Part shown: positions 1 through 64,000 of the stretch, in pieces
How the letters are laid out: each line of letters starts with the position of its first letter
Numbering within the stretch: position 1 is the first letter of the stretch
NCBI GenBank assembly: GCA_038046805.1
Contig: JBBSVO010000007.1
Location: 1-64,000, forward strand
Reading direction: 5' to 3'
Origin: Candidatus Micrarchaeota archaeon
Lineage (GTDB): Archaea; Micrarchaeota; Micrarchaeia; Anstonellales; Bilamarchaeaceae
Length of the DNA stretch: 64,000 nucleotides
The notes under the pieces: generated by a model
Seen by the model: the letters and a program-made list of their open reading frames with translations, nothing else
Database searches by the model: none
Told to the model about the DNA's origin: nothing
Program-made: the position numbers and the translations under genes

Positions 1-271
1 CGTTTATTCCAAGAAGAAGAAATATTACTGCCGCTACTGCAATTGCGAGTCCGTGAGTTGGTTTGTCAATTTTTCCTGTTAAAACCTGTGCAACGATTGC
101 AGCAAGAAAGATGTTTGAAAAATCAGAACCGGAGATAACGAATCCTATCAATAACCCGGAAATAATCGCAAGCGGCCATTTGACAATAAACGAGCCTTTC
201 AATTCATCTTCTATCCAATCAACTGATTTTATGAGGAAACCGGAGAGAAATGAAAGGAGGTAGAAGAGCAT
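1..271 (-). CDS. Membrane protein, 3' end runs off the window
   Basis: Read manually: MLFYLLSFLSGFLIKSVDWIEDELK...GKIDKPTHGLAIAVAAVIFLLLGIN. Open to the window edge, with several hydrophobic segments. Confidence 0.7.
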   Translation of the reverse strand, partial: MLFYLLSFLSGFLIKSVDWIEDELKGSFIVKWPLAIISGLLIGFVISGSDFSNIFLAAIVAQVLTGKIDKPTHGLAIAVAAVIFLLLGIN

Positions 272-343
272 TGTATGGCCAATATCGATTCTGGCGTAAA
301 GGATTATATAAGTTATGCTCTGTTCTTCTGTCTGGGTGATGAG

Positions 344-1015
344 ATGGTTGTGCAAGCTAATTGTGAAACAAGAAAACCTTCGTTGAGTGTAAGAGTGGCC
401 GCGGCAGCAATACCTTTTTTACCCGCAGAGGCATTGACACGGAAGTTTGCAGGCAGGATACTATAGCGCGCCAAACAAGTTTTTCGGACCAGTGGCGCGC
501 AACTATTGGTTTCTGGGTCCTAGGTTCTAGCTCCTGGGTTCTGGAAACACGACTTCAAATCCGTCTGTTCCGCGCCAGCAGCTAGGAGCCAGTACCCTAC
601 CGGTGCATCCTCCGAATTACTTTGTTGGACTGCTATAACCGAACTTCCGACCCCTAAGCCAAGGAAAGGCCGCGAAGAGGAGTATGACGATTCGATTTTC
701 GGGGACGTTAGAGGATAACCGGATTATTTGCTTATGTCTGTTCTTGATGTTGCCCGACGCGCGTATGGAAAATATTCCTCTCCGCGGGCAAGGGATTTGC
801 TTCTGTCCGGACAGGTAAAATGCTTCCATGCAACAGTTATTCTCGCATCCAGATTGACCAATCCGGAAGATGCAAAAGCAGTGCTGGATTCCGGGAAAAT
901 AACCGATTCGGATGTAAGTAGTATGATTCAGTACAGCCTCAAGTATCCCGCGCCCCCAGAGCCCAAAGGATTTCTGCAGAGGTTATTGAACCTGACAAGG
1001 ATTACGGAATTATAG
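344..1015 (+). pseudogene. Probable degraded orphan gene; intact C-terminal ORF at 728..1015
   Basis: GGTGA RBS before ATG 344. The same frame continues to 1015 with stops at 464, 521 and 716. The C-terminal part resembles ORF 59769..60134 (VLDSGK[I/L]T). Confidence 0.4.
506..595. repeat. Degenerate heptamer tandem repeats, two arrays in opposite orientation
   Basis: ttggttt-ctgggtc-ctaggtt-ctagctc-ctgggtt-ctggaaa (506-547) and ccagcag-ctaggag-ccagtac (575-595). Confidence 0.65.
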
Positions 1016-1033
1016 GTTATTCGGTTGGTTTTG

Positions 1034-1519
1034 TTATTCGATTTCTGAAATAACAAATTCCTTGCCCCTAAATAGGATTGTGTCACCGACTTCCTTTCCA
1101 AGAAGTTGACTACAGATTGGAGCGGTCGGACTCATTAGAGTTATATCCCATTCATCAATCTTGACGTTGCTCCCTTCTCCATCCGGAACAATGAAAAATC
1201 TTAAGACATCGTTCAAATGCTCAAGTGTAACCAAGGCCCCGGAAAGTACGTGATCAAACTCCCTGGATTGCATAACAGATGCAATCTCTGTAAGCACAGA
1301 TAAAGTATTTTCAACTGCTTTTCTGCGTTTTACTAGACCGTCAATGAGCCACCCGGTTTCAATTTTTGTGGTATCGTGATGGGATTGCATTGCTCCTGGA
1401 GCATCGATCATTCTATTTTTGGCCTGTTCAATAGACTCTCTGAGTTCATCCAGAGTCTTTCTAAGTTGCCCCGTATGTTGTTCGAGAATTTGCTGTTTTC
1501 TCTGTAATTTAAGTGTCAT
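1034..1519 (-). CDS. GreA/GreB-family C-terminal domain protein (bacterial type)
   Basis: N-terminal coiled coil followed by GALVTL...MSPTAPICSQLLGKEVGDTI, the Gre C-terminal signature. GGAGG RBS before ATG 1519, which overlaps the upstream kinase gene end. Confidence 0.75.
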   Translation of the reverse strand: MTLKLQRKQQILEQHTGQLRKTLDELRESIEQAKNRMIDAPGAMQSHHDTTKIETGWLIDGLVKRRKAVENTLSVLTEIASVMQSREFDHVLSGALVTLEHLNDVLRFFIVPDGEGSNVKIDEWDITLMSPTAPICSQLLGKEVGDTILFRGKEFVISEIE

Positions 1520-2147
1520 TAAACCAACCTCCAAAATTTCTTATTTTATTAGTGATTATCTGTATGATCTTATCTGCAACTTTTACTAGATCGATATTTG
1601 TAGAATCAATAACCTCCACTTCAGAAAGAACCGCCCGCGCTTCAACCAATCTCAAAAATTCTGTTTGCACTGCGGAGGTTAGTTGCGTATTAACGTCACG
1701 GTGAGTGTTTTGCGTTTGATCGCGGCCAGCAAGGCGAGCACACCTTGCCTCTTCATTTGCGATAAGAACTATTGTTGTGTGGGGTAAAAAACCCCCGTTC
1801 TCAGCAAATGTTTTGAAAAAATCTGTGAACGTATATCCGTCTCTTCTTCCAAGAACATTATGATATGCAACAGTAGATAAAACAAATCTATCGCAGCATA
1901 CCGGGTCGGTCTCACAAACTTTTCTTATTTTTGGGGACAAGTAAAAGTCAGCAGCTGCATAGAATGAAAATCTCGCTCCGAGATGAACCTCCCGTGCATC
2001 AAAAACTCCCCGAAATTGATTCAACTCGTCTGGAGGACATTTGAAAGGAACAAAAAGTTCCGGCCTCAATTTTTTGGCCAGTTGTATTGCAGAACTCTTG
2101 CCAACTCCATCAACACCGTCCACTGTAAAGAATGGCTTTCTTATCAT
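1509..2147 (-). CDS. Thymidylate-kinase-family nucleoside monophosphate kinase, CMPK2-like
   Basis: P-loop DGVDGVGKSS and DRFVLSTVAY motif. KCPP..NQFRGVFD and FY segments resemble CMPK2. Confidence 0.8.
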   Translation of the reverse strand: MIRKPFFTVDGVDGVGKSSAIQLAKKLRPELFVPFKCPPDELNQFRGVFDAREVHLGARFSFYAAADFYLSPKIRKVCETDPVCCDRFVLSTVAYHNVLGRRDGYTFTDFFKTFAENGGFLPHTTIVLIANEEARCARLAGRDQTQNTHRDVNTQLTSAVQTEFLRLVEARAVLSEVEVIDSTNIDLVKVADKIIQIITNKIRNFGGWFNDT

Positions 2148-3253
2148 AGTAATTTCCCCCCATTACGCAATGCAATCAAGATTTTTTCATCAGTAATTGT
2201 TCGATCCGTCAAATCAACAATATTATCAGTTCTAGCTAATGCAGGACAGGGCTGCAATAAACCTTCCGCGGATAGCCGAATATGAGATCTGCAACCCTCA
2301 TTGCATTTAGATCTTGAATGACACGCCAGGTTCACACAAGAATTGGCTATAGAATCGTCAATAAAATCGATAACTGCTCCCTCGACTAGGATCACCTTTC
2401 CATTGTGTGGGAAGGCATATGAAAATTCTTTCGAAGAAAGAGTGGAAAGAAGACGCAACATCAGAGCAACGTCTTTCATAGATTCTTCAGATGAATTCAG
2501 ATTTTGAAACATTTTTATTGGAATTCCTAAATCGGACGCCAATTTTATATATTCATGGATTTCGGCGAGAATAGAACCAGTAATCACACAGTTTATTTTT
2601 ATGTCCAAACCAGTCTGAACTGCAATTTGAAGACTGTGTAATACAGCAGATAACCCATCAACCCCTGTTATAGATCGGTAGGTATCTCTATTAAGACTGT
2701 GAAGAGAAACATTTACCTTTGACAAACCAGCATTTGAAAGATCCGTGGCAAGTTTCCCTAACAATAGCCCATTTGTAGTAAGAGCCAAAGAAACAACTGG
2801 TTTGAAGACCCTGAACTTTCTAACAAGATCTACCAATTCCATTAAAGTTAGTGTCGGTTCTCCATTCCCTGCTATGTGTACTTGGATAGGTTTGCCAGTC
2901 ATTGAATATAATCTTTCAGTTGCATGAACAAAAAATCCATTATCTACAGCTTTTCTTCCCTTCCCACCAGAAAGACTATCCTCGTGACAGAAAACGCATT
3001 TCTGATTACAATTTCTCCCAGTTACACGACTTCCCGCCTTGAAAGTTTTATCGATTCTCACACGAAGAAAATCAGACCGTGTCACCTGCCGTTTCTGAAC
3101 ATATCGTTCGAATCTTTCTTCCGAAGTCGTCCTCCCATTTCTCAAAAGTTGCACAAACTCACTCCAGCTTAAGCCAGTGTACTTTGTGAAAGTGTGCCTC
3201 CATATAAATCTATGTGGTATCCTATAACCCCACACTGTGGCCTCAAACACCAT
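2144..3253 (-). CDS. Radical SAM enzyme, MoaA/viperin-like NTP-acting subgroup
   Basis: CNQKCVFC (CX3CX2C), GNGEP, TTNG, VNVSLHSL, KINCV, and a C-terminal Cys cluster with RLSAEGLLQPC. Confidence 0.85.
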   Translation of the reverse strand: MVFEATVWGYRIPHRFIWRHTFTKYTGLSWSEFVQLLRNGRTTSEERFERYVQKRQVTRSDFLRVRIDKTFKAGSRVTGRNCNQKCVFCHEDSLSGGKGRKAVDNGFFVHATERLYSMTGKPIQVHIAGNGEPTLTLMELVDLVRKFRVFKPVVSLALTTNGLLLGKLATDLSNAGLSKVNVSLHSLNRDTYRSITGVDGLSAVLHSLQIAVQTGLDIKINCVITGSILAEIHEYIKLASDLGIPIKMFQNLNSSEESMKDVALMLRLLSTLSSKEFSYAFPHNGKVILVEGAVIDFIDDSIANSCVNLACHSRSKCNEGCRSHIRLSAEGLLQPCPALARTDNIVDLTDRTITDEKILIALRNGGKLL

Positions 3254-3285
3254 ATCATTTAAACCATTGCCATTATACTATCAGC

Positions 3286-4029
3286 ATGGAAGTTGAATGT
3301 CTGAAGGAACTCGGATTAAGCAATGGACAGATCTCCGTCTATTCCGCGGTTCTTGAGCTTGGAGCAGCACCAATGAACAAGATACAGGAAAGAACAAGGA
3401 TTGAACGCAGAAACATCTACGATATCCTGAACAAGCTCATACAGCGCGGGCTGGTTACTTACGTGCTTGAAGACCAGAAAAGAGTCTATCGTTGCACCCA
3501 CCCGAGTCATATCTGCGAGGAGATATCAACGAAGAAAAGTGCCTTAGATAAGCTTGAAAAGCAGATTCCTCAGTTTTCTGCGTTTTTTGAAGCTACCAAG
3601 CCAGAAGTGAATTTCCAGATATTCAAAGGTCCCGATGCGATGAAGGCATTGATGAACGAAATCCTTCAGCACGATTCAAGCTACTGGATGGGTGCAAACA
3701 GCAGCATAGAGCAGACGCCCCTCAAAACATGGTTTAAGCAATGGATGGGCCGCCGAGTGGAACAAAAAAGATTCATGTATGATCTGGCCAATTACAGCAC
3801 TCATTTTGAAGATTACCCTACCTATGACACAACGGAGCATAAAAAGCGGTTTTACAAATACTGCCGCCTTCCGCTGGATTTGAGGTCATTCATAACAATC
3901 ATGATCTTCGAAAACAAGGTCGCCCAGGTATTGTGGGGCTCTGAGCCATATGCCTTCGTGGTGGAATCAAAAGAAGTCAAGGAAAGCTATATGAAATACT
4001 TCAATCAATTCTGGGATGACCCATGGTAA
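3286..4029 (+). CDS. TrmB-family transcriptional regulator
   Basis: LKELGLS...VYSAVLELG...RNIYDILNKLIQRGLV winged HTH plus a C-terminal effector domain. ATG 3286 chosen over the upstream GTG. Confidence 0.85.
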   Translation: MEVECLKELGLSNGQISVYSAVLELGAAPMNKIQERTRIERRNIYDILNKLIQRGLVTYVLEDQKRVYRCTHPSHICEEISTKKSALDKLEKQIPQFSAFFEATKPEVNFQIFKGPDAMKALMNEILQHDSSYWMGANSSIEQTPLKTWFKQWMGRRVEQKRFMYDLANYSTHFEDYPTYDTTEHKKRFYKYCRLPLDLRSFITIMIFENKVAQVLWGSEPYAFVVESKEVKESYMKYFNQFWDDPW

Positions 4030-5195
4030 GCAAGCCGATAAAAGTAGGGGTTCTTCATTCCCTGACCGGGACAATGGCAATCAGTGAATCGTCGCTTGTA
4101 GATGCAACACTGCTTGCAATTGACGAGATCAATGGCAAAGGAGGAGTGCTGGGAAGGCGCATTCAGCCAATAGTGGTTGATGGCCGCTCCAACTGGCCTG
4201 TTTTTGCGAACGAGGCAAGGCGGCTCATTGGGCAGGAGGGGGTTTGCTCTGTTTTCGGTGGATGGACATCTGCGAGCAGGAAGATAATGAAACCGATATT
4301 TGAGGAACTTAATAACCTCCTCTGGTATCCGGTTCAATATGAGGGCCTGGAACAATCACCAAACATCGTGTACCTCGGTGCTGCCCCAAATCAACAGGTG
4401 CTTCCTGCTGTCCAGTGGGCAATTCGCAATTTAGGCAGGAGGATTTTCTTGATAGGTTCGGATTATGTCTTTCCAAGGAGTGCAAATGAAATAGTAAGGG
4501 ATGAGATAGAAAATCTCAGCGGGGAGATTGTCGGAGAACAATACAAGGTGTTGGGGGTTCAGGATTTCAAATCAGTTGTTGAGGAAATAAAGAGAACAAA
4601 ACCAGATTTTATTTTTAACACTATCAATGGGGACAGCAATATCTCATTCTTCAAACAGCTTAGAAAGGACGGAATAACTTCGGATAAGGTTCCAACAGTG
4701 TCCATGAGCGTTGCAGAGGATGAGGTGCGCCATATAAATCCAATCCTTACTTCTGGTGACTATGCGGTATGGAATTATTTTCAAAGCCTTGATAACAGAA
4801 CAAATAAACTTTTTGTTAAGAATTTTAAATCTCGTTATGGCCCACATCGAGTTACTTCCGATCCAATTGAAAAGGCATATTCTGCGGTTTTCTTCTTTGC
4901 CCGGGCAGTTGAAAAAGCTGGGGATATAGATGTTTCTTCAATACGAAATTCATTGAAAGGAATCAGGTTCTCTCTTCCGGCCGGTAGTACCACGATTGAT
5001 TCATCTACACAGCACCTTAACCAATCAGTTAGGGTTGGCCGTGCACGTGCCGATGGCCAGTTTGATATAATTTGGGATTCAAAAAATCCGATTAAACCAG
5101 AGCCTTATCCAAAATCCCGTTCTCGGGAGGAATGGCACGCATTTTTGAACAGCCTTTACAGGCAATGGGGCGGAAGATGGGCTAATCAATGTTGA
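4023..5195 (+). CDS. UrtA/AmiC-like urea/amide-binding protein without signal peptide
   Basis: IKVGVLHSLTGTMAISE, FGGWTSASRK, LWYPVQYEGLE, GAAPNQQ, GSDYVFPR, NTINGDSN motifs. Confidence 0.9.
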   Translation: MVSKPIKVGVLHSLTGTMAISESSLVDATLLAIDEINGKGGVLGRRIQPIVVDGRSNWPVFANEARRLIGQEGVCSVFGGWTSASRKIMKPIFEELNNLLWYPVQYEGLEQSPNIVYLGAAPNQQVLPAVQWAIRNLGRRIFLIGSDYVFPRSANEIVRDEIENLSGEIVGEQYKVLGVQDFKSVVEEIKRTKPDFIFNTINGDSNISFFKQLRKDGITSDKVPTVSMSVAEDEVRHINPILTSGDYAVWNYFQSLDNRTNKLFVKNFKSRYGPHRVTSDPIEKAYSAVFFFARAVEKAGDIDVSSIRNSLKGIRFSLPAGSTTIDSSTQHLNQSVRVGRARADGQFDIIWDSKNPIKPEPYPKSRSREEWHAFLNSLYRQWGGRWANQC

Positions 5196-5399
5196 TTACT
5201 TTTCATTTTCATGTTTTACTGTGTCCGCGATAGGCTCTGTTTGTCCTGCACGCGGGCGGAATACTCTTCCTTCTCGGAGAGTCTCTGCTCTACCACGTGG
5301 ACCATATACGCGTTCATGTGCACCAACCCGGCCGTCTGAATGGGAAGTAGGTCTTGGAGTTGCTCTGGACACTCTTTCATGGACAGATATTCTAGTCAT
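5196..5399 (-). CDS. Small basic hypothetical protein
   Basis: 67-aa ORF with a GAGGTG RBS; fills the intergenic gap exactly. Confidence 0.6.
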   Translation of the reverse strand: MTRISVHERVSRATPRPTSHSDGRVGAHERVYGPRGRAETLREGRVFRPRAGQTEPIADTVKHENEK

Positions 5400-5450
5400 A
5401 GATACACCTCATAATTATTTAAGTGTTATTCATTATGTACGGAAACGTTT

Positions 5451-6377
5451 TTATATCTTGCTTTTTACAACTTCAGACATAATCATCGGAAACACAATCG
5501 TCGCATCCCCATCAACCGTCACAGAATTCGTGGCTTTTGCTTTCTCGGAAATTTTTCCCCAGGAAACTGCTTCCTGTGTTCTTGCTCCGGATAAAGAGCC
5601 ATCCCATGGCGATGCAGTAGTTACATAAACTGCATAGTCTAATCCGCCACGCAGGATATTTACTCCAATCGTGTGATGCTTTGAAATCCCGCCTCCGAGA
5701 ACTATCGCGCCAGTCTTGTTTGCCGTCAGTACGCTCTGGGCGAGTTGCGGCATATCTTTTGTAACATCAATCCCGAAATCGCGATGCTTTGCCTGCTGCT
5801 TGAAGAAATATGCCTGAAGCCCGATGGCCGAATCGGTTATCCCCGGGCAATAGACCGGAATATCGTTTCGCGCGGCCCAATATAAAAATGACGGGGAATT
5901 GTTTTTCGTTTTTCCGATTTCGTTTCCAATCTCCCGCGCAATCTCGCTCGGTGAGCAAAAATGGTTTTTGTTTTTCGCATAGAGCCGCTCGAAAATCGGT
6001 TTCATTTTTTTCTCAAGAAGTTCGTATCGCTCGTTTGGAATTAGGATATTTCCGAGACGATTTACTCCGCGCTTATGGAGTTCGGCATCGTCCATGAAGA
6101 AATCGCCGATAAAGTAGTCGTCGTAAGCCCGAATCAGATCATGATCAAGCGAACCGCCTGCAGTTATTATCGCATCAACAAATTTCCGTTCGCACAATTC
6201 TGCGAAAATTCCTCGCAAACCGCTTGCAACCATATTTGATGTGAATGACAGAAACACAGTCGCGCGTGCCTTTTTCATATTTTTTATTATTTGAACCGCA
6301 CGCTCTATTTGGGTTGCCTGAAAGCCAGTACTAGTAGTAATAGAATCGCCCATTCGAATATCCTTTACAGATTCCAT
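5451..6377 (-). CDS. dys: Deoxyhypusine synthase
   Basis: FTSNMVASGLR, LGGGISKHH, DGSLSGARTQEAVSWGK, DATIVFP motifs. Confidence 0.97.
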   Translation of the reverse strand: MESVKDIRMGDSITTSTGFQATQIERAVQIIKNMKKARATVFLSFTSNMVASGLRGIFAELCERKFVDAIITAGGSLDHDLIRAYDDYFIGDFFMDDAELHKRGVNRLGNILIPNERYELLEKKMKPIFERLYAKNKNHFCSPSEIAREIGNEIGKTKNNSPSFLYWAARNDIPVYCPGITDSAIGLQAYFFKQQAKHRDFGIDVTKDMPQLAQSVLTANKTGAIVLGGGISKHHTIGVNILRGGLDYAVYVTTASPWDGSLSGARTQEAVSWGKISEKAKATNSVTVDGDATIVFPMIMSEVVKSKI

Positions 6378-6381
6378 ATTA

Positions 6382-7389
6382 TCACTTATCTTTATCTTCC
6401 GGGGTTTTTAAAAGCAATTCCCCTGCCATTGGAAAGTATGAAACTTTGTCCTCATTTACCCAAACGTAATACAGATAGTTTCGTATGGACCCCCTGAATT
6501 TTTTGCGTATCTTATCCAGAATCTCCCTGAATTTCGTGTGGTTTTCCACTTCAAATTCCACCTCAAGGTCAGTGCCTCCGCCAATGCTTTCATAGGCATA
6601 AACTGCATTCGGATGAGATGAGAAATATGCAAGCAGATCTTTTTTTGAACGATAATCATCCAGCTGGAATTCGACCTTGTACCAATAGACCCCGAGTTTT
6701 TCAAGGTCAATCTTTGGCCTGAAACCGAGTATTACTTCCTTGTCTTTCAGTCTTTTGAACCGGTGTTTTACTGCAGTTACGCTAAGACCGATTTTATTCG
6801 CAAGGTCCACGATAGGCAACCGCGCATCAATCGAAAGTTGAGTTAGTAGTTTTACATCGTGCTCGTCATATCTCACGGAAATGCTCCTTCCGGAGATAAC
6901 CGTTTGCATCCCATCCGTGTGTTTTTCACTTAGATATTTTTTTCTCCATGAGTATATCTTTGAATAGAAAGAATCGCGAAGCAATTCTATCTTGTTTCTA
7001 AATCTTCCAATGCAGCTGTCTTTGAGCTCATGAAAATCCAGAACGTCCTTGACCCAGCACGCGACACCGAGGTCGTATAGCGAGGATGTGATGCCACCAA
7101 CCCACCAAAACCGTTTGTGCCTTATAAAAAATTCAATAAGTTCTTTTTCTTCTTCTGGAGGGATGCTTCGGAATTTCAGGAACATTCTTGCATTCATGAA
7201 TCCTAGTTTTGTCAGATCAATGATCGCATAATATCCCTTTATCAGCCCAAGTTCAGTCATCCGCTTTATGCGGTATCCGACTACTTCCTTGCTTGCCCCG
7301 ACGTTCTTTGCTATGCTAGAAATAGGCAGTCGTGCATTCAGGTCCAGCTGATAAAGTATCTCTCGGTCTTTTTTATCTAACTCGATCAT
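6382..7389 (-). CDS. Tandem-duplicated Lrp/AsnC-family regulator
   Basis: Two Lrp HTH+RAM units (LDKKDREILYQLDLNAR... and DEHDVKLLTQLSIDAR...). Confidence 0.9.
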   Translation of the reverse strand: MIELDKKDREILYQLDLNARLPISSIAKNVGASKEVVGYRIKRMTELGLIKGYYAIIDLTKLGFMNARMFLKFRSIPPEEEKELIEFFIRHKRFWWVGGITSSLYDLGVACWVKDVLDFHELKDSCIGRFRNKIELLRDSFYSKIYSWRKKYLSEKHTDGMQTVISGRSISVRYDEHDVKLLTQLSIDARLPIVDLANKIGLSVTAVKHRFKRLKDKEVILGFRPKIDLEKLGVYWYKVEFQLDDYRSKKDLLAYFSSHPNAVYAYESIGGGTDLEVEFEVENHTKFREILDKIRKKFRGSIRNYLYYVWVNEDKVSYFPMAGELLLKTPEDKDK

Positions 7390-7497
7390 GTTTTAGTTAT
7401 AAGCTAATAAATTTATAAATTTTAGTTTTTTGATAAAAAATTCTTGTAAAAGTTTTAAATATAAACTAAGTAGCAATATCTCTATAGTGATGAATCT

Positions 7498-8265
7498 ATG
7501 GATATCGAAACCTCTTTCCACAATACTTGCAAAATCCTGTTCGGAACCCCACTCGGCACACTCAAGGATTTTGATCCATACCTGCGCGAGGCCACAGTAG
7601 GGAAAACAGTCAAATCCAACCTTTCAGGCAAATTGCTTAAGGTACTTTCAAGTCATTATCCGGAAAATGCCAGGTTTTTCGATTATAATCTGGAGTTTAG
7701 CAAACTCTCCGCTTCGTTATCTGCCTCGTCCAAACCACTCAACATAAACCAAATCAAGGACATTGACTCTCTTTTCAGCGCAGTGAAGGAAAAAATTATC
7801 TACAGCGGAAATAAGGTTCTCGGAAATTCAAACGACGTTTATGATTCCGATGATGTTGTCGATGGCGCATTTGTTTACGATTCCACATATATTCGAAATG
7901 GAAAATTCGTTTACTGCTGTTATCTCATGAATGAGCCTGAATTTTGTTTTGGCTCATCTTCGAGCGGTCAATCGCAATATATCATGCGTTGCTTCTACAA
8001 CAACACGCTTAAGCGATGCTTCGAATGTTGCACCTCAGTTGGTAGTTCTGACCTTTATTTTTGCTATAACCTGATTGGTTGCTATGACTGCCTGTTCACG
8101 TTCAACGTGCGGAACAAAACGAACATGATTGCGAACGTTCAACTGAATAAAGAACAGTATGCTGAACTAAAAAATAAGCTGGTAGGCGAAATTGCCGAGG
8201 AACTGAAAACAAAAAAGCGGTTTAGGTATTCGATAATAGATATCCTGAACCGGGATTACGGTTAA
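7498..8265 (+). CDS. Cys-rich hypothetical protein (beta-solenoid-like repeats)
   Basis: Repeating C/S-Y/F short units (RCFECCTSVGSSDLYFCYNLIGCYDCLF); paralog of the next gene. Confidence 0.8.
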   Translation: MDIETSFHNTCKILFGTPLGTLKDFDPYLREATVGKTVKSNLSGKLLKVLSSHYPENARFFDYNLEFSKLSASLSASSKPLNINQIKDIDSLFSAVKEKIIYSGNKVLGNSNDVYDSDDVVDGAFVYDSTYIRNGKFVYCCYLMNEPEFCFGSSSSGQSQYIMRCFYNNTLKRCFECCTSVGSSDLYFCYNLIGCYDCLFTFNVRNKTNMIANVQLNKEQYAELKNKLVGEIAEELKTKKRFRYSIIDILNRDYG

Positions 8266-8280
8266 AGAGGCGCCCATATT

Positions 8281-9051
8281 ATGGCTTTCCCTGAAATTGA
8301 AAACGAATTCCGCACCACGACCCGCCTGCTGCTCGGCACCGAGCTTAAGGATATTGATGATTATGGTGAATGGCTCGGAAGGCGCGTTCCACTTCCATCC
8401 CTGTCAAAATCCATCCTAAGCGGAAAGGAGGTTTGGCTTCCGCCGCCATTGAGCTTCCGCAATACCTGCTTCACAACAAAGCGCGTTATCTCAATGGAGG
8501 AAATGGACGAGGTGAATAAATCCACATTTTCACCTCATGATTTGAAAGACGCGAGCGTGGACGGAATAGTGCAAAAATTCATAATGCCAGTCGTTTACGT
8601 CGCAGGTAATTTCCGATATCAGGAGCATAAAAATGTTGAAAAATGCAGTGGGGCGGGGGGAGGACTGAACCTCTACTACGGGGAAGACCTTTATCTGGGC
8701 ATAAAAAATGTCGCATATTCCAACTACGCGCTTTATTGCGAAAATATGTTTGGCTGCCATGCGGTTCTTCATTCAAAATTCTGTATCCATGCGTATAATT
8801 CAACCAATATAACGCGTTGTTTTGAGGTGGATGGATGCGCAAATTCCAGTGATCTTTATTTTTGCCATAACTGCGAGGGCATGAGCAATGCGATCCTGTG
8901 CTTCAATGCAAAGAACCTGCGGTACGCTGTTGGCAACGTGGAAGTAGGGCCGGACGAATTTGCGAGGATAAAGAAGATGCTGCTTGGGCATGTGGCAAAC
9001 GAGCTAAAGACCAAAAAAATGCTGGATTCAGATATCTACAATGTTGGTTGA
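8281..9051 (+). CDS. Cys-rich hypothetical protein, paralog of 7498..8265
   Basis: Shares the N-terminus (IE..F..T...L.GT.L) and RCFE....SSDLYFC.N..G...CFN.KN motifs. Confidence 0.8.
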   Translation: MAFPEIENEFRTTTRLLLGTELKDIDDYGEWLGRRVPLPSLSKSILSGKEVWLPPPLSFRNTCFTTKRVISMEEMDEVNKSTFSPHDLKDASVDGIVQKFIMPVVYVAGNFRYQEHKNVEKCSGAGGGLNLYYGEDLYLGIKNVAYSNYALYCENMFGCHAVLHSKFCIHAYNSTNITRCFEVDGCANSSDLYFCHNCEGMSNAILCFNAKNLRYAVGNVEVGPDEFARIKKMLLGHVANELKTKKMLDSDIYNVG

Positions 9052-9099
9052 GATGAATCACCACTTTATTAAACCTTTTTGAACACATAGCTGCGTATT

Positions 9100-10038
9100 A
9101 TGGCTTATCAACAAGGAGATACTAATTCGCGTTTTAATGTTAACAACTTACGAACTATCGAGGGTGTTAGAAGTCACCTAAAAGGATTATTAGAAGAAGC
9201 ACGTGACCTGCCAACAATTAAACAAAGGCGCAGTGAATTGACAGATGCATTGCCAATGTTTCATTTTTGCAGGGATTGGATTGAAAAAGGATATTGGAGA
9301 GAACGAGCTGCAGTTCTTGAAGAAACCGCCCAACTTGCCCAGGTTTTTGGATTTGGGATTTCTCCTTTAAAAAAACCGCTCATGCGTGCGATCCGAAGTT
9401 CGGATAATGAAATCCGTTTGGCAGGGTTGCGAGCCGCTGTTTCTAATGAACAGTTGTTAGCATCCTTGGACGCATGGGTTGTGTCATACACAAGCGAACT
9501 AAAACCAAGGGAACAAAACGAAATCGTACTAAAAGCAGTTATACTTGCAGAACAGAGCGGATTTTCTTCAGTGCATGAAACTGCTGTAGAATTAATATTT
9601 AATGCAATTATGTATGGTGAAACAGATATTGTAGCTGGAGATAGGTGTTCAAGATTTATGGTATCAATGCCTGCAGAAAAATACCCATATATTGACAGAG
9701 AGGTACGAGAATTATTGCGCGTTTTTATCTTAGATGAAATAAAAATCAACGCTACTCCTGAAGATACTACGATAATACTTGAACCTTTATTTCAACTTGT
9801 TGTTTGGCTTGCGGGAGAGCGCAAACTACCAGATGTAGCACTCAATTTATCGTATATTCTTGACCATAATGAAAGCTTAATCAGGAAAGCAAGAAGAGCT
9901 CATGTGAGATATAATATAGAACCTGAAGAAGATTGGTTTTTGTTTCATTCTACAAACTATACAATACGCGAAGCACTGAGAAAAATGGGCGTGAACAGAG
10001 ACACGTTTGGTGGGCGACTATCAGAACAACCGATGTGA
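9100..10038 (+). CDS. Hypothetical alpha-helical protein
   Basis: 312-aa ORF with no recognised motif. Confidence 0.65.
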   Translation: MAYQQGDTNSRFNVNNLRTIEGVRSHLKGLLEEARDLPTIKQRRSELTDALPMFHFCRDWIEKGYWRERAAVLEETAQLAQVFGFGISPLKKPLMRAIRSSDNEIRLAGLRAAVSNEQLLASLDAWVVSYTSELKPREQNEIVLKAVILAEQSGFSSVHETAVELIFNAIMYGETDIVAGDRCSRFMVSMPAEKYPYIDREVRELLRVFILDEIKINATPEDTTIILEPLFQLVVWLAGERKLPDVALNLSYILDHNESLIRKARRAHVRYNIEPEEDWFLFHSTNYTIREALRKMGVNRDTFGGRLSEQPM

Positions 10039-10154
10039 CGCTCAATTGCGTGACAAAGATAGACAAATAAGAAAACGAAAATATAAAAAATCGAAAAAAT
10101 TAAGAAAAGAAAAACAAAGAAAAAATAAAGAAAAATCTCAAACAGCGAACCGGA

Positions 10155-12143
10155 TTACACCAGTTTAATTCCCATTGCGAGAATCAAACCAGCGAAAACA
10201 AGCGAAACTGTGTTCACTACTTTTATCAAAGCATTCAATGCAGGGCCAGCCGTATCTTTTAATGGATCTCCGACCGTGTCGCCTACTACTGCTGCCTTGT
10301 GTGTATCGCTTCCTTTTCCACCATACTTTGGATCTGTTTCAACAAGCTTTTTGGCATTGTCCCATGCCGCACCAGATGTGCACATCATGAGAGCTAGAAG
10401 GAACCCGCTTGCAATGACCCCTGCCAAAAGACCGGCAAGCGCATGTACTCCAAATAGGAATCCGACTACAAGAGGGCTGAGCACTGCAAGCAAGCCTGGA
10501 ACCGTAAGCTCCTTCAGCGCAGTCTGCGTGCTGATATCAACGCATCTCGCATAATCTGCCCTTCCTGTGCCTGCCATAAGTCCTTTTATTTCCCTGAACT
10601 GTCTGCGCACTTCTTCCACGATTTGGAATGCCGCACGACCAACTGCAGTCATAAGGAAGCTCGAGAACACAAATGGAAGCAATGCGCCAATGAACAAGCC
10701 TATTACAACATCCGGCTGAAGCAGATCAACCGTGGTAAGCTTTGCCTCTTCTGCAAATGCAACGAAAAGCGCTAGTGCACCAAGAGCAGCGCCTGCAATG
10801 GCAAAACCTTTTGTAGTTGCTTTGGTGGTATTTCCAACCATGTCGAGCGCATCCGTGACTTCCCTGACATTTGATGGAAGTCCGCTCATTTCTGCGATAC
10901 CACCGGCATTATCCGTAATAGGACCGAATGCATCTATTGCAATCACCATGCCGCTAAGGGAAAGCATCGCAGCCGCGGCAAGCGCGACCCCGAAAAGACC
11001 CCCCAGCTTGAAAGATATCGCGATCGCAGCAACGATTACAAGAGCTGGAAGAACAGTGGATTGCATTCCGATTGCCAATCCCTGGATAAGATTTGTCCCT
11101 GCACCTGTTTTTGCTGCATCTGCAATTGATTTTACCGGACCATACTCCTTTCCTGTGTAATATTCCGTGATAAGAAACATTAATGCAGTTACGATTACCC
11201 CAACAACAACTGTCAGGTATAAATTAAACATACCAGCTGTGCTGCCAATAAAGTAAAATGCAAGCACGAGCATTACTATCGACGATGCGCCGATTCCTTT
11301 GTAGAATGCGCGCATTATCTTGGAATTTTTTCCGGAATTACCAGAAAGCTTAACGAAAAACGAGCCTATTACCCATGAAATTCCGCCAAGTCCTGCGATT
11401 AAAAGCGGGAGAAGCACGAACTGTGGCCCTACAGCTGCACCAAGAAGCATTGCAGCAATTACAGTTACTACAAATGATTCAAATACATCTGCAGCCATAC
11501 CTGCACAATCGCCAACGTTGTCTCCAACATTGTCCGCTATAACTGCCGGATTTCTCGGATCATCTTCCGGGATTCCCTTTTCAATCTTTCCAACAAGGTC
11601 TGCACCGACATCAGCGGCTTTTGTATATATTCCTCCGCCAACACGTGCGAATAATGAGATTAATGAAGCACCGAAGCCAAATGCGATTAAAGGAACAAGG
11701 CTTCCGAATGACCAGTAAAGTGAGGTAACTCCTATAAGTCCAAGGCCGACCAATGCCGTTCCCGTGACCGCACCTCCTTTGAAAGCGAGTTCAAATGCCT
11801 TTGCAACTCCAGACTTTGCACCCTCGGCAACACGAACGTTTGCACGGACTGCAATCTGCATCCCTATATAACCGGCAAGAGCGGAGAGGATTACTCCTGC
11901 AATGAATGAAATCCCGCTTTGTATGCTGATGAAATAGGCTATAAGCGCGAATAATACTATTACTATTGGAGCAAGTGTTTTGTATTGCCTAATCAAAAAT
12001 GCGTTTGCACCTTCACTTATCGCTCCGGCAATCTGGTTCATTTTTTCATTTCCCGTTGGAGCGCGGTTTACCGAAAAGGCAAGCCATGCGGAATAAACCA
12101 AAACTACTATACCTGAAACAAATGCCAATAATATTTCATCCAT
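10155..12143 (-). CDS. hppA: Membrane-bound ion-translocating pyrophosphatase, K+-independent type
   Basis: GGGIYTKAADVGADLVGKIE, DNVGDNVGD, GDTVGDPLKD. GNTTKA carries the Lys typical of K+-independent H+-PPases. GGAGG RBS before ATG 12143. Confidence 0.97.
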   Translation of the reverse strand: MDEILLAFVSGIVVLVYSAWLAFSVNRAPTGNEKMNQIAGAISEGANAFLIRQYKTLAPIVIVLFALIAYFISIQSGISFIAGVILSALAGYIGMQIAVRANVRVAEGAKSGVAKAFELAFKGGAVTGTALVGLGLIGVTSLYWSFGSLVPLIAFGFGASLISLFARVGGGIYTKAADVGADLVGKIEKGIPEDDPRNPAVIADNVGDNVGDCAGMAADVFESFVVTVIAAMLLGAAVGPQFVLLPLLIAGLGGISWVIGSFFVKLSGNSGKNSKIMRAFYKGIGASSIVMLVLAFYFIGSTAGMFNLYLTVVVGVIVTALMFLITEYYTGKEYGPVKSIADAAKTGAGTNLIQGLAIGMQSTVLPALVIVAAIAISFKLGGLFGVALAAAAMLSLSGMVIAIDAFGPITDNAGGIAEMSGLPSNVREVTDALDMVGNTTKATTKGFAIAGAALGALALFVAFAEEAKLTTVDLLQPDVVIGLFIGALLPFVFSSFLMTAVGRAAFQIVEEVRRQFREIKGLMAGTGRADYARCVDISTQTALKELTVPGLLAVLSPLVVGFLFGVHALAGLLAGVIASGFLLALMMCTSGAAWDNAKKLVETDPKYGGKGSDTHKAAVVGDTVGDPLKDTAGPALNALIKVVNTVSLVFAGLILAMGIKLV

Positions 12144-12262
12144 TGAGAAAACCTCCAAATTGCGTCTTGTGTTTTGGGTTATTCTACCCTGACTGACAAA
12201 ACAAACTTGAGAATATGGGAAGGATAAGTTTAAAAAGAAACATTAAGCGGAGTTGCCATGTT

Positions 12263-12685
12263 TTACCTAAAGCGCATCACATATTTCTTTACTTCATCTA
12301 TAAACAGGGTTACGTTGGAAAGGCCATTCTTTATTTTCCACATCTCATCAATGGAAAGAGTATAATATTCGTGCGCAATAATGTTCCGGTATTTGACAAG
12401 TTTGTTCATCTTCGCCGCGGTTTCGCCGCTAATTGCCTTGGATTTGGCAAGAATGTCAAATGTTTCCTTATACGTTCCTGGAAGCGACAGACCTGCAGAG
12501 GAGGAAAGGATTTCATTTCCGATATCTATTGCACGGTTCATGACTGAAAATATCACCATCGAAACCGCATAATATTTCTCTCTTTCTGATAAATCATCTT
12601 TTGATGATACGCGCATCTCGCTCAAATCAAAAAGATATTTTTCGATATCCTTTATCATTATTGAAACCTGCTCTTTGTCTAGCAT
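12263..12685 (-). CDS. HEPN/DUF86 RNase toxin
   Basis: YRNIIAHEY (RX4HXY); coupled to the upstream MNT gene. Confidence 0.92.
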   Translation of the reverse strand: MLDKEQVSIMIKDIEKYLFDLSEMRVSSKDDLSEREKYYAVSMVIFSVMNRAIDIGNEILSSSAGLSLPGTYKETFDILAKSKAISGETAAKMNKLVKYRNIIAHEYYTLSIDEMWKIKNGLSNVTLFIDEVKKYVMRFR

Positions 12686-13053
12686 GACAACACCTTTTCA
12701 ACAAACCTGTCCCTCCAGTGCTTTTCATCAAGGTAATGCTTAATGGTCCAGAACTTTAGCTTAGTAAGGAGCTTGTCATCCTTGCTGAAAAGAAGCTGCC
12801 CATCTCTGAAAACGTGATACCGCACTACGAGCGGTAGCTTATGAAATAAGGAGATATCCAGTTTATCGGATGAAAGGTCAAGGGGAGAATCATCTTCGGA
12901 TGTGGTTATGGCACAGATGTCTATATCCGAGTTCTTTCTTTCTTTTCCCTTTGCGACAGAACCAAAAAGTATTGCGGCTTTTACGGATTTTAATCTCCTG
13001 AGTTGTTCGGACAGTTTTTTTACAATGCTTTTGGAATTAACTTCATTGTGCAT
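12679..13053 (-). CDS. Minimal nucleotidyltransferase (MNT) antitoxin
   Basis: LFGSVAKG...SDIDI motif; overlaps the HEPN gene start. Confidence 0.92.
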   Translation of the reverse strand: MHNEVNSKSIVKKLSEQLRRLKSVKAAILFGSVAKGKERKNSDIDICAITTSEDDSPLDLSSDKLDISLFHKLPLVVRYHVFRDGQLLFSKDDKLLTKLKFWTIKHYLDEKHWRDRFVEKVLSC

Positions 13054-13135
13054 ATATATTAATTCGTCTCGTGCATTTTAAATAGTAGCGCAAAAATCTT
13101 AGGCGCTATCCAAAAAAAAGGAACTTGACAACCAA

Positions 13136-13861
13136 TTAGCGGACTTTGGTTCCGCCTTGCGTGATTTCTCGAATTGCCGAGATTACACCCGCTGCAGTTT
13201 TGTGATACGATGTTTTGTCTCGGTAAAAATCCATACAAAACCGTACGAATTTGGGATCAGGAGCATTATGGTCTGTAGCGTCAAACATAAGCTGATTGGA
13301 GGTGAGGACTCTGTAACCTAAGTGTACTGCATCCAATGCGGTTGCATAAACACAGCAGGTTGTTGCATATCCGCACACTACAAGAGTATTCGCACCATTT
13401 TCTTTGAGGCGATCCGAAAGTCTGGGATAACGATGTTTATCATACAACGCATGCGTAATTCTTGCAGTTTCTTCCAGAGATGATGGATAGGCACGTGGAA
13501 AAAAATCCAGTATGCGCGCGAAACTTGGAAGATTTGGTGAATCAAAGGCACTTGTGAGCAATTTTCTGACTTTTACACCTCCTGAGTCAGCGGCCCCAAC
13601 AAGTTTTGGAAGAGGCTCCCCCTCAAGCAAAGTTCCCACAAAGAAAATCGGGATATCGAATTTTCTCACTTCCGTGATTAGAGAATGAAGCCTGGAGATG
13701 CCACGATTAACTGCACGCTTATTACATGTGGTACGCCCATTGTATTTATAAGAAAACGATTCCCGAAGTGGTTCAAGCACATCCACAACAACTACAGCCA
13801 CGCGTTGCGGCGGGGGGGTTCTTTGAACAGGAGTACGTGGAACAAAAGTTTGAAGTGCCAT
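13136..13861 (-). CDS. Isochorismatase-family cysteine hydrolase
   Basis: VVVVD, K...SAF, VVCGYATTCCVYATALDAVHLGYRV. Confidence 0.85.
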   Translation of the reverse strand: MALQTFVPRTPVQRTPPPQRVAVVVVDVLEPLRESFSYKYNGRTTCNKRAVNRGISRLHSLITEVRKFDIPIFFVGTLLEGEPLPKLVGAADSGGVKVRKLLTSAFDSPNLPSFARILDFFPRAYPSSLEETARITHALYDKHRYPRLSDRLKENGANTLVVCGYATTCCVYATALDAVHLGYRVLTSNQLMFDATDHNAPDPKFVRFCMDFYRDKTSYHKTAAGVISAIREITQGGTKVR

Positions 13862-13905
13862 ATTTTATATCCCATCCAAATTTTCCTAAACAGGAACATG
13901 CCCCA

Positions 13906-15561
13906 TCAAAACGTGCAAACCAGCCCGGGACATTTTTTTTCAAAAAATCTGCCCAATTTTTCAATCTGGAATCTCGTGAATATCTGTTCTGCAGTCTCGC
14001 TATGTATAAGTATATCAAATTGCGGAAATGAACATTGCGCAGTATCGGGTTCAAAGCGCCAATCCCGGTTGTGAACGCTCCTGGCTGCCCACAACCTGAA
14101 AACAAGATGCGGATCCGCACTCCCTATGCTTGTAAGTGCATCAATTTCTCGCGCCAAACTTCCCACCGCCTTTGTTCTGACCCTTCCGCACGGATTATTT
14201 ATATTCAAAAAGAATCGCAATGTTCTGGATTGTTCGCCTCTGTGCACATAATAAACGCCCTCTAATTCGCGGATTTTTATATTAAGTCCAAAGGTCGTGC
14301 AAACCGAAAGCACGACCCCCGTAGCTTCTATTGAGAGCCGCTCAAGAAAACGACTGTATGCCTGTATTCTACCCTCCTTTTCAGAAGACACGCAAACCCA
14401 AGACCTTATCCCATCATAGTCACTCTCACGGTGGTCTGCAAGTTCTTTCCATCTTCCAAAGAATTCCGCATCATCGCGTTTCATATACCGCTCAAGATTT
14501 TTCATGTAAAGCCTTATTCCGCGATCCCGACCATCCAAATGAAAAGTCCTCGGTTTAGTAGAAAGGCATTCCGACGGGCCGGCCAACCCAATTTCCCTCA
14601 TCGCATCCAAATATTTAACGAATGTTTCTTTGTCCCTTTTTGCTGCATTGAGCAAACGGACTGCATCGAACTGCCTTATACGATAACAATGACCAGGTGT
14701 GCACGCACGTGTAACGAGCATAACAGGAATTCTGGTCTTTAATCCATCAGGAGAGGTATAATCGAAAAATCGTTCTTTTTTAACAGTCTTTATCCTTTGG
14801 GCAAGAATAGCTTTTAGCTGTGCTTCCTCAAGATTTATCCCATTACTTTCCAAATACCTCTGCACATCTTCCCAAGACAAAAGTGTGCTTCCCAAATCTA
14901 AATCTCCTGCTACTGACTTCGCATCTCTGGAATCCACATAATAATTCCGGTCAGATGGCAGTACGTGAAGGGGTATGAGAACTGTTTTTCCATCGGAATT
15001 TCTCCTGTATGGCAGAAATCTTTCATGATTGAATGTGACTAGAATCTGTTTAATGGCAGCATATGAACGGCTTAATTGGCCGGTCAAATCCTTTAAAGAG
15101 GTTACTTCTACTGGCACAGCATTTATCTCCTCAACAATTGTAAGGACATCGCTTCCTTTGATCCGTTTACCCATTACTGATTCCGAATCTGGAAGTACGA
15201 CACACGGAACACGCACAAAACCATCATTTGTTCTTGGATTGGTCATTAACACCCAGGACTTTCTTGGAATTCCTGTGAGTTCTGCTGCTTCTGTAAGCGT
15301 GTATATGGAATTCGGGTCAATCTTTTCCCGCGCTAGCCCAAGCCTTCCTCCTGTTTGTGGCCTGCGGACAATCATGTGTGCATCAACACGTTTCAAAAAC
15401 TCTTGTTCGGTTTCTCCGTCTTGCTCGCTGGCTAATACTGCCCGTAAGACTGCACGATGAACAAAAGGATTGGCAGCAGTACGGCCAGTGCCGGCATTTC
15501 GCTGCAAATTCTCGGTAATTGTCGCGGAGTCTGGAAATTTCCTTTGCGCATGGGCACACAT
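13906..15561 (-). CDS. Hypothetical protein with an excisionase/MerR-like HTH segment
   Basis: 551-aa ORF, GAGG RBS, YTLTEAAELTGIPRKS segment. Confidence 0.6.
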   Translation of the reverse strand: MCAHAQRKFPDSATITENLQRNAGTGRTAANPFVHRAVLRAVLASEQDGETEQEFLKRVDAHMIVRRPQTGGRLGLAREKIDPNSIYTLTEAAELTGIPRKSWVLMTNPRTNDGFVRVPCVVLPDSESVMGKRIKGSDVLTIVEEINAVPVEVTSLKDLTGQLSRSYAAIKQILVTFNHERFLPYRRNSDGKTVLIPLHVLPSDRNYYVDSRDAKSVAGDLDLGSTLLSWEDVQRYLESNGINLEEAQLKAILAQRIKTVKKERFFDYTSPDGLKTRIPVMLVTRACTPGHCYRIRQFDAVRLLNAAKRDKETFVKYLDAMREIGLAGPSECLSTKPRTFHLDGRDRGIRLYMKNLERYMKRDDAEFFGRWKELADHRESDYDGIRSWVCVSSEKEGRIQAYSRFLERLSIEATGVVLSVCTTFGLNIKIRELEGVYYVHRGEQSRTLRFFLNINNPCGRVRTKAVGSLAREIDALTSIGSADPHLVFRLWAARSVHNRDWRFEPDTAQCSFPQFDILIHSETAEQIFTRFQIEKLGRFFEKKCPGLVCTF

Positions 15562-15680
15562 AATTCTGACCTCAAATACATCGAAGAACTAGTAGGGATA
15601 TATAAGTGGTAACTATTAAAAATGTGCGGGAGTGAATCCGGCGGCTAAAAACAAAGTTGTAAGAATAAAACATGGAAGAC

Positions 15681-16118
15681 TTACGGCGAGCGTTTGCTGA
15701 TTGCATCCAGATGCCTCCTTCTTTTGAACTCGACAAAAAAGAAGGTGCCTATCACTACTGCAAGCACAAGAAGGCTCCCATAAGAGAAACGGTCTATCAG
15801 ATATTCGGTTGGCTTGTTATAAAAGAGATAACGAATCGTAATTTTCAGGCCATGAATGAGTACGCTGAACAGAATCCAGATTATAAAAAGGTTCTTCGGT
15901 CCGAATTTATGCTTTTCAATGAGCGTAAATACTGAAAATGCGACCATCAGTTCCCATGCGATTTGGGTCAGGTTTAGGATAAATGAGTATTGTGGATATT
16001 GCTCGGATATCGGAAGCGCAATTGCATACTGAGAGATTACAATCAGGACTGAGACTAGTAGATAGTATTTGATTGGAAGGACGTACTCTGAAACTTGTTT
16101 TCCGAATAATAGCATCAA
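15681..16118 (-). CDS. Hypothetical membrane protein
   Basis: About four hydrophobic helices; directly downstream of pdxS. Confidence 0.7.
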   Translation of the reverse strand: MMLLFGKQVSEYVLPIKYYLLVSVLIVISQYAIALPISEQYPQYSFILNLTQIAWELMVAFSVFTLIEKHKFGPKNLFIIWILFSVLIHGLKITIRYLFYNKPTEYLIDRFSYGSLLVLAVVIGTFFFVEFKRRRHLDAISKRSP

Positions 16119-16130
16119 AACCGACCGCGA

Positions 16131-17027
16131 TTATACCCCTCTTTTTGCCATCCTGTTTTCTTCCGGCATTCCTGCGACATCCAGCCCCTTCATTGCATCG
16201 CCTAATCCCTCAGATGCCTTTGCAACCGCGTGCGGGTCTTCAAAATGAGCCACTGCATCTACTATTGCCTTTGCCCGCTTTGCAGGGTCGCTGGACTTAA
16301 AGATGCCTGAACCTACGAATACGCCGTCAACACCCAATTGCATGCATAATGAGGCATCGGCCGGAGTTGCGATTCCTCCAGCGGCAAAATTAACGACCGT
16401 GAGACGACCCAATTCCGCAGTTTTCTTCACCAGTTCGAGCGGAACACGATACTCTTCTGATTTCTTTTTTAGTTCCGCTTCGTTGTTTTTTATTTTTGAA
16501 AGTTCCGCGATTTCGGAATTTATCGAACGGATGTGTCGTACGGCTTCAACAATATTTCCAGTGCCTGCTTCTCCTTTTGTTCTCATCATTGCCGCGCCTT
16601 CGTTGATTCTTCTCAGGGCTTCCCCTAAATTGCGCGCACCGCAGACAAACGGAACAGTGAACTTTGTCTTTTCAACATGAAATTGCTCATCTGCCGGAGT
16701 CAAAACCTCGCTTTCGTCAATGAAATCAATTCCAAGTGCTTCAAGCACCTGAGCCTCTGCAAAATGACCTATTCTGCATTTTGCCATAACCGGAATAGTT
16801 ACCGCGGATTTAATCGCCTTAATCATTAGAGGGTCGCTCATTCTTGCAACCCCGCCCTGCGCGCGAATATCTGCAGGAACCCGTTCAAGTGCCATGACTG
16901 CAACTGCACCTGCTTTCTCGGCAATCTTTGCCTGCTCAACATTGGTAACGTCCATTATGACGCCACCTTTGAGCATCTGCGCAAGACCAGATTTTACCGT
17001 GAATGTTCCAGTTTTAGGATTAGACAA
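16131..17027 (-). CDS. pdxS: Pyridoxal 5'-phosphate synthase lyase subunit
   Basis: [47 protein letters not shown] start with GGTGA RBS. Confidence 0.98.
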
Positions 17028-17230
17028 AATATCACCTGCTAATTACAGCGACCCCGAAATGTTTTTCGGGTTTGCAGCATATCAAACCAACCTCGCCGAG
17101 ACGTCGGATAAAACTCCGAAAAACTTTGTTGGTTTGATATAGATTGTTTTATATTACATTTGGCAACCAAACAGTTTAAAAAATGGTTTGAACCTGAAAT
17201 ATCATAAAGTTACACCTAACAGTGAATACC

Positions 17231-18523
17231 ATGACTGTGAAACATCGAATCATTGCTGGAACAGTGCTTTTTCTTGGTGCCAGCATTGGCACCGTTTCCA
17301 TGGTGGGAAACCCGTTTTCAAAGGGAAGGCAAGACCCAGTACTGGAAGAACTGCCTGCTCAAAATCCAAAAGGAAAAATCTACGGGGACGGGGACGTCAT
17401 AAAGACCCCGATAGGGGATATAAAGATTATGGGATGGAAACTTGCATTTGATTTAGATAAAGACGGATGCAGCGATCAACATCATAAAAGAATGGAAAGG
17501 TATCAGTTCACCTTATTCCGAGACGACAAAGATCTCGGTCGTGCTGATTGGTGTACCTTGCTTATAGTATACGATCCAGATTTTCATATCCAGTTAGATA
17601 TGGAGAGGCCAGACAATCCCGCATACCTACGAGTCGAACATATACAAGATTATCTCGTTCTTGACCAAAATACATATCAAATCAAACCCACGGTCTTTGT
17701 ATACGATGGTTTTGCGACCAGCGGGCTTCGGATATATTCGGATCATTGTTTGACTTCCTCTACCCTGAGCGGTGCGAATGCGACATACTGGGCCTTTGAG
17801 AATTTCGGGGCAACCGAACCGCCGATCGTGGTGCACGATTACGCAGAATCAGGACACTATGCCCCTACTACAATCGTACTTCCTTCAAAAGAACTTATAT
17901 CAACTAGAACAATTTACGATGGAACCGAATACCTAACCCATGAACTCGGACATGGTTTATATCGGACACTTGATCATTCAGTCGACCTGTTTCCGTATCA
18001 AGCCCAGTGCTGGCCCCCAAAAGCAATCGAATCTATCCATATGGCTTACAGCTCGCTGCGCAATGCGTTTAAACTAGAAAAACCGTGGTTAATTCTGCGC
18101 GATCAACTCACTTATCAGTTCACATTCACAGTTTTCACGATTTTTTCCCCTGATTTCATCCGTCCTTACGCGTTTGAGTACAGCACCTATTTCGCAATGT
18201 TTGATGAATCCAATTATATGACCAAAGGAGTTCGGTTAGGTCATCCGTATACTCACCCTACAGAACTATTCGCCTCTGCACTGACCGTTTTCAGGTTTTA
18301 CCCACGTGAATTTATAGCACGTTATGAATTGCTTTCTGATGAAATAAGGGGAGTTGTACGCGAAGCTGCATTGTTTATTCTCGATGCACTGGAGGTCGCT
18401 GACAATGGGCGAGGCAAAGTAAGCATCCTGATACCAGAATATGAATTATTGAAGGTCGTACTTGAAGCAGGCCAACCGAAGGCAAGCTATTTTATGCTGG
18501 ATTGTCCATTTTCTTCCCAGTAA
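17231..18523 (+). CDS. Membrane-anchored or secreted HExxH zinc metallopeptidase-like protein
   Basis: N-terminal hydrophobic segment, THELGHG, and a downstream ELFA third-ligand-like motif. Confidence 0.65.
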   Translation: MTVKHRIIAGTVLFLGASIGTVSMVGNPFSKGRQDPVLEELPAQNPKGKIYGDGDVIKTPIGDIKIMGWKLAFDLDKDGCSDQHHKRMERYQFTLFRDDKDLGRADWCTLLIVYDPDFHIQLDMERPDNPAYLRVEHIQDYLVLDQNTYQIKPTVFVYDGFATSGLRIYSDHCLTSSTLSGANATYWAFENFGATEPPIVVHDYAESGHYAPTTIVLPSKELISTRTIYDGTEYLTHELGHGLYRTLDHSVDLFPYQAQCWPPKAIESIHMAYSSLRNAFKLEKPWLILRDQLTYQFTFTVFTIFSPDFIRPYAFEYSTYFAMFDESNYMTKGVRLGHPYTHPTELFASALTVFRFYPREFIARYELLSDEIRGVVREAALFILDALEVADNGRGKVSILIPEYELLKVVLEAGQPKASYFMLDCPFSSQ

Positions 18524-18710
18524 GCCGTTAATCGCAAACATAATCAGGGATATTAATTTTGCGGCATAAATCGAGATTGAAAGTAAGTAATACTGTCTGA
18601 ATTTTTCCATGCATTTTATCGTTCATGACCGCATTAGTGATACCAAAAGAAAAATCAATCTTTGACGCGTAAAATCGCTTCAAATATTGAAATTTTTATA
18701 AAAAAATCAA

Positions 18711-18919
18711 TGCTCCGTCCGGGATTCGAACCCGGGTTACTGGAGTTCATCTCTGTCCAGCGTTTCGCGTTCAGCGTTTTGCGCATGACCAGACTGAAAG
18801 TCCAGAGTCCTTGACCGGGATGTCCAACCTCTTTGACTAGTGATGCCTCAGGACTTTTCCGCTGAAGCGCTTTTGTCCTTTGGTTTCATTTGTCAAAAGG
18901 GCTCCTAGACTAACGGAGC
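18711..18919 (-). tRNA. tRNA-Glu(UUC) with two introns (15/16: 18904-18820, 85 nt; 37/38: 18794-18746, 49 nt)
   Basis: Spliced sequence GCTCCGTTAGTCTAG|CCCGGTCAAGGACTCTGGACTTTCA|CTCCAGTAACCCGGGTTCGAATCCCGGACGGAGCA folds as a cloverleaf. BHB-like junctions. Confidence 0.93.
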
Positions 18920-18930
18920 AAACAAATATG

Positions 18931-19515
18931 CTACAATCTCAACGATTCCATGATTTCTCGATGGACATCGCTAATGCTCATTGTAGCATCTACTTTGTGC
19001 CAATTAGGGGTTAAAAACTTATCCTTGGCGAGCTGGAGAAATCGTTCGCGGACTTTTTCAAGATATTCTGCGTTTTCCTCATAGCGGTCTAGCTGCTTTT
19101 GCTTGCGCTTGCGCTCCTGGGATACTGAAGATGGAATGTCAAGCAGAAGAACAGCGTGCGGAACAATGAAATTCATTTTCGCAACAGCCTGCTTTCCATT
19201 TTCGTAATCATACCCGCCAATTGTTTCATACGCGATTGTTGAAAAAACATAGCGGTCCAAAATCACGAATTTTTTTGAATTTAGTGCCGCCCGTACCTGC
19301 TCTTGCTCTTTCATAATGTCTGCAAGAAACAGCTTGAATAAATCCTTTGGTTCAATCTCAATTTTCTTTTCAAGATAATCATTCAATTCCGGGGTGTTGT
19401 GGGTTGGATATTTGAAAACAGCGAGTTCGTTTCCGAATTCCTCGCGAAGGAGATGTATCTGGGTTTCTTTCCCACACCCGTCGATTCCCTCAAAAACAAT
19501 TAACAGCCCCGCCAT
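18931..19515 (-). CDS. tmk: Thymidylate kinase
   Basis: IVFEGIDGCGKETQ, ILDRYVFSTIAY. Confidence 0.93.
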   Translation of the reverse strand: MAGLLIVFEGIDGCGKETQIHLLREEFGNELAVFKYPTHNTPELNDYLEKKIEIEPKDLFKLFLADIMKEQEQVRAALNSKKFVILDRYVFSTIAYETIGGYDYENGKQAVAKMNFIVPHAVLLLDIPSSVSQERKRKQKQLDRYEENAEYLEKVRERFLQLAKDKFLTPNWHKVDATMSISDVHREIMESLRL

Positions 19516-19549
19516 ATCTTCAACCTACCTGCAATTGAACCAAAAGGTT

Positions 19550-19736
19550 ATATAAATATAAAAGTTGTTCCGATTTGTCTGGCGAATTTCTGGTTTGCAT
19601 ACTCCGCGTTTTCTTTGGGGGTGAAATCCGTAAAAATTCCAAAGATTTTTTACATCTTTACAACTCTGGCAGTTGTAAACCCTCAGCCCCTTTCTTTCTA
19701 AAAGAAAGGGGATATAGGATATAAATATAAAAGTTG
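19550..19736. mobile_element. 151-bp hairpin-rich insert (19568-19718) homologous to tRNA-Tyr intron 3, flanked by 18-bp direct repeats
   Basis: ATATAAATATAAAAGTTG at 19550-19567 and 19719-19736. The reverse complement of the insert matches 38264-38366 in blocks. Confidence 0.75.
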
Positions 19737-19750
19737 GCTAGCACAAATAT

Positions 19751-20665
19751 ATGGTGCTTATTATGAGGGACATGATATCAATACGAGATTTGGAGAAAAA
19801 GGAAATTGAACTGCTTTTGAAAATGGCTGCTGAAAATGAAGCAGAAATAAAAAAAGGGATTGAACCGAAAAAAACCGGAAAGGTAATGGCAACACTGTTT
19901 TTCGAGGCATCGACTAGGACAAAATTATCATTCCAGACGGCGGCACTTCGTAAGGGGCTTACATATATTGACTTCCTGACTGAAACAAGCTCTGTGAAAA
20001 AAGGGGAAACGTTCATTGACACGATAAAAGTAATTGATGGTTATGCCGACGTAATCGTGGCAAGGCATCCAAAAGAAGGGGCATTGCGGCTGGCGGCTGA
20101 CCTTGCAAATCACCCTGTAATAAACGGGGGAGACGGAGGAAACCAGCACCCGACGCAAACGCTGATTGATTTATACACAATGAAAAAAGAAAAGGGAAAA
20201 ATTGAGGGACTGAACGTAAGCTTGGTTGGAGACCTCAAACATGCAAGAACAATGCACTCCCTTCTTTACGCGCTCGCGATGTTCGGAGCAAACATAACAC
20301 TAATTGCGCCAAAAGGGCTTGAAATGGAAAAAGAACATCTTGAGGAAGTGAAGAAAAAATTCGGGGCAAAAATAATTACAAAAAGTGACCTTGACGCAGT
20401 TGGCGCAGATGTTTTGTATGTTTGCAGGATTCAGGCTGAACGATTCGCAGACCCGCTTGAAGCAAAGCGCGTACAGGAACAATTCAGGATAACCTCTGAG
20501 AATCTAAAGGGCTCTAAACCAGACTTGGTAATTCTGCATCCATTGCCAAAGGTGAACGAGATTGCGCAGGAAGTGGATGAAAGCAGGAATGCGAAATATT
20601 TCTCGCAGGCGCACAATGGCGTGCCGGTGAGGATGGCGGTTATTGATTATGCATTGGGGAAATGA
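19751..20665 (+). CDS. pyrB: Aspartate carbamoyltransferase catalytic subunit
   Basis: FFEASTRTKLSF, QHPTQTLID, HPLP, NGVPVRMA. Confidence 0.98.
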   Translation: MVLIMRDMISIRDLEKKEIELLLKMAAENEAEIKKGIEPKKTGKVMATLFFEASTRTKLSFQTAALRKGLTYIDFLTETSSVKKGETFIDTIKVIDGYADVIVARHPKEGALRLAADLANHPVINGGDGGNQHPTQTLIDLYTMKKEKGKIEGLNVSLVGDLKHARTMHSLLYALAMFGANITLIAPKGLEMEKEHLEEVKKKFGAKIITKSDLDAVGADVLYVCRIQAERFADPLEAKRVQEQFRITSENLKGSKPDLVILHPLPKVNEIAQEVDESRNAKYFSQAHNGVPVRMAVIDYALGK

Positions 20666-20674
20666 GGTGAGAAG

Positions 20675-21041
20675 ATGACACACAAAACAAGAATAACAAA
20701 AAGTCCGATTCAGCCAACAACACCATCCCACAGCCAGAAGTTAATGCGAAAATGTGCAGCAGCCAAAAACAAAGCAGGTGGCAAACCAGACCTTGCAGAA
20801 TCGCAATCAAGTGATAGAAACGGGGATCGTTCGTCAGAAGGTCAAGACTTTGAAGGAGAGTATACACGGTTTTGGGGTGCTATTGGCCGATCACGTGTTC
20901 ATAGAACGCTGGGCGACAATCCTGGAGTTAAACACCAACCTGGCGGAATACTACGCAAATTGGAAGATACGCCAGAATTTTCTAAGGAACACGGAGGGAA
21001 ATCGAAAACCAAATAAACGAGGAATCATTCCTACAATATAG
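20675..21041 (+). other. Orphan insert between pyrB and pyrI (overlapping ORFs 20675..21016 and 20754..21041; possibly a frameshifted gene)
   Basis: GAGGTGA RBS before 20675; two overlapping same-strand ORFs with no motifs. Confidence 0.45.
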
Positions 21042-21057
21042 AAAATGAGGTGAAAAA

Positions 21058-21495
21058 ATGTTGAAAGTAGACGCGATTGAAAACGGAACAGTGATTGATC
21101 ATATAAAGGCGGGAAAAGGACAAAAAGTCCTAGGATTGCTCGGAATTGATGACAAATTCGAATCCCGTGTTGCGCTTGTTGCGAACGTTGCGAGCAAGAA
21201 GCTCGGAAAAAAAGATATCGTGAAAATAGAAAACGTTAATGTTTCAAACGAGCTTGCGAATCTTATTGCGCTTATTGCACCAAATGCCTCTATTAATATA
21301 ATAAAGGGAAGCGAAGTTTCAAACAAATTTCAGGTATCTCCTCCAAAGGAACTGCGCGGAGTCGGAGCCTGCCCTAATCCAAATTGCATAACAAACGCAG
21401 AGCTTGCGGAAAAACATTTCAACAACGAGGAAGCAGACAAATACCGATGCCATTACTGCGAAAGGGTTTTTGTGGCAGAGGAATTGGTGAGGTAA
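21058..21495 (+). CDS. pyrI: Aspartate carbamoyltransferase regulatory subunit
   Basis: IENGTVIDHI, KKDIVKIE, CPNPNCIT, CHYCE. Confidence 0.98.
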   Translation: MLKVDAIENGTVIDHIKAGKGQKVLGLLGIDDKFESRVALVANVASKKLGKKDIVKIENVNVSNELANLIALIAPNASINIIKGSEVSNKFQVSPPKELRGVGACPNPNCITNAELAEKHFNNEEADKYRCHYCERVFVAEELVR

Positions 21496-21852
21496 TCAAA
21501 CCATTAATTCCAGATTCTCTGCAATCATTCTTTTTGCATTCTCATTTCCTTTTTCCGCATCCCGGGCAAGAAGCCTTTTGAACACTTTCACGACTCTGGG
21601 GTCAATCGGTCGTTCATAGGGACGTCCATCAGGCTTTAATTCCCTGAACCCTTCGCCTTTTTTCCATCTTGTTTCTATCCCAATAAGCCGTATTGAGATT
21701 ACCCGGTTCACGAAATCAAATGAAAAATCTGAGAATACTGGCTCTTCCAGCATTCCAACATGCGCACCCGAAGCACGTGCAGTCCAGCTTGAACCCTGCC
21801 GTTTCCCGACAGTTCCGTTACAAAAAACCCCACCCATAAAAAGAGTATACAC
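21496..21852 (-). CDS. Hypothetical protein
   Basis: 118-aa ORF; start uncertain. Confidence 0.5.
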   Translation of the reverse strand: MYTLFMGGVFCNGTVGKRQGSSWTARASGAHVGMLEEPVFSDFSFDFVNRVISIRLIGIETRWKKGEGFRELKPDGRPYERPIDPRVVKVFKRLLARDAEKGNENAKRMIAENLELMV

Positions 21853-21866
21853 AGAAAGAGATTAAA

Positions 21867-22226
21867 TCAAACCCTCAACCCGGGATTCCTGTCAAGAAAA
21901 TTCATAACCTCTGTATCCAAACACGCGGCAATATCTAATTCGTTTCTGAATCCGCGTATCAGTTCCGGTACAGCATTTCGTTTTATCATTGCCGCAAAAG
22001 GATCGCATGCCGGATGCGCAAATTTTACATGAACTCCGCGCCCGTCCAATTTTACTGAATAGCCCGGAAATTCTTTGAGTAGATATGGACCATCTAACCC
22101 CTGGCTGATTATAAAACCACTTTGTGTTCTCCGCTCGCAGTTACTGCAAAACAAAGCAGGGGGAAATTTTCCTGAGCCGCAGCAAGAAGCAGAACGCGGC
22201 GTGGCAACCCTTAATCCTTCTCCCAT
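21867..22226 (-). CDS. Hypothetical protein
   Basis: 119-aa ORF with GGGGTGG RBS; contains CSNC. Confidence 0.6.
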   Translation of the reverse strand: MGEGLRVATPRSASCCGSGKFPPALFCSNCERRTQSGFIISQGLDGPYLLKEFPGYSVKLDGRGVHVKFAHPACDPFAAMIKRNAVPELIRGFRNELDIAACLDTEVMNFLDRNPGLRV

Positions 22227-22294
22227 CTAACCACCCCTTATTATATTCAACTGTATGATTTATACGCTTTTCTACACCATACAAATTGGGGGAG

Positions 22295-22852
22295 ATGATG
22301 CCGCTTACTTATTCTGCTTTAAGGGAGATTCAAAAAAAGGAGATGGAAAGCTCCGAGATCGTCAAAGTGGAACCAGATTTCTACGAACAGGTTTCAACCC
22401 TGCTAAGAGAAAGAAAATTAGCTGCGATGAACGACGACTCAATGTCTGCATTAAAGGAATATGAAAATATAAGAAAGATAGCTTCCGGAATCCAGGCAAA
22501 ACGGGAGGAAAAGATAGTTCTCATGGCACTTCGTGGAGACAAAATTCACGAAGGATTGACGGAAAAGGAGCACGAACTTCTTGAATACATAATGGAGAAA
22601 CTGAATGACACCAGAATGAATATAACTTCGGAATGGAACCGAAATAACGAAAAATCAGAATCCGAAACCTCAAAAACCACAAACAAGAAAGCAGATGCTC
22701 AAAAAGTAATAATATTAAAAGATGTGGCACAATATAAAGGAATAGATAGCAAGATCTACGGCCCGTTCAAGAGCAAGGAGCAGGCAATCCTGCCAACTTC
22801 TGAAGCAGAATGGCTTATAAAAGCAAAGATGGCCGAAAATATTGAAAAATAA
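22295..22852 (+). CDS. GINS complex subunit (Gins15/51-like)
   Basis: LREIQKKE...DFYE...KREEKIV A-domain and YGPF...EAEWLI B-domain; usual position before L44e. Confidence 0.85.
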   Translation: MMPLTYSALREIQKKEMESSEIVKVEPDFYEQVSTLLRERKLAAMNDDSMSALKEYENIRKIASGIQAKREEKIVLMALRGDKIHEGLTEKEHELLEYIMEKLNDTRMNITSEWNRNNEKSESETSKTTNKKADAQKVIILKDVAQYKGIDSKIYGPFKSKEQAILPTSEAEWLIKAKMAENIEK

Positions 22853-22873
22853 TCCAATGTACGAGGTGTAAAA

Positions 22874-23155
22874 ATGAAATATCCAAAAGAAGTTAACGCA
22901 TATTGCCCGCACTGCAACAAGCACCATAAGCACAAGGTGCGTATAGCAAGCAAAGGACGAGCCAGAAGCATGGCAGCAGGTACAAGAGCACACGAAAGAA
23001 GCCTTGAAGGACACGGAGGAAAACGTGCAGGCGAAAAGACTGTAAAGAAGCAGGGAAAAAGACAAAAAGTTATGCTTGAATGCGAACAATGCAAAAAGAA
23101 ACAGGAACGCGTGATAGGATCAAGAACCACGAAGAAGATTGAACTAAAGGCATGA
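22874..23155 (+). CDS. rpl44e: 50S ribosomal protein L44e
   Basis: MKYPKEVNAYCPHCNKH...LECEQCKK. Confidence 0.96.
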   Translation: MKYPKEVNAYCPHCNKHHKHKVRIASKGRARSMAAGTRAHERSLEGHGGKRAGEKTVKKQGKRQKVMLECEQCKKKQERVIGSRTTKKIELKA

Positions 23156-23168
23156 TTAGGTGATTTTC

Positions 23169-23333
23169 ATGAAACAAGGTAAAAGCAAATTTCTGAAAGT
23201 AAGGTGTAAATGTGAAAATGAACAAAGAGTATTCAGCCACTCTACCAGTAAGGTGAAATGCGATAAATGTGGTGAAGTACTCGCAGAACCTGCCGGGGGG
23301 AGTACGAACATACTCGGGAAGATTCTGGAATGA
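23169..23333 (+). CDS. rps27e: 30S ribosomal protein S27e (not in ORF track)
   Basis: Read manually: MKQGKSKFLKVRCKCENEQRVFSHSTSKVKCDKCGEVLAEPAGG... Confidence 0.96.
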   Translation: MKQGKSKFLKVRCKCENEQRVFSHSTSKVKCDKCGEVLAEPAGGSTNILGKILE

Positions 23334-23341
23334 AATAGCAA

Positions 23342-24130
23342 TTGCTCAAACATAACAATGGTGGTTTTATTATCGAGTTGCCGGAAGAAAATGAACTAGT
23401 TGTTGCAGTAATAAAGAAGATAATGCCATACGGCGCGTTTTGCGTTCTTCCAGAATACCAGGATATGGAAGCATTCATGCACATATCAGAGGTAGCTCCC
23501 AGATGGATAAAGAACATACACGAATTTATCTCTGAAGGTCAACGACACGTTGCAAAAGTGCATCATATTGATAGGGAAAAGAGACAGGTAGACATCTCGC
23601 TGAAACGAGTGAATGAAGAAGAAAAGAAAGTAAAACTTGAAAGCATGAAAATCGAAAAGAAAACGGAAAAGCTTCTTGAAATTCTTGTTGTTAATTCAAA
23701 GAGTCAACTGACAAAGGAAAAGATAAAGGAAGAAATAGAAAAGGCATTCGCAGATGTGATAACATGCCTTGAAGAGGTATCGGAAAGAGGAGGAGAGGCA
23801 CTTGAAAAAGTAGATCTTCCGAAAGCATTGAAAGCAAACCTGGTAGAATTAGCAAAGAAGAATGTGAAAAAACCAGTTGCTGAAGTAAGTGAAATACTCC
23901 ACATGACGTGTTACGGCAGTGACGGAATAAACATAATAAAAAACGCATTTGCCACTGCTGAGAAAAAAAAGGCAGAGGTACATTATCTTGGAGCACCCAC
24001 ATATAAAATAACAATGAAAGCGCCATCATATAAGGAAGCAGAAAAAAATCTCACACTGATAATTGAAGAAATAGAAAAAATAGCCCAAAAAGGCAGCTGC
24101 GAATTTTCACATGAAAAAGAGAGTAGTTAA
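23342..24130 (+). CDS. eif2a: Translation initiation factor aIF-2 alpha
   Basis: PEENELVV, YGAF, HISEV...WIKNI S1 domain, GAPTY. True start is probably near 23372-23378. Confidence 0.95.
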   Translation: MLKHNNGGFIIELPEENELVVAVIKKIMPYGAFCVLPEYQDMEAFMHISEVAPRWIKNIHEFISEGQRHVAKVHHIDREKRQVDISLKRVNEEEKKVKLESMKIEKKTEKLLEILVVNSKSQLTKEKIKEEIEKAFADVITCLEEVSERGGEALEKVDLPKALKANLVELAKKNVKKPVAEVSEILHMTCYGSDGINIIKNAFATAEKKKAEVHYLGAPTYKITMKAPSYKEAEKNLTLIIEEIEKIAQKGSCEFSHEKESS

Positions 24131-24156
24131 AAATAGCGAAACTGAGGAATAACCTG

Positions 24157-24306
24157 ATGAAAAAAATCTTCATCTGTAATGTGTGTGCCAGGTATACTAT
24201 TAAGAACGAACACTGTGGAAAAAATACAAAAACAGCACACCCACCACATTTCAATCCAAATGACACATACGGGAAATATCGAAGAAAAATGAAAGGAATA
24301 GAATAA
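24157..24306 (+). CDS. nop10: H/ACA RNP protein Nop10 (not in ORF track)
   Basis: Read manually: MKKIFICNVCARYTIKNEHCGKNTKTAHPPHFNPNDTYGKYRRKMK. Confidence 0.94.
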   Translation: MKKIFICNVCARYTIKNEHCGKNTKTAHPPHFNPNDTYGKYRRKMKGIE

Positions 24307-24369
24307 AGATTGAACCAATGAAATTTTCTTTTGAAAATTTCAAATATTTCGAAAACAGGGGTTTTCTCA

Positions 24370-25131
24370 ATGAAAGAAACGATCATAGTTGAAAAAAAGA
24401 AAATAAAACTGAAAAAAGGAGTTCTTGTAACTGGACTCCCGGGCATAGGGCTTATAGGAAGAACTGTCGGAAGATATATGGCAGAGGAATTGAAAGGAGA
24501 AAAAATCGCGGAACTGTACTCACCATATTTTCCACACCAGGTCTTCATGACAAAAAAGGGTGGAATACGCCTCATAAAAAACACAATATATCTTGTAAAA
24601 TGCAAAAAACGCGACATGGTTATATTAACCGGAGATGTACAGGCACTTTCCTCAAAGGGACAATATGAAGTCGCAGGAAAGATATTAGATTATGCAGAAA
24701 AGATAGGTGCAGAACTTGTTCTTACAATAGGTGGCTATAGTACTGGAAAACTTAATGAAAAAAGAAGACTTTACGGAGTTGCCACGCACGAAGAAGTAAT
24801 GAAATGGTTAAAAGAGAATGGCGTTGAATTCGGAATTGCGCGCGGATCAATAGTTGGTGCAGCAGGACTTGTCCCGGCACTTGCAAAATTACGTAATATT
24901 AAAGGCGCGTGCCTGATGGGAGAAACCCACGGCGGTTATGTTGATGTAAAAGCAGCGAATGAAATGGTTGGACTTCTTGCACGCCTTCTTGGATTTGTGA
25001 TAGATACGAAAAAGCTTGAAACAAAAGCAAAGGAAGGAGAAAAGATACTAAAGAAAATAGAGGAAGAAGTGCAAAAGAATATGATAACCCCATACGAACC
25101 TACAGGTGGAAGCGTAAGTTATATACGTTAG
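24370..25131 (+). CDS. PAC2-family proteasome assembly chaperone
   Basis: GLPGIGLIG, TIGGY, GSIVGAAG, CLMGET, and C-terminal YIR HbYX-like motif. Confidence 0.93.
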   Translation: MKETIIVEKKKIKLKKGVLVTGLPGIGLIGRTVGRYMAEELKGEKIAELYSPYFPHQVFMTKKGGIRLIKNTIYLVKCKKRDMVILTGDVQALSSKGQYEVAGKILDYAEKIGAELVLTIGGYSTGKLNEKRRLYGVATHEEVMKWLKENGVEFGIARGSIVGAAGLVPALAKLRNIKGACLMGETHGGYVDVKAANEMVGLLARLLGFVIDTKKLETKAKEGEKILKKIEEEVQKNMITPYEPTGGSVSYIR

Positions 25132-25177
25132 CTTTGGGCATTGCGTTCGCATCTGCTCGCGCAGAACACTTGCAGGA

Positions 25178-25435
25178 TTATTCTAATTTTTTCTTTAATT
25201 CATCGAGTGAATTAGCCACAGTAATTCCTTTTTCAGTGAGTTTGACCAGACGTTTCTTACCTTTTGCTTCGATTGCAACCAAGCCCTTTCTCGCAAGCTC
25301 GCTTATGAATTTCGTAACGTAAACATATGTTGTTTCGGTTGAACGTGCGATTTTTGAAAGATGCCAGGATGTTGAAGAATCCTTAAGTATTAGAAGAACC
25401 CGTGCGGGTTTGTCACGTATGAATGAAAGCGGCAT
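25178..25435 (-). CDS. Small winged-helix (MarR-like) regulator
   Basis: LSKIARST.TTY.YV...GLV....GKKRLVKLTEKG. Confidence 0.85.
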   Translation of the reverse strand: MPLSFIRDKPARVLLILKDSSTSWHLSKIARSTETTYVYVTKFISELARKGLVAIEAKGKKRLVKLTEKGITVANSLDELKKKLE

Positions 25436-25477
25436 AAGCCTGTAATACTGCCGTTTGTTTAAAAACCTTTCATAATT

Positions 25478-25495
25478 ACGTCGGGTGTCCGACGT
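25478..25495. promoter_or_regulatory. Palindromic operator candidate in a divergent promoter
   Basis: ACGTCGG-gtgt-CCGACGT just upstream of a TTTATAAATA box. Confidence 0.5.
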
Positions 25496-25630
25496 TACCG
25501 ACGATAGCTTTATAAATACTCTCTAAAATATAGAAGCGGCGCAGGCGTTTACGAGAGCAAAGCGCTTGGAAAATGTTCATGCGCACGAAGGTTGCGTGCA
25601 TAACGCAACCCTATTTTCTGAGGTGAAAGA

Positions 25631-25852
25631 ATGGGATCAAAAGTCGGAAGTGAAAAGATTGGAAGAGAAAATGGGTATCTCTACTTTGTAGGTAAGGATG
25701 GATACGTCTGGGCAGCACCCATGAAGCACAATAAAAGCGGAAGAAAGAAAAAAATTGGATCTGAAAAGATTTCCAAAGAAGCTGGCTTCATGTACTATGT
25801 AGGCAAAGACGGATATGTCTACAAAGCAAAATTGAAGAACTTTAGGAAGTAA
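25631..25852 (+). CDS. Small basic two-repeat protein, possibly nucleic-acid-binding
   Basis: GAGGTGA RBS; internal duplication K(V/I)GSEKI..E.G(Y/F)(L/M)Y(F/Y)VGKDGYV; T-rich terminator follows. Confidence 0.85.
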   Translation: MGSKVGSEKIGRENGYLYFVGKDGYVWAAPMKHNKSGRKKKIGSEKISKEAGFMYYVGKDGYVYKAKLKNFRK

Positions 25853-25997
25853 AATCCTTTCTTCTTTTTTTATTTTTTCTTTTTGTATTTTGGGTTGAAC
25901 TATTGGATAGAGCAGGATATTTTCGCCGACTTCACGATAGTTTTATAAGCCTGACGCAACACAACTCAATTTTACCGTTTATTCAAAGTGATTACTT

Positions 25998-26303
25998 ATG
26001 AGCAAGGCAAGAATTACGCTAAGTGGGGATAACCCCGGGGATCTCGACGGAGTAGTAAAGCAGATAAAGGAACTGGCCACCGTATTGAGCATGAAAATGC
26101 ATGGTCCGATAAGGTTACCAAGGAAAAAACTCGAAATAAGCTGCAGACGAACTCCATGTGGAGATGGTTCGGATACCTATGAGCATTGGGAGAAAAGAAT
26201 ATTCAAAAGACTTGTTGATGTGGAAGGCGACGAGAAGATGATAAAACAACTTCTTAGGGTAAAGGTGCCAAGCACAGTATTAGTCAAAATATCTCTTACA
26301 TAA
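25998..26303 (+). CDS. rps10: 30S ribosomal protein S10
   Basis: KARITL, GPIRLP, RRTPCGDGSDTYEHWEKRIFKRL. Confidence 0.96.
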   Translation: MSKARITLSGDNPGDLDGVVKQIKELATVLSMKMHGPIRLPRKKLEISCRRTPCGDGSDTYEHWEKRIFKRLVDVEGDEKMIKQLLRVKVPSTVLVKISLT

Positions 26304-26321
26304 TTATATAAGGCTGATTAT

Positions 26322-26435
26322 ATGGGTTCAAGACCTCGTAAATGGAAGAAGAAGAATCGCATGCGCTGGAAGTGGGTAAAGAAAAAAAGGAAAAGGCTCA
26401 AGCGAAAGGCAAAGCGAAGAGTAGGAGAACTCTAG
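26322..26435 (+). CDS. rpl41e: Ribosomal protein eL41/eS32 (not in ORF track)
   Basis: Read manually: [37 protein letters not shown]. Confidence 0.9.
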
Positions 26436-26453
26436 TTTTATTACGGTGAACAT

Positions 26454-26882
26454 ATGGGGTTTCGCTGGCCGTTAGTTGATGAAATAATTATATCTGTAGT
26501 TTCATTAACTCCGCCATTATTTGACCCGAACCGGACTTATATTGAAAAAGAAAGGTCTGGAGAGGTTAAACAAATTCCCGTTGAAAGAGAGCTGTTTGAA
26601 GCCAGATTTGAAAAAGCGATAGTTAATCCAACTGTAGTCTCCCAAACTTCGGGAATCCCTCTGAGCAATTTCCCGGTTCCTACCCAGCCTTTACAACCAA
26701 ATGCGCAACCTATCGAAAAAACAGATGATAGACAGAAACGTCCTCCAGAAGAACACCGGAGCCCGACACGAAACGGGGTTCCGCACATACCAGTCTTTTT
26801 GCGCATGCCGCGTGAACTGAACGCCCGTGGAAACGAAAACCGAAATAATAGAAGACCGCGGGATGCACTAGCGCGCGCGTAG
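26454..26882 (+). CDS. Hypothetical protein with a Pro/Arg-rich disordered C-terminus
   Basis: 142-aa ORF with GGTGA RBS. Confidence 0.6.
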   Translation: MGFRWPLVDEIIISVVSLTPPLFDPNRTYIEKERSGEVKQIPVERELFEARFEKAIVNPTVVSQTSGIPLSNFPVPTQPLQPNAQPIEKTDDRQKRPPEEHRSPTRNGVPHIPVFLRMPRELNARGNENRNNRRPRDALARA

Positions 26883-26959
26883 AAGTACCTTTAAAAAGCC
26901 TTCCGAACCAAATCATTTCTTACCCGTAATTACTATTCTTGGAATAGGAGGGAACTTTT

Positions 26960-27595
26960 ATGGTAGACAAAAAGAAAATTCAGGAAGCCTTAGCAAAGGT
27001 TTTCGAGGACAAGGGAAAACGAAAATTCAAGCAAAGTGTGGAACTTATAGTGAATTTTCGGGGAATAGACTTCTCAAAGACTGAGCACAGGCTCAATTTA
27101 GACGTAGCCCTTCCGAAAGGAAAGGGTGGAAAGGAGCCAAAGATTGCAGTTATTGCTGAAGAGGCTATGGCAAATCAGGCAAAAAACGCAAAAGCAGATT
27201 TGATAATTCTGTCGCAGGAAATTTCAGCTTACGGAGCTCCGGATAAAATAAAGAACCTCGCAGATAATTACGTCCTTCTTGCTCAGCCAAACCTCATGGG
27301 TCTTGTGGCTAAAAGCCTTGGACAGTATCTTGGTCCAAGAGGAAAATTACCAAGACCGGTTGTAGGAAATGTAACTGAGATGATTGAACGAACTAAACGT
27401 TCTGTTAAAATGGCTTCCAAAGGAAAATACCTCCCAGTTGCGCAGGCACTGGTTGGCACTGAGGAAATGAAACCAGAGGACGTATTGGAAAATATTGAAG
27501 CAATTTATGATGCAGTTAAGAATAAAACTGGTGAGCACACTATTAAATCAGTTTATCTCAAGATGACAATGGGTTCCCCAATAAGGGTAGTATAA
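26960..27595 (+). CDS. rpl1: 50S ribosomal protein L1
   Basis: KRKFKQSVELIVN, LGPRGKLP, VYLKMTMGSP. Confidence 0.97.
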   Translation: MVDKKKIQEALAKVFEDKGKRKFKQSVELIVNFRGIDFSKTEHRLNLDVALPKGKGGKEPKIAVIAEEAMANQAKNAKADLIILSQEISAYGAPDKIKNLADNYVLLAQPNLMGLVAKSLGQYLGPRGKLPRPVVGNVTEMIERTKRSVKMASKGKYLPVAQALVGTEEMKPEDVLENIEAIYDAVKNKTGEHTIKSVYLKMTMGSPIRVV

Positions 27596-27608
27596 AGGTG
27601 ATTCTCCT

Positions 27609-28475
27609 ATGGCAAAAAAGAAAGGAAAATATAAAGTAGATCCTGAAAGAGCTTCAATAAAGGAAAAAGCAGGTAAAGTAAAAGAAATTGTAAAAGAAAC
27701 AAAGGATTACTCAACACTTGCAGTCATAGACCTCAGAGGACTCCCGGATTCTCTTCTTCAGAACATACGAAAGAATATAAGAAAAGAGGGTGGACGGGTC
27801 AGAATAGCAAAAAAGGCAATTATGGAAAGAGTATTCGATTCAAAGAGTGTTCTTTCACAGAAAAAAGAAGTTCTCAAGGCTCCTGTAGCACTTGCAATGA
27901 CAAATCAAAGCCCATATTTGGTAAACAAATTCCTTAATGAAAACAAAAAGAGAAGGGCTGCGAAAGTTGGTGAGATTGCACCGTTTGAAATAGTTGTTCC
28001 GGAAGGAGAAACGGATTTGCCACCTGGTCCGGCACTTTCAGAACTTAAGGGCGCGGGATTGAATGTTCAGATTAAGGCTGGAAAGATAGTAATTGCAAAA
28101 ACATCTGTTGTTGCAAAGCCAGGTGAGGCACTTACAGATGTAAAGGTAAAGGCACTTCAAAAACTCGGCATAATGCCGTTTGAGGTCGGGGCAAAACTGT
28201 TATTTGCTTACGATGGAGAGTATCTTTATGGCAAAGAGGTTCTTGATATTGATGCACATACGCTCAATCCAGAATTCTCAGCTGCGTTGAGAGATGCATT
28301 TAATTTCTCACTTAACTCTGGATATCCAACAGGCATGAGCATCGGAATTGCCTTAAGCGAGGCATTTATGCAGTCAAGAAATGCGGGAATAAATGGAAAC
28401 TTATACTCATCAAGCGTAATAGAGCAGCTTCTCACCTCTGCAATAAGGCAGGGGACGGCTCTGAAGCTTGAATAG
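27609..28475 (+). CDS. rpl10: 50S ribosomal protein L10 (P0)
   Basis: AKVGEIAP..IVVPEGETDLPPGP, LQKLGIMP; lies between L1 and L12. Confidence 0.96.
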   Translation: MAKKKGKYKVDPERASIKEKAGKVKEIVKETKDYSTLAVIDLRGLPDSLLQNIRKNIRKEGGRVRIAKKAIMERVFDSKSVLSQKKEVLKAPVALAMTNQSPYLVNKFLNENKKRRAAKVGEIAPFEIVVPEGETDLPPGPALSELKGAGLNVQIKAGKIVIAKTSVVAKPGEALTDVKVKALQKLGIMPFEVGAKLLFAYDGEYLYGKEVLDIDAHTLNPEFSAALRDAFNFSLNSGYPTGMSIGIALSEAFMQSRNAGINGNLYSSSVIEQLLTSAIRQGTALKLE

Positions 28476-28491
28476 AAAAAATAAAGGTGAT

Positions 28492-28803
28492 ATGATGACA
28501 AAAGTAGACCCATATTTGCATGCCGTGCTTCTCTTGCACGGAGCTGGAAAAGAAGTAACAAAGGATGCAATTGTATCTGTCCTCAAATCCGCTGGTGCGG
28601 AAGTTGACGATGCAAAGGCAAAGGTTCTTTCAGAGGCAGTGAAGGGAGTCAATTTTGAAGACCTTCTGAAGAATGCAACTGCAGTTGTTGCAGCACCGGT
28701 TGCGGCAGCTCCAGCAGGCGAGGCCAAGAAAGAAGAGAAGAAAGAGGATGAAGGAAAGAAAGAAGAACAGGCAGCCGAAGGATTGGCAAACTTGTTTGGA
28801 TAG
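28492..28803 (+). CDS. rpl12: 50S ribosomal protein L12 (P1)
   Basis: YLHAVLLLH, Ala-rich hinge, EEQAAEGLANLFG. Confidence 0.96.
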   Translation: MMTKVDPYLHAVLLLHGAGKEVTKDAIVSVLKSAGAEVDDAKAKVLSEAVKGVNFEDLLKNATAVVAAPVAAAPAGEAKKEEKKEDEGKKEEQAAEGLANLFG

Positions 28804-28937
28804 TTTCCTTTAATCTTTTCTTTTTTATTTTTTTAATTTATTTTTTCGATTAGTTAATACGAGAAATAGGCGACCAGAAACATATAATCAGATGAAAAAT
28901 ACGAACAATGAGCTGAAAGTTTCCGAAATCCTAGAAG

Positions 28938-29387
28938 GTGTGCTTTATGATAGTATCAGAACGCGAGATAACAACCAGAAGGTGTAATAGTACAAGATGT
29001 GATCAGAACCGAAGGCATTGTATTATAGAATTGCCACTCAATGAGGATGTGACAACGAGAATTGGAAGAAAGATCATAACTTCTTTTGAATGTTTTAGTC
29101 CGCTGGCAGAAGTTGAAAGCGCATTTCGGCATCCATCAGGAAGCTCCAGAGCGATTAGATTGCCTGTGAGATTACAAGGAGTATTAGGAGAAGAAAGTGT
29201 CGAAATAGCGGCACTAGTTACGGATTTGAGAGGAGAAAACGACCATACTGAGGGAACGTTGGAATCGATATATCGGATACGCCCTGACTGGGAGGGGGAA
29301 ATGGTTGAAAGAGTGCCTCTCGCAGATGCAAATACTTCCACTGTAATCCGTGCAATGATTGAACACAGGTTTATATTTCGGGTATAG
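28938..29387 (+). CDS. Hypothetical protein
   Basis: About 149-aa ORF with no motif. Confidence 0.55.
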   Translation: MCFMIVSEREITTRRCNSTRCDQNRRHCIIELPLNEDVTTRIGRKIITSFECFSPLAEVESAFRHPSGSSRAIRLPVRLQGVLGEESVEIAALVTDLRGENDHTEGTLESIYRIRPDWEGEMVERVPLADANTSTVIRAMIEHRFIFRV

Positions 29388-29445
29388 CCAATTCTGTGGT
29401 ATAAAATAGAAACAAATATAAATAGTTTCTACTAAAAGGATAGAT

Positions 29446-30273
29446 ATGAACCATACTGTTAGCATACGTTATAAAATAGATGAACGAACCGACGTGATCC
29501 TTCGGAGAAGACTAGATGGATTTTTGCAACGTGGTGGAGAGAAAACATTGAAAGACTCTGTTTTTGAAAGCAGGTTTGAGGCAGAACACTTGCCAGATGG
29601 AAGCTGGTTTTACTCTTTGAAGGACCGAAAGCCTGCATGGATACCTAATCGCGAGGAACCTAAGATCGAAGGCAGGAGAAACATTCCATCTGATCCAGAA
29701 CTATTAGAACATGCACGCAGAACATCCTCGGGGGTGGTTTTTGCTCCGAGCGAATTTGAGGAGAGAACCGAAGACCTGAATAGGTTCGCAATACATGCAA
29801 ATGAAGGAAATCCAAAACAAGTCATTACAGCAATGGATGCTTTTTTCACATTCGCAATGGGAAACCCGATAGAACTAGAAATCACAGAAGTTGATTTAGG
29901 CGGGCAACGGGCATTTGGCCTTTCCAGAAAAGAGGTTTATGCCAAAATATATTCCAGGGATAAAGGGGGAGCATGTAAAATTTCAAGTTGGTTTATTTTT
30001 TCAGAAGAAGGAATTTATGCAGAGTTTAACAGGGGACAATATGTTCTATTTTCGAGGTATGATAATATAAAATCATGGCGTAAAGAGTCATGGAGAGCAT
30101 TCAAATCTATGGAAAGATGCGCAAATGCCTTAGCAAAGGCAGCTGGAGGCAGAGCAATCTTTGATTTGAGACTGCCAAATGGCTTTGAACTGGTTCGGCT
30201 CAGAGATTATCTGGAAGAGGATATTCAAAAGAAAAGCAGGTATACACGGGGCCCTTTAGAAACCTATTTATAA
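29446..30273 (+). CDS. Hypothetical protein
   Basis: 275-aa ORF with no motif. Confidence 0.65.
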   Translation: MNHTVSIRYKIDERTDVILRRRLDGFLQRGGEKTLKDSVFESRFEAEHLPDGSWFYSLKDRKPAWIPNREEPKIEGRRNIPSDPELLEHARRTSSGVVFAPSEFEERTEDLNRFAIHANEGNPKQVITAMDAFFTFAMGNPIELEITEVDLGGQRAFGLSRKEVYAKIYSRDKGGACKISSWFIFSEEGIYAEFNRGQYVLFSRYDNIKSWRKESWRAFKSMERCANALAKAAGGRAIFDLRLPNGFELVRLRDYLEEDIQKKSRYTRGPLETYL

Positions 30274-30294
30274 TTAGTCCTATTACTCAGAGGT

Positions 30295-31233
30295 ATGGAG
30301 CGAAAGGTTGAGAAAGTTATTAAGGATATAAAAGCGCTCAAAATACAGGGTGCAAGAAATATTGCAAAGGCAGTAGTTAATGCGATTATACTACAGATTC
30401 AAAAATCACGGGCAAAAACCTTAGACGAATTATATTCGGAACTTCTTGTTGTGAGCGAAGCCCTTGCATCAGCAAGGCCAACAGAACCAATGGTACGAAA
30501 TGCTGTTGGGGAGATTGCAAGATTCGCGTTTACACAGATAAAAACCAATGAAGTGAAAGATGCGAAGGAACTTCAGAAAAAAGTTATCGCAAAGGAAAAA
30601 GATTACCTTAAGAAAATGGATGAAAATTCACGGGCGCTTATAGAATACGGGGCAAAACTTATTCCGGATGGCGCTGTTGTTATGACGCACTGCCACTCAT
30701 CCACAGTTACCGGGATACTCAAGCGTGCTGCGGATATGGGAAACCAGATTAAGGTGTTTGCCTGCGAAACCCGCCCTAGATACCAGGGAAGAATAACTGC
30801 AAAGGAATTGGTTGATGCAGACATTGAGACCTCGCTGATTGTTGATTCCGCGATGAACACGTTCATGAAAAAAGCGGAATTGTGCCTCGTTGGAGCGGAT
30901 GCTATAACCTCGCGCGGGGATCTGATAAATAAAGTGGGGACATCAACGCTCGCACACATAGCGGAAATGCACGATGTTTCGTTTTATTCTGCGGCTGAAC
31001 TCTACAAATATAGTCCGATAAGCCTGTTCGGGAATCTTGAAAAAATTGAAGAACGCGATCCGAAAGAAGTATGGGACAAGCCGCCAAAAGGACTCGTTGT
31101 GCGCAATCCCGCATTTGATGTTACTGCGGCGCAATATATCAACGGATACATCACAGAAGCAGGAGTGGTTCCACCACAATCGCTGTTCGCAGTTGCGTCC
31201 AAGCAGATGGGGATTGAGATTGAAAGGAAATAA
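30295..31233 (+). CDS. Ribose-1,5-bisphosphate isomerase (eIF-2B family)
   Basis: KIQGA, ARPTEP, MTHCHSSTV, ETRPRYQG, GADAI, NPAFDVT; adjacent to AMP phosphorylase. Confidence 0.92.
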   Translation: MERKVEKVIKDIKALKIQGARNIAKAVVNAIILQIQKSRAKTLDELYSELLVVSEALASARPTEPMVRNAVGEIARFAFTQIKTNEVKDAKELQKKVIAKEKDYLKKMDENSRALIEYGAKLIPDGAVVMTHCHSSTVTGILKRAADMGNQIKVFACETRPRYQGRITAKELVDADIETSLIVDSAMNTFMKKAELCLVGADAITSRGDLINKVGTSTLAHIAEMHDVSFYSAAELYKYSPISLFGNLEKIEERDPKEVWDKPPKGLVVRNPAFDVTAAQYINGYITEAGVVPPQSLFAVASKQMGIEIERK

Positions 31234-31274
31234 AATGATGAAAATGAAAAGAACGACAAATTGCAGGGATTTAT

Positions 31275-32846
31275 ATGTCTGAAAAACCAAAATATGTTGA
31301 AAAGGAAACAAAGCGCGTGGATGTATGGAGATACAAGAAATACACGTGCAAGGCAAAAATACTGGATATCAAAACCGGAAAAAGAATTGTTCTCATGAAT
31401 TCAAAGGATGCAATGGCCCATGATATTTATCTCGGCTATCGCACGGAATTAAGGCTAGGAAAAAAGAGCGCGATTGTGATAGTAGATACGAGCAATGAAA
31501 TGGTTAAACCCGGGGAAATTGGAATTTATCAGGATGCTGCAGAAGAACTTGGGGCGAAAAAGGGAGACACAATAGAAATCCTCCACATGAACAGGCCTGA
31601 GTCCATTGAATATATAAAAAAGAAAATGGATGGAAAAACTCTTACGTCTTCTGAGATAAATGCCGTTGTAAACGAGATAATGGATGGAAGATTAAACGAC
31701 GTTGAAACAGCGGCATGGGTATCCGGGGTTTACATAAACGGTATGTCTGATGACGAGATTATTGCACTTGCAGACGCCACTGTAAATTCTGGGGACAAAC
31801 TTGATTTGGGAAAGCACCCCGTGGTAGACAAACACTGCGCCGGAGGAGTTTCCGGAAACCGGACAACCATGATAGTTGTTCCGATTATCGCTGCGAGCGG
31901 GATTTATATTCCGAAAACTTCGTCCCGTGCCATCACCTCTGCATCTGGCACCTCCGACACGATGGAGGTTCTCGCAAACGTAACGTTCAGTGTTGATGAA
32001 CTGAAACATATTGCCCTAAAATCGCACGGGGCAATGGTCTGGGGCGGGGGAATGAAACTCGCTCCTGTGGATGACAAATTAATCAGGATAAGAAATCCGC
32101 TTTCACTTGACCCTGAGGGAATGCTTCTTGCGAGCATACTTGGAAAGAAGAAGTGTGTTGGTGCGGAATACGTGATTGTTGATTTGCCGGTCGGAAGAGG
32201 CGCGAAAATAAATGACGTGGCACGGGCTAATGAACTCGCAAAGCATTTCATAAAAATAGGAAGCGAGATGGGCATGAAAATAGAGGCGCTGATTACTGAT
32301 GGCGCAGAACCTATTGGAAACGGAATAGGGCCGGCATTGGAATGCAGGGATGTTATGCAGGTATTGGAGGGGACAGGACCCGAGGATTTGAAGCACAAAT
32401 CCTGCATGATGGCTGGAAAGCTGCTTGAATTATGCGGAAAAGTGGGTGCAGGACAAGGTCATGGAATTGCATTGAAAATGCTCGAAAACGGAAAGGCGCT
32501 TGCAAAAATGAGGGAAATTATCGGGCTTCAGGGTGGGGATCCAAAAGTAAAATCCGATTCAATTCCGATCGGAGAATACACGTATGACGTAAAATCCCAG
32601 GTTGATGGCCAGATATTTCATATAGATAATAAAGTGATTTCAAAGATTGCCAGGCTTGCCGGAGCGCCATTTGATAAAGGAGCTGGAGTTTACCTCCACT
32701 GCCTGAGAGGGGATAACATAAGAAAGGGGAATAAACTGTTCACAATTCATGCTGAAAGCGAGCCAAAATTAGGATTCGCGATAAAGGCATTGGAGAATCT
32801 TGAACCGATTGAGATGAGGAAGATGATTTTGGGGACGATGCAATAA
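31275..32846 (+). CDS. AMP phosphorylase
   Basis: N-terminal extension plus DKHCAGGVSGNRTT, PKTSSRAITSASGTSDTMEVL, GIGPALE. Confidence 0.95.
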   Translation: MSEKPKYVEKETKRVDVWRYKKYTCKAKILDIKTGKRIVLMNSKDAMAHDIYLGYRTELRLGKKSAIVIVDTSNEMVKPGEIGIYQDAAEELGAKKGDTIEILHMNRPESIEYIKKKMDGKTLTSSEINAVVNEIMDGRLNDVETAAWVSGVYINGMSDDEIIALADATVNSGDKLDLGKHPVVDKHCAGGVSGNRTTMIVVPIIAASGIYIPKTSSRAITSASGTSDTMEVLANVTFSVDELKHIALKSHGAMVWGGGMKLAPVDDKLIRIRNPLSLDPEGMLLASILGKKKCVGAEYVIVDLPVGRGAKINDVARANELAKHFIKIGSEMGMKIEALITDGAEPIGNGIGPALECRDVMQVLEGTGPEDLKHKSCMMAGKLLELCGKVGAGQGHGIALKMLENGKALAKMREIIGLQGGDPKVKSDSIPIGEYTYDVKSQVDGQIFHIDNKVISKIARLAGAPFDKGAGVYLHCLRGDNIRKGNKLFTIHAESEPKLGFAIKALENLEPIEMRKMILGTMQ

Positions 32847-32905
32847 CTGACCCGCGAACCGTTTCGGATTCCCGGTTTCGCGTCTAGGTATATGATAAAT
32901 CAGAC

Positions 32906-33751
32906 TCACAGACCAGAAGATGAAAGCGAAATATCCTCCAACGCAAGTCTAAAAGCAGGAAAAAAGTGATCTTCCCAGCCGTTGGATAGGAGATACTGCC
33001 ACAGTTGGATTAAAGGGGGGACATCAATGTGCGGAGTAATATCACGCTTAATCTCCATATTTATTACCCCGTATTTTCTCGCCCTTACGTGTCTTATCAG
33101 ATCCATAACTCGATTAAGATTCCTCAACAAATTCTCAAATATCAACTCTCTAGCCTGCACCCGTCCGATTTCAAACTGTTCTGGGTTTACGGCCTTAAAA
33201 AATCGTGGGAGATCTGGAAAGCTAAATGCAGTTCCGAAATCTATGTTTCGTGGCTGGTTATCTGAAGTTACTACCATATTCGGACTTCGTCTATCCCCTA
33301 GATTAAAAAGACAGATATACTCCGCCAATTTTCCACATCCTTGTGCAAACACAGGAAGTTTAATTATTTCATCTGGAGTATAGGATGTGTGATAGCCTGG
33401 AACATCTACAGTTACTAGCACATTTCCAGCAAGAACATACGCAATTGGACTGTCCGTAAGCAGGTTGTTCAATTCAAGTGCAAGCGCCTCTCTTCTTGGG
33501 CCTTCTTCTACGTCCTTTATGTAGCATCTGGAATCCCTGCCATGATGATTTACCTGAACAACTACCACGTTCCGAAATTGCCGTTCCTCGTCAATGTCAT
33601 AAACAAAGTCATGACCCACGTAACAAACGTCAGCGCGAAAAACCGCCTTTGCGGCCTTTTCTATAAGTTCTGGTGAATCCACTATCTGCCTAAATGACGG
33701 CAGCCGGGCTAACCTGAGATACCGGTCAACAGGATGAAAATTAACACGCAT
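32906..33751 (-). CDS. PI3/4-kinase-like or HipA-like kinase-fold protein
   Basis: YIK...REALA, LGDRRSPNMV and IDFG catalytic-loop motifs. Confidence 0.65.
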   Translation of the reverse strand: MRVNFHPVDRYLRLARLPSFRQIVDSPELIEKAAKAVFRADVCYVGHDFVYDIDEERQFRNVVVVQVNHHGRDSRCYIKDVEEGPRREALALELNNLLTDSPIAYVLAGNVLVTVDVPGYHTSYTPDEIIKLPVFAQGCGKLAEYICLFNLGDRRSPNMVVTSDNQPRNIDFGTAFSFPDLPRFFKAVNPEQFEIGRVQARELIFENLLRNLNRVMDLIRHVRARKYGVINMEIKRDITPHIDVPPLIQLWQYLLSNGWEDHFFPAFRLALEDISLSSSGL

Positions 33752-33799
33752 GAATATATTGGTATGTGTGAAAAGTTATAAAGATTGGTATTTGGGAGT

Positions 33800-34213
33800 T
33801 TACCATCTCTTCAGCACAATAAACGTCTTCGTATCGGCAACGCTACGCAATTTTCGCAATCTGTCTATCTTTGAATCAATTTCTGTAAGGCTTGCGCCTT
33901 CGAGGATAAGGCATCCGTCGTATTCTCCGGAGATTTCATAAGTTTCCTTTGCTATCTTGTGCACCGCAACTTCGGCCATCATCTTTTTTGTATCCGCGCG
34001 CGCTTTGAGCATCACGACTGCATAGTATGACGCGGAAGCTCCTCTTGTTTCGATTGTGAACCGCTCTATGGCACGACTTGCGGTCAGAACCTCAATTCTG
34101 TGGCGTACCGCGCCTTCCGTCAGGCCGACGGCTTTTGCAATTTCAACATTGGAAATGCGGGAGTTTTGTTTCAGAAAAGAGAGTATGTGCACGTCTGTGT
34201 CATCAAGCTTCAT
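33800..34213 (-). CDS. Lrp/AsnC-family regulator (LysM-like)
   Basis: LDDTDVHIL..LKQNSR.SNVEIAKAVGLTEGAVRHRI, YEISGEYD. Confidence 0.93.
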   Translation of the reverse strand: MKLDDTDVHILSFLKQNSRISNVEIAKAVGLTEGAVRHRIEVLTASRAIERFTIETRGASASYYAVVMLKARADTKKMMAEVAVHKIAKETYEISGEYDGCLILEGASLTEIDSKIDRLRKLRSVADTKTFIVLKRW

Positions 34214-34254
34214 GAAAGTGAATGGCGCGGTAAATTATATAAGGATTGCGATTT

Positions 34255-34318
34255 TCGTAATATTACGATATTCGCAGAATGACATGATTATATTACTAAT
34301 TTCGTAACTAAATTACGA
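34255..34318. promoter_or_regulatory. Two palindromic operator candidates
   Basis: TCGTAATATTACGA (34255-68, perfect palindrome) and TCGTAActaaaTTACGA (34302-18), upstream of TATA-like TATTTAAAAA. Confidence 0.65.
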
Positions 34319-34354
34319 TATATTTAAAAACTGTTCGGTCCAGAAGAATAAACT

Positions 34355-34429
34355 ATGCAAACAATCAGAATGGCTGCTCTCGAAGTCGCTCATTTTTGGA
34401 AAAAGCTCAAGGCCCGCTGCCGGGCATGA
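34355..34429 (+). CDS. Putative 24-aa leader or precursor peptide
   Basis: MQTIRMAALEVAHFWKKLKARCRA; ATG about 30 nt after the TATA box, consistent with a leaderless mRNA. Confidence 0.5.
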   Translation: MQTIRMAALEVAHFWKKLKARCRA

Positions 34430-34529
34430 TATCTAGTCAAAAGTCTGGAAATTTTGAGTTTTATTTGAATTTTGTTTTACTCGAAAATAGGAATTGAAAT
34501 ATTTAAAACAATAAAAGAAGGTGAAAATC

Positions 34530-35753
34530 ATGATAACAAGAACTACAGAACAACGAAGAACGCTGCTGAGGCGAGATACAGTATTCAGCACTGAAAGCGA
34601 ATTCGCACTTTTTGATGCCAGGGGGAGGCCACTGGGCAGGAAAGAAACTGGAGATGTGATTGAACGAGCCAGAAACGAGTTCGGCAGTAAAATGAGGTGG
34701 CGACAAACCGAAGTAGTAGAAGAGGTTGCCCCAAATGCTATAGAATTGAAAATATGCTTCTCAACAGTGGCAGAGATAAGGGAAGACCTTGCAGGGGCGT
34801 ATAGAATAATGGGAAGACTGATTGCCCAGCTTGGAATTCAAATCATAGCAACCTCCCAGCCAACCACCAGAGGGGCAATAGGAGAAGGATTGACACATTT
34901 CCTGAGCACGGATATTTTCCAAAGATCGGCAATGGATCTGGCAGCTACGAATTCAATCCAATTCCACGTAGGAATAGGGAATTTTGATGAAGGAGCGGCG
35001 ATATATAATGCAGCGAATAGGTTCGCGGCCCCTGTGCTTGCCCTGACGCAATGTGCGATTATAAATGGTCGGGAACGTGGAAGGACCAGTTTAATGGCCG
35101 AATTCTTTGAGAACCTTCCTCCTGAACTGGCAAATCCCTGGAACATGCGAGAAGCCGGAGATTACGCAAAAGGGATGGAAGCTGCAAGGCAGCGGGTTGA
35201 GGAGATCGTTCGCAGAATGACGCCTGAAAGAATTAGCGAACTTGCCGCAAGATACCCCACATTTGTAACGGCAGACGGACGAGTACTACAATGGACCGCG
35301 GATAAAATCTTTCAACCTGCAAGAATGAGATTGGATAAAGCAGTCCCTGGGATGGGCCTTATTGGAAGCGTTGAATTCAGACCTATTGACGGGCAACCAA
35401 CACTTCAGGCAACTATTGCAGCAATTGAACTGGCAATTGGATTGCTTGCACAGCCACTGGTTCATCATACAGATATACTGGAAGGAGCAGAGATGGAAAT
35501 CGGAGAGGTTACCCGAAGAATAGCAGAATATGGTGTTTCCGCAATAAGCTGGAACGGACTTGGGAATGAAAGGAATGCCCACAGATGTGCAATAACCGGA
35601 CTCACCGGTATCGGATTGGTACCTCAATATCTTTCAGAGTTGCAACCACTTGATGGTGGAAGCGCGGAGTTCAGGATTATACGTCCCTCGATGCCTCCAG
35701 AAGATATTGTAAGAATAAACCATATCAGGTTCATGCAAAGCATAGCGCAATGA
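34530..35753 (+). CDS. GCS2/YbdK-like carboxylate-amine ligase (glutamate-cysteine ligase family 2 fold)
   Basis: STESEFAL, EE....IEL, SIQFHVG, P.R....GSVEFRPIDGQP. Confidence 0.7.
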   Translation: MITRTTEQRRTLLRRDTVFSTESEFALFDARGRPLGRKETGDVIERARNEFGSKMRWRQTEVVEEVAPNAIELKICFSTVAEIREDLAGAYRIMGRLIAQLGIQIIATSQPTTRGAIGEGLTHFLSTDIFQRSAMDLAATNSIQFHVGIGNFDEGAAIYNAANRFAAPVLALTQCAIINGRERGRTSLMAEFFENLPPELANPWNMREAGDYAKGMEAARQRVEEIVRRMTPERISELAARYPTFVTADGRVLQWTADKIFQPARMRLDKAVPGMGLIGSVEFRPIDGQPTLQATIAAIELAIGLLAQPLVHHTDILEGAEMEIGEVTRRIAEYGVSAISWNGLGNERNAHRCAITGLTGIGLVPQYLSELQPLDGGSAEFRIIRPSMPPEDIVRINHIRFMQSIAQ

Positions 35754-35763
35754 GGGAGAAAAA

Positions 35764-36849
35764 ATGGCAAGAAGATTGAGAACTGAAAATGAGAATAGAC
35801 AACATCGTGTGGTAGTGCCACCAAACAGCATAGGTTTAGCTTGGCCACCTAGATATGATGCACACAATCAAAGGATAATCGGAAGTTATCCCCTAATAGT
35901 TGATACCATCCCTAGTGCGCTTAAACTAGCACAAGAAATCGATAGAGCATTGCAGAGTAAAGTAAGTCGTCTGACGGTAAGGGCAATATTTGAAGTGCCA
36001 TTTGGAATACATGCTCATCCAAGATTAGACGAGTACTGGGACATGGTTAACGCATTTAACCGCAGGTTGAATGCGATAAATCAAAGAGCAAGAATTGAGG
36101 CTTCTGTCCCTTTTGGATGTTATATTGATCCGTATTGCCGCAACTTTAATGTGATATATGTTGGATGTAACTCATTAGAAAGAAGAGCTACAGAGACAAT
36201 TCGAGACGCAGAAATAGTTGATATAGAGAGAATCAGTAGGAAATTCGGACCTACAACCGCAAGCGCAGCATACCCTAGATTAAAGTGGGAAGGCATAGTA
36301 ACAGAGCAGTTAAGATATCCGACAGCCGATGACATTAGCCGCATACTCTGGCTATACCGTCGAGCATTCCAGAAATATCACTTTCCAATAAATGAAGAAA
36401 GTGTTGAAACAATTGTGAAACACAGTATTATTACGCTAGTTGCACGGAATAGGCTCAAAGAGATAGTCGCATTACTTGTAGCTGAACATGCAAATTTGCC
36501 ACTCGGTTGTGCAGATATTAACCTTATAAAACTCGGAGAAGCCGTTACTGATAGAAAATATCGAAAACTAGACAGAGAAGACACGTTGGTAAATTTACTT
36601 ACTGTGCTTTATCACAAAATGAGTGAATTGTTGAGAAAAAGGTATAGCCAAAACGGTACGGTTATTTATTCAGAAACGAGAGCGCCCTGGGGTCCAGTAA
36701 ATATCGCTACACGAAGTGCTGGATTCGAGTATTGCGGTATGCTTTCACAGCACTGCACTATTGTAAGCGATCGAAGCCCTGAAATGCAATGTGGTGGCAA
36801 AATGAGATATAATGGCAATCTCGAAGACTTTGCAGTGTGGGTGCACTAA
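35764..36849 (+). CDS. GNAT acetyltransferase, AblB (beta-lysine acetyltransferase)-like C-terminal domain
   Basis: AVTDRKYR, YSETRA...VN....AGFEYCGML...C.I, LEDFAVW. Confidence 0.65.
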   Translation: MARRLRTENENRQHRVVVPPNSIGLAWPPRYDAHNQRIIGSYPLIVDTIPSALKLAQEIDRALQSKVSRLTVRAIFEVPFGIHAHPRLDEYWDMVNAFNRRLNAINQRARIEASVPFGCYIDPYCRNFNVIYVGCNSLERRATETIRDAEIVDIERISRKFGPTTASAAYPRLKWEGIVTEQLRYPTADDISRILWLYRRAFQKYHFPINEESVETIVKHSIITLVARNRLKEIVALLVAEHANLPLGCADINLIKLGEAVTDRKYRKLDREDTLVNLLTVLYHKMSELLRKRYSQNGTVIYSETRAPWGPVNIATRSAGFEYCGMLSQHCTIVSDRSPEMQCGGKMRYNGNLEDFAVWVH

Positions 36850-36906
36850 TCTTTTTAGTTTCTTTCTTTTTTATTTATAGTATTATAGTATATATGGGTG
36901 AAAAAT

Positions 36907-38070
36907 ATGGAATCTTTGGAACTTCTTCGCAAACTCGTTTCCATAAACTCCGTCTTTCCGAACGAGCGCGAGCTTGCGGAATATTTGGAAAAGAAGCTGC
37001 GCGAACTTGGATTTACTATGAAAAGAATTCCAATTTCAGAAAACCGCTTCAATGTTGTTGGCGAACGCGGGACTGGTGGAAAGGCGGTTATGCTGTACGC
37101 GCACATGGACACAGTTGAGCCATACGGAACATGGGGCACAGACCCATTCACGTTGACTGAACAACCCGGTAATGAAGACAAACTAATTGGACTCGGCTCT
37201 GTTGATATGAAAGCAGGAATTGCAGCCATTCTTATCGCATGCGCAGACGAAGACGTGCGGAACAAAAACAAAAGGATAAAGATCGCGTTCGGGGTTGATG
37301 AGGAGAATATCTCCGAGGGAGCACAGGAAATAGCAAAAAGCGGATTCCTTAATGATGTGGAATTCTGTATTTCAACCGAAAGCCCGCATCCAGACGGGAT
37401 AGAACTCGGCCCAAAGGCACTTACGCTCGGAAGGCGCGGGAGATGTGTGATTGAGATTAATGTTCCGGGTCAATCCGCGCATGGGGCGAATCTTTCTCTT
37501 GGAAAGAATGCGATAAGCGAAGCGGCAAAATTGATTCCGAAACTCGAGGCACGTAATCAACAGATGAAATCACACGAACTTCTCCCACCCCCAACGCAAT
37601 TTATAAGAAAAATCCATGGAGAAAGCAACTCGTTATCCACTCCTGACAGCGTGACTCTTGAACTAGACAGGCATCTGGTTACTCCCGAAACACCGGAAAG
37701 CGCACTTGCGGAAACTCAAAAATTCATAGATTCACTTTATACAAATGGGGAATTTCGGGAAATTAACGGAAATAGGATAACCGCACGCTTAAAGGAAAGA
37801 AAAACGCCCTATCTCGCGCCATTCGTAACCGAAAAAAATAATCCGCACGTTATGAAATTCGCGGAAATAATCAAACAAAAATTCGGAAGCGGTCCTAAGT
37901 ATGGTTATGGATTATCCGTTGCTGATGAAAATATTTTTGCCGCACGTGGAGTCCCTGTCGCAGTAATCGGGGCAAAGGGCGGAAACGAGCATGCCGCGAA
38001 CGAATGGGTCTTCAAATCGAGCTATTTTGAGCTCATCGACGTGCTCAAAACATTTTTAAGGAGTTGCTAA
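36907..38070 (+). CDS. M20-family metallopeptidase/deacylase (ArgE/DapE-like)
   Basis: AHMDTV, GLGSVDMKAG, DEE, GQSAHG, H..NE. Confidence 0.92.
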   Translation: MESLELLRKLVSINSVFPNERELAEYLEKKLRELGFTMKRIPISENRFNVVGERGTGGKAVMLYAHMDTVEPYGTWGTDPFTLTEQPGNEDKLIGLGSVDMKAGIAAILIACADEDVRNKNKRIKIAFGVDEENISEGAQEIAKSGFLNDVEFCISTESPHPDGIELGPKALTLGRRGRCVIEINVPGQSAHGANLSLGKNAISEAAKLIPKLEARNQQMKSHELLPPPTQFIRKIHGESNSLSTPDSVTLELDRHLVTPETPESALAETQKFIDSLYTNGEFREINGNRITARLKERKTPYLAPFVTEKNNPHVMKFAEIIKQKFGSGPKYGYGLSVADENIFAARGVPVAVIGAKGGNEHAANEWVFKSSYFELIDVLKTFLRSC

Positions 38071-38085
38071 CCCCAATATAGGTTA

Positions 38086-38376
38086 CCCGCTTTAGCTCAA
38101 GGGCCTTTTTGACTTAGTATGTACTTAGGGCAAAAACCCCCGGGAAAAAGCCCTTAGGTAAAATAGTCGAAAGGGACGAGCATCGGTAGAGCGACTGGCT
38201 GTAGCATGTTCTCGGTATTTTTGCCGATTTACAGTCGTGGATACCAGTAGGTTGCTTGTTCAATCCCATATCCCCTTTCTTTAGGAAAGAAAGGGGCTGA
38301 GGGTTTCACCCCCAAAGAAAACTATTAATACTGGGGTATGAAATCCAGTAATGGGGAACAAATCAGGCAAGCGGGA
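38086..38376 (+). tRNA. tRNA-Tyr(GUA) with three introns (15/16: 38101-38183; 37/38: 38205-38242; 58/59: 38264-38361)
   Basis: Spliced CCCGCTTTAGCTCAA|CGGTAGAGCGACTGGCTGTAG|ACCAGTAGGTTGCTTGTTCAA|ATCAGGCAAGCGGGA; C1-G72 and A73 archaeal Tyr identity elements; BHB-like junctions. Confidence 0.93.
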
Positions 38377-38449
38377 TTTTTTTTATTGGTTACGAGTCCA
38401 GGGTTTTGAGTTTCGGGTTCCGACTCGATAAGAGTAATAGGTTTGTGAT

Positions 38450-39358
38450 ATGGTCAATGAATTTAATGGAAAAACCGTTCTTCAAGAGGCACCAGTGCCA
38501 ACTCTCAAGGATATCGTTAGCGTGCTCCTTAATCCGAAACCTGACGAAGCTGAAAAGGCTGCGCAGTACACGGACAAACTCCGAAGTTTACTCGGCAACC
38601 ATAAGATTGGCAGGATGGATATAGTGCTCATATTAGCCGCTTCAATGGAGCCATGCAAAGCAGCGATTAGCATGCTGGGCGAGCTTTTTCCGAACTTAAT
38701 CCCGTTGCGGACAACTGCCGAAGCATGGAAGCTAGTTACAGATAATCCTGGATTTTTGGTCACATTTGAAAAAAGATGCGGACAGCAGGTCTTACGAGAA
38801 GAAAGAAAATCCGTAATGACACTGCGAATGTTCGAGGCGGCGCTATTTTGGAATCCGCAGGAAGGGATATTTTTAACTTATCTACTTGATTCCAGACCAA
38901 AACGTAGCGAAATCGCGCGTTCCAAAGACCAAAGCAGCGGAGTTGATGCGGACGGGTTGTTTTATTCCGAGAGCCGACAAACTGCAGATGGCGAAAGGGC
39001 AACCGGGATTTCGGCAAGGCAGATAGCCGATCCGAACGTTGTTGATAGATTAATGGCTGGTTCTGAAGCAATGGAAGGAAACGAGGAAGTGCGGAAATGG
39101 CTTAACAAAAGATTGGTAACATTAGATGAAAGAGCCGAAAAAGTTTTGAGGATGAGGTTTGGAGTTACAATACCTGAAAATGCAAAACTGCCGAGCAAAG
39201 CGAATTGGGATACGCATCCGACAACTGCCGCAAGGGTCCAACTAGAAGAGTTAAGAATTTTGGACAGATTCAGGAAAAACGGGTTGGAGACAGATGTCCG
39301 AAATTCCGCCGCACGAAATGCCGATGCTGCCAGGAAAAGACGTTTAGCAAGCGGATAA
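38450..39358 (+). CDS. Hypothetical protein with a C-terminal sigma-70 region-4-like segment
   Basis: LDERAEKVLRMRFGV...TAARVQLEELRILDRFR. Confidence 0.6.
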   Translation: MVNEFNGKTVLQEAPVPTLKDIVSVLLNPKPDEAEKAAQYTDKLRSLLGNHKIGRMDIVLILAASMEPCKAAISMLGELFPNLIPLRTTAEAWKLVTDNPGFLVTFEKRCGQQVLREERKSVMTLRMFEAALFWNPQEGIFLTYLLDSRPKRSEIARSKDQSSGVDADGLFYSESRQTADGERATGISARQIADPNVVDRLMAGSEAMEGNEEVRKWLNKRLVTLDERAEKVLRMRFGVTIPENAKLPSKANWDTHPTTAARVQLEELRILDRFRKNGLETDVRNSAARNADAARKRRLASG

Positions 39359-39361
39359 ATC

Positions 39362-40381
39362 TTATTTTAACGCGCCTCTCGGGAAATAGTTCAGCACATG
39401 ATCATGGAATATCGGGAAGGTTTCGTATGTGGAGATTATCTCTCCGAATCTGGTTCTTAATTCAACTAAAAAATCCTGGAATTCCCTGCTTGAAGATACT
39501 TCAACTTCTATTCCGATTCTCCAAAGACCCAAATGCTTGACTACAAATGTTACGTTTGGGTGTTTGAGGAACTCAACCAGTTGTTTTTCTAATTCCGGGC
39601 GATAGGAGTTTATCCCGAAAAAGATCACATGGGTTTCATACCCTAATTTTCTAGGGTGTATCCAAATCCGATACCCCAGAATTACATTGTTTTTTTCCAA
39701 TAGTTTTATCCTATTTTGTATGGTCTTGTAATTGACTTTTAATTTATTTCCTATCTCTAGGGCAGAAAGCCATGCGTTATTTGATAACAACGAAATTATC
39801 CCTTTGTCGAGTTCATCAAGCCTAATTCCAGCATCGTATTTCATCTCGTGAAAAAACTCTGTTCTTTTGACTTCATAATCAGGAAGCAGGTATTGCCTTG
39901 CCTGATCAGTTACGTTTATGTATGTGAGGACCTCGTATCTTTGTACGAACTTACCCCATTCTTCAAGGAATTTTTCAAATATCTTATTGAATGAAAACTG
40001 GTCCTCAACTATAAAATTTATTATGAAATCCCAATTCCCTCCGACTTCCCCTGCCCAAAAAACAGATGGATGGTTTTTCAGATATTCAATAAATTTTTCT
40101 TTTTCTGCTTTATTTATCTTATTAAGCTGAAGAATAATCCTAAACCATCGCTGACCAACAACTGCAGAATCAAAGATAGTAAATGCGCCTAATAACAATC
40201 CCTCTTTTTTCATGCGTTCCAAACGGTATTGAACAACCTGCCTGGATAGTCCAACGCGTTTTGCCAGTTCCTTTATGCCCATTCTGGCGTTCATATCCAA
40301 TTCCCGTATTATCTTGCGGTCTTTTAAGTCGATTTTTGGAATTTTTACTGTTTCGGTTGTATTGATTAAATTCTTTGGCAT
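39362..40381 (-). CDS. Tandem-duplicated Lrp/AsnC-family regulator
   Basis: IDLKDRKIIRELDMNAR and LDELDKGIISLLSNNA units; paralog of 6382..7389. Confidence 0.9.
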   Translation of the reverse strand: MPKNLINTTETVKIPKIDLKDRKIIRELDMNARMGIKELAKRVGLSRQVVQYRLERMKKEGLLLGAFTIFDSAVVGQRWFRIILQLNKINKAEKEKFIEYLKNHPSVFWAGEVGGNWDFIINFIVEDQFSFNKIFEKFLEEWGKFVQRYEVLTYINVTDQARQYLLPDYEVKRTEFFHEMKYDAGIRLDELDKGIISLLSNNAWLSALEIGNKLKVNYKTIQNRIKLLEKNNVILGYRIWIHPRKLGYETHVIFFGINSYRPELEKQLVEFLKHPNVTFVVKHLGLWRIGIEVEVSSSREFQDFLVELRTRFGEIISTYETFPIFHDHVLNYFPRGALK

Positions 40382-40504
40382 AGGTTTACTTATTAGTAAT
40401 ATATTTAATAAATATTCCTGTTTAGCCAGTTTTTTGATAAAATGTTTTAAATATAAGAACTGCCATACAAATACCAGAAACAAACACAATTTGAGGTGAA
40501 ACCT

Positions 40505-41332
40505 ATGCAAAAATTAAAATTGCTGGTTGTTGAAGACAGGGCTGTAAACCTTGCACACGCCCGTGCAGTAATGGATAAACACAAGGACAGAGTAGATGCT
40601 GTTTTTGCAGAAGATTTTGCTACTGCAGAAAGACATCTTAGAACTGGCGGCATTACAGGGATGCTGACGGACATTTTCTTTCCGTATGCAAAGGGAACCG
40701 GAAGGATTGAAACAAGGTTATTCGAAGACGCCAGATTACACTGTTTTACTAATGAAGACTTTGCTGCTGTTGACTTATTGGCAAAAACATTGGGTGAAGA
40801 ACTGCGCGAGCCACTCACTATGGGCACGGCTGATTTGATCGAAATAGATGCCCAACTCTCTAAACGTCTGTGCGGAATCTTATCATCCGAAAACTGCTCT
40901 GATGAATCAATGGAAGCATTGCGTTCTTTGCGCCCTCTTAGAACTGCATTAATGACGTTACAATATTATAGATCGGGAGTTCCCGAATGGAAAAGAGAGC
41001 TGGATTCATTAGATGCGGATTTGAAAAGTGGTGACGAATCAAGACAACCGTGCGGAATATTGACAATGCGGATAGCTTATGAAATGGGAATACCGTTTAT
41101 CGCTGTCTCGTCATTGCACGCAGCACATGGCAGCAGCGCAAGCCCGGTTTATAACCTATTAAGGTCAGAGGGTATTCTAACTGAGTTGCAAGTTATCGAG
41201 ACTGGGGGTTATGGCCACAGGGGAAGCACAGAAGAAAGCGAGCAAGCAGGGCATATCAAGGATGAAAACGTTTGGATGAAGGCACTTGTCGGCTTATTGG
41301 AAAGAATAGAAAAACCAGATTCGACAAAATGA
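40505..41332 (+). CDS. Receiver (REC)-like protein with a large insertion
   Basis: KLLVVED, MLTDIFFP, G......GIPFIAVSS; GAGGTGA RBS. Confidence 0.6.
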   Translation: MQKLKLLVVEDRAVNLAHARAVMDKHKDRVDAVFAEDFATAERHLRTGGITGMLTDIFFPYAKGTGRIETRLFEDARLHCFTNEDFAAVDLLAKTLGEELREPLTMGTADLIEIDAQLSKRLCGILSSENCSDESMEALRSLRPLRTALMTLQYYRSGVPEWKRELDSLDADLKSGDESRQPCGILTMRIAYEMGIPFIAVSSLHAAHGSSASPVYNLLRSEGILTELQVIETGGYGHRGSTEESEQAGHIKDENVWMKALVGLLERIEKPDSTK

Positions 41333-41374
41333 AAACATCAAACATTTCCGCACCACTGATTTTTTCCTTTTTTT

Positions 41375-42655
41375 CTAAAGCACCCTGCGTTTTACCATTG
41401 TCTGTCCTATTATTGCAAGGAAAACGAATGCCGGGACTGCTACAACATTTCCAAAAACAGCCAGCGTATCCTTTGTGACAAGAAAACCTCTTTTGAATTT
41501 TTTGAGATGCACTGCATCGCTTGCGTTTATATTGTTCTGCCATTTTACCTCAACAGGCATAAGTTCCCCGCTGATTTCGCAGAGAAAATCCACTTCCCCT
41601 TTCTTGTCACGATAGAAATGAAGATTGTCACATATCCTAAGAAGATGCGACCCGACAATATCCTCGATTATCTTGGATTCCTCCATGCGTGAAGAAAGCG
41701 CCTCTGTGAAGAACGGATCCAGGAATATGAATTTCTTCTCTTTTTTCATATCAGGGCTGTTTGAGGAAAGACTGTAATTATAGATGAGTTTACCAAGTAA
41801 GCCTGCTTCGAAAAAAGACAGGTAAGACTCAACAGTATGATGCGATTTTATGCTGGTTTCGTTGGATATACCAAGAAAATCAAAAGTTGTCTTTTCTCCA
41901 AGTCTGGCTATTATCTCCTTTGCATACCGCTGTGATTTTCCATGTCTTGCCATTAGTCCCTCTACCCATCTTGCATATCTTTCTCTGGAAAGCTCCCTAT
42001 CGATATTCCATACTGGTGGCAGGCCGCCATTCCTAACATATGTAATAAATGCCTTTCTGAGCGTTTCACCAACGTACAATTTTTTAGCGCTCGCAATATC
42101 AAAATCCAAAATTCCAGTTTGTTTTTCAGTGCAGTGAGAGCAATCCCTGAAGGAATACGGGTAAAAAATCTGCTCGTTGCCTTCAACAAACCTGCCGGGC
42201 AGTCTTTCCCCTCCTTGTTTTAGATCTATAGAAGATGAACCGGTTATAATCAAAAGGTCTTTATCAGATATCTTTCCGGCATCAACAAGATATTTTATTT
42301 TCGTTGCCCATTTTGCATCCTCTGTTGCTTCATCTATGATCATGCATCTGTTTCCGGATTCTGAAAAATCAAGATATTCTCGTATTGCATCATCTATCGG
42401 ATAACCGCTTTCTGCACTGAAATAAAAAACACCTTCCGGTTTGCCAGTACTAAGTTTTTCCATTATAAGATTTTTTGCTAGCGTGGTTTTTCCAACCTGC
42501 CGTGGCCCGCGGATTATATGCACCCCTTTTTTTGGGGTAAATGCCGGAAGGGAAAACCTCACATTTGCATTCATGTAATTGTGTATGTCCTTATCTTGTG
42601 TTATCGCATTCTTGTCTTCCCACCATGGATTTTGCTCGATGAGTATCCTGTTCAT
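41375..42655 (-). CDS. AAA+ ATPase, AAA_14/DUF4143 family, with a C-terminal PD-(D/E)xK-like domain
   Basis: QNPWW, GPRQVGKTT, IIDE, ITGSS, GGLP, EVDF...PVEVKW. Confidence 0.92.
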   Translation of the reverse strand: MNRILIEQNPWWEDKNAITQDKDIHNYMNANVRFSLPAFTPKKGVHIIRGPRQVGKTTLAKNLIMEKLSTGKPEGVFYFSAESGYPIDDAIREYLDFSESGNRCMIIDEATEDAKWATKIKYLVDAGKISDKDLLIITGSSSIDLKQGGERLPGRFVEGNEQIFYPYSFRDCSHCTEKQTGILDFDIASAKKLYVGETLRKAFITYVRNGGLPPVWNIDRELSRERYARWVEGLMARHGKSQRYAKEIIARLGEKTTFDFLGISNETSIKSHHTVESYLSFFEAGLLGKLIYNYSLSSNSPDMKKEKKFIFLDPFFTEALSSRMEESKIIEDIVGSHLLRICDNLHFYRDKKGEVDFLCEISGELMPVEVKWQNNINASDAVHLKKFKRGFLVTKDTLAVFGNVVAVPAFVFLAIIGQTMVKRRVL

Positions 42656-42745
42656 GGCATTCCATTGCCACGCAGTATTTAAATAGGTTGGCATCACGTT
42701 GCCATGAAGTAGTTAAATGCATTGACATTTGCCAAGAAAAACAGT

Positions 42746-44341
42746 TTAGTGCCTAAAATGCCTTATCCCTGTAAAAACCATCGCCATTCCATGTTCGTCT
42801 GCCGCAGCAATTACTTCCTGGTCTTTGATTGAACCGCCTGGCTGGATTACGCACGTAACTCCACGCTTTGCCGCCTCATCTATTCCATCGCGGAACGGAA
42901 AAAACGCATCAGAAGCCATTGCGCATCCTTTTACAGTATCGCCATAGCTCTCTGCAATCATTGCTGCAAGCCTTGCTGCATCAACCCGTTTCATCTGTCC
43001 CGCACCAATGCCAACAGCCCGATTATCGCGGGCATAAATAATCGAATTTGAACGGACATATTTGCAAACAGTCCATGCGTAAAGTAAATCTTTCATTTCC
43101 TGCGCAGTTGGTTTTCTTTTGGTTACGACCTTCAGGTTTTTCTCATCCAATAATTCAGTATCAGCATCTTGTACTAAGAATCCACCAACAACAGAGCGGT
43201 AATCTGGGAACGAATCGCGTTTTATCGGAAGTTTGAGCTCGCCCATCTCAATAAGGCGAAGATTTTTTTTCTTTGCAGCAAATACTGTGCGTGCCGCATC
43301 GTTAAAGTGCGGTGCAACAATAACTTCGTAGAACCGCTCGCAGATTAGGTTCGCAAGCCCGGCATCTTCCACACTGCGGTTAAATGCAATCACTCCGCCA
43401 AATGCAGCTTCACTATCAACTGCTAGCGCTTTTTTGTAGGATTCAAAGAGCTTCGCATCGGTTGCAACCCCGCACGGATTATTATGCTTTACGATAACCG
43501 TGGTCGGCTCTGCAAATTCTTTAACCAGCTCAAACGCCGAGTTTATATCCAATATGTTGTTGAACGAAAGTTCCTTTCCCTGAAGGCATTTTCCGTTTGA
43601 AACACATGGATCGCGTTTGTGGTTGTCTAAATAGAATGCGGCAGTCTGATGGGAATTCTCACCATATCTCATGTTCTGGATTTTCTTGAATGAGAGATTG
43701 AGATATTCGGGATATTTCAGTGCACCTTCTTTGCTGCCATTGCTGAACTCCTTTCGTAAATACTGCTCAATGACTACGTCATAATGCGCAACATGTTCGA
43801 ATGCCTCAAGCGCGAGTTGTTTGCGGGTCTGCTCGGACAGACTGTTTTTTTCTTTTTTTAGTTCCGCAATAACGCTTTCGTAGCGTTTCGGATTAACAAC
43901 AACTCCTACAGACGCGTAATTCTTTGCCGCAGAACGGACGAGTGTAGGGCCGCCGATATCGATGTTTTCAATCGCTTCCTCAAGCGTAACTACATCTTTT
44001 CCGTCCTTCGCAGTCACCTGCTCAAAAGGATAAAGATTAACTACAACCAGATCGATTAATTCGATTTTGTTCCGCTTTGCTTCTTCGATATGTGCCTTCT
44101 TTGATCGATCCGCGAGTATTGCACCATGAATTTTCGGATGAAGTGTTTTTACCCGCCCGCTCATCATTTCCGGAAAACCGGTAACGTCCGAAACTTCAAC
44201 AACCTTAACTCCTGATTTAGCAAGTTCCCTGGCAGTCCCTCCGCTGGAAACGATTTCAATTCCCATTGCGGAAAGCTCTTTTGCGAATTCAACTATTCCG
44301 GTCTTGTCGAAGACACTGACTAAGGCACGTTGAATTTTCAT
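42746..44341 (-). CDS. purH: Bifunctional AICAR transformylase/IMP cyclohydrolase
   Basis: [47 protein letters not shown]. Confidence 0.98.
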
Positions 44342-44344
44342 ATT

Positions 44345-44418
44345 AGAACCAGTTATTATAAGATATTTGAAAGGGTATAAAAAGGATGTGGAAAACAGAA
44401 CTAGTTATTATAAGATAT
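44345..44418. repeat. 22-bp direct repeat pair with one mismatch
   Basis: AGAAC(C/T)AGTTATTATAAGATAT at 44345-66 and 44397-418. Confidence 0.75.
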
Positions 44419-44487
44419 GGATAGAATAAATCTCATGAATATATATATTTAAACACTTGGGTCAAAAAGAATAGTTAAGTGATTTGT

Positions 44488-44784
44488 ATGAATTCTCATA
44501 GGTATGCAGATAAACCCCGGAGTAATGGCGGTCAACCGCAAAGGCCATTAAGAGAGATAAGAAAATTAGCTGTATGGACATTATATGCTCAAAATCAAGC
44601 AGATAAAAGGCAAGAGGCAGAAGATATTGCTTTGAGATTTACAGATATAACTATTCAAGCTGCAGAAGCAGAACTAGGTCGTTTAACACAACGGTATCGC
44701 ATGGATCGAGAGATGAGAACGCGTTATCAGGTGCATTCGCCAGCCTTGCGTCAATGTATGAAGGAAAAAGGATGGAGTTTATGA
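44488..44784 (+). CDS. Hypothetical protein
   Basis: About 98-aa ORF downstream of a TATA-like box. Confidence 0.55.
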   Translation: MNSHRYADKPRSNGGQPQRPLREIRKLAVWTLYAQNQADKRQEAEDIALRFTDITIQAAEAELGRLTQRYRMDREMRTRYQVHSPALRQCMKEKGWSL

Positions 44785-44831
44785 ACAAAGCAGCACAACA
44801 GTTTGCGCAACTTTAACTCTTCAGGAGCTAC

Positions 44832-45164
44832 TCAAATAAGATGGAAACCAGTTAGATAAAGCAAAAAACTCGTATTTTCACTTACTTTAAGCGCATGGAC
44901 CTGATTTGATTTCATATGAATGAAGACTCCTGGAGCCATTGCAACGCGTTTTGCACCAAGTTTGAATGTCCCTTTTCCCTCCAGCACAAGAATTACCGCC
45001 TCTTTTGTGGAGGTATGCTCGGAAAGCGCAGTTCCTTTTGCCATGCAGAATAAAGTAACATCCAACGAAGGAGAACGAACAAGCTCCTTGCTGGTGATTC
45101 CACCTTTTGAATAGGAAATTGATCCGTAGATATTTGCTAAATTTTTTGACAAAATAACCACCAA
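44832..45164 (-). CDS. Cupin domain protein
   Basis: TLF.M.KG..LSEH, VLEG.G, HAL. Confidence 0.88.
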   Translation of the reverse strand: MVVILSKNLANIYGSISYSKGGITSKELVRSPSLDVTLFCMAKGTALSEHTSTKEAVILVLEGKGTFKLGAKRVAMAPGVFIHMKSNQVHALKVSENTSFLLYLTGFHLI

Positions 45165-45200
45165 ACAACGATATAATGTAATCAGATTTTGCGATAGACC

Positions 45201-46160
45201 TTATTTTTTGTGCGCAGCCCCAACCAGCTCTGACAATGAACTGACTTTATGCGCACTTAACCATTCTTCCATTTCCTTTGAAATTAGCGAGAATGCTTTT
45301 GCACCGCGATAATATGTTGCAGTTCCAACTCCAACTGCACTTGCACCGGCCATGAGCATTTCTATTGCATCCTTTCCATAGGTTACCCCGCCAGTTCCAA
45401 TTATTGGGATTTTCACGGATTGATAAATATCGTAAACACAGCGAACTGCGATTGGGCGGATTGCAGGACCGGTAAGCCCTCCACAACCAAAACTCAGAAC
45501 CGGCGAGCGGCGTTCAATATCTATAACCATCCCCGGCCCGACGCTATTTCCCATGTTTATCGCAGCTGCACCGGAACGCTCGGCTGCCTTTGCAACTTCG
45601 CCTAGAGCGGAAATGTTCGGAGACAATTTTGCAATTAGCGGAACCGAATCTGGAATGATTGAACGGACAACACGGACTATTTCCCCTGTTGATTCCGGAG
45701 TATTCTGACCAGCCATTGTTCCGTAACCAGGAGTATGAGGACACGACAATGCGAGTTCAAGCGCGGATATTTTCAAACTGCCGCCAGCAATTGCAGATTT
45801 TATTTTTTCCGCAATCGCCCGAAACTCTTCTACATCCTTTCCTGCAATATTGAAAATTAGTGGTGCACCGGCCTTTGCCACATCCCAATCTGAAAATTCG
45901 CTTATTGCCGCACCAATTCCTGGATTTGTAATTCCAACTGCATTGATAAAACCGCTCGGGGTTTCGGAAAGAACAGGAGTTTCATGACCTTTTCTTGGCA
46001 AAAGAGTTGTTGATTTGGTAGTAACCGCACCAACACCATTTTTCGCTGCAGTTTCTAGAGAATTTTTTGTTCCAGAAGTAATACCAGATGCAAGAATAAG
46101 TGGATTTCTTAGTTTTGTTCCGAAAACGTGAACCGATAGGTCTATTGTTGTTTTGCTCAT
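45201..46160 (-). CDS. pyrD: Dihydroorotate dehydrogenase (family 1)
   Basis: NPLILASG, TKSTT, NAVG..NPG, SCPH, KLSPN, GGLTGPAIRP, IIGTGG. Confidence 0.95.
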   Translation of the reverse strand: MSKTTIDLSVHVFGTKLRNPLILASGITSGTKNSLETAAKNGVGAVTTKSTTLLPRKGHETPVLSETPSGFINAVGITNPGIGAAISEFSDWDVAKAGAPLIFNIAGKDVEEFRAIAEKIKSAIAGGSLKISALELALSCPHTPGYGTMAGQNTPESTGEIVRVVRSIIPDSVPLIAKLSPNISALGEVAKAAERSGAAAINMGNSVGPGMVIDIERRSPVLSFGCGGLTGPAIRPIAVRCVYDIYQSVKIPIIGTGGVTYGKDAIEMLMAGASAVGVGTATYYRGAKAFSLISKEMEEWLSAHKVSSLSELVGAAHKK

Positions 46161-46228
46161 GTATATCAGAATATTTACCTTCGTATCCGTTTTTATCCCT
46201 TGTCATTCTATATTATAATGGTGCTAAT

Positions 46229-46828
46229 ATGGCAACCATGACGGTTCCTGTTCCAGGTATGGACACTCTTCTTTCTTCTGTGATGCCATACGCTGTGCCA
46301 ACACTAATTGCACTTCTTATTATGGGCATTATCTATGCACTTTTGCGAAACCTTAAACTAATTATTGGTCTTGCGATAGTCTTCGCTCTCCTTGCTTCTA
46401 TGGGCGTGATTCCGCAATGGACGCCTAACATAAATCTTTCAAGTTTACCGGCAACCGTACAGGGTGGACAACTACAAACCACACCAACGCAGACCAACCA
46501 ACTTTCAGTAAATGTTGAGGAAGTTGTGATTGGAGTCCCCAGTGGAAATAAAATAATTGAAACAAGAACATTTGACAAGAATGCTCCTTTGATAAAAGCG
46601 ATTGTAAAATACAAAAACGCAGTCATATTTGAAACAATGGACATTGCATTGAAGCACCTTCAAAGCGGAAAAATAATTGGAATAAAAAACGCAGTATTAT
46701 TGGATAAAAATTCTCAGTTTGATGTAGAATTCCCTGAGCCAAAAGGAGGCTGGGAAATAGGGGATTATGCACTAATTGTAGCAAAAGATGGGAAAGAACT
46801 ATATAGCGGGGCGATTACGGTAGTCTAG
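46229..46828 (+). CDS. Membrane-anchored protein with two TM helices and a beta-rich C-terminal domain
   Basis: Two hydrophobic helices, then a T/Q linker and an Ig-like-looking tail (GGWEIGDY). Confidence 0.7.
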   Translation: MATMTVPVPGMDTLLSSVMPYAVPTLIALLIMGIIYALLRNLKLIIGLAIVFALLASMGVIPQWTPNINLSSLPATVQGGQLQTTPTQTNQLSVNVEEVVIGVPSGNKIIETRTFDKNAPLIKAIVKYKNAVIFETMDIALKHLQSGKIIGIKNAVLLDKNSQFDVEFPEPKGGWEIGDYALIVAKDGKELYSGAITVV

Positions 46829-46857
46829 TTTAATCCCTTCGGAATGGTGACCACAAA

Positions 46858-47934
46858 ATGAAATTTTCATTGGGAGATATTCTGCTCATCTTTATCCCTA
46901 TTTCCGCATTTCTTTATTTCGGCGCATTTCCACCAATTTATGTATTCGCCGCATCGGTTCTGGCGCTTATTGCATTATCAGCGAAATTAGGGGAAGCAAC
47001 CGAAGAAATTGCAAAGCACGTGGGGGAAAACGCAGGTGCACTGCTTAATGCAACATTTGGAAACGCAACTGAACTTATTATCGCCCTGATTGCGATAAAA
47101 GAGGGTCTTTTTGAAGTGGTCAAGGCTTCGATAACCGGTTCGATTATCGGAAACATGTTGTTTGTCCTTGGCGCAAGTCTTCTTGTTGGAGGCTTAAAGT
47201 ACAAACAAATGAAATTTAATCCTCATGCCGCGGGAATGAATGCAAGCATGTTGTTGATTGCTGTCTTTGCATTGATGATTCCTTCAATATTCTTCAATGT
47301 TGGCGGAACAATTGGTGCAGATGGGACAACAACTCCTATTCACAAGGAAAATCTTGAGGCATTGAGTATTGGAATAAGCGTTCTGGTTATTTTGGTGTAC
47401 CTTCTTTCACTTATATTCTCGTTCAAAACCCATTCGTATTTATTCCGCACGAAAGAAGAGGCAGGTGTAGAAAAGAAATGGAGCAAAGAAATGGCAACTG
47501 CTGTGCTGGTCGTTTCCACAATTCTAATTGCAGGAGTGGCTGAAATATTCATCTCGTCAATAGAACCGATAATCCATGAATTCAAACTTCCGGAAATATT
47601 CGTCGGTGCAATCGTAATTGCGATGGTCGGCAATGCCGCGGAGCATATGACCGCGGTGATGTTCGCTTTGAAAAATAAAATCGACATGAGCATATCTATT
47701 ACGATCGGCTCATCAATACAGATTGCAATGTTTATTGCGCCTCTCCTTGTTCTTGTTTCCGCAGGAATGGGAAAGCCTATGGATCTGGCATTCAACATAT
47801 TTGAAGTGTTGGCAGTTTTCGCTTCGGTGCTGATTGTGAATGAGCTTACATCAGATGGGGAAACGAATTGGTTTGAAGGAGCACAATTGCTGGTTGCATA
47901 TCTGATTCTCGCTGTGATGTTCTTTTTACTGTGA
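46858..47934 (+). CDS. cax: Ca2+/H+ exchanger (CAX family)
   Basis: [11 protein letters not shown] and GNAAEH alpha-repeats, [16 protein letters not shown]. Confidence 0.96.
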
Positions 47935-47953
47935 AGAATGCAGACTAGGACGA

Positions 47954-48122
47954 TGTCAAAAACCACCAGTCAAAGACTGGTAACGTGGTTTGCCTAGCAA
48001 ATTTAACGTTTTTATACCCTAGGCAAACCGCGTTAGGTGGCTTGTTTATTTTTGACAGGTAGATATTCCACTAGAACTGTGTTTCTCGGGTGACCACCAG
48101 TTACAAACTGGTGGAATATCTA
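47954..48122. repeat. Nested palindromic REP/PATE-like element cluster
   Basis: Several nested inverted repeats and two CCACCAGT..ACTGGTGG-type hairpins. Confidence 0.65.
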
Positions 48123-48152
48123 GATTTTAAACCTTAACCGCAATAATCGCAC

Positions 48153-50618
48153 ATGGCGCTAATCAAAAGCAGGGCTTATTTTCTAGACGCGGATTACGTT
48201 TTCCGTAAAGGAGAAACATATCTGCGGCTTCTTATGAAGGGAAAACGAACATTTCGGCTTTATATGCGCTATGACCCGTATTTTTACGTTGATGCACCTC
48301 ACTCAGCAAAGGAAACGCTTGCAAAGCTTACTGCAAGGACAAAAATCGGGGAAACCGTGAAGGTTCTAAGAGTTGAGGAATGCGAACGGACTGTGCTTTG
48401 CGAACGGAAAAAGATATTTAAGGTGTTCGCCAGCCATCCGCAACACGTTCCTGCATTGAAGGGAGCTGTCCCTTACCCGTGTTTTGAATACAATATCCCA
48501 TTTGCAAAACGAGCAATAATTGACCTGAAACTCGTTCCGTTTTCGCTTGTTGAGTATAAACGCGAGAGGCGGATAATCAAGGAAATTATTAAGATAACCC
48601 AGGCTGAAAAACCACCAGCACTGACCAGGATGGCCTTTGATATTGAAACATACAATCCCCTTGGTGCTCCGCGAATGGATAAAGATCCGATAATCATGAT
48701 AAGTTATGAAACAGAAGTTGATGGAAAAACAGAACGAGGGGTCATTTCAACAAAGGATTTCAATAAGGAATACGCGATTCTATGTAAGGATGAAAAAGAA
48801 ATGCTTGAAAAATTCTCGGAAATAGTCCAACGTGTGGACCCGGACGTTCTTTATGGGTACAATTCTGCTAATTTTGATCTTACATATATGCTTGAACGGG
48901 AAAAAGCGGTGCGGGCTAAGTTAAACATCGGACGCGGAAAGGGAAAAATAACTCCTATAAAACGAGGCATGGTAGCCGGAATGCGAGTAGAGGGGAGAAT
49001 ACATTTCGATATTTATCCAACAGTCAGATTCTTCGGATTTATAGGTCTTGTGAAAACCGGTAGATTCACGCTCGAGGCAGTTTACGCAGAAATGAGCGGA
49101 AAAAAGAAAAAAATGGTTAAGCGAGCGGAGATTTGGGAGATGTGGGACAGAAACGAATTGGAGGAACTCGCAGATTATTCAATGAACGATGCCAAGGCAA
49201 CTCTGGAAATAGGAGATAAGGTACTACCACTTCAAACCGAAATGGCAACGATAGCAAAGATGCCACTTTTTGACGTTACCTTGTCTACGAGCGGCCAGTT
49301 GGTTGAAAGCCTTCTTATGTTCAATGCAAATACAAGAGAAGAAATCGTACCGAACAGGCCAAACGACGCAGTGATAAAGGAAAGAGATTTGAGTCCGATA
49401 CAGGGGGCATTTGTCAAACTTCCGGAACCAGGAATTTATGAGAATATCGCAGTTATGGACTTCCGCGGACTGTACCCCTCGATAATTGTTTCGTATAATA
49501 TCGATCCGTTCACGGTAATCAAAACAGGAAACAAAAAAGCCGGGACTCCAGACTCTAGACTCGAAACGGAATCCGGAGCGCATGAAGCTCCAACCGGAGT
49601 GCGGTTCTCAAAAAAGAAAATTGGGATGATACCCGAAACGCTCGAATGGTTGGTGGAATTCCGTTCTAAGATAAAAAAGGAGATAAAAAAACATAAACCA
49701 GATACTCTGGAATATATACATCTGTCGGCAAGGTCGCATGCGCTAAAGATTCTTGCAAACAGCTTCTATGGATATATGCTTTATTCCCGCTCAAGGTGGT
49801 ATAGCAGGGAATGCGGGGAAAGCGTTACTGCATTAGGAAGGATGCATATTCAAAATACTATACAAATGGCTGAGAAAGTGGGGTTTAGTGTTTTATATGG
49901 AGACACTGATTCGATCTTCCTCCTGCTCGGGAACAAGCCAAAGGATTCCGCAACTGAATTTATGGAAAAAATAAATAAATCGCTTCCGGGAAACATGGAA
50001 CTCGAATTAGAGGGATTTTATCCGCGTGGAGTATTTGTAGGTAAAAAGGGGGAAGAACGCGGGGCAAAGAAAAAATATGCAATGATTGGAGAAGATGGAA
50101 GAATAAAAATACGCGGATTCGAACTGGTTAGGCGAGACTGGTCGCAGGTTGCAAAGGAAACCCAGCGCATGGTTCTTGAGGCAATTCTCAAGGAAGGCAG
50201 CAAGGAAAAGGCAGTGAAAATCGTGCGTGAAGCCGTGGAGCGGTTGAAAAGCGGAAAGGTTCCACTGGAAGAATTGGCGATAACGACCCAGCTTAACAAA
50301 GCACCTGGAAAATATGAGGTAACCAGCCCGGAACTTGCAGCAGCAGAAAAGGCAGCAAAACGAGGGGTTCCGATTGAAAAGGGAAGCGTGATTCAGTATG
50401 TGATAGTGAAAACTGGGAAAACAACAAAAGCATCATCTGCGCCCATATCCGAAAGAGCAGAACCAGTTGATTTTGTGAAGGAGGGGGATTACGACGCAGA
50501 TTATTATATAAACAATCAGGTATTACCTTCAGTTATGAAAATCCTGAAAGAATTGGGATATAGTGAGTATGACCTCAAGATTGGTGGAAAACAAAAGAGT
50601 TTATTAAGTTTTGAATAG
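48153..50618 (+). CDS. polB: Family B DNA polymerase
   Basis: FDIET, GYNSANFD, DFRGLYPSII, KILANSFYG, YGDTDS; C-terminal PIP-box QKSLLSF; no intein seen. Confidence 0.98.
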   Translation: MALIKSRAYFLDADYVFRKGETYLRLLMKGKRTFRLYMRYDPYFYVDAPHSAKETLAKLTARTKIGETVKVLRVEECERTVLCERKKIFKVFASHPQHVPALKGAVPYPCFEYNIPFAKRAIIDLKLVPFSLVEYKRERRIIKEIIKITQAEKPPALTRMAFDIETYNPLGAPRMDKDPIIMISYETEVDGKTERGVISTKDFNKEYAILCKDEKEMLEKFSEIVQRVDPDVLYGYNSANFDLTYMLEREKAVRAKLNIGRGKGKITPIKRGMVAGMRVEGRIHFDIYPTVRFFGFIGLVKTGRFTLEAVYAEMSGKKKKMVKRAEIWEMWDRNELEELADYSMNDAKATLEIGDKVLPLQTEMATIAKMPLFDVTLSTSGQLVESLLMFNANTREEIVPNRPNDAVIKERDLSPIQGAFVKLPEPGIYENIAVMDFRGLYPSIIVSYNIDPFTVIKTGNKKAGTPDSRLETESGAHEAPTGVRFSKKKIGMIPETLEWLVEFRSKIKKEIKKHKPDTLEYIHLSARSHALKILANSFYGYMLYSRSRWYSRECGESVTALGRMHIQNTIQMAEKVGFSVLYGDTDSIFLLLGNKPKDSATEFMEKINKSLPGNMELELEGFYPRGVFVGKKGEERGAKKKYAMIGEDGRIKIRGFELVRRDWSQVAKETQRMVLEAILKEGSKEKAVKIVREAVERLKSGKVPLEELAITTQLNKAPGKYEVTSPELAAAEKAAKRGVPIEKGSVIQYVIVKTGKTTKASSAPISERAEPVDFVKEGDYDADYYINNQVLPSVMKILKELGYSEYDLKIGGKQKSLLSFE

Positions 50619-51120
50619 TATACTGAACCATATATGTAATTCCGATTTACGGTTTTTGGTTTTACATCGTTGGTTCAGTATAGATCGAGACGAGAAAACA
50701 TTCTTGTCTCGGGATATTACATTTACACTGGGTGTTATATTGACAACAAGATCCGCACAAAAAATTCTCGAAGGAGGGAAAAAGAAACCAGAAGAAACAG
50801 AATCCGTTCTGTCAAAAATAAACGAACTTATTACGCTTGCGGTTGAAAAAGGGCGAGGACCAACTGCTGTGACTGGCCATAGATACAGCGAGTATCTAAA
50901 AGGACTGGAAAACTCCGGGGAAGCGGAAAGGCGAAGAAAAAGACCAAAGGATGAAATCCCGGTATTGGTCAAAAAAGCCGATGAAAAACATCACGTACCA
51001 AAGAGCGCAGTTGTTCCGGTTCCGATAACAGAGGAAGCGCTAAAGGCAACTTATTCGCTCACTGCGGCACTAGATAAGGCGAAAAATGGAAGCTCGAAGA
51101 AATTGGAATGGCTTGTATAG
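50611..51120 (+). CDS. Hypothetical protein
   Basis: ORF up to 169 aa; true start probably later. Confidence 0.5.
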   Translation: MNSILNHICNSDLRFLVLHRWFSIDRDEKTFLSRDITFTLGVILTTRSAQKILEGGKKKPEETESVLSKINELITLAVEKGRGPTAVTGHRYSEYLKGLENSGEAERRRKRPKDEIPVLVKKADEKHHVPKSAVVPVPITEEALKATYSLTAALDKAKNGSSKKLEWLV

Positions 51121-51156
51121 AAAATACGGGAAGAAATTGGAAACGACATACAGAGA

Positions 51157-51525
51157 TTGGAAATGAGTGAGATTATGATGGACCTATTTCAAAAATTCGA
51201 TGTTAAACACAAGGAAAAAATCGTTTCCTCATGGAAAGGAATGAGCGAAACTGATAAAACCCATTTCATAAACCAGGTCTCAATCTGCCTGAGTGTATGG
51301 GGAAGCGACGAACTTGGAAAGCAAATTGTCGTGGATGTTCTTGGACGGCTTGTTTCAAACGGTTCTACCAGCCTTTCGGATTTTGGGCTTTATGCAGAGG
51401 CATCTCTTGAGAATAGCATGTTTGCGATACGATCTGAAAAAATAAGAAGAGCTTCACTTATTGTTGAAGGATACAGAATAAAAAACGGGCTTGCGTCCGA
51501 GCCGCACAAGGAACTAAGGTTCTAA
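51157..51525 (+). CDS. Hypothetical protein
   Basis: 122-aa ORF with globular-looking composition. Confidence 0.65.
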   Translation: MEMSEIMMDLFQKFDVKHKEKIVSSWKGMSETDKTHFINQVSICLSVWGSDELGKQIVVDVLGRLVSNGSTSLSDFGLYAEASLENSMFAIRSEKIRRASLIVEGYRIKNGLASEPHKELRF

Positions 51526-51631
51526 AACGGGGTTCTGATTTTATAGCGAACCTGATAACGGTTCGCTATCTATCAAACCCAAAGGTCACAAATGCATTAC
51601 ATATCCGAATTACTTTCCGGGTTTGATATAA

Positions 51632-52825
51632 ATGGATAAGGAAAAACTGGATAAACTATTAGCTGAGGGTGCGAAACTTCTTGCAAAAAGCGGAAAAACC
51701 GTGAAACGATTTGCGATTTCCACTCTTATTCCTGAAAAATGGCTTATCGATGAGGAAAATGAATGGGATGTAAGGCTTGATGGAAAAAGTGAATCTGTGA
51801 AGAACCAGCTCAACCGCGAAATCTCCGAATTTCTTGAGAAAAAAACCAAAAAGGAGTATTCTCCAAGCGATGCGGACGTGCGCGTGGTATTTGATTTAAG
51901 CGGAACAAAAAATCCTGTGAAAATTGAATTTGAGCCGCTGTTTGTTTTCGGAAGATACAAAAAACTCATTCCTGAAATTTCCCAAAGCAGGTGGATTTGC
52001 AGCAAATGCGAAGGAGATGGATGTTTTAAATGCGACTGGAAGGGAAAGTTTTATGAGTCGGTCGAAGAATTTATCGGAGATCCGCTGAAGGAAGCCTGCA
52101 AGGCAAAGGATTACGCGCTTCATGCAAGCGGACGGGAAGATACTGACGTAGTTAATCTTGCCGGAAGACCGTTCGTGCTCGAACTAAAGGCGGTGAAAAA
52201 TCATTCCCCGGATTTGAAAAAAATTGCGGAAAAAATAAACAAACCAAAAAAGGTAAGCGTTTCTGATTTGAAGATTGTAAAGCGCGGATTTGTTGAAGCG
52301 GTTACAGAGTCCCATTTTGACAAGGAGTATACTGCAGAAGTGGAGTTTGAGAAAGAAGTGACCGAAGAGGAATTGGCGAAGATAGCCGGATTGAAAGGCG
52401 TTGTCATTGAACAACAAACCCCCAAACGCGTTATGCACAGACGCGCAGATTTAGTGCGGAAAAGAAAAATCGTTGAATTAAAGATTTTGAACCGCTCGGA
52501 CGACGGAAAAACCACGAAGGTTGCTATAACCGCAGAGGCCGGAACTTACATCAAGGAGCTAATCAATGGAGACGGGGGCCGAACAAAGCCCAGCTTTGCA
52601 GGGATTCTCGGTTTCGGAGCCAAATGCAAAAAACTTATTGTTTCAAGAATTTATGACGAGTTTTTGGATGTTATACTTAGAACTGAAAGTATTCCAAAAG
52701 GAGATAGTGAAGGAGAGTATAGCCGTGCTTTCAGAGATTCACTTGCAAGATCACGACAGGATGCAAAAAATGGTAGGACACATGATATAGAGGAAGTAAA
52801 GAAAAAACTGATTAAGAAAAAATAG
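51632..52825 (+). CDS. pus10: tRNA pseudouridine(54/55) synthase Pus10 with a foreign C-terminal tail
   Basis: GRYKKL...SQSRW, HASGREDTDV, GRPFVLE, QQTPKRVMHRRAD, AGTYIKELI.GD.GRT.PS. Confidence 0.96.
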   Translation: MDKEKLDKLLAEGAKLLAKSGKTVKRFAISTLIPEKWLIDEENEWDVRLDGKSESVKNQLNREISEFLEKKTKKEYSPSDADVRVVFDLSGTKNPVKIEFEPLFVFGRYKKLIPEISQSRWICSKCEGDGCFKCDWKGKFYESVEEFIGDPLKEACKAKDYALHASGREDTDVVNLAGRPFVLELKAVKNHSPDLKKIAEKINKPKKVSVSDLKIVKRGFVEAVTESHFDKEYTAEVEFEKEVTEEELAKIAGLKGVVIEQQTPKRVMHRRADLVRKRKIVELKILNRSDDGKTTKVAITAEAGTYIKELINGDGGRTKPSFAGILGFGAKCKKLIVSRIYDEFLDVILRTESIPKGDSEGEYSRAFRDSLARSRQDAKNGRTHDIEEVKKKLIKKK

Positions 52826-52869
52826 TTTTCGTACAGTCGCTCGGCCACAGGAAAAATATTTACAAATGA
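52675..52869 (+). pseudogene. Relic of a RelBE-type toxin-antitoxin module
   Basis: Antitoxin-like SRQDAKNGRTHDIEEVKKKL in the Pus10 frame, then RelE-like end EKIVFVQSLGHRKNIYK* (52816-69) in another frame; flanked by 22-bp direct repeats. Confidence 0.65.
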
Positions 52870-53102
52870 CGAGTTTTTGGATGTTATCTTGGATTATGTG
52901 GATTATTGCTTCATGCCGTGCGCATTTAAACCCCCGCAATTAAATCTGCTATCTTCCAAATATTTCCTAAATTCTTTTACTGCCGGGCAGCCAATGAATA
53001 AGCAAACAACGTCTTCTGCCGAATAGCCTTACGATACATTTTAAAGGATTTGTCGGCAAGGTTTTGGTATTCTCTCATGACGAGACGAAACGAGGTCAAA
53101 AT

Positions 53103-54929
53103 ATGGTAGATCTTATATGGAAAATGGGTGCGCAGGCAGGAGAAGGCGCAATGGTTACTGGCAGGACTCTTGGAAAAACATTCACGCGAGGCGGGCTTAA
53201 TGTTATTGGATATCCTGAATACCCATCACTTATTAGAGGGGGACATAATACTTACCAGATTCGCGTAAGCGATGCACATATCAATTCCCCGCTCCAAAAA
53301 ATACATATTGTAGTTGCATTGAACAAAGAGGCAGTCTATTTCCATCATGCGAACATGCACGAAGGTGCGGCTCTTATTTATGATGAAACTTTAGACATTT
53401 CAAAATATCCGATTCGTGCGGACATAAGAAAATGCCCATTGCCATTCGCAAAAATAGTAGCTGAACTAAAGGCATTGCCGCAGATGAAGAACACGATTGC
53501 GCTTGGTGCAACGCTTGCATTGATTGATTATCCGTTTGAAAAACTGGAATCCGTGCTTGCAGATGAATTCAAGAGAAAGGGGGAAGAAGTAATAAGGCAA
53601 AACATTGCTGTTGCACGTGCTGGCTATGACCATGCAAAAACTCATTTTAACTGCGGAACATTCAAAGTTAAGGTAAAGCCTGTTTCCGACAAACGCAAAA
53701 TCCTTATTGGTGGCAATGAAGCGGTCGGAATGGGCGCGATAAAGGCTGGATTGAAACTGTTCGCATCCTACCCGATGACTCCGGCATCTACACTTATGCA
53801 TTATATCGCGGAAAAAGAACATGAATTCGGAATCGTGATGAAGCATACAGAAGACGAAATTGCAGCAATGAATTATACTGTTGGCGCGGGTTTCGCGGGT
53901 GTGCGGGCCATGTGTAGCACGTCTGGAGGTGGATTTTCATTAAAAGTGGAAGCAATCGGACTTGCGGCAGAAAGTGAAACACCGGTAGTGGTATATCTTG
54001 CGCAAAGGGTTGGTCCAAGCACTGGAATGCCTACATGGACTGAGCAAGCAGATTTGAGATTCGCAGTGCACGCATCACAGGGAGAATTTTTACGAGTGGT
54101 TCTTGCACCCGGAGATGTTAATGAAAGCTTTTCCCTTGCATGGAAGGCGTTTAACATCGCGGAAAAATATCAAATTCCAGTTATTATTATGAGTGATAAA
54201 TTCCTCGGAGAAACCCATTTCTCAACAGACAGATTTGATGAAAGCCAGGTTCGCATTGAACGCGGGAAGATTGCAAAAAATCTCAAAACGCTTCCGCAGG
54301 GCGGGCGGTTCAAAAGATATCTACTTACAAAGGATGGAGTAAGTCCGCGCGCATTTCCAGGAGAGCCGAATGGGATGCATGTTTCAAGCTCTTATGAACA
54401 TGATGAGACCGGATTCAGTTCTGAAAATTTCCAGATGCGGGCCAATATGGTGGACAAACGGGCAAGGAAAATAAAACAATTGCTAGCTGAAGATATTGAA
54501 CCACCCGGAATTTATGGAGAATCGATGCAGCATTCGGATATTACCATTGTTTGTTGGGGCTCGCAAAAACTTCCGGCTTTGGATGCGCTTCCGATATTAA
54601 AAGCGGGTGGGATAAAAGCGAACGTAGTCCATTTCGGATTTGTTTATCCGCTTGATGCGAAGAAGGTTAAAGCATTGCTCAGGGGTGCGAAACGAACCGT
54701 TATCGTTGAGAATAATTCCACAGGCCAGTTCGCAGGCATTCTCAGGGAGTATACCGGATTCAAGCCGGATTTCAAGATGCTCAAATACGATGGAAGGCAG
54801 TTTTTCCCAGAGCAGATTGCTGAGGAGATAAAGAAATTGTATGATAATGCTTGGAAGGGAAAGAAGGAGATACGAGTAGTGGAAAAAGAAGATGTGGACT
54901 ATTATTATCCCGGACATTATCCGATATAA
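53103..54929 (+). CDS. korA: 2-oxoacid:ferredoxin oxidoreductase alpha subunit
   Basis: EYPSLIRGGHN, YPMTPAS, EDEIAA, TSGGGFSL, QRVGPSTGMPT. Confidence 0.96.
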   Translation: MVDLIWKMGAQAGEGAMVTGRTLGKTFTRGGLNVIGYPEYPSLIRGGHNTYQIRVSDAHINSPLQKIHIVVALNKEAVYFHHANMHEGAALIYDETLDISKYPIRADIRKCPLPFAKIVAELKALPQMKNTIALGATLALIDYPFEKLESVLADEFKRKGEEVIRQNIAVARAGYDHAKTHFNCGTFKVKVKPVSDKRKILIGGNEAVGMGAIKAGLKLFASYPMTPASTLMHYIAEKEHEFGIVMKHTEDEIAAMNYTVGAGFAGVRAMCSTSGGGFSLKVEAIGLAAESETPVVVYLAQRVGPSTGMPTWTEQADLRFAVHASQGEFLRVVLAPGDVNESFSLAWKAFNIAEKYQIPVIIMSDKFLGETHFSTDRFDESQVRIERGKIAKNLKTLPQGGRFKRYLLTKDGVSPRAFPGEPNGMHVSSSYEHDETGFSSENFQMRANMVDKRARKIKQLLAEDIEPPGIYGESMQHSDITIVCWGSQKLPALDALPILKAGGIKANVVHFGFVYPLDAKKVKALLRGAKRTVIVENNSTGQFAGILREYTGFKPDFKMLKYDGRQFFPEQIAEEIKKLYDNAWKGKKEIRVVEKEDVDYYYPGHYPI

Positions 54930-54950
54930 ATCAGATTATGCGAGGTGTTT

Positions 54951-55823
54951 ATGATGACAACAATCAACGAAATAACGTGTAATGAAAAACCGCAATGGTG
55001 TGTTGGATGCGGTGACTTTTCCGTATTAATGGGTGTAAAGACTGCACTTGCAGAACTCGGGCTTCCGCAGCACGAAACGGTTCTCGTAAGTGGAATAGGC
55101 TGCTGCTCAAAATCGCCCCATTATGTTAATACGTATGGATTTGAATCGCTTCATGGTCGCTCGCTTCCGGTTGCATCCGCGATAAAACTGGCGAATAACA
55201 AACTTAGCGTAATTGCAATTAGCGGGGATGGGGACGGATATGGCATAGGGGTCCAGCACTTTATCCATATCGGAAGACGAAATTTCGACCTTACTTATAT
55301 CGTCTGTGATAACCAGCTTTATGGTTTGACTACAGGTCAGGCATCACCAACAACAATAAAGGGAGTGAAAAGCAAATCAACCCCGCACGGAGTCATAGAA
55401 ACGCAGTTCAATCCAATTGCATCTGCGATAGTGAATGGGGCGACTTATGTTGCAAGGGCATATGCCGGTGACCTAAAGCACATGACGGAAATAATCAAAG
55501 GTGCGATAACCCATCGGGGATTTGCATTGGTTGATATTTTCCAGCCGTGCGTCACATTTAACAAATTGAATACTTACCAGTGGTTCCAGGAAAGGGTTTA
55601 CAAACTTGAAGACTCCGGACACAAAACAGATGACAAGCTGGCAGCGTTAACCAAGGCATGGGAGGAAACCAATAGCGAATACAAGAAAGTTCCGATAGGA
55701 GTATTCTACAAAGAGAACCGCCCGACGTACGAAGACGAGCTTCCGCAATTAAAGGAAAAACCGCTTGTTCAGCACGATATTTCAAAGGTGGATATCAGCA
55801 AGGCGTATGCGGAGTTTGAGTAG
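54951..55823 (+). CDS. korB: 2-oxoacid:ferredoxin oxidoreductase beta subunit
   Basis: WCVGCGDF, SGIGC, LHGR, GDGD, YGLTTGQASPT, QPCVTFN. Confidence 0.96.
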   Translation: MMTTINEITCNEKPQWCVGCGDFSVLMGVKTALAELGLPQHETVLVSGIGCCSKSPHYVNTYGFESLHGRSLPVASAIKLANNKLSVIAISGDGDGYGIGVQHFIHIGRRNFDLTYIVCDNQLYGLTTGQASPTTIKGVKSKSTPHGVIETQFNPIASAIVNGATYVARAYAGDLKHMTEIIKGAITHRGFALVDIFQPCVTFNKLNTYQWFQERVYKLEDSGHKTDDKLAALTKAWEETNSEYKKVPIGVFYKENRPTYEDELPQLKEKPLVQHDISKVDISKAYAEFE

Positions 55824-55978
55824 ATATCCGATGCTTGCTATTGACTAAACCTACATTTTGTAAAATTATTTTACAGAATGATATGCATCTTGTTCAATGA
55901 TTTGATAGAATGGTTGTATAGCAGAAATTTTATCCCACCATAATCCATTTTTAAGCATTTCTATGAATTATCTATTGT

Positions 55979-57475
55979 ATGCAAACAGAAGAAGAAAAGA
56001 AACCCGTACTGCTTTTTATCGAAGATGATGACCACACCCGCGAAAAGTGGGCAAAGGAATTTGCACAAAACAACTTTAGACTGTTTAGAGTGATTACTAC
56101 CGCTAATATCCGGGAAGCAGCCGGGATAATGAAAAAAGAAAAAATAGACGTAGTGGTAACCGATCTTATGTGGGGCGGGCCTTTAGGTGAATATTTTGAG
56201 TCTTTTCTTAGAATTTGTGTGGATATGGAGATTGCAACTATTCTGATGACTGGTGCAAGACAATATGAACGACCCGATATGCCTGGTGTGTGGATTGTTG
56301 AAAAACCTGCCGACCCAGAAATGGTTTATTTTGAAATATGCCGTGCCAGATTAGAGATAACCGAAAGGAAAGTTGAACGATGTAAGGAAATGAAAATTGT
56401 TATTATTGACGATGAGGAAGAGAACCGGAAGATGATGGTTGAGGACGTTTTTGGCTGCCGTGGATTCAAGAATGTCACTGCGTGCAGAGGCATTGATGAA
56501 GCGAGCGAAGAAATGAAAAAGGGACCGCCAGACATACTAATTACAGACATTGTTGGCTTTAGCGGCCGGCAGAATTTCGAATGCTTGATAACGAGGTGTC
56601 TTGGAATTGGAATCAAAGTTATCTTCTTTACTGGCGCATACTGGGAGGATATTCCAAAGATTGAGGGTGTCAGGATTCTTATTAAACCCGTAGGAAATAG
56701 AGAGATTTTTGACGCAATAGATGAAGCAAGAAAGGAATTGGAAGGTGCAAAAGCAAATACGGCACCTGAAGACCAGAGATTAAAGCTTGTTTACATAGAA
56801 GATTTTGAGCCCCACAAGAAAAAGGCCGTTGCAAAGCTTAGACAACATGGTTTTGACATAGTGGCAGCATATAGTAACATTAGCGAAGCACTCGGAGTAA
56901 TTGCAAGAAAGGAAGTAGACGTAATAGTTACAGACATCTGTGGAATAGGGAGCGAGGGACGGGCTCTTGAAGATTTTTTGTATCGGTGTGCAAAGAAAAA
57001 TATCGCAGTAATTGTATATACTGGTGCAGATTGGATTAATGTTCCGAACGTCAGAGGGGTCAAACGAGTCATGAAACCAGAATTTGATAAAATCTACGAT
57101 GCAATAGATAAAGCAAGAACTGAGTTGGGAGATGCAACGACAAAACGAAGAATGACAAAAGAAACCCGCGAAGCAATCCACAGGCTTGCTAACCCAGAAT
57201 GGCACATTTCCACGCCCACGGTTAAGTGGCTGGAAAGAATATTCGAAAATCCTGACTCAACTGCTGTTGAAAAAGCAATTGCAATGACTAGTTTGGAAAC
57301 TGATGTTCTCAGAAGGGAACTGAAAGAAGGCACCGAAAATGGGAACTGGCCAAGAAGAAAGATGGATGAGTATTTTGACAGATACCGGGAGCTCACTGGA
57401 AAGCTAAGGGCCCTGAGAAGAAAGGCGGAAACAAACCCGCACTGTGGTCGCATCAAGACAGTTCTGAAGTGCTGA
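55979..57475 (+). CDS. Protein with three tandem receiver (REC)-like domains
   Basis: Three repeats of hhhhED/DD...TD...TGA...KP, followed by a helical tail. Confidence 0.8.
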   Translation: MQTEEEKKPVLLFIEDDDHTREKWAKEFAQNNFRLFRVITTANIREAAGIMKKEKIDVVVTDLMWGGPLGEYFESFLRICVDMEIATILMTGARQYERPDMPGVWIVEKPADPEMVYFEICRARLEITERKVERCKEMKIVIIDDEEENRKMMVEDVFGCRGFKNVTACRGIDEASEEMKKGPPDILITDIVGFSGRQNFECLITRCLGIGIKVIFFTGAYWEDIPKIEGVRILIKPVGNREIFDAIDEARKELEGAKANTAPEDQRLKLVYIEDFEPHKKKAVAKLRQHGFDIVAAYSNISEALGVIARKEVDVIVTDICGIGSEGRALEDFLYRCAKKNIAVIVYTGADWINVPNVRGVKRVMKPEFDKIYDAIDKARTELGDATTKRRMTKETREAIHRLANPEWHISTPTVKWLERIFENPDSTAVEKAIAMTSLETDVLRRELKEGTENGNWPRRKMDEYFDRYRELTGKLRALRRKAETNPHCGRIKTVLKC

Positions 57476-57535
57476 TTAGTTGCGCACACAATCATTTTTA
57501 AACACTACGCAGTATCTTATCTCTGGGGTGGAAGT

Positions 57536-58015
57536 ATGACAAACGCGCTTGCACGTAAAAGTATTGATTCTGGAATGAATGCTCGTTTTAGGGAAAGAAG
57601 TCTTACAGATAGATTACAGATAAAACCTGCCTCAATAGCAGCTAAACAAAGGAACGAGGCTAGGGAACGTGCGAGAGAGGTAAAAAGATTAGTGAGTGAT
57701 GCCAATAGCCTAGAAAGACGTAGGCGAAGTGCGGCTATTCAAAGACTAAGTACAATGGTAAACGAATTAACCAACCAAGAGGCATTGGAGATTGTTGCAC
57801 TTAATGCTAGGGATAGGACTACAAGAGTGGATGTGGTTGGAATGATTCGGGATAGATTTAGATTGGTCACCATTGCGACCAGTTCACTAGATGACAATGT
57901 TAAGGAGGCTGCGAGCAAAAGAATTCAAATAATGGAACGAAGAAGGCCTACCGAGTTTGACGGATTTGATGCTCTGGGTTCCATTAAATATGGTGGAGCA
58001 GTGGGAGAGATATAA
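57536..58015 (+). CDS. Hypothetical protein with short HEAT-like repeats
   Basis: L..VA.NA.D...R and L.TIA.SS.D..VKEAA units. Confidence 0.65.
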   Translation: MTNALARKSIDSGMNARFRERSLTDRLQIKPASIAAKQRNEARERAREVKRLVSDANSLERRRRSAAIQRLSTMVNELTNQEALEIVALNARDRTTRVDVVGMIRDRFRLVTIATSSLDDNVKEAASKRIQIMERRRPTEFDGFDALGSIKYGGAVGEI

Positions 58016-58192
58016 ACAAAATCCACATCCAGTTTTCCCTATCTTTATTTCGGTATATACCCACATCTTGTTCAATGTTTCGACAAGATGATATGATTTT
58101 TTAAACTGGTATTCAAAATTTTAAACTTGTTTTCAAAAACCGAGAGAGAAAAGCCTTAAACAACCTTTCCGCCTAATTCTGATTGATAGCAG

Positions 58193-59791
58193 ATGGCCCT
58201 CACCCAAACTCCCCGCGCATACCAGCTCGCGATTTACGAGTCTATAATTCAGAATGGGAATACGCTAGTTGTACTCCCGACGGGATTAGGCAAGACGCTC
58301 ATTGCACTCATGCTTATCCAGCAAAAAATGAACGAAGGCAGTGGAAAATGCCTCTTTCTAAGTCCGACAAAACCATTGGGAAAGCAGCATTACAGCTCGG
58401 TCATGAAAACCCTTGGACTTGGCGAAGATGTGGTTGCATTGATAAGCGGAGAAATCTCCCCGAAAATGCGCGCGGAACAATACAAAAAATCCGTGATTGT
58501 GTCGACGCCGCAGACGATTCGGAACGATATTGAAAAGAATATTTTTGATCCGCACTCGGTCTCGCTTCTGATTGTGGATGAATGTCATCGAGGAATTGGT
58601 AAATACGCATATACATCTGTTGCTGAAGCAGTTCGTGAAAACGCATTGATTGTCGGATTAACTGCATCCCCAGGCGGAAAGCGCGAGCGGATTAAGGAAG
58701 TTCTTGACACCCTCTTCCTAACGAATGTGGAAATCCGAACGCATACTGACCCGGACGTTGTACCGTATGTCCAAAAGTCAAACGTCAGACAAATTTTCGT
58801 AGCGCTTTCCCCTGCCCTGAAGAAAATAAAGGACGCGCTCCACAAACTTATCTCCGAATACGCGCAGCGGATGGGCGGGATGGGTTTCCCACCACCAATT
58901 AAATCAAAGGGATTATTCATGAAAATGCGTGAACGGATTATTGCAATCCCGCACGCAATAAAGTACCCTCTTTTGTTGAATTATTTCGCCTTAATGAATC
59001 TTCTTCATATGGAAGAGCTACTGGAGACACAGGGCGTGCACGCATTACGGGAATACCTCAAAAAGTTTGATGAAAAGGAAGGAAAATCCGCTGCAGCATT
59101 GAAAAAAAGAAGGGAATTCACAGAACTCCTCAGAATGTGCGAAACAACAGAGGAGCATCCGAAACTCGGTATTCTGGTAAACCTCTTCAAGAACGAACTT
59201 ACTGGAAAAAAAGCGATCGTGTTCGCGCAATACCGCTCGCAGATTGGAAAGATTGTTGATGAGTTAAAAAAGAATGGGATAGCCGCACGCCAGTTCGTCG
59301 GAAAAAAAGATGGTGTAACAAGAAAGATTCAGGAAGAGACTATTGCGGAATTCCGGGAGGGGGTATTCAACGTGCTGGTCGCGTCATCAATCGGAGAAGA
59401 AGGATTAGACATTCCAGCTGTTGATTCAGTCGTATTTTATGAGCCGATTCCGAGCGAAATACGGTCTATCCAGCGCAGGGGAAGAGCCGGGCGGTTCAAA
59501 GAAGGAGAAATAATCATCCTCGTAACACGCGGAACACGGGACGAATATTATCATTGGTCATCTTTCAACAGGGAAAAAAGGATGAAACATATTATTACTT
59601 CGATGCAGGGGAAGAAGAAAACCGAACGGGTTACTGTGGAAAATGTGGAAAAGAAAAAAATAGAAACAAAAATTGAGCCGCAAAATTCTGAACCGGGGGA
59701 TCGAAATTCGAAACTCAAAACACGGGACTCAAAACCAAAGGCCCGCAAATCCGGTCAGACTTCATTGTCTACTTTTTTGGATGATAAGTGA
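58193..59791 (+). CDS. Hef/FANCM-like SF2 helicase (helicase region only)
   Basis: PRAYQ, LPTGLGKT, VDECHR, LTASPG, EEGLDIP, SIQRRGRAGR; ends in PIP-like QTSLSTFL. Confidence 0.93.
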   Translation: MALTQTPRAYQLAIYESIIQNGNTLVVLPTGLGKTLIALMLIQQKMNEGSGKCLFLSPTKPLGKQHYSSVMKTLGLGEDVVALISGEISPKMRAEQYKKSVIVSTPQTIRNDIEKNIFDPHSVSLLIVDECHRGIGKYAYTSVAEAVRENALIVGLTASPGGKRERIKEVLDTLFLTNVEIRTHTDPDVVPYVQKSNVRQIFVALSPALKKIKDALHKLISEYAQRMGGMGFPPPIKSKGLFMKMRERIIAIPHAIKYPLLLNYFALMNLLHMEELLETQGVHALREYLKKFDEKEGKSAAALKKRREFTELLRMCETTEEHPKLGILVNLFKNELTGKKAIVFAQYRSQIGKIVDELKKNGIAARQFVGKKDGVTRKIQEETIAEFREGVFNVLVASSIGEEGLDIPAVDSVVFYEPIPSEIRSIQRRGRAGRFKEGEIIILVTRGTRDEYYHWSSFNREKRMKHIITSMQGKKKTERVTVENVEKKKIETKIEPQNSEPGDRNSKLKTRDSKPKARKSGQTSLSTFLDDK

Positions 59792-60134
59792 ATGAATTGG
59801 AGGGTAATGCCGTGCCGTCTGAAAACGTACGTATTCTCGCCTTCAAAATGCCCAGTGCTTCTCCAGATGTCAATTTTCCTGAATCAAGAACAGATACAAG
59901 TTGCTGGTAAGTTCCATGCTCTGTAAGAATACTTACAAACATCTCTTGGGCCTTGTCTGTCAATGTTCCGCTTTTCAAAAGCCTTGATGCCACGATTGCT
60001 TTTTCAGTGCCAGAACTGAGCCGATCGATTAATCCATTCGCATGCGCTATTGCAATTCCCTCGATAATGCCCCTTGCCGCTGTGCCAATAGAACCTGCCC
60101 TTTCTTGAACCGGAGTAACTACTATTTGCATCAT
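59769..60134 (-). CDS. Hypothetical protein
   Basis: 121-aa ORF with GAGGG RBS; similar to 728..1015. Confidence 0.6.
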   Translation of the reverse strand: MMQIVVTPVQERAGSIGTAARGIIEGIAIAHANGLIDRLSSGTEKAIVASRLLKSGTLTDKAQEMFVSILTEHGTYQQLVSVLDSGKLTSGEALGILKARIRTFSDGTALPSNSFTYHPKK

Positions 60135-60151
60135 GTCTATCCCTCAAAGTA

Positions 60152-61108
60152 TTATCTTGTTTGTGCCCTCAACCTTTCAATCAATGCCTGAACCTCTTGG
60201 TCTTTTCCTATAGTTGCCATGCCAAAGCCATATGGAAACAATAACCTGGGCGTAGTTTGGTGAATAACCCTCAAAGCAGGATCTGTGATAAAAACTATTC
60301 CACTATCCAGCTTGTGTAATACATCAAATATATCAAATATTCGCTGGCGCTCAAGCCCGCTTAGGTCAGCAGTATTTGGTATCAGCGCGATCGCAGTTAT
60401 ATCAACATCTCCTGCTGCAACAGCAGCTGAAATAGCTGACGCAAGCGCGCTAGTCGGATGATAAGAGGCAGTATCAACCCTTGCACCCATATAGACCTTT
60501 TCTTTTGCAGTCAATACTGCTGCGCCTTCGCGCAAACCCGGCTCAAGAACAAACCCTTTTTGGAATGAATAGGATGCTGCGCGCAGCAATAATTGTTCGT
60601 GATAGGAGAGATTATTCAAAAACGCCATTCTAAACGTATTTGGCAATAATTGAGTTAATGTTAAGATATCAACATCGCCATTTACATTTGCTGCGAGTAT
60701 GTCTGTATTTCCTGGAAAAAATGTGCTTAAATAATCTCTGCAATCGCCGCATGGTGTGACCGGACCCGATGCATCACCGATTACTGCAATAACAACCGTA
60801 TCCCCCGCACTCGAATCGCGGAGAATCTTATCGGCTGCTGACATCTCTGCGTGTAATGCCCTTGCTGTTGCTTGTCTATAACCTGCTCCGTATTCCGAAT
60901 TGCTTCCTAATCCAAGCTGACCAGTAGCAGTATTGAGAATCGCGCAACCGACCTTAAAACCGGAGTGAAAAGGTTGTGCCTTCGCCATCTCGAAAAGCGC
61001 CTCATTCAGAGTACGCTCATAAAGCGGAAGTGCTGCTGCCTGGTGCGGCATCAATGCGGTCCTAAATCTCCAAACATGTCTCAATAAAATCACGTCCCCA
61101 ATGACCAT
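60152..61108 (-). CDS. Two-domain cytidine deaminase-like protein
   Basis: HAE...PCGDCR active domain plus a degenerate second domain lacking Zn ligands. Confidence 0.85.
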   Translation of the reverse strand: MVIGDVILLRHVWRFRTALMPHQAAALPLYERTLNEALFEMAKAQPFHSGFKVGCAILNTATGQLGLGSNSEYGAGYRQATARALHAEMSAADKILRDSSAGDTVVIAVIGDASGPVTPCGDCRDYLSTFFPGNTDILAANVNGDVDILTLTQLLPNTFRMAFLNNLSYHEQLLLRAASYSFQKGFVLEPGLREGAAVLTAKEKVYMGARVDTASYHPTSALASAISAAVAAGDVDITAIALIPNTADLSGLERQRIFDIFDVLHKLDSGIVFITDPALRVIHQTTPRLLFPYGFGMATIGKDQEVQALIERLRAQTR

Positions 61109-61237
61109 ATTATTCTATTCTAGTACTGACTATTCGGGATATTTACTGGCTATTCTAACGCAAATATATATCTAGTAACACTTTTTAAACATTATGAAAC
61201 AAAATGGTATTAGCAACAATTACTCAGAGGTAGGAAT

Positions 61238-61648
61238 ATGACTCAAAAACAATTGGCGCGTAAAACCACGAAATCAGGACGAACTAGTGTCCCATCTCCG
61301 TTTAAGATGATAGTACCGTCAGAGAACATGCATATACTTAAGTTATGCCTTACTGAAGGCGTATTCGAAAGTAATCTTGATGAGGCCTTCAGACCAGGAC
61401 CTGCGAGACGACTCTCAGATGGCGACGTCATGAAAGGATATGGAAACGAGGGAGTATTCTTTGATACAGGAACCAAACAGTTCACCTGTTGCCGTATAGA
61501 TTTTGATAGGGGAATCATAGTCAAAGCACAGTTGAGCGAAACTGCCAGAAAACGATTCGTAAGGGACTTCGTAAGAGATGCAAGGAAAGACCCCGAACTG
61601 CAGAAAATAGTTGAGCAGCACTCGGATGTGTTCAGACTGGGATTATGA
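61238..61648 (+). CDS. Hypothetical protein
   Basis: 136-aa ORF with GAGGT RBS. Confidence 0.65.
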   Translation: MTQKQLARKTTKSGRTSVPSPFKMIVPSENMHILKLCLTEGVFESNLDEAFRPGPARRLSDGDVMKGYGNEGVFFDTGTKQFTCCRIDFDRGIIVKAQLSETARKRFVRDFVRDARKDPELQKIVEQHSDVFRLGL

Positions 61649-61733
61649 CTTTGTCTCAGTGGAAATCTACGGATTTTTAACCTCTTTTATTCTCAATAAA
61701 CGTATTCAACAATTTCTCAATCAGGTGATTCAG

Positions 61734-63536
61734 ATGGCAGATACTCACACCCGCTCTCCGATAATAGCAACACTTGGACACGTAGACCACGGAAAAACTA
61801 CACTTCTTGACGCCCTCAGAGGCTCCAGTGTGGCAAAGAGAGAGGCGGGTGGAATAACCCAGATGATCGGAGCAAGTTATCTTTCACAGGAAGATCTCAA
61901 AGAAGTAAGTAAAAAAGTATCCGATAGGACAAAATTTGAGTTAAAAATACCCGGTCTTCTTTTCATAGACACGCCCGGACATGCAGCATTCACTAATTTG
62001 CGCGAGCGTGGTGGCTCCATCGCAGACCTTGCAATTCTTGTAATTGATGTAACCAATGGAATTCAGCCACAGACTGAGGAAAGCATTCGCATTCTAAGAC
62101 AATACAAAACTCCGTTCATAATTGCTGCAAATAAGATTGATGCGATACATGGATGGAAATCCCAAAAAACAGAGTCATTTTTTGAATCCCTTGAAAAACA
62201 GCAGGAAGGCGTGAAGAACAAACTGGATGAAAAACTGTACGAGATAGTCGGCAGGCTTTCGGAAATCGGAATGGAAAGCGAAAGATTTGACAGGGTTCCT
62301 GACTTCAGAACACAGGTTGGAATCGTACCAGTCAGTGCAAAAACCCGTGAGGGAATAGGCGAACTGATTATGCTGATTGCCGGATTATCCCAAAAATTCC
62401 TTGAGAATGACCTAAAATTCGAGGTAAGCGGAAGGGCAAAGGGAAGCATTATTGAGGTAAAGGAAGAACGCGGACTTGGGACCACCATCGATGTCATAGT
62501 GTACGACGGCGTCCTGAGAAAAGGTGATGAAATAATGTTTCTCACTGCAGATGGCGCGAAAACAACCAAGGTACGTGCATTATTAGAACCAAATATTTCA
62601 ATGAATAATCCAAACGAAAAGTATACATACGTAGATGAGGTTGTTGCAGCAGGAGGAGTAAAGATATTCGCTCCTGGTTTGGAAGACGCAATTCCGGGTT
62701 CTCCGTTCACGGCAACGAATAGCGAAAACATCGAAGCAGACAAAAAAGAGCTTGAAGAAAAAATGAAGCAGATACTTGTTGAAAGAAATGAAAATGGAGT
62801 TATTGTACGCGCAGATTCTCTTGGTTCTGTGGAAGCACTTGTAAAACTTCTTGAAGAGGAAAAAATACCTGTAAAGGATGCAAAGGTTGGAAGAGTAACA
62901 AGAAAAGATGTTCTGGAAGCGCAGGCAGTTGTAAGAGAGGATAGATACCTTGGTGTGATTCTTGCTTTCAATGTTGAAACACTGCCGGAAGCAAAGGAAG
63001 AATCTGAAAAGGACGGAATCCCAATTCTCTGGAGCAATATCATATACTCACTCATTGACCGATATAAAGAATGGGTGGCAGAAGAAAAAGAGAAAGAGAA
63101 AAAACTCGCACTGGAAAAATTCCCATGGCCTGGAAAAATAAAAATTCTCTCTGGATGCTGCTTTAGAATCTGTAAACCAGCAGTGTTTGGAATAGAAGTG
63201 CTTGGGGGAAGAATAAAAAGCGGGTTCAGATTGATGAACCGGAATGGAGACATTGTGGGAGAGATAAAAACAATTCAACATGAAAAAGAATCTCTTATCG
63301 AAGCAAAGTCGGGGATGCAGGTTGCGATTTCCTGCGATGATATTTATTTCGGGAAAACAGTCTGCGAAGGCGATGTTCTTTATGTGTTCATGACAAGCGA
63401 TGAGTTGAAGATATGGGGAGAGAGACTAGAGATGCTAAGCAAAGAAGACATTCCGGTTATAAATGAAATAGAAGGAATTCATAATAAGGATTCCCCATTT
63501 GCGACTTTTCATACGAAAGAACAGGTGGAGGAATGA
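61734..63536 (+). CDS. infB: Translation initiation factor aIF5B (IF-2)
   Basis: RSPII..LGHVDHGKTTLLD, EAGGITQ, DTPGH, NKID; GGTGA RBS before ATG 61734. Confidence 0.98.
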   Translation: MADTHTRSPIIATLGHVDHGKTTLLDALRGSSVAKREAGGITQMIGASYLSQEDLKEVSKKVSDRTKFELKIPGLLFIDTPGHAAFTNLRERGGSIADLAILVIDVTNGIQPQTEESIRILRQYKTPFIIAANKIDAIHGWKSQKTESFFESLEKQQEGVKNKLDEKLYEIVGRLSEIGMESERFDRVPDFRTQVGIVPVSAKTREGIGELIMLIAGLSQKFLENDLKFEVSGRAKGSIIEVKEERGLGTTIDVIVYDGVLRKGDEIMFLTADGAKTTKVRALLEPNISMNNPNEKYTYVDEVVAAGGVKIFAPGLEDAIPGSPFTATNSENIEADKKELEEKMKQILVERNENGVIVRADSLGSVEALVKLLEEEKIPVKDAKVGRVTRKDVLEAQAVVREDRYLGVILAFNVETLPEAKEESEKDGIPILWSNIIYSLIDRYKEWVAEEKEKEKKLALEKFPWPGKIKILSGCCFRICKPAVFGIEVLGGRIKSGFRLMNRNGDIVGEIKTIQHEKESLIEAKSGMQVAISCDDIYFGKTVCEGDVLYVFMTSDELKIWGERLEMLSKEDIPVINEIEGIHNKDSPFATFHTKEQVEE

Positions 63537-64000
63537 GTACAAGAAGACAGGTGTTGAAAGCCTCCGCATACGCTACACTGGCTGCAGCTACCGCCCCGTT
63601 CGCGGCTATTCTGAGATGCTATGCCCCAGAAAACCAAAAACCAGCAAAGCGGATCGGAACGTTTGAGGAATCCGCAAAGGCAACCATCGAATGGATAAAA
63701 AATGGCAAGTTTAGCTTAAGTCTTCTGGATGAAGTAGAACGATTCAGAAATGAATTAGAATTCGAGCTAGATAGAGATATCCATGCTGCACTGGAACAGT
63801 TAAGGAAGCGGATTGGCAAAAATGGAAACCAGCAGAAAGCAGATGTAAGCGAGAGTGTTGAAGCTGGTGGATACGTTCTTGACATTAATACGATTAATTC
63901 ACATCTGACATTTGTTTTCGGAAAGGTAAAAACACGTGGAAAAGTCGGACCGTACGATGTTTATCTCCTGGAAGAGACTGAAATTGCATACAGCCACTCA
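63533..64000 (+). CDS. Hypothetical protein with a twin-arginine-like N-terminus; runs off the window
   Basis: ATGA overlap with the infB stop; MSTRRQVLKASAYATLAAATAPFAA...; open to the window end. Confidence 0.7.
   Translation, partial: MSTRRQVLKASAYATLAAATAPFAAILRCYAPENQKPAKRIGTFEESAKATIEWIKNGKFSLSLLDEVERFRNELEFELDRDIHAALEQLRKRIGKNGNQQKADVSESVEAGGYVLDINTINSHLTFVFGKVKTRGKVGPYDVYLLEETEIAYSHS

Follow-up and report, generated by a model that had tools for sequence, protein, structure and literature searches.

A rare radical SAM, kinase, and Gre-like gene cassette in Micrarchaeota and its possible role as a viperin-analogous module

Examination of a 64-kb stretch of micrarchaeal DNA (here called the window) revealed a cassette of three overlapping genes encoding a radical SAM enzyme (rSAM), a Tmk-family kinase, and a Gre-like protein. 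The cassette is a rare, sporadic, accessory operon, and no description of it was found in a literature search. Judging from its neighborhood and from the predicted folds, we tentatively propose a viperin-analogous module, one that would produce a nucleotide analog directed at polymerases and that carries its own RNA polymerase factor, most likely for self-protection; we regard this as possible but stop short of calling it probable.

Organization of the operon and its surroundings

The original prediction of three overlapping minus-strand genes agrees with the open reading frames (ORFs), their overlaps, and the family matches (Table 1). The stop codon of the rSAM gene and the ATG start of the kinase gene share the sequence ATGA. 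The Gre-like gene overlaps the 3' end of the kinase gene by 26 nt when counted from its TTG start and by 11 nt when counted from an ATG at position 1519. This ATG (residue M6; 161 amino acids) is more likely the true start; GGAGGT is located 9 nt 5' of it, the homologs begin at its position, and the ESM Atlas entry comprises residue 6 onward.

An unusual N-terminal extension of about 60 amino acids had been ascribed to the rSAM, which probably reflects an over-called start: homologs can be aligned only from about residue 45, the AlphaFold2 (AF2) model has a pLDDT of 37 to 60 across the first 40 residues, and the first 40 nt of the ORF overlap a divergent TrmB-like ORF if the latter is taken to start at GTG 3214. 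Translation probably begins at the in-frame GTG 3154 or TTG 3145, giving about 333 to 336 amino acids. A TATA-like TTTATAT, read by eye, lies within the extension, on the minus strand 5' of both codons, and on the plus strand TTTAAA is found ~26 nt 5' of the TrmB-like ATG 3286. The segment between the two genes is a probable divergent promoter by consensus, which by itself does not indicate function.

Table 1. Features of the cassette and the adjoining genes (positions in the window)
Feature	Coordinates	Strand	Remarks
Gre-like gene	1034..1534	minus	166 aa from TTG start
Tmk-family kinase gene	1509..2147	minus	212 aa; middle gene of three
rSAM gene	2144..3253	minus	369 aa as called; overlaps kinase gene
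Candidate divergent promoter region, rSAM operon/TrmB-like gene	3155..3285		consensus reading by eye
TrmB-family winged-helix regulator	3214..4029	plus	divergent; PF01978 E 1.2e-13, residues 30-97; likely start ATG 3286
AmiC/urea-binding-type ligand-binding protein	4023..5195	plus	PF13433 Peripla_BP_5 E 2e-150

By position alone, the TrmB-like protein qualifies as a candidate for regulating the operon. Its stop codon overlaps the start of the gene for an AmiC-like binding protein, which is thereby coupled to it and has no obvious signal peptide. The AmiC-like protein was absent at E ≤ 1e-20 from all five relatives searched, including a genome of the same genus, and its gene and the cassette may be parts of one accessory stretch. 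The suggested defense-island setting was not seen in the window: the cassette is surrounded by housekeeping genes, with HepT/MNT, 9 kb away, as the sole defense-type pair in the vicinity. In metatranscriptome X13, eight short contigs without mismatches lie over positions 1 to 6400, including 1020 to 1444 (Gre-like gene) and 2548 to 3017 (rSAM gene). Their depth was 2 to 4, and intergenic and neighboring stretches were covered alike; since DNA carry-over is possible, these contigs are not counted as proof of expression.

The rSAM belongs to a separate clade next to MoaA

The rSAM matched Pfam Radical_SAM (PF04055, E 2e-13), and its best NCBIfam match was moaA_archaeal (TIGR02668) with 113.8 bits against a cutoff of 325.25. 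Scores against NF001199 (109; cutoff, 231), TIGR02666 (100.5; cutoff, 284.05), and viperin_w_prok NF038283 (40.7; cutoff, 180) were likewise far below the thresholds. A profile search of the PDB ranked MoaA (1.3e-19) before AbmM (1.1e-7) and viperin (5.5e-4). The structural neighbors of the AF2 model (pLDDT 80.8) in Foldseek were MoaA (1.2e-13), BlsE, AbmM, and viperin, and the list also contains radical SAM enzymes acting on substrates other than nucleotides, NifB among them.

The Mob_synth_C domain (PF06463) was not detected in the rSAM (Pfam, E ≤ 0.01) or, in precomputed Pfam annotation, in its 18 homolog clusters P0001 to P0018 (E ≤ 6e-48), whereas the MoaA rows listed from P0019 onward have it almost throughout, one partial row excepted. 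A similarity gap separates these clusters from true MoaA (E ≥ 3e-29). A quick IQ-TREE analysis, in which a long branch led to the only outgroup, placed 14 rows of the clade in one monophyletic group (SH-aLRT 99, stem 3.8) apart from 26 MoaA rows. By these sequence comparisons, the rSAM is a member of a small clade that sits on a long branch beside MoaA and is neither a true MoaA nor a viperin, in line with the distinct clade originally proposed.

The radical SAM motif CX3CX2C corresponds to C82/C86/C89, present in the translation as CNQKCVFC. The C-terminal part contains C306, C311, C317, C321, and C336. Of these, C317, C321, and C336 align with the three C-terminal cysteines of archaeal MoaA rows; C306 and C311 are two additional cysteines that are invariant in the clade and absent from MoaA. 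Also invariant are R66, N221, K247, and R326, together with C317, C321, and C336; of these, R66, R326, and the three cysteines align with MoaA positions. The strands KINCVI (residues 219 to 224) and IKMFQ (residues 246 to 250), which had been taken as viperin-like, are unspecific. They align with VKVNVVI and IEIRFIE of MoaA, to which the rSAM is far closer than to viperin, and the argument from viperin-specific motifs is weak because MoaA shares motifs of this type.

Some database sources call members of the clade cyclic pyranopterin phosphate synthase. This name, the MoaA matches at the top of the family and structure searches, and the conserved auxiliary-cluster cysteines would suit a divergent GTP 3',8-cyclase of molybdenum/tungsten cofactor (Moco) synthesis. 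Set against such an ordinary MoaA are a score of about one third of the MoaA cutoff, the undetected Mob_synth_C domain, the separate long-stemmed clade, and the missing partner enzymes. MoaC (PF01967), MoaE (PF02391), and MoeA_N (PF03453) gave no match in the 86%-complete genome, while identical searches were positive in 11 of 14 control genomes. The remark that the window holds no other molybdopterin genes was correct, and none of the 11 loci of the clade that were scanned contains a Moco gene. We consider an ordinary MoaA highly improbable.

The kinase is a Tmk paralog

The kinase matched Pfam Thymidylate_kin (PF02223) with E 2e-11 and 44.3 bits (cutoff, 27) but reached only 53.2 bits against the dTMP kinase equivalog (cutoff, 83.25). 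A P-loop (GVDGVGKS) and the motif DRF can be read in its translation. The canonical Tmk noted earlier at 18931..19515 of the window is real; it scores 112.4 bits and is 22% identical to the cassette kinase. Because of the sub-equivalog score and the canonical Tmk elsewhere in the window, the cassette kinase is read as a Tmk paralog. Among the PADLOC profiles it matched PDC-M51B (2.1e-18) and VakA (1.4e-8), which are an indirect proxy for CMPK2 likeness, and it is 30% identical to the kinase beside a viperin-like rSAM in genome G431. On these matches, it is classed as a Tmk-family nucleotide kinase of the viperin-associated type.

The third protein has a predicted Gre fold

Sequence matches of the Gre-like protein to known families were low: 21.4 bits (E 2.5e-4) for the GreA_GreB C-terminal domain PF01272, below the cutoff of 26.9; 21.1 bits for TIGR01462, with a cutoff of 139; and no Pfam match to GreA_GreB_N. 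The AF2 model (pLDDT 77) consists of an N-terminal antiparallel coiled coil (helices 3 to 44 and 50 to 89) and a C-terminal beta domain (residues 100 to 165). Its top 11 PDB matches in Foldseek were the HelD N terminus, GreA, Gfh1, and GreB (probability, 0.97 to 1.00), and ESM Atlas clusters named GreA/GreB gave a structural TM of 0.81 to 0.87. As modeled, the third gene product is a Gre-fold protein, as had been proposed, and it is predicted to act at RNA polymerase. A complex prediction with the C-terminal 430 residues of the organism's own RpoA' gave scores of 0.00 and 0.00 and is uninformative either way.

A profile search retrieved 1,766 proteins of this family at E ≤ 1e-3, and all sampled members were far under the GreA cutoffs. 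The tip motif of the cassette protein, IDAPGAMQSHHDTTK, is invariant in its closest relatives, and its family form DAPGxMQS(H/R)xDT(S/T)K is nearly invariant across 152 rows. The two acidic residues at the coiled-coil tip of GreA are D41 and E44 (Escherichia coli numbering). When the rows were aligned by MAFFT together with a single true GreA (L133), an alignment of distant sequences, Ser stood at the first acid place in 142 of 152 and Asp at the second in 150; D or E occurs at position 44 in 126. Stimulation of transcript cleavage by the Gre-like protein cannot be assumed, because Ser occupies the presumed place of the first acid.

Gre factors are bacterial proteins and are not expected in archaea. 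Five bacterial places in four genomes were inspected, of which one encodes a true GreA and one an ORF (L132) without a Pfam match; the three Pfam-confirmed members, from three sampled genomes, have neither rSAM nor kinase neighbors, so the rSAM linkage is not general to the family. In viral contigs, 12 pattern matches to the family were found, and none was confirmed.

Distribution and related loci

The host is a small-genome groundwater archaeon of the phylum Micrarchaeota, a DPANN lineage. Among 60 relatives of its order, none has the rSAM clade, the Gre-like family (single-sequence and profile searches), or a TFS above the family cutoff. Among 401 Micrarchaeota genomes, the rSAM clade occurs in 12 (about 3%) and the Gre-like family in 2, and the latter was not found in 301 genomes of the Aenigmarchaeota-type phylum. 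Of 75 Micrarchaeota genomes that lack the rSAM, 10 have a TFS. In G121, TFS lies 93 kb from the cassette.

We compared 19 loci that hold the rSAM clade, including the window. A kinase is adjacent in 15 of them (Tmk-like in 11, PRK-like in 4), and an RNA polymerase secondary-channel factor is present in only six. It is Gre-like in two (the window and L082) and a TFS in the slot of the Gre-like gene in four (L011, L012, L013, and L016). Of the 13 loci in which the factor is missing, at least three (L014, L083, and L094) stop at a contig edge, whereas L084, L085, L008, L077, and the PRK-type loci are truly without one. Other partners are CYTH (10 loci), NUDIX (5), HD (1), and, in some, PfkB. The cassette TFS retains the acidic DE loop and, by sequence, looks active. 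No other PF01096 match at E ≤ 0.001 was found in the four genomes that carry it; a further, weak match (E 0.003) occurs in G002.

The linkage extends to a viperin-like enzyme. In G431, a viperin-like rSAM gene (NF038283, E 6.6e-25; PADLOC pVip, 1e-26) is followed by a kinase gene (PDC-M51B, 3e-24) and a Gre-like gene, all overlapping. All three archaeal contexts of the Gre-like family contain an rSAM, of the MoaA-like clade in the window and L082 and viperin-like in G431.

Some variants of the cassette include a methyltransferase, a PfkB kinase, and a protein of 233 to 249 amino acids of no assigned family, and these look like a biosynthetic pathway. The last protein, which follows CYTH in L084, L085, and L008, was considered as a second CYTH and rejected, having no Pfam match even at E 0.1. 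In a metabolic explanation, a modified nucleoside, nucleotide, or cofactor would be made for the cell's own use, e.g., for RNA modification or salvage in a symbiont with a reduced genome, and the linkage to Gre-like or TFS genes would be incidental synteny or co-regulation. It accommodates the ordinary nature of the partners (Tmk/dNK, uridine-kinase/PRK, PfkB, NUDIX, HD, CYTH, methyltransferase, and NTP-transferase), the 13 of 19 loci without a polymerase factor, and the housekeeping neighbors in the window. The low-depth RNA-library contigs, lying over the operon as over its neighbors, add weakly to it, as DNA carry-over is possible. Yet a housekeeping pathway would not be lacking in all 60 relatives of the order and be confined to ~3% of the phylum, and two unrelated polymerase factors fill one slot. 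Furthermore, the searched DPANN genomes otherwise contain hardly any member of the Gre-like family (2/401 and 0/301), and in G431 the kinase and Gre-like genes are retained with a viperin-like enzyme in place of the rSAM. A metabolic role is rather unlikely in our judgment.

A divergent gene of 405 amino acids in loci of the clade resembles Csa3/CARF-wHTH, and the NUDIX protein resembles PDC-S07 of a defense library. In G140, a cassette-type TFS adjoins the 405-amino-acid regulator in a place without the rSAM. In a signaling explanation, rSAM, kinase, and CYTH would synthesize a nucleotide second messenger, and NUDIX and HD proteins would degrade it. Its target would be RNA polymerase, with the Gre-like protein or TFS as effector, like ppGpp with DksA, and it could bring about growth control or shutdown during infection. 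The combination of putative synthases with hydrolases (NUDIX, HD, and CYTH) in the cassettes agrees with this, as do the adjoining ligand-sensor-type regulators, i.e., the Csa3/CARF-wHTH-like protein, with its TFS neighbor in G140, and the TrmB-like and AmiC-like proteins of the window. The nearly invariant Gre-like tip without the first GreA-type acid (152 rows) would fit a role other than cleavage. Conversely, the DE loop of the cassette TFS is intact, as would be expected if this protein were an active cleavage factor. Moreover, the same pair of kinase and Gre genes stands behind a viperin-like rSAM in G431, and known viperin products are chain terminators, not signals. Overall, we regard signaling as improbable.

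Proposed mechanism

In the viperin-analogous module that we tentatively favor, the kinase would supply the NTP substrate, as CMPK2 does for viperin. The rSAM would bind the NTP much as MoaA binds GTP and would then perform radical chemistry on the ribose; the auxiliary-cluster cysteines are kept, and so are the arginines that correspond to R17 and R268 of MoaA. The product would poison or terminate nucleic acid synthesis of an invader. The Gre-like factor, or TFS in the sister cassettes, would most likely excise the analog from stalled host transcripts; the lineage is otherwise without a cleavage factor above the family cutoff. For Pol II, it has been reported that chain-terminated complexes restart only after transcript cleavage, which is raised by TFIIS (PMC2994637). 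Also in favor of the module are the nucleotide-acting enzymes among the structural neighbors of the rSAM, the undetected Moco partners, the nucleotide enzymes beside the clade, the rSAM in all three archaeal Gre-like contexts, the rarity of the cassette, and the defense-library likeness of the kinase, the NUDIX protein, and the 405-amino-acid protein.

Several observations speak against the module. The polymerase factor occurs in only 6 of 19 loci, TFS is also found in genomes without the rSAM, some variants resemble a biosynthetic pathway, and the window is no defense island. In addition, most rows of the Gre-like family align Ser with the presumed place of the first acid, Gre factors are bacterial while the polymerase here is archaeal, and the sampled bacterial members of the family are without rSAM or kinase neighbors. 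A more specific version of the proposal, which we hold to be doubtful, is a nucleotide-analog immune module with its own proofreading. The MoaA-derived clade would make a terminating NTP, and host transcripts would be cleared by TFS in some Micrarchaeota and, in the present genome, by a Gre factor of bacterial origin acting on an archaeal polymerase; these reduced lineages, in which no other cleavage factor is detectable, would depend on it for proofreading.

If the module reading is true, viperin-style chemistry extends to MoaA-derived enzymes, which would constitute a second enzyme lineage for nucleotide-analog defense and possibly yield a new antiviral or antibiotic nucleotide. Factor-stimulated transcript cleavage would be a possible answer to how a producer tolerates its own chain terminators, and the pairing of a bacterial Gre-type factor with an archaeal RNA polymerase would on its own be unexpected. 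For the divergent Gre-like family, the cassette would also open a first route to function.

Comparison with known systems

The closest solved relative of the rSAM, by profile and fold, is the GTP 3',8-cyclase MoaA (PDB 1TV7, 1TV8, and 2FB2). Both have CX3CX2C, three C-terminal cysteines, and arginines at the R17 and R268 places. The cassette enzyme differs in a 9-residue insert after the R17 equivalent, in the extra C306 and C311, in its scores far under the MoaA cutoffs, and in its position in a separate long-stemmed clade without detectable Mob_synth_C. Its partners are kinases, CYTH, NUDIX, HD, and Gre/TFS, in place of the MoaC, MoaE, and MoeA that the genome search did not find. AbmM (PDB 8WM2) and BlsE (7VOB), which belong to antibiotic biosynthesis clusters of actinomycetes, are among the top structural neighbors (E about 1e-9), and AbmM is also a sequence match (E 1.1e-8). 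This likeness is much weaker than that to MoaA, and their partner genes were not seen in the scanned loci.

The cassette Gre-like protein shares the N-terminal coiled coil and C-terminal beta domain with GreA, GreB, Gfh1, and Rnk, while its family has the DAPGxMQS(H/R)xDT(S/T)K tip where GreA has an acidic pair. Archaeal TFS is the functional analog of Gre, and the sister cassettes carry it with the DE loop intact.

The systems nearest in organization are pVip and VakA. Here, as there, an rSAM and a Tmk-superfamily kinase form one operon, and both occur sporadically. The cassette rSAM is not a viperin by score and, in contrast to pVip, retains the MoaA-type auxiliary-cluster site. No printed report of an RNA polymerase factor in viperin operons was found in the literature searched, the supplementary neighborhood tables of the viperin preprint lying outside it. 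That preprint (10.1101/2023.09.13.557418) describes CMPK2-related kinases as frequent neighbors of pVips and reports fusions to a triphosphatase or cyclase domain for some eukaryotic viperins; the CYTH proteins of the cassette loci echo these fusions.

Organization of the cassette

The cassette comprises three minus-strand genes, for a radical SAM (rSAM) protein, a Tmk-family kinase and a Gre-like protein, which overlap as originally described: a single ATGA holds both the rSAM stop and the start of the kinase gene, and the Gre-like gene, read from the ATG at 1519, overlaps the 3' end of the kinase gene by 11 nt. This start is preceded by GGAGGT and is backed by homologues and the ESM Atlas. 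The cassette lies about 1 kb from the start of contig JBBSVO010000007.1, whose first 64 kb form the window, in a 1.2-Mb assembly of 16 contigs that is 86% complete. Identical DNA was found in groundwater and aquifer metagenomes from six studies.

The remaining window carries archaeal housekeeping genes (GINS, PolB, aIF2, ribosomal proteins and a canonical Tmk). Next to the cassette, a TrmB-like gene is translationally coupled to one for a cytoplasmic-looking AmiC/urea-binding-type protein (Peripla_BP_5, E 2e-150). The AmiC-like gene was not found in any of the five relatives searched, and the two genes may together encode a ligand-sensing regulator gained along with the cassette. About 9 kb from the cassette, a HepT-like RNase adjoins an MNT-type nucleotidyltransferase in a toxin-antitoxin-type module. 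Three consecutive ORFs, the first of them cysteine-rich, gave no Pfam match at E<=1e-5.

Features of the cassette, its surroundings and selected related loci
Feature	Location	Coordinates	Strand	Length	Source
rSAM gene	window	2144..3253	-	369 aa	ORF listing
Kinase gene	window	1509..2147	-	212 aa	ORF listing
Gre-like gene	window	1034..1534	-	166 aa	ORF listing
TrmB-family regulator and coupled AmiC-like binding protein	window, divergent, upstream of cassette	3214-5195	+		Pfam/NCBIfam
Three consecutive ORFs	window	7498-10038	+	255, 256, 312 aa	
HepT-like RNase and MNT-type nucleotidyltransferase	window	12263-13053	-		
Canonical Tmk	window	18931..19515			
Protein upstream of cassette	L082	989-4192	+	1067 aa	
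rSAM in three frames	L016	5989-7020	+		tblastn
TFS and divergent Csa3/CARF-wHTH-like gene	L073 (G140:C7)	1477-3109		113 aa, 405 aa	

The rSAM enzyme belongs to a clade next to MoaA

The enzyme matched Radical_SAM (Pfam/NCBIfam, E 2e-13), and its best family match was MoaA, at 113.8 bits about one-third of the cut-off of 325.25; the viperin model reached 40.7 bits against a cut-off of 180. A search of 5.8 billion proteins recovered 18 clusters, including the window's own, at E<=6e-48 and without Mob_synth_C, followed after a gap by true MoaA proteins with Mob_synth_C from E 3e-29. In a quick IQ-TREE run on 41 rows, the 14 clade rows were monophyletic (SH-aLRT 99, stem of 3.8 changes/site) and apart from 26 MoaA rows, obtained by taking one in four of the top-scoring MoaA-type rows (P0019-P0120), with a single, long-branched viperin-like sequence as the outgroup. 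Together with the low MoaA score, this separate clade upholds the predicted distinctness from MoaA. Among structures, a profile of 17 clade members matched MoaA (1.3e-19), AbmM (8WM2; 1.1e-7) and viperin (5.5e-4), and the AF2 model of the window's enzyme (pLDDT 80.8, pTM 0.80) was closest to MoaA (E 1.2e-13), then to BlsE, AbmM, NifB and viperin at ~1e-9.

The clade retains a GGEP-type motif, arginines at the places of MoaA R17 and R268, and the C-terminal cysteine cluster noticed earlier, with three cysteines aligning with the MoaA auxiliary-cluster ligands; it also has a GGK at the C-terminus and two further invariant cysteines. The cluster motif is CX3CX2C, extended to CX3CX9C by a 7-residue insert in most Micrarchaeota members. 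In the rSAM alignment (A1), the insert lies in columns 101-130 in homologues from L005-L018, and the window's protein, P0003 and P0004 retain CX3CX2C. The motifs KINCVI and IKMFQ, originally likened to viperin, are real, but the likeness is not specific, since they align with VKVNVVI and IEIRFIE of MoaA; judged from this alignment, they mark the NTP site shared by the superfamily.

A search of the window's own genome (86% complete) for molybdenum cofactor (Moco) genes, proposed with the original prediction, yielded zero matches to MoaC, MoaE and MoeA_N and no better MoaA, which argues, at that level of completeness, that the enzyme does not serve Moco synthesis. An ordinary MoaA, to which the best family match and the closest structure would point, is thus a most improbable identity for it.

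The kinase and the Gre-like protein

By its sequence relationships, the kinase is a Tmk-superfamily paralogue: it matched Thymidylate_kin (Pfam/NCBIfam, E 2e-11), stayed below the NCBIfam equivalog cut-off for dTMP kinase and is 22% identical to the housekeeping Tmk, which is present in addition to it, as had been recognized. Its PADLOC matches were VakA, the viperin-associated kinase (1.4e-8), and the candidate-system protein PDC-M51B (2.1e-18).

The third protein had a sub-threshold GreA_GreB C-terminal match (E 2.5e-4), and its assignment as GreA-like was borne out by predicted structures. An AF2 model built from four sequences (pLDDT 77) consists of an antiparallel coiled coil (helices 3-44 and 50-89) plus a beta domain, and its top 11 Foldseek matches in the PDB are all secondary-channel binders (HelD N-terminus, GreA, Gfh1, GreB), with Rnk lower. 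The TM-scores of these matches are low (0.30-0.37), which we put down to hinging between the domains; against clusters named GreA/GreB, the model of the ESM Atlas itself reached TM 0.81-0.87. The family is large and divergent: a profile search drew 1766 proteins at E<=1e-3, of which 531 reached E<=1e-10; 17 of 22 members scanned matched GreA models far below cut-offs and five matched none. The matching ESM Atlas clusters are bacterial, and two named members are from MAGs of Woesearchaeota and Patescibacteria, one each. The tip motif, DAPGxMQS(H/R)xDT(S/T)K, hardly varies. When the family was aligned by MAFFT with a single true GreA, Ser (142/152 rows) and Asp (150/152) fell at the places of the two GreA catalytic acids; going by this alignment of distant sequences, the Gre-like tip would lack one of these acids.

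Related loci

Scanning genome and metagenome contigs and searching the phylum brought the loci of the rSAM clade to 19, namely the window, L005-L014, L016, L077, L082-L086 and L094; some of them form near-identical pairs. Neighbor genes encode a Tmk/dNK-like kinase (11 loci), CYTH (10), NUDIX (five), a PRK/uridine-kinase-like kinase (four), a methyltransferase with or without a PfkB kinase (three), HD (one) or a PfkB kinase alone (one, L077). Several loci also hold a divergent 405-aa protein resembling Csa3/CARF-wHTH. In L016, on a Marsarchaeota-titled contig, the rSAM is split over three frames (6001-6300, 6326-6658 and 6754-7020), owing to a frameshift in the gene or to misassembly.

In four loci (L011, L012, L013 and L016), the last gene of the operon encodes a 110- to 115-aa TFS, the archaeal functional analogue of Gre factors, with the DE loop kept; it is the sole PF01096 match at E<=0.001 in these genomes (G002 has a second, weak match at E 0.003). 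The locus L082, the closest relative from metagenomes, has the order rSAM (45% identical to the window's), Gre-like gene (43% identical) and NUDIX, without a kinase. With the window itself, a secondary-channel factor of RNA polymerase therefore occurs inside the cassette in 6/19 loci, and at least three of the factor-free loci stop at a contig edge. Upstream of the L082 cassette lies a gene whose product reads, from its sequence, as a methyltransferase-like N-terminus with an extended stretch of ankyrin-type repeats behind it. A cassette-type TFS also stands beside, and divergent from, a Csa3/CARF-wHTH-like gene in L073, in a genome that yielded no member of the rSAM clade, and the same TFS type occurs in L062 (G069) with no cassette gene within 3 kb.

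Among all sequences examined, the Gre-like family occurred in only three places in archaea: the window, L082 and the genome G431. In G431, a divergent HD gene is followed by three overlapping genes, for a viperin-like rSAM (NF038283, E 6.6e-25, 87.8 bits, below the cut-off of 180; PADLOC pVip, 1e-26), a kinase and a Gre-like protein (30% and 38% identical to the window's, respectively). The kinase and Gre-like pair is thus found with two distinct rSAM families of the nucleotide type.

Distribution

The 60 relatives from the window's own order contained neither the rSAM clade nor the Gre-like family, the latter by sequence or by profile. The 401 phylum genomes held 12 cases of the rSAM clade (including the own genome and one borderline match) and two of the Gre-like family, which was not found in any of 301 genomes of an Aenigmarchaeota-type phylum. 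This sparse distribution and the missing AmiC-like neighbor point to a rare accessory element. TFS (PF01096) did not exceed the cut-off in any of the 61 genomes of the window's order (the own genome and the 60 relatives; 32 of high quality), and the own genome had no match to TIGR01384. Among 81 relatives of the genome G003, six had the rSAM clade and only 13 had TFS above the cut-off; both occurred together in three, side by side in two of these and separated by 93 kb in the third. From these searches, transcript-cleavage factors seem to have been lost, or to have diverged beyond recognition, across much of the Micrarchaeota phylum.

Possible function

The closest structural neighbors of the rSAM are mostly nucleotide- or nucleoside-acting enzymes. 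Combined with a MoaA-like rSAM without Moco partners, neighbor genes for nucleotide kinases and phosphohydrolases, two non-homologous polymerase factors and the viperin-like swap, this leads us to propose, tentatively and at slightly less than an even chance, a viperin-analogous module. By this analogy, the kinase would supply an NTP and the rSAM would carry out radical chemistry on its ribose, where MoaA takes H-3' and viperin takes H-4'. The product would interfere with polymerases, and the Gre-like or TFS protein would shield the host's own transcription. Such protection is suggested because, according to PMC2994637, chain-terminated elongation complexes resume only via transcript cleavage, which TFIIS raises. 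It would also explain a cassette-borne factor in lineages without any above the family cut-off.

The module is weakened by the occurrence of a polymerase factor in only a third of the loci and by cassette variants that look biosynthetic. Both points would suit a biosynthetic or salvage pathway for the cell's own use, to which the factor is linked by chance; this reading, set against the two non-homologous factors, seems unlikely to us though worth keeping in mind. The viperin-analogous module is also weakened by the acid that the Gre-like tip seems to lack and by the need for a bacterial-type factor to act on an archaeal polymerase, for which we know of no precedent. A nucleotide signal working together with the factor on the polymerase is a further reading, which we consider rather improbable.

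Comparison with known systems

The linkage of viperin with kinases has been published, and some eukaryotic viperins are fused to triphosphatase or cyclase domains (both in the preprint 10.1101/2023.09.13.557418). No description of the MoaA-like clade or of a Gre/TFS partner was found in the accessible literature, including the available part of PMC12988326. The known counterpart of the cassette is the radical-SAM nucleotide-analogue system with a partner kinase. The window adds to this an archaeal (DPANN) occurrence of the cassette, the TFS in place of the Gre-like gene in sister cassettes, and the exchange of rSAM type, MoaA-like or viperin-like, ahead of the same kinase and Gre pair.

What the first reader, a model, noticed from the sequence alone, without database searches (positions are those of the whole stretch)
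19550..19736. Free-standing copy of a tRNA intron in a promoter region, between exact 18-bp direct repeats
Seen: the reverse complement of 19568-19718 aligns collinearly with the T-loop intron of tRNA-Tyr (38264-38361). The shared blocks are ATATCCCCTTTCTTT..GAAAGAAAGGGGCTGAGGGTTT, then CACCCCCAAAGAAAAC, then GG.GTATG.AA.CCAG.AAT, and ACAAATC across the intron/exon junction. The intergenic copy carries an extra ~53-nt hairpin module. It is bracketed by an exact repeat ATATAAATATAAAAGTTG that contains the TATA-like box between tmk and pyrB. Known: archaeal BHB introns can move between tRNAs (described in Thermoproteales), but they are generally found inside RNA genes. Inference: either a small non-autonomous element seeds new tRNA introns, or an excised intron was reinserted into DNA with a target duplication. 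Either would be direct evidence for how noncanonical tRNA introns arise.
Basis: partly seen in the sequence, partly recalled or inferred. Interest (0 to 1): 0.85.

Follow-up and report, generated by a model that had tools for sequence, protein, structure and literature searches.

The report
Mobile tRNA intron inserted between genes
A small folded DNA element that usually sits as an intron inside transfer-RNA genes of tiny Micrarchaeota archaea has recently copied itself into the promoter region between two ordinary genes, duplicating 18 bases of its target, which gives a rare direct look at how such introns move.

Summary
Window 19568-19718 (minus strand) is a 151-nt insert between exact 18-bp direct repeats. 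It is collinear with the T-loop intron (38264-38361) of a three-intron tRNA-Tyr gene.

- **Copies in this genome:** it is one of 11, namely 5 T-loop introns, 2 tRNA 3' trailers and 4 free-standing copies.
- **Wider spread:** a covariance model finds the family in 21 of 41 related genomes. Exact-pattern scans of public collections hit only Micrarchaeota records.
- **Recent mobility:** a same-genus relative has clean empty sites, each with a single copy of the repeat, at this locus and at a second free-standing locus. That relative also has an uninterrupted T-loop where this genome carries the element in tRNA-Leu.
- **Target duplications:** the seven flanked copies have duplications of 14-38 bp.
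- **Core structure:** two helices are supported by covariation. A purine tail follows the hairpin in mirror order, which fits a triple helix and not ordinary pairing.
- **Extra hairpins:** the extra module is a nested, separately mobile double-hairpin mini-element.
- **Mechanism:** the insert's ends match the intron's ends, with 3-4 nt microhomology at the 3' junction. I therefore favour reinsertion of excised intron RNA by target-primed copying, but this is inferred and no mobilising enzyme was identified.

I found no description in the papers searched. The scan had already noted the double-hairpin mini-element on other DNA of this genome, but not this family.

The parts
19550..19567 (.). Target-site duplication, copy next to tmk (ATATAAATATAAAAGTTG). 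It contains the TATA-like box.
   Evidence: Exact 18/18 repeat. Relative G001 has a single copy, AATATAAAAGTTG, at the same place.
19568..19607 (-). 3' variable part of the insert (40 nt). It resembles the 3' part of the tRNA-Tyr T-loop intron and ends in GGAA, followed by CAA of the duplication (together GGAACAA).
   Evidence: T-loop introns of the family end in GAACAA or GAACAC.
19608..19625 (-). Linker end and purine tail of the core (TTCACCCCCAAAGAAAAC).
   Evidence: Core coordinates. The tail mirrors the hairpin arm.
19626..19676 (-). Nested 51-nt double-hairpin mini-element, a separate family, inserted in the linker of the core.
   Evidence: An nhmmer profile built from three long forms finds a stand-alone copy at C1:35680-35732, E 3.7e-6. 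Short forms of the core lack it.
19677..19718 (-). 5' half of the core: P1 5' strand, internal loop, P2 hairpin (pyrimidine arm / purine arm), CTGA, P1 3' strand.
   Evidence: Covariance-model hit at 45.2 bits, model positions 1-44. Fold; pair counts.
19719..19736 (.). Target-site duplication, copy next to pyrB.
18931..19515 (-). tmk (thymidylate kinase), downstream of the element in the element's sense direction.
   Evidence: Pfam PF02223, E 2.8e-32. ORF.
19751..20665 (+). pyrB-like carbamoyltransferase.
   Evidence: Pfam PF02729 and PF00185. 95% identical ortholog in G001.
38087..38376 (+). tRNA-Tyr(GTA) gene with three introns. Exons are 38087-38100, 38182-38204, 38243-38263 and 38362-38376.
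   Evidence: ARAGORN calls tRNA-Tyr(gta) on the exons joined by coordinates. It is missed on the raw DNA.
38264..38361 (+). T-loop intron. It consists of the short-form element (core 38265-38322) plus a 39-nt 3' part that pairs with the T-arm to give a relaxed bulge-helix-bulge.
   Evidence: Covariance-model hit at 83.5 bits. Fold. G001 has an internally deleted 38-nt version at the same place.

Best explanation
The insert is a recent, free-standing copy of a Micrarchaeota-specific family of mobile, non-coding tRNA introns of the protein-spliced (bulge-helix-bulge) type.

Core structure. The family core is 47-60 nt. It has a short closing helix P1, an internal loop (ATAT opposite CTGA), an 11-12-bp hairpin P2 with one pyrimidine arm and one purine arm, a short linker, and a purine tail whose run pattern mirrors the hairpin.

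Where copies sit. They occur as T-loop and anticodon-loop introns, directly behind tRNA 3' ends, beside C/D box sRNA genes, and at promoters.

This copy. It is a T-loop-type intron that carries a nested double-hairpin mini-element. It landed in the shared tmk/pyrB promoter. An 18-bp staggered target duplication left each gene its own TATA box, so the insertion is probably harmless.

What is shown: family membership, the target duplication, the empty site in a sister species, and intron presence/absence within the genus.

What is inferred, as the most likely route: the excised T-loop intron RNA was copied into DNA at a nicked target, primed by 3-4 nt of homology between the RNA's 3' end and the target, in the manner of target-primed reverse transcription. 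Entry into other tRNAs would go without duplication, by reverse splicing or by recombination with cDNA. The conserved core, perhaps a triple helix, would serve the element by stabilising the RNA or DNA intermediate or by being recognised by the copying machinery.
For: Family and contexts:
- There are 11 copies in this genome, all in the sense direction of the host tRNA or of the gene downstream.
- 21 of 41 related genomes have a model match.
- By my reading of 34 public loci, 13 are in the T-loop or T-arm, 12 are in the anticodon loop, 4 follow a tRNA 3' end (one of these is doubtful), 1 follows nt 13 of a tRNA with a 14-bp repeat, and 4 are other.

Recent mobility:
- G001 (pyrB 95% identical) has single-copy empty sites at the tmk-pyrB spacer and at the tRNA promoter where this genome has a copy with a 22-bp duplication.
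- The more distant G010 also lacks the insert at the tmk-pyrB spacer.
- tRNA-Leu has the element in its T-loop here and an uninterrupted T-loop in G001. That copy differs by 1 nt in the core from the tRNA-Cys copy.

Duplications: they measure 14, 15, 17, 18, 19, 22 and 38 bp in 7 flanked copies.

Ends of the inserts:
- They start at (T)CCCAT / CCTAT, the 5' end of the introns.
- This insert ends GGAA followed by CAA of the repeat. That matches the GAACAA ends of T-loop introns.
- The second verified copy ends before AAAC of its repeat, and its 3' part shares AAACTCAGAA with the tRNA-Cys T-loop intron.

Structure:
- 16 of 16 pairs show changes on both sides, and 96.8% of cells are paired against 83.9% in shuffles (0 of 500 shuffles reach the observed value). 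The alignment was fitted to the model.
- The tail mirrors the arm in 27 of 32 unique combinations. Of 24 asymmetric ones, 21 fit mirror order and 1 fits inverted order. None of 100000 shuffles reaches 27.
- The core is 58 of 60 nt identical between genera whose pyrB proteins are 58% identical.
Against: - No RNA data exist for this organism in the runs listed, so neither an RNA intermediate nor a circular intron has been seen.
- The only reverse transcriptase found in the genome is of the diversity-generating-retroelement type. None was found in G003, G032 or G033, which carry 9, 2 and 17 model matches.
- An alternative alignment lets the insert run 7 nt into a 3' exon (ACAAATC...), which would point to a DNA or unspliced-RNA source. 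No matching source tRNA exists in the 86%-complete genome.
- The direct source copy, a long-form T-loop intron with this 3' part, is not in the assembly.
- Insertion versus precise loss cannot be polarised strictly from two genomes. For tRNA-Leu the other genera are mixed.
- The sense bias inside tRNA genes can be explained by selection for spliceability under any model.
- The cluster of flanked copies at promoters may reflect survival, not targeting.
Confidence: 0.6

Rival explanations
1. A DNA transposon of the miniature, non-autonomous kind. A transposase or integrase encoded elsewhere cuts and pastes or copies the DNA element, and the introns are simply insertions that happen to be spliceable because the element carries its own half of the splice motif.
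For: The element is multi-copy and has target duplications and clean empty sites. Its boundaries are constant at the 5' end. Subfamilies carry 3' ends suited to the T-loop or to the anticodon loop.
Against: - There are no terminal inverted repeats.
- Duplication length varies from 14 to 38 bp, unlike the fixed stagger of known transposases.
- The T-loop copy that is absent from G001 shows no duplication.
- No transposase gene lies next to any copy.
- No copy was found on viral contigs.
Confidence: 0.2
2. Replication or repair template switching. A stalled fork or broken end at the AT-rich promoter copied about 150 nt from a tRNA-intron locus through microhomology and switched back upstream of where it left, giving an insertion plus a flanking duplication without any dedicated enzyme.
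For: The duplications are variable and long. There are 3-4 nt microhomologies at the 3' junctions. Hairpin and triplex-prone sequence is known to stall polymerases (general knowledge, recalled).
Against: Two independent inserts begin at the same nucleotide of the core and end at the intron's 3' end, not at arbitrary points. The same family recurs in 21 of 41 genomes and in many contexts, which needs a repeatable process.
Confidence: 0.1
3. A host-useful small RNA gene. The core is a functional RNA, for instance a stable protein-binding or regulatory RNA, released by tRNA processing enzymes from introns and trailers. Free-standing copies would be extra genes with their own duplicated promoter.
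For: The core is far better conserved than proteins. There is covariation and a conserved tertiary-looking constraint. The copies are placed where the splicing endonuclease or RNase Z would release them. Some archaeal C/D box sRNAs are known to be made in this way (recalled).
Against: - Copies are gained, lost and internally deleted between two species of one genus.
- In the free-standing copies the upstream TATA box lies 0-10 nt from the element, so a transcript started there would lack the 5' arm.
- No Rfam family matches.
- 20 of 41 relatives show no match.
Confidence: 0.08
4. An assembly artefact. The repeat-flanked insert would be a chimeric join of reads from the tRNA locus and the promoter.
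For: The genome is assembled from a metagenome, and repeats break contigs (X7's contigs break inside the element).
Against: Contigs of other runs cover the insert and both junctions with no difference (X10 at 19468-19768; X9 at 19362-19731; X4 covers the whole stretch but may be the source). The insert differs from every other copy in the genome.
Confidence: 0.02

Closest known systems
Transposing tRNA introns of Thermoproteales (Fujishima et al. 2010, Mol Biol Evol). I saw this only as cited in PMC3239211, PMC4090602, PMC10714607 and the 2026 Asgard preprint.
   Same: [quoted passage not shown] They are removed at bulge-helix-bulge motifs, and mobility was inferred from sequence.
   Different: This family is in another phylum (Micrarchaeota). 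It has a 47-60-nt structured core conserved across an order. It has copies outside RNA genes with 14-38-bp target duplications and empty sites in a sister species. The mechanism in Thermoproteales is stated to be unknown (PMC4090602, passages read).
Disrupted tRNA genes of Candidatus Micrarchaeum acidiphilum (ARMAN-2) and its three-unit epsilon-2 splicing endonuclease (PMC3239211, passages read)
   Same: It is the same phylum, with tRNA genes holding non-canonical introns including the T-loop. A broad-specificity endonuclease would explain why relaxed motifs such as the one are spliced.
   Different: The passages I read describe no shared intron core, no free-standing copies and no target duplications.
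SINE-like or processed retrocopies made by target-primed reverse transcription (general knowledge, recalled)
   Same: The insert is shaped like an RNA processing product, the target duplications vary in length, and there is short homology at the 3' junction.
   Different: There is no A-rich 3' tail and no partner retrotransposon. The host is archaeal, and the reverse transcriptase has not been identified.
Introner elements of eukaryotic algae and fungi (mobile spliceosomal introns; recalled, and mentioned in PMC11782384)
   Same: They are non-coding mobile DNA that becomes an intron on insertion and spreads to many genes.
   Different: They use a different splicing system (spliceosome versus endonuclease plus ligase), a different domain of life, and DNA-transposon ends in the known cases.
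Triple-helix RNA stability elements (ENE of viral and MALAT1-type RNAs; recalled)
   Same: An A-rich 3' tract lies alongside a U-rich/A-rich hairpin, and in MALAT1 it sits next to a tRNA-like processing site. A triple helix is implied by sequence rules.
   Different: Those use two U-rich strands clamping one A-rich strand. Here the sense strand has one pyrimidine and two purine strands, so a classic U.A-U triplex is possible only on the antisense strand. No structure has been tested.
Double-hairpin mini-elements of Micrarchaeota
   Same: The 51-nt module nested in this insert belongs to that kind. It also stands alone at C1:35680-35732.
   Different: It is a separate family from the intron core. 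It is reported to insert without target duplication. Here it always sits at the same point of the core's linker.

Membership tests
Archaeal bulge-helix-bulge tRNA intron | It lies inside an RNA gene, and its removal restores the mature RNA. | tested here: met
   Met for 38264-38361: ARAGORN calls tRNA-Tyr after removal. For the flagged copy at 19568-19718 this feature is NOT met, because it lies between two protein genes.
Archaeal bulge-helix-bulge tRNA intron | Splice sites lie in two bulges separated by a short helix. | tested here: inconclusive
   The fold of 38244-38378 pairs the T-stem and the intron ends (UCCCAU with AUGGGG), leaving a 5-nt and a 7-nt loop. A GUUC/GAAC helix could form inside it, giving a relaxed motif. 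No enzyme assay was done.
Miniature inverted-repeat transposable element (MITE) | Terminal inverted repeats. | tested here: not met
   The ends are CCCAT... and a variable 3' part with no terminal inverted repeat.
Miniature inverted-repeat transposable element (MITE) | Target-site duplication of fixed length. | tested here: not met
   The lengths are 14, 15, 17, 18, 19, 22 and 38 bp in 7 copies.
REP / palindrome-associated elements moved by IS200/IS605-type (Y1) transposases | Hairpin element inserted without target duplication, next to a fixed short target motif. | tested here: not met
   Duplications are present, and no shared target motif is seen at the junctions.
Retroposon made by target-primed reverse transcription | Insert with the ends of an RNA product, variable duplications, and microhomology at the 3' junction. 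| tested here: met
   The alternative alignment of the 3' end leaves some doubt.
Retroposon made by target-primed reverse transcription | A reverse transcriptase available in the same cells. | tested here: inconclusive
   RVT_1 matched in 12 of 41 genomes: 10 of the 21 with the element and 2 of the 20 without. The one in this genome is of the diversity-generating type. None was found in G003, G032 or G033.
Any described RNA family (Rfam 15) | Match at the gathering score. | tested here: not met
   There were 0 matches in the window at gathering scores. The best permissive hits are 16-21 bits against cut-offs of 39-90.
Intramolecular triple helix | The third strand follows the triplex code and polarity relative to the purine strand of a duplex. 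| tested here: met
   The sequence rule is met: the tail runs equal the arm runs in mirror order.
Intramolecular triple helix | Physical formation of the triplex. | not testable with these tools
   This needs melting, circular dichroism or chemical probing of sense and antisense RNA and DNA.

The most novel reading that the evidence does not exclude
This is a new class of archaeal mobile element: a protein-spliced tRNA intron that propagates as RNA. The excised intron is protected or recognised through a conserved intramolecular triple helix. It re-enters tRNAs by reverse splicing and enters DNA near transcription start sites by target-primed copying. That would supply the long-sought route by which non-canonical archaeal tRNA introns arise and spread.
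Probability: 0.3. Interest if true: 0.92.

Novelty: new variant of a known kind. Interest (0 to 1): 0.8.

Why it matters
How protein-spliced tRNA introns arrive in archaeal genes is an open question. A 2014 review calls the transposition mechanism unknown (PMC4090602, passages read). A 2026 preprint on Asgard archaea tested copying, mobile elements and reverse transcription and concluded that the route remains open (10.64898/2026.10.13.758758, abstract and section 2.5 read).

This family catches the process in the act:
- The same element occurs as an intron at several tRNA positions and as fresh, duplication-flanked copies outside RNA genes.
- Empty sites, and an intron-free T-loop, exist in a sister species.

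That makes the mechanism testable, through insert ends, duplications, RNA circles and cDNA. It also provides a covariance model for finding such introns, which standard tRNA finders miss.

The mirror-order covariation is, as far as my searches show, an undescribed conserved signature. It points to a natural triple helix in a mobile element of ultrasmall archaea.

Tried and rejected
- **tRNA and RNA-family searches:** ARAGORN on the window found 0 tRNAs. With intron mode on the whole genome it found only 10, so tRNA contexts were read by eye and one gene was checked by in-silico splicing. Rfam gave nothing at gathering scores and only chance-level hits at permissive settings.
- **Alignment:** MAFFT misaligned the 3' ends of the long forms, so the model was built from 5 short forms only.
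- **Sequencing runs:** no RNA holder was listed among the 16 runs. The four runs laid were contigs and showed no empty-site allele.
- **Viral contigs:** two patterns gave 0 matches.
- **Third free-standing locus:** the C3 tandem pair is not syntenic in G001, so no empty site could be read there.
- **tRNA-Leu outgroup:** the test was ambiguous. Some genera have contiguous T-arms and others break at the T-loop, and isoacceptors were not separated.
- **Source tRNA:** a search for a tRNA whose T-arm would explain 'ATCGGAA' found none among about 100 occurrences of the motif.
- **Reverse transcriptase:** the association is weak and kin are not independent.
- **Earlier notes of the scan, searched by sequence:** nothing for the module and one unrelated note for the core.
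- **Decayed duplications in T-loop introns:** CCAGTA is shared by exon and intron in tRNA-Tyr, and 11 of 18 positions match in tRNA-Leu by my eye. I judged both to be within chance.
- **K-turn or C/D box reading of the conserved CTGA:** rejected, because the core has no C box (UGAUGA).
- **Literature:** seven searches found no description of this element. Fujishima 2010 itself is not in the library, and the supplements of the bioRxiv preprint were not seen.

Full report
**1. The observation**

The 18-mer ATATAAATATAAAAGTTG occurs exactly at 19550-19567 and at 19719-19736. The 151 nt between the two copies, read on the minus strand, match the region 38263-38322 in collinear order: 93.2% over 44 nt (E 1e-11), then 19 of 19 nt.

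Standard tools see no tRNA in the window (ARAGORN; Rfam). The sequence at 38087-38376 nevertheless reads as a tRNA-Tyr with introns in the D-loop, the anticodon loop and the T-loop. Joining the four exons by coordinates makes ARAGORN call tRNA-Tyr(gta), so 38264-38361 is a T-loop intron. A fold of the T-arm region pairs the T-stem and the two intron ends around a small internal loop in which GUUC could pair with GAAC. That is a relaxed bulge-helix-bulge.

The flanking genes are thymidylate kinase and a carbamoyltransferase of the pyrB/argF family.

**2. A family, not a pair**

In the 1.2-Mb, 16-contig genome the element occurs 11 times:

| Context | Count | Copies |
|---|---|---|
| T-loop introns | 5 | Tyr; Asp at C3:~172709-172768; Cys at C9:12779-12837; Leu at C6:~220650-220877; a diverged one at C6:~50095-50165 |
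| Start two bases behind a tRNA 3' end | 2 | C2:39067; C6:88248 |
| Free-standing | 4 | This one; C2:38826-38885, in front of a tRNA; a tandem pair at C3:36602-36784 |

All 11 lie in the sense direction of the host tRNA or of the gene downstream.

The free-standing copies sit between direct repeats that differ from locus to locus: 18 bp here, 22 bp at C2, and three copies of a 38-mer around the two C3 units. Each repeat contains a TATA-like box.

**3. Mobility**

- *First empty site.* The same-genus genome G001 (pyrB 95% identical) has at the tmk-pyrB spacer a single AATATAAAAGTTG followed by GCTAGC, and no insert. The more distant G010 also lacks the insert.
- *Second empty site.* At the C2 locus G001 has one copy of the 22-mer, directly followed by the tRNA leader.
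- *Polymorphism inside tRNA genes.*
  - tRNA-Leu(CAA) has an uninterrupted T-loop in G001 and a ~220-nt long-form element in this genome. The core of that copy differs by one base from the tRNA-Cys T-loop copy and shares its unusual CACGCC tail.
  - The tRNA-Tyr intron is cut down to 38 nt in G001.
  - The tRNA-Asp T-loop intron is a 26-nt stump in G001.
  - The tRNA-Cys anticodon-loop intron is full length in G001 and a remnant here.
  - For tRNA-Leu, gain and loss cannot be told apart, because other genera are mixed.
- *Assembly.* Contigs of other public runs carry this insert and its junctions unchanged.

**4. Range**

A covariance model built from five short forms finds matches in 21 of 41 related genomes, in several families of the order. 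An exact degenerate pattern found three results:

- 16 stretches among one genome each of about 185,000 species. 14 are titled Candidatus Micrarchaeota or Micrarchaeia and 2 are titled just 'archaeon'.
- 18 stretches in metagenome contigs.
- No match in viral contigs.

By my reading of those 34 loci:

| Context | Loci |
|---|---|
| T-loop or T-arm | 13 |
| Anticodon loop | 12 |
| Behind a tRNA 3' end (one doubtful) | 4 |
| Behind nt 13 of a tRNA, with a 14-bp repeat | 1 |
| Elsewhere | 4 |

In relatives the element also lies directly behind the CTGA box of C/D box sRNA genes. One such copy has a 17-bp duplication inside the sRNA gene, and another has a 15-bp duplication in the opposite orientation. 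In all, seven flanked copies have duplications of 14, 15, 17, 18, 19, 22 and 38 bp. All seven lie within a few tens of bases of a promoter or of the start of a small-RNA gene. Whether that reflects targeting or survival is open.

**5. Structure**

- *Helices.* The consensus has a closing helix P1 (CCC with GGG), an internal loop (ATAT opposite CTGA) and a hairpin P2 of 11-12 pairs, with a pyrimidine 5' arm and a purine 3' arm. On 126 model matches all 16 pairs show changes on both sides. 96.8% of cells pair, against 83.9% in shuffles (0 of 500 reach the observed value), and slid partners give 52-72%. That alignment was fitted to the model, which favours the structure.
- *Tail.* Behind P1 come a short linker and a tail: a C run, an A run, a G and another A run. 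The tail's run lengths follow the 5' arm in the same 5'-to-3' order. Arm patterns (5,3), (3,5), (6,4), (6,3), (5,4,4), (4,3,2) and (2,3,3) recur in the tails.
- *How the counts were made.* Of 98 non-overlapping matches, 72 could be parsed, giving 36 unique arm/tail combinations. I dropped 4 with mis-assigned tails. Of the remaining 32, 27 agree in the first run. Of 24 asymmetric ones, 21 fit the mirror order and 1 fits the inverted order that Watson-Crick pairing would need. None of 100000 shuffles reaches 27. Related sequences are not independent, but the patterns change many times.
- *Interpretation.* Mirror order is what a triple helix requires.
  - On the sense strand the tail would run antiparallel to the purine arm (A on A-U, G on G-C).
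  - On the antisense strand a T/C/G strand would run parallel to the purine arm.
  - Which strand or molecule forms the triplex is unknown.
- *Conservation.* The core is 58 of 60 nt identical between genera whose pyrB is 58% identical, so it is under strong constraint or spreads horizontally.

**6. The extra hairpins**

Long forms carry a two-hairpin module at one fixed point of the linker. Its sequence differs between subfamilies. A profile of the module finds a stand-alone copy at C1:35680-35732. The flagged insert is therefore a composite: intron core, nested mini-element, and a 40-nt 3' part.

**7. Mechanism**

- *5' ends.* The two inserts with verified empty sites begin at the base where T-loop introns begin ((T)CCCAT, here CCTAT).
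- *3' ends.*
  - The 3' part of this insert resembles that of the tRNA-Tyr intron. It ends GGAA followed by CAA of the repeat, that is GGAACAA, the end seen in T-loop introns (GAACAA before ATC).
  - The 3' part of the C2 insert shares AAACTCAGAA with the tRNA-Cys T-loop intron and ends just before AAAC of its repeat.
- *What the ends imply.* The inserts have the shape of excised introns, including host-specific 3' parts that only serve splicing, and they share 3-4 nt with the start of the duplication.
- *Favoured route.* Taken with the long and variable duplications, this fits copying of intron RNA from a nicked target, as in target-primed reverse transcription. The tRNA-Leu case shows no duplication, which fits a second entry route into RNA genes, either reverse splicing or recombination with cDNA. 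All of this is inference.
- *Enzymes.* The only reverse transcriptase in the genome is of the diversity-generating type (motifs read; Pfam). Matches occur in 12 of 41 genomes: 10 of the 21 with the element and 2 of the 20 without. Three element-rich genomes show none.
No tRNA in this assembly fits such a source.
- *Rivals.* These are an unknown DNA transposase, replication template switching, and a host-useful small RNA.

**8. Literature**

- Transposition of tRNA introns between tRNAs was inferred for Thermoproteales (Fujishima 2010; I saw it only as cited). Its mechanism is called unknown (PMC4090602, passages).
- ARMAN-type Micrarchaeota are known for disrupted tRNA genes and a broad-specificity endonuclease (PMC3239211, passages).
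- A Caldiarchaeum study linked intron gain to a recombinase-bearing element (PMC3293823, abstract).
- A 2026 preprint found no general arrival route in Asgard archaea (abstract and section 2.5).
- None of seven searches turned up this element, free-standing duplication-flanked intron copies, or the mirror rule.

**9. Verdict**

The element is a new, well-defined variant of the 'mobile tRNA intron' kind. It has unusually direct evidence of movement and an unexplained, conserved triplex-like signature.

Noticed in passing
G000 contig C11:460-1718 (locus L106), and L107 1615-2722: A reverse transcriptase of the diversity-generating-retroelement type is read in two overlapping frames that switch at a glycine/poly-G run. 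This happens in both this genome and a genome of another genus, with an Asn-rich template-like ORF beside it. It may be a conserved frameshift.
   Followed up: partly
G000 C6:~220650-220880 (locus L006) versus L153 1500-1612: tRNA-Leu(CAA) carries a ~220-nt element as a T-loop intron in this genome and has an uninterrupted T-loop in the same-genus relative. No flanking duplication is visible.
   Followed up: yes
window 38101-38181: The D-loop intron of tRNA-Tyr has a 77% match to G001:C12:1391-1454, near that genome's tmk gene. This may be another moving intron family.
   Followed up: no
L150 1340-1620 (minus strand): The tRNA-Asp of the relative has an 86-nt anticodon-loop intron that this genome lacks. 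It has a 26-nt T-loop intron where this genome has the full element.
   Followed up: partly
L091 230-410; L034 ~1480-1590; L035, L039, L043, L047: In six genomes the element lies directly behind the CTGA box of C/D box sRNA genes, often the same guide (…CCTGGAGC…). Once it sits inside the gene with a 17-bp duplication.
   Followed up: partly
G000 C1:35680-35732: A stand-alone copy of the 51-nt double-hairpin module lies behind a stop codon. A half copy lies at C13:17544-17574.
   Followed up: partly
L089 150-480 (minus strand) and L133: The first 19 nt (or 13-14 nt) of a tRNA gene, plus a diverged copy of its promoter, are duplicated around the element. A 5' gene fragment, the element and then an intact tRNA gene therefore follow one another.
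   Followed up: partly
G000 C3:36480-36830 (locus L002): Two identical element units alternate with three copies of a 38-bp promoter-bearing repeat. This is a tandem duplication of an insertion plus its target duplication.
   Followed up: partly
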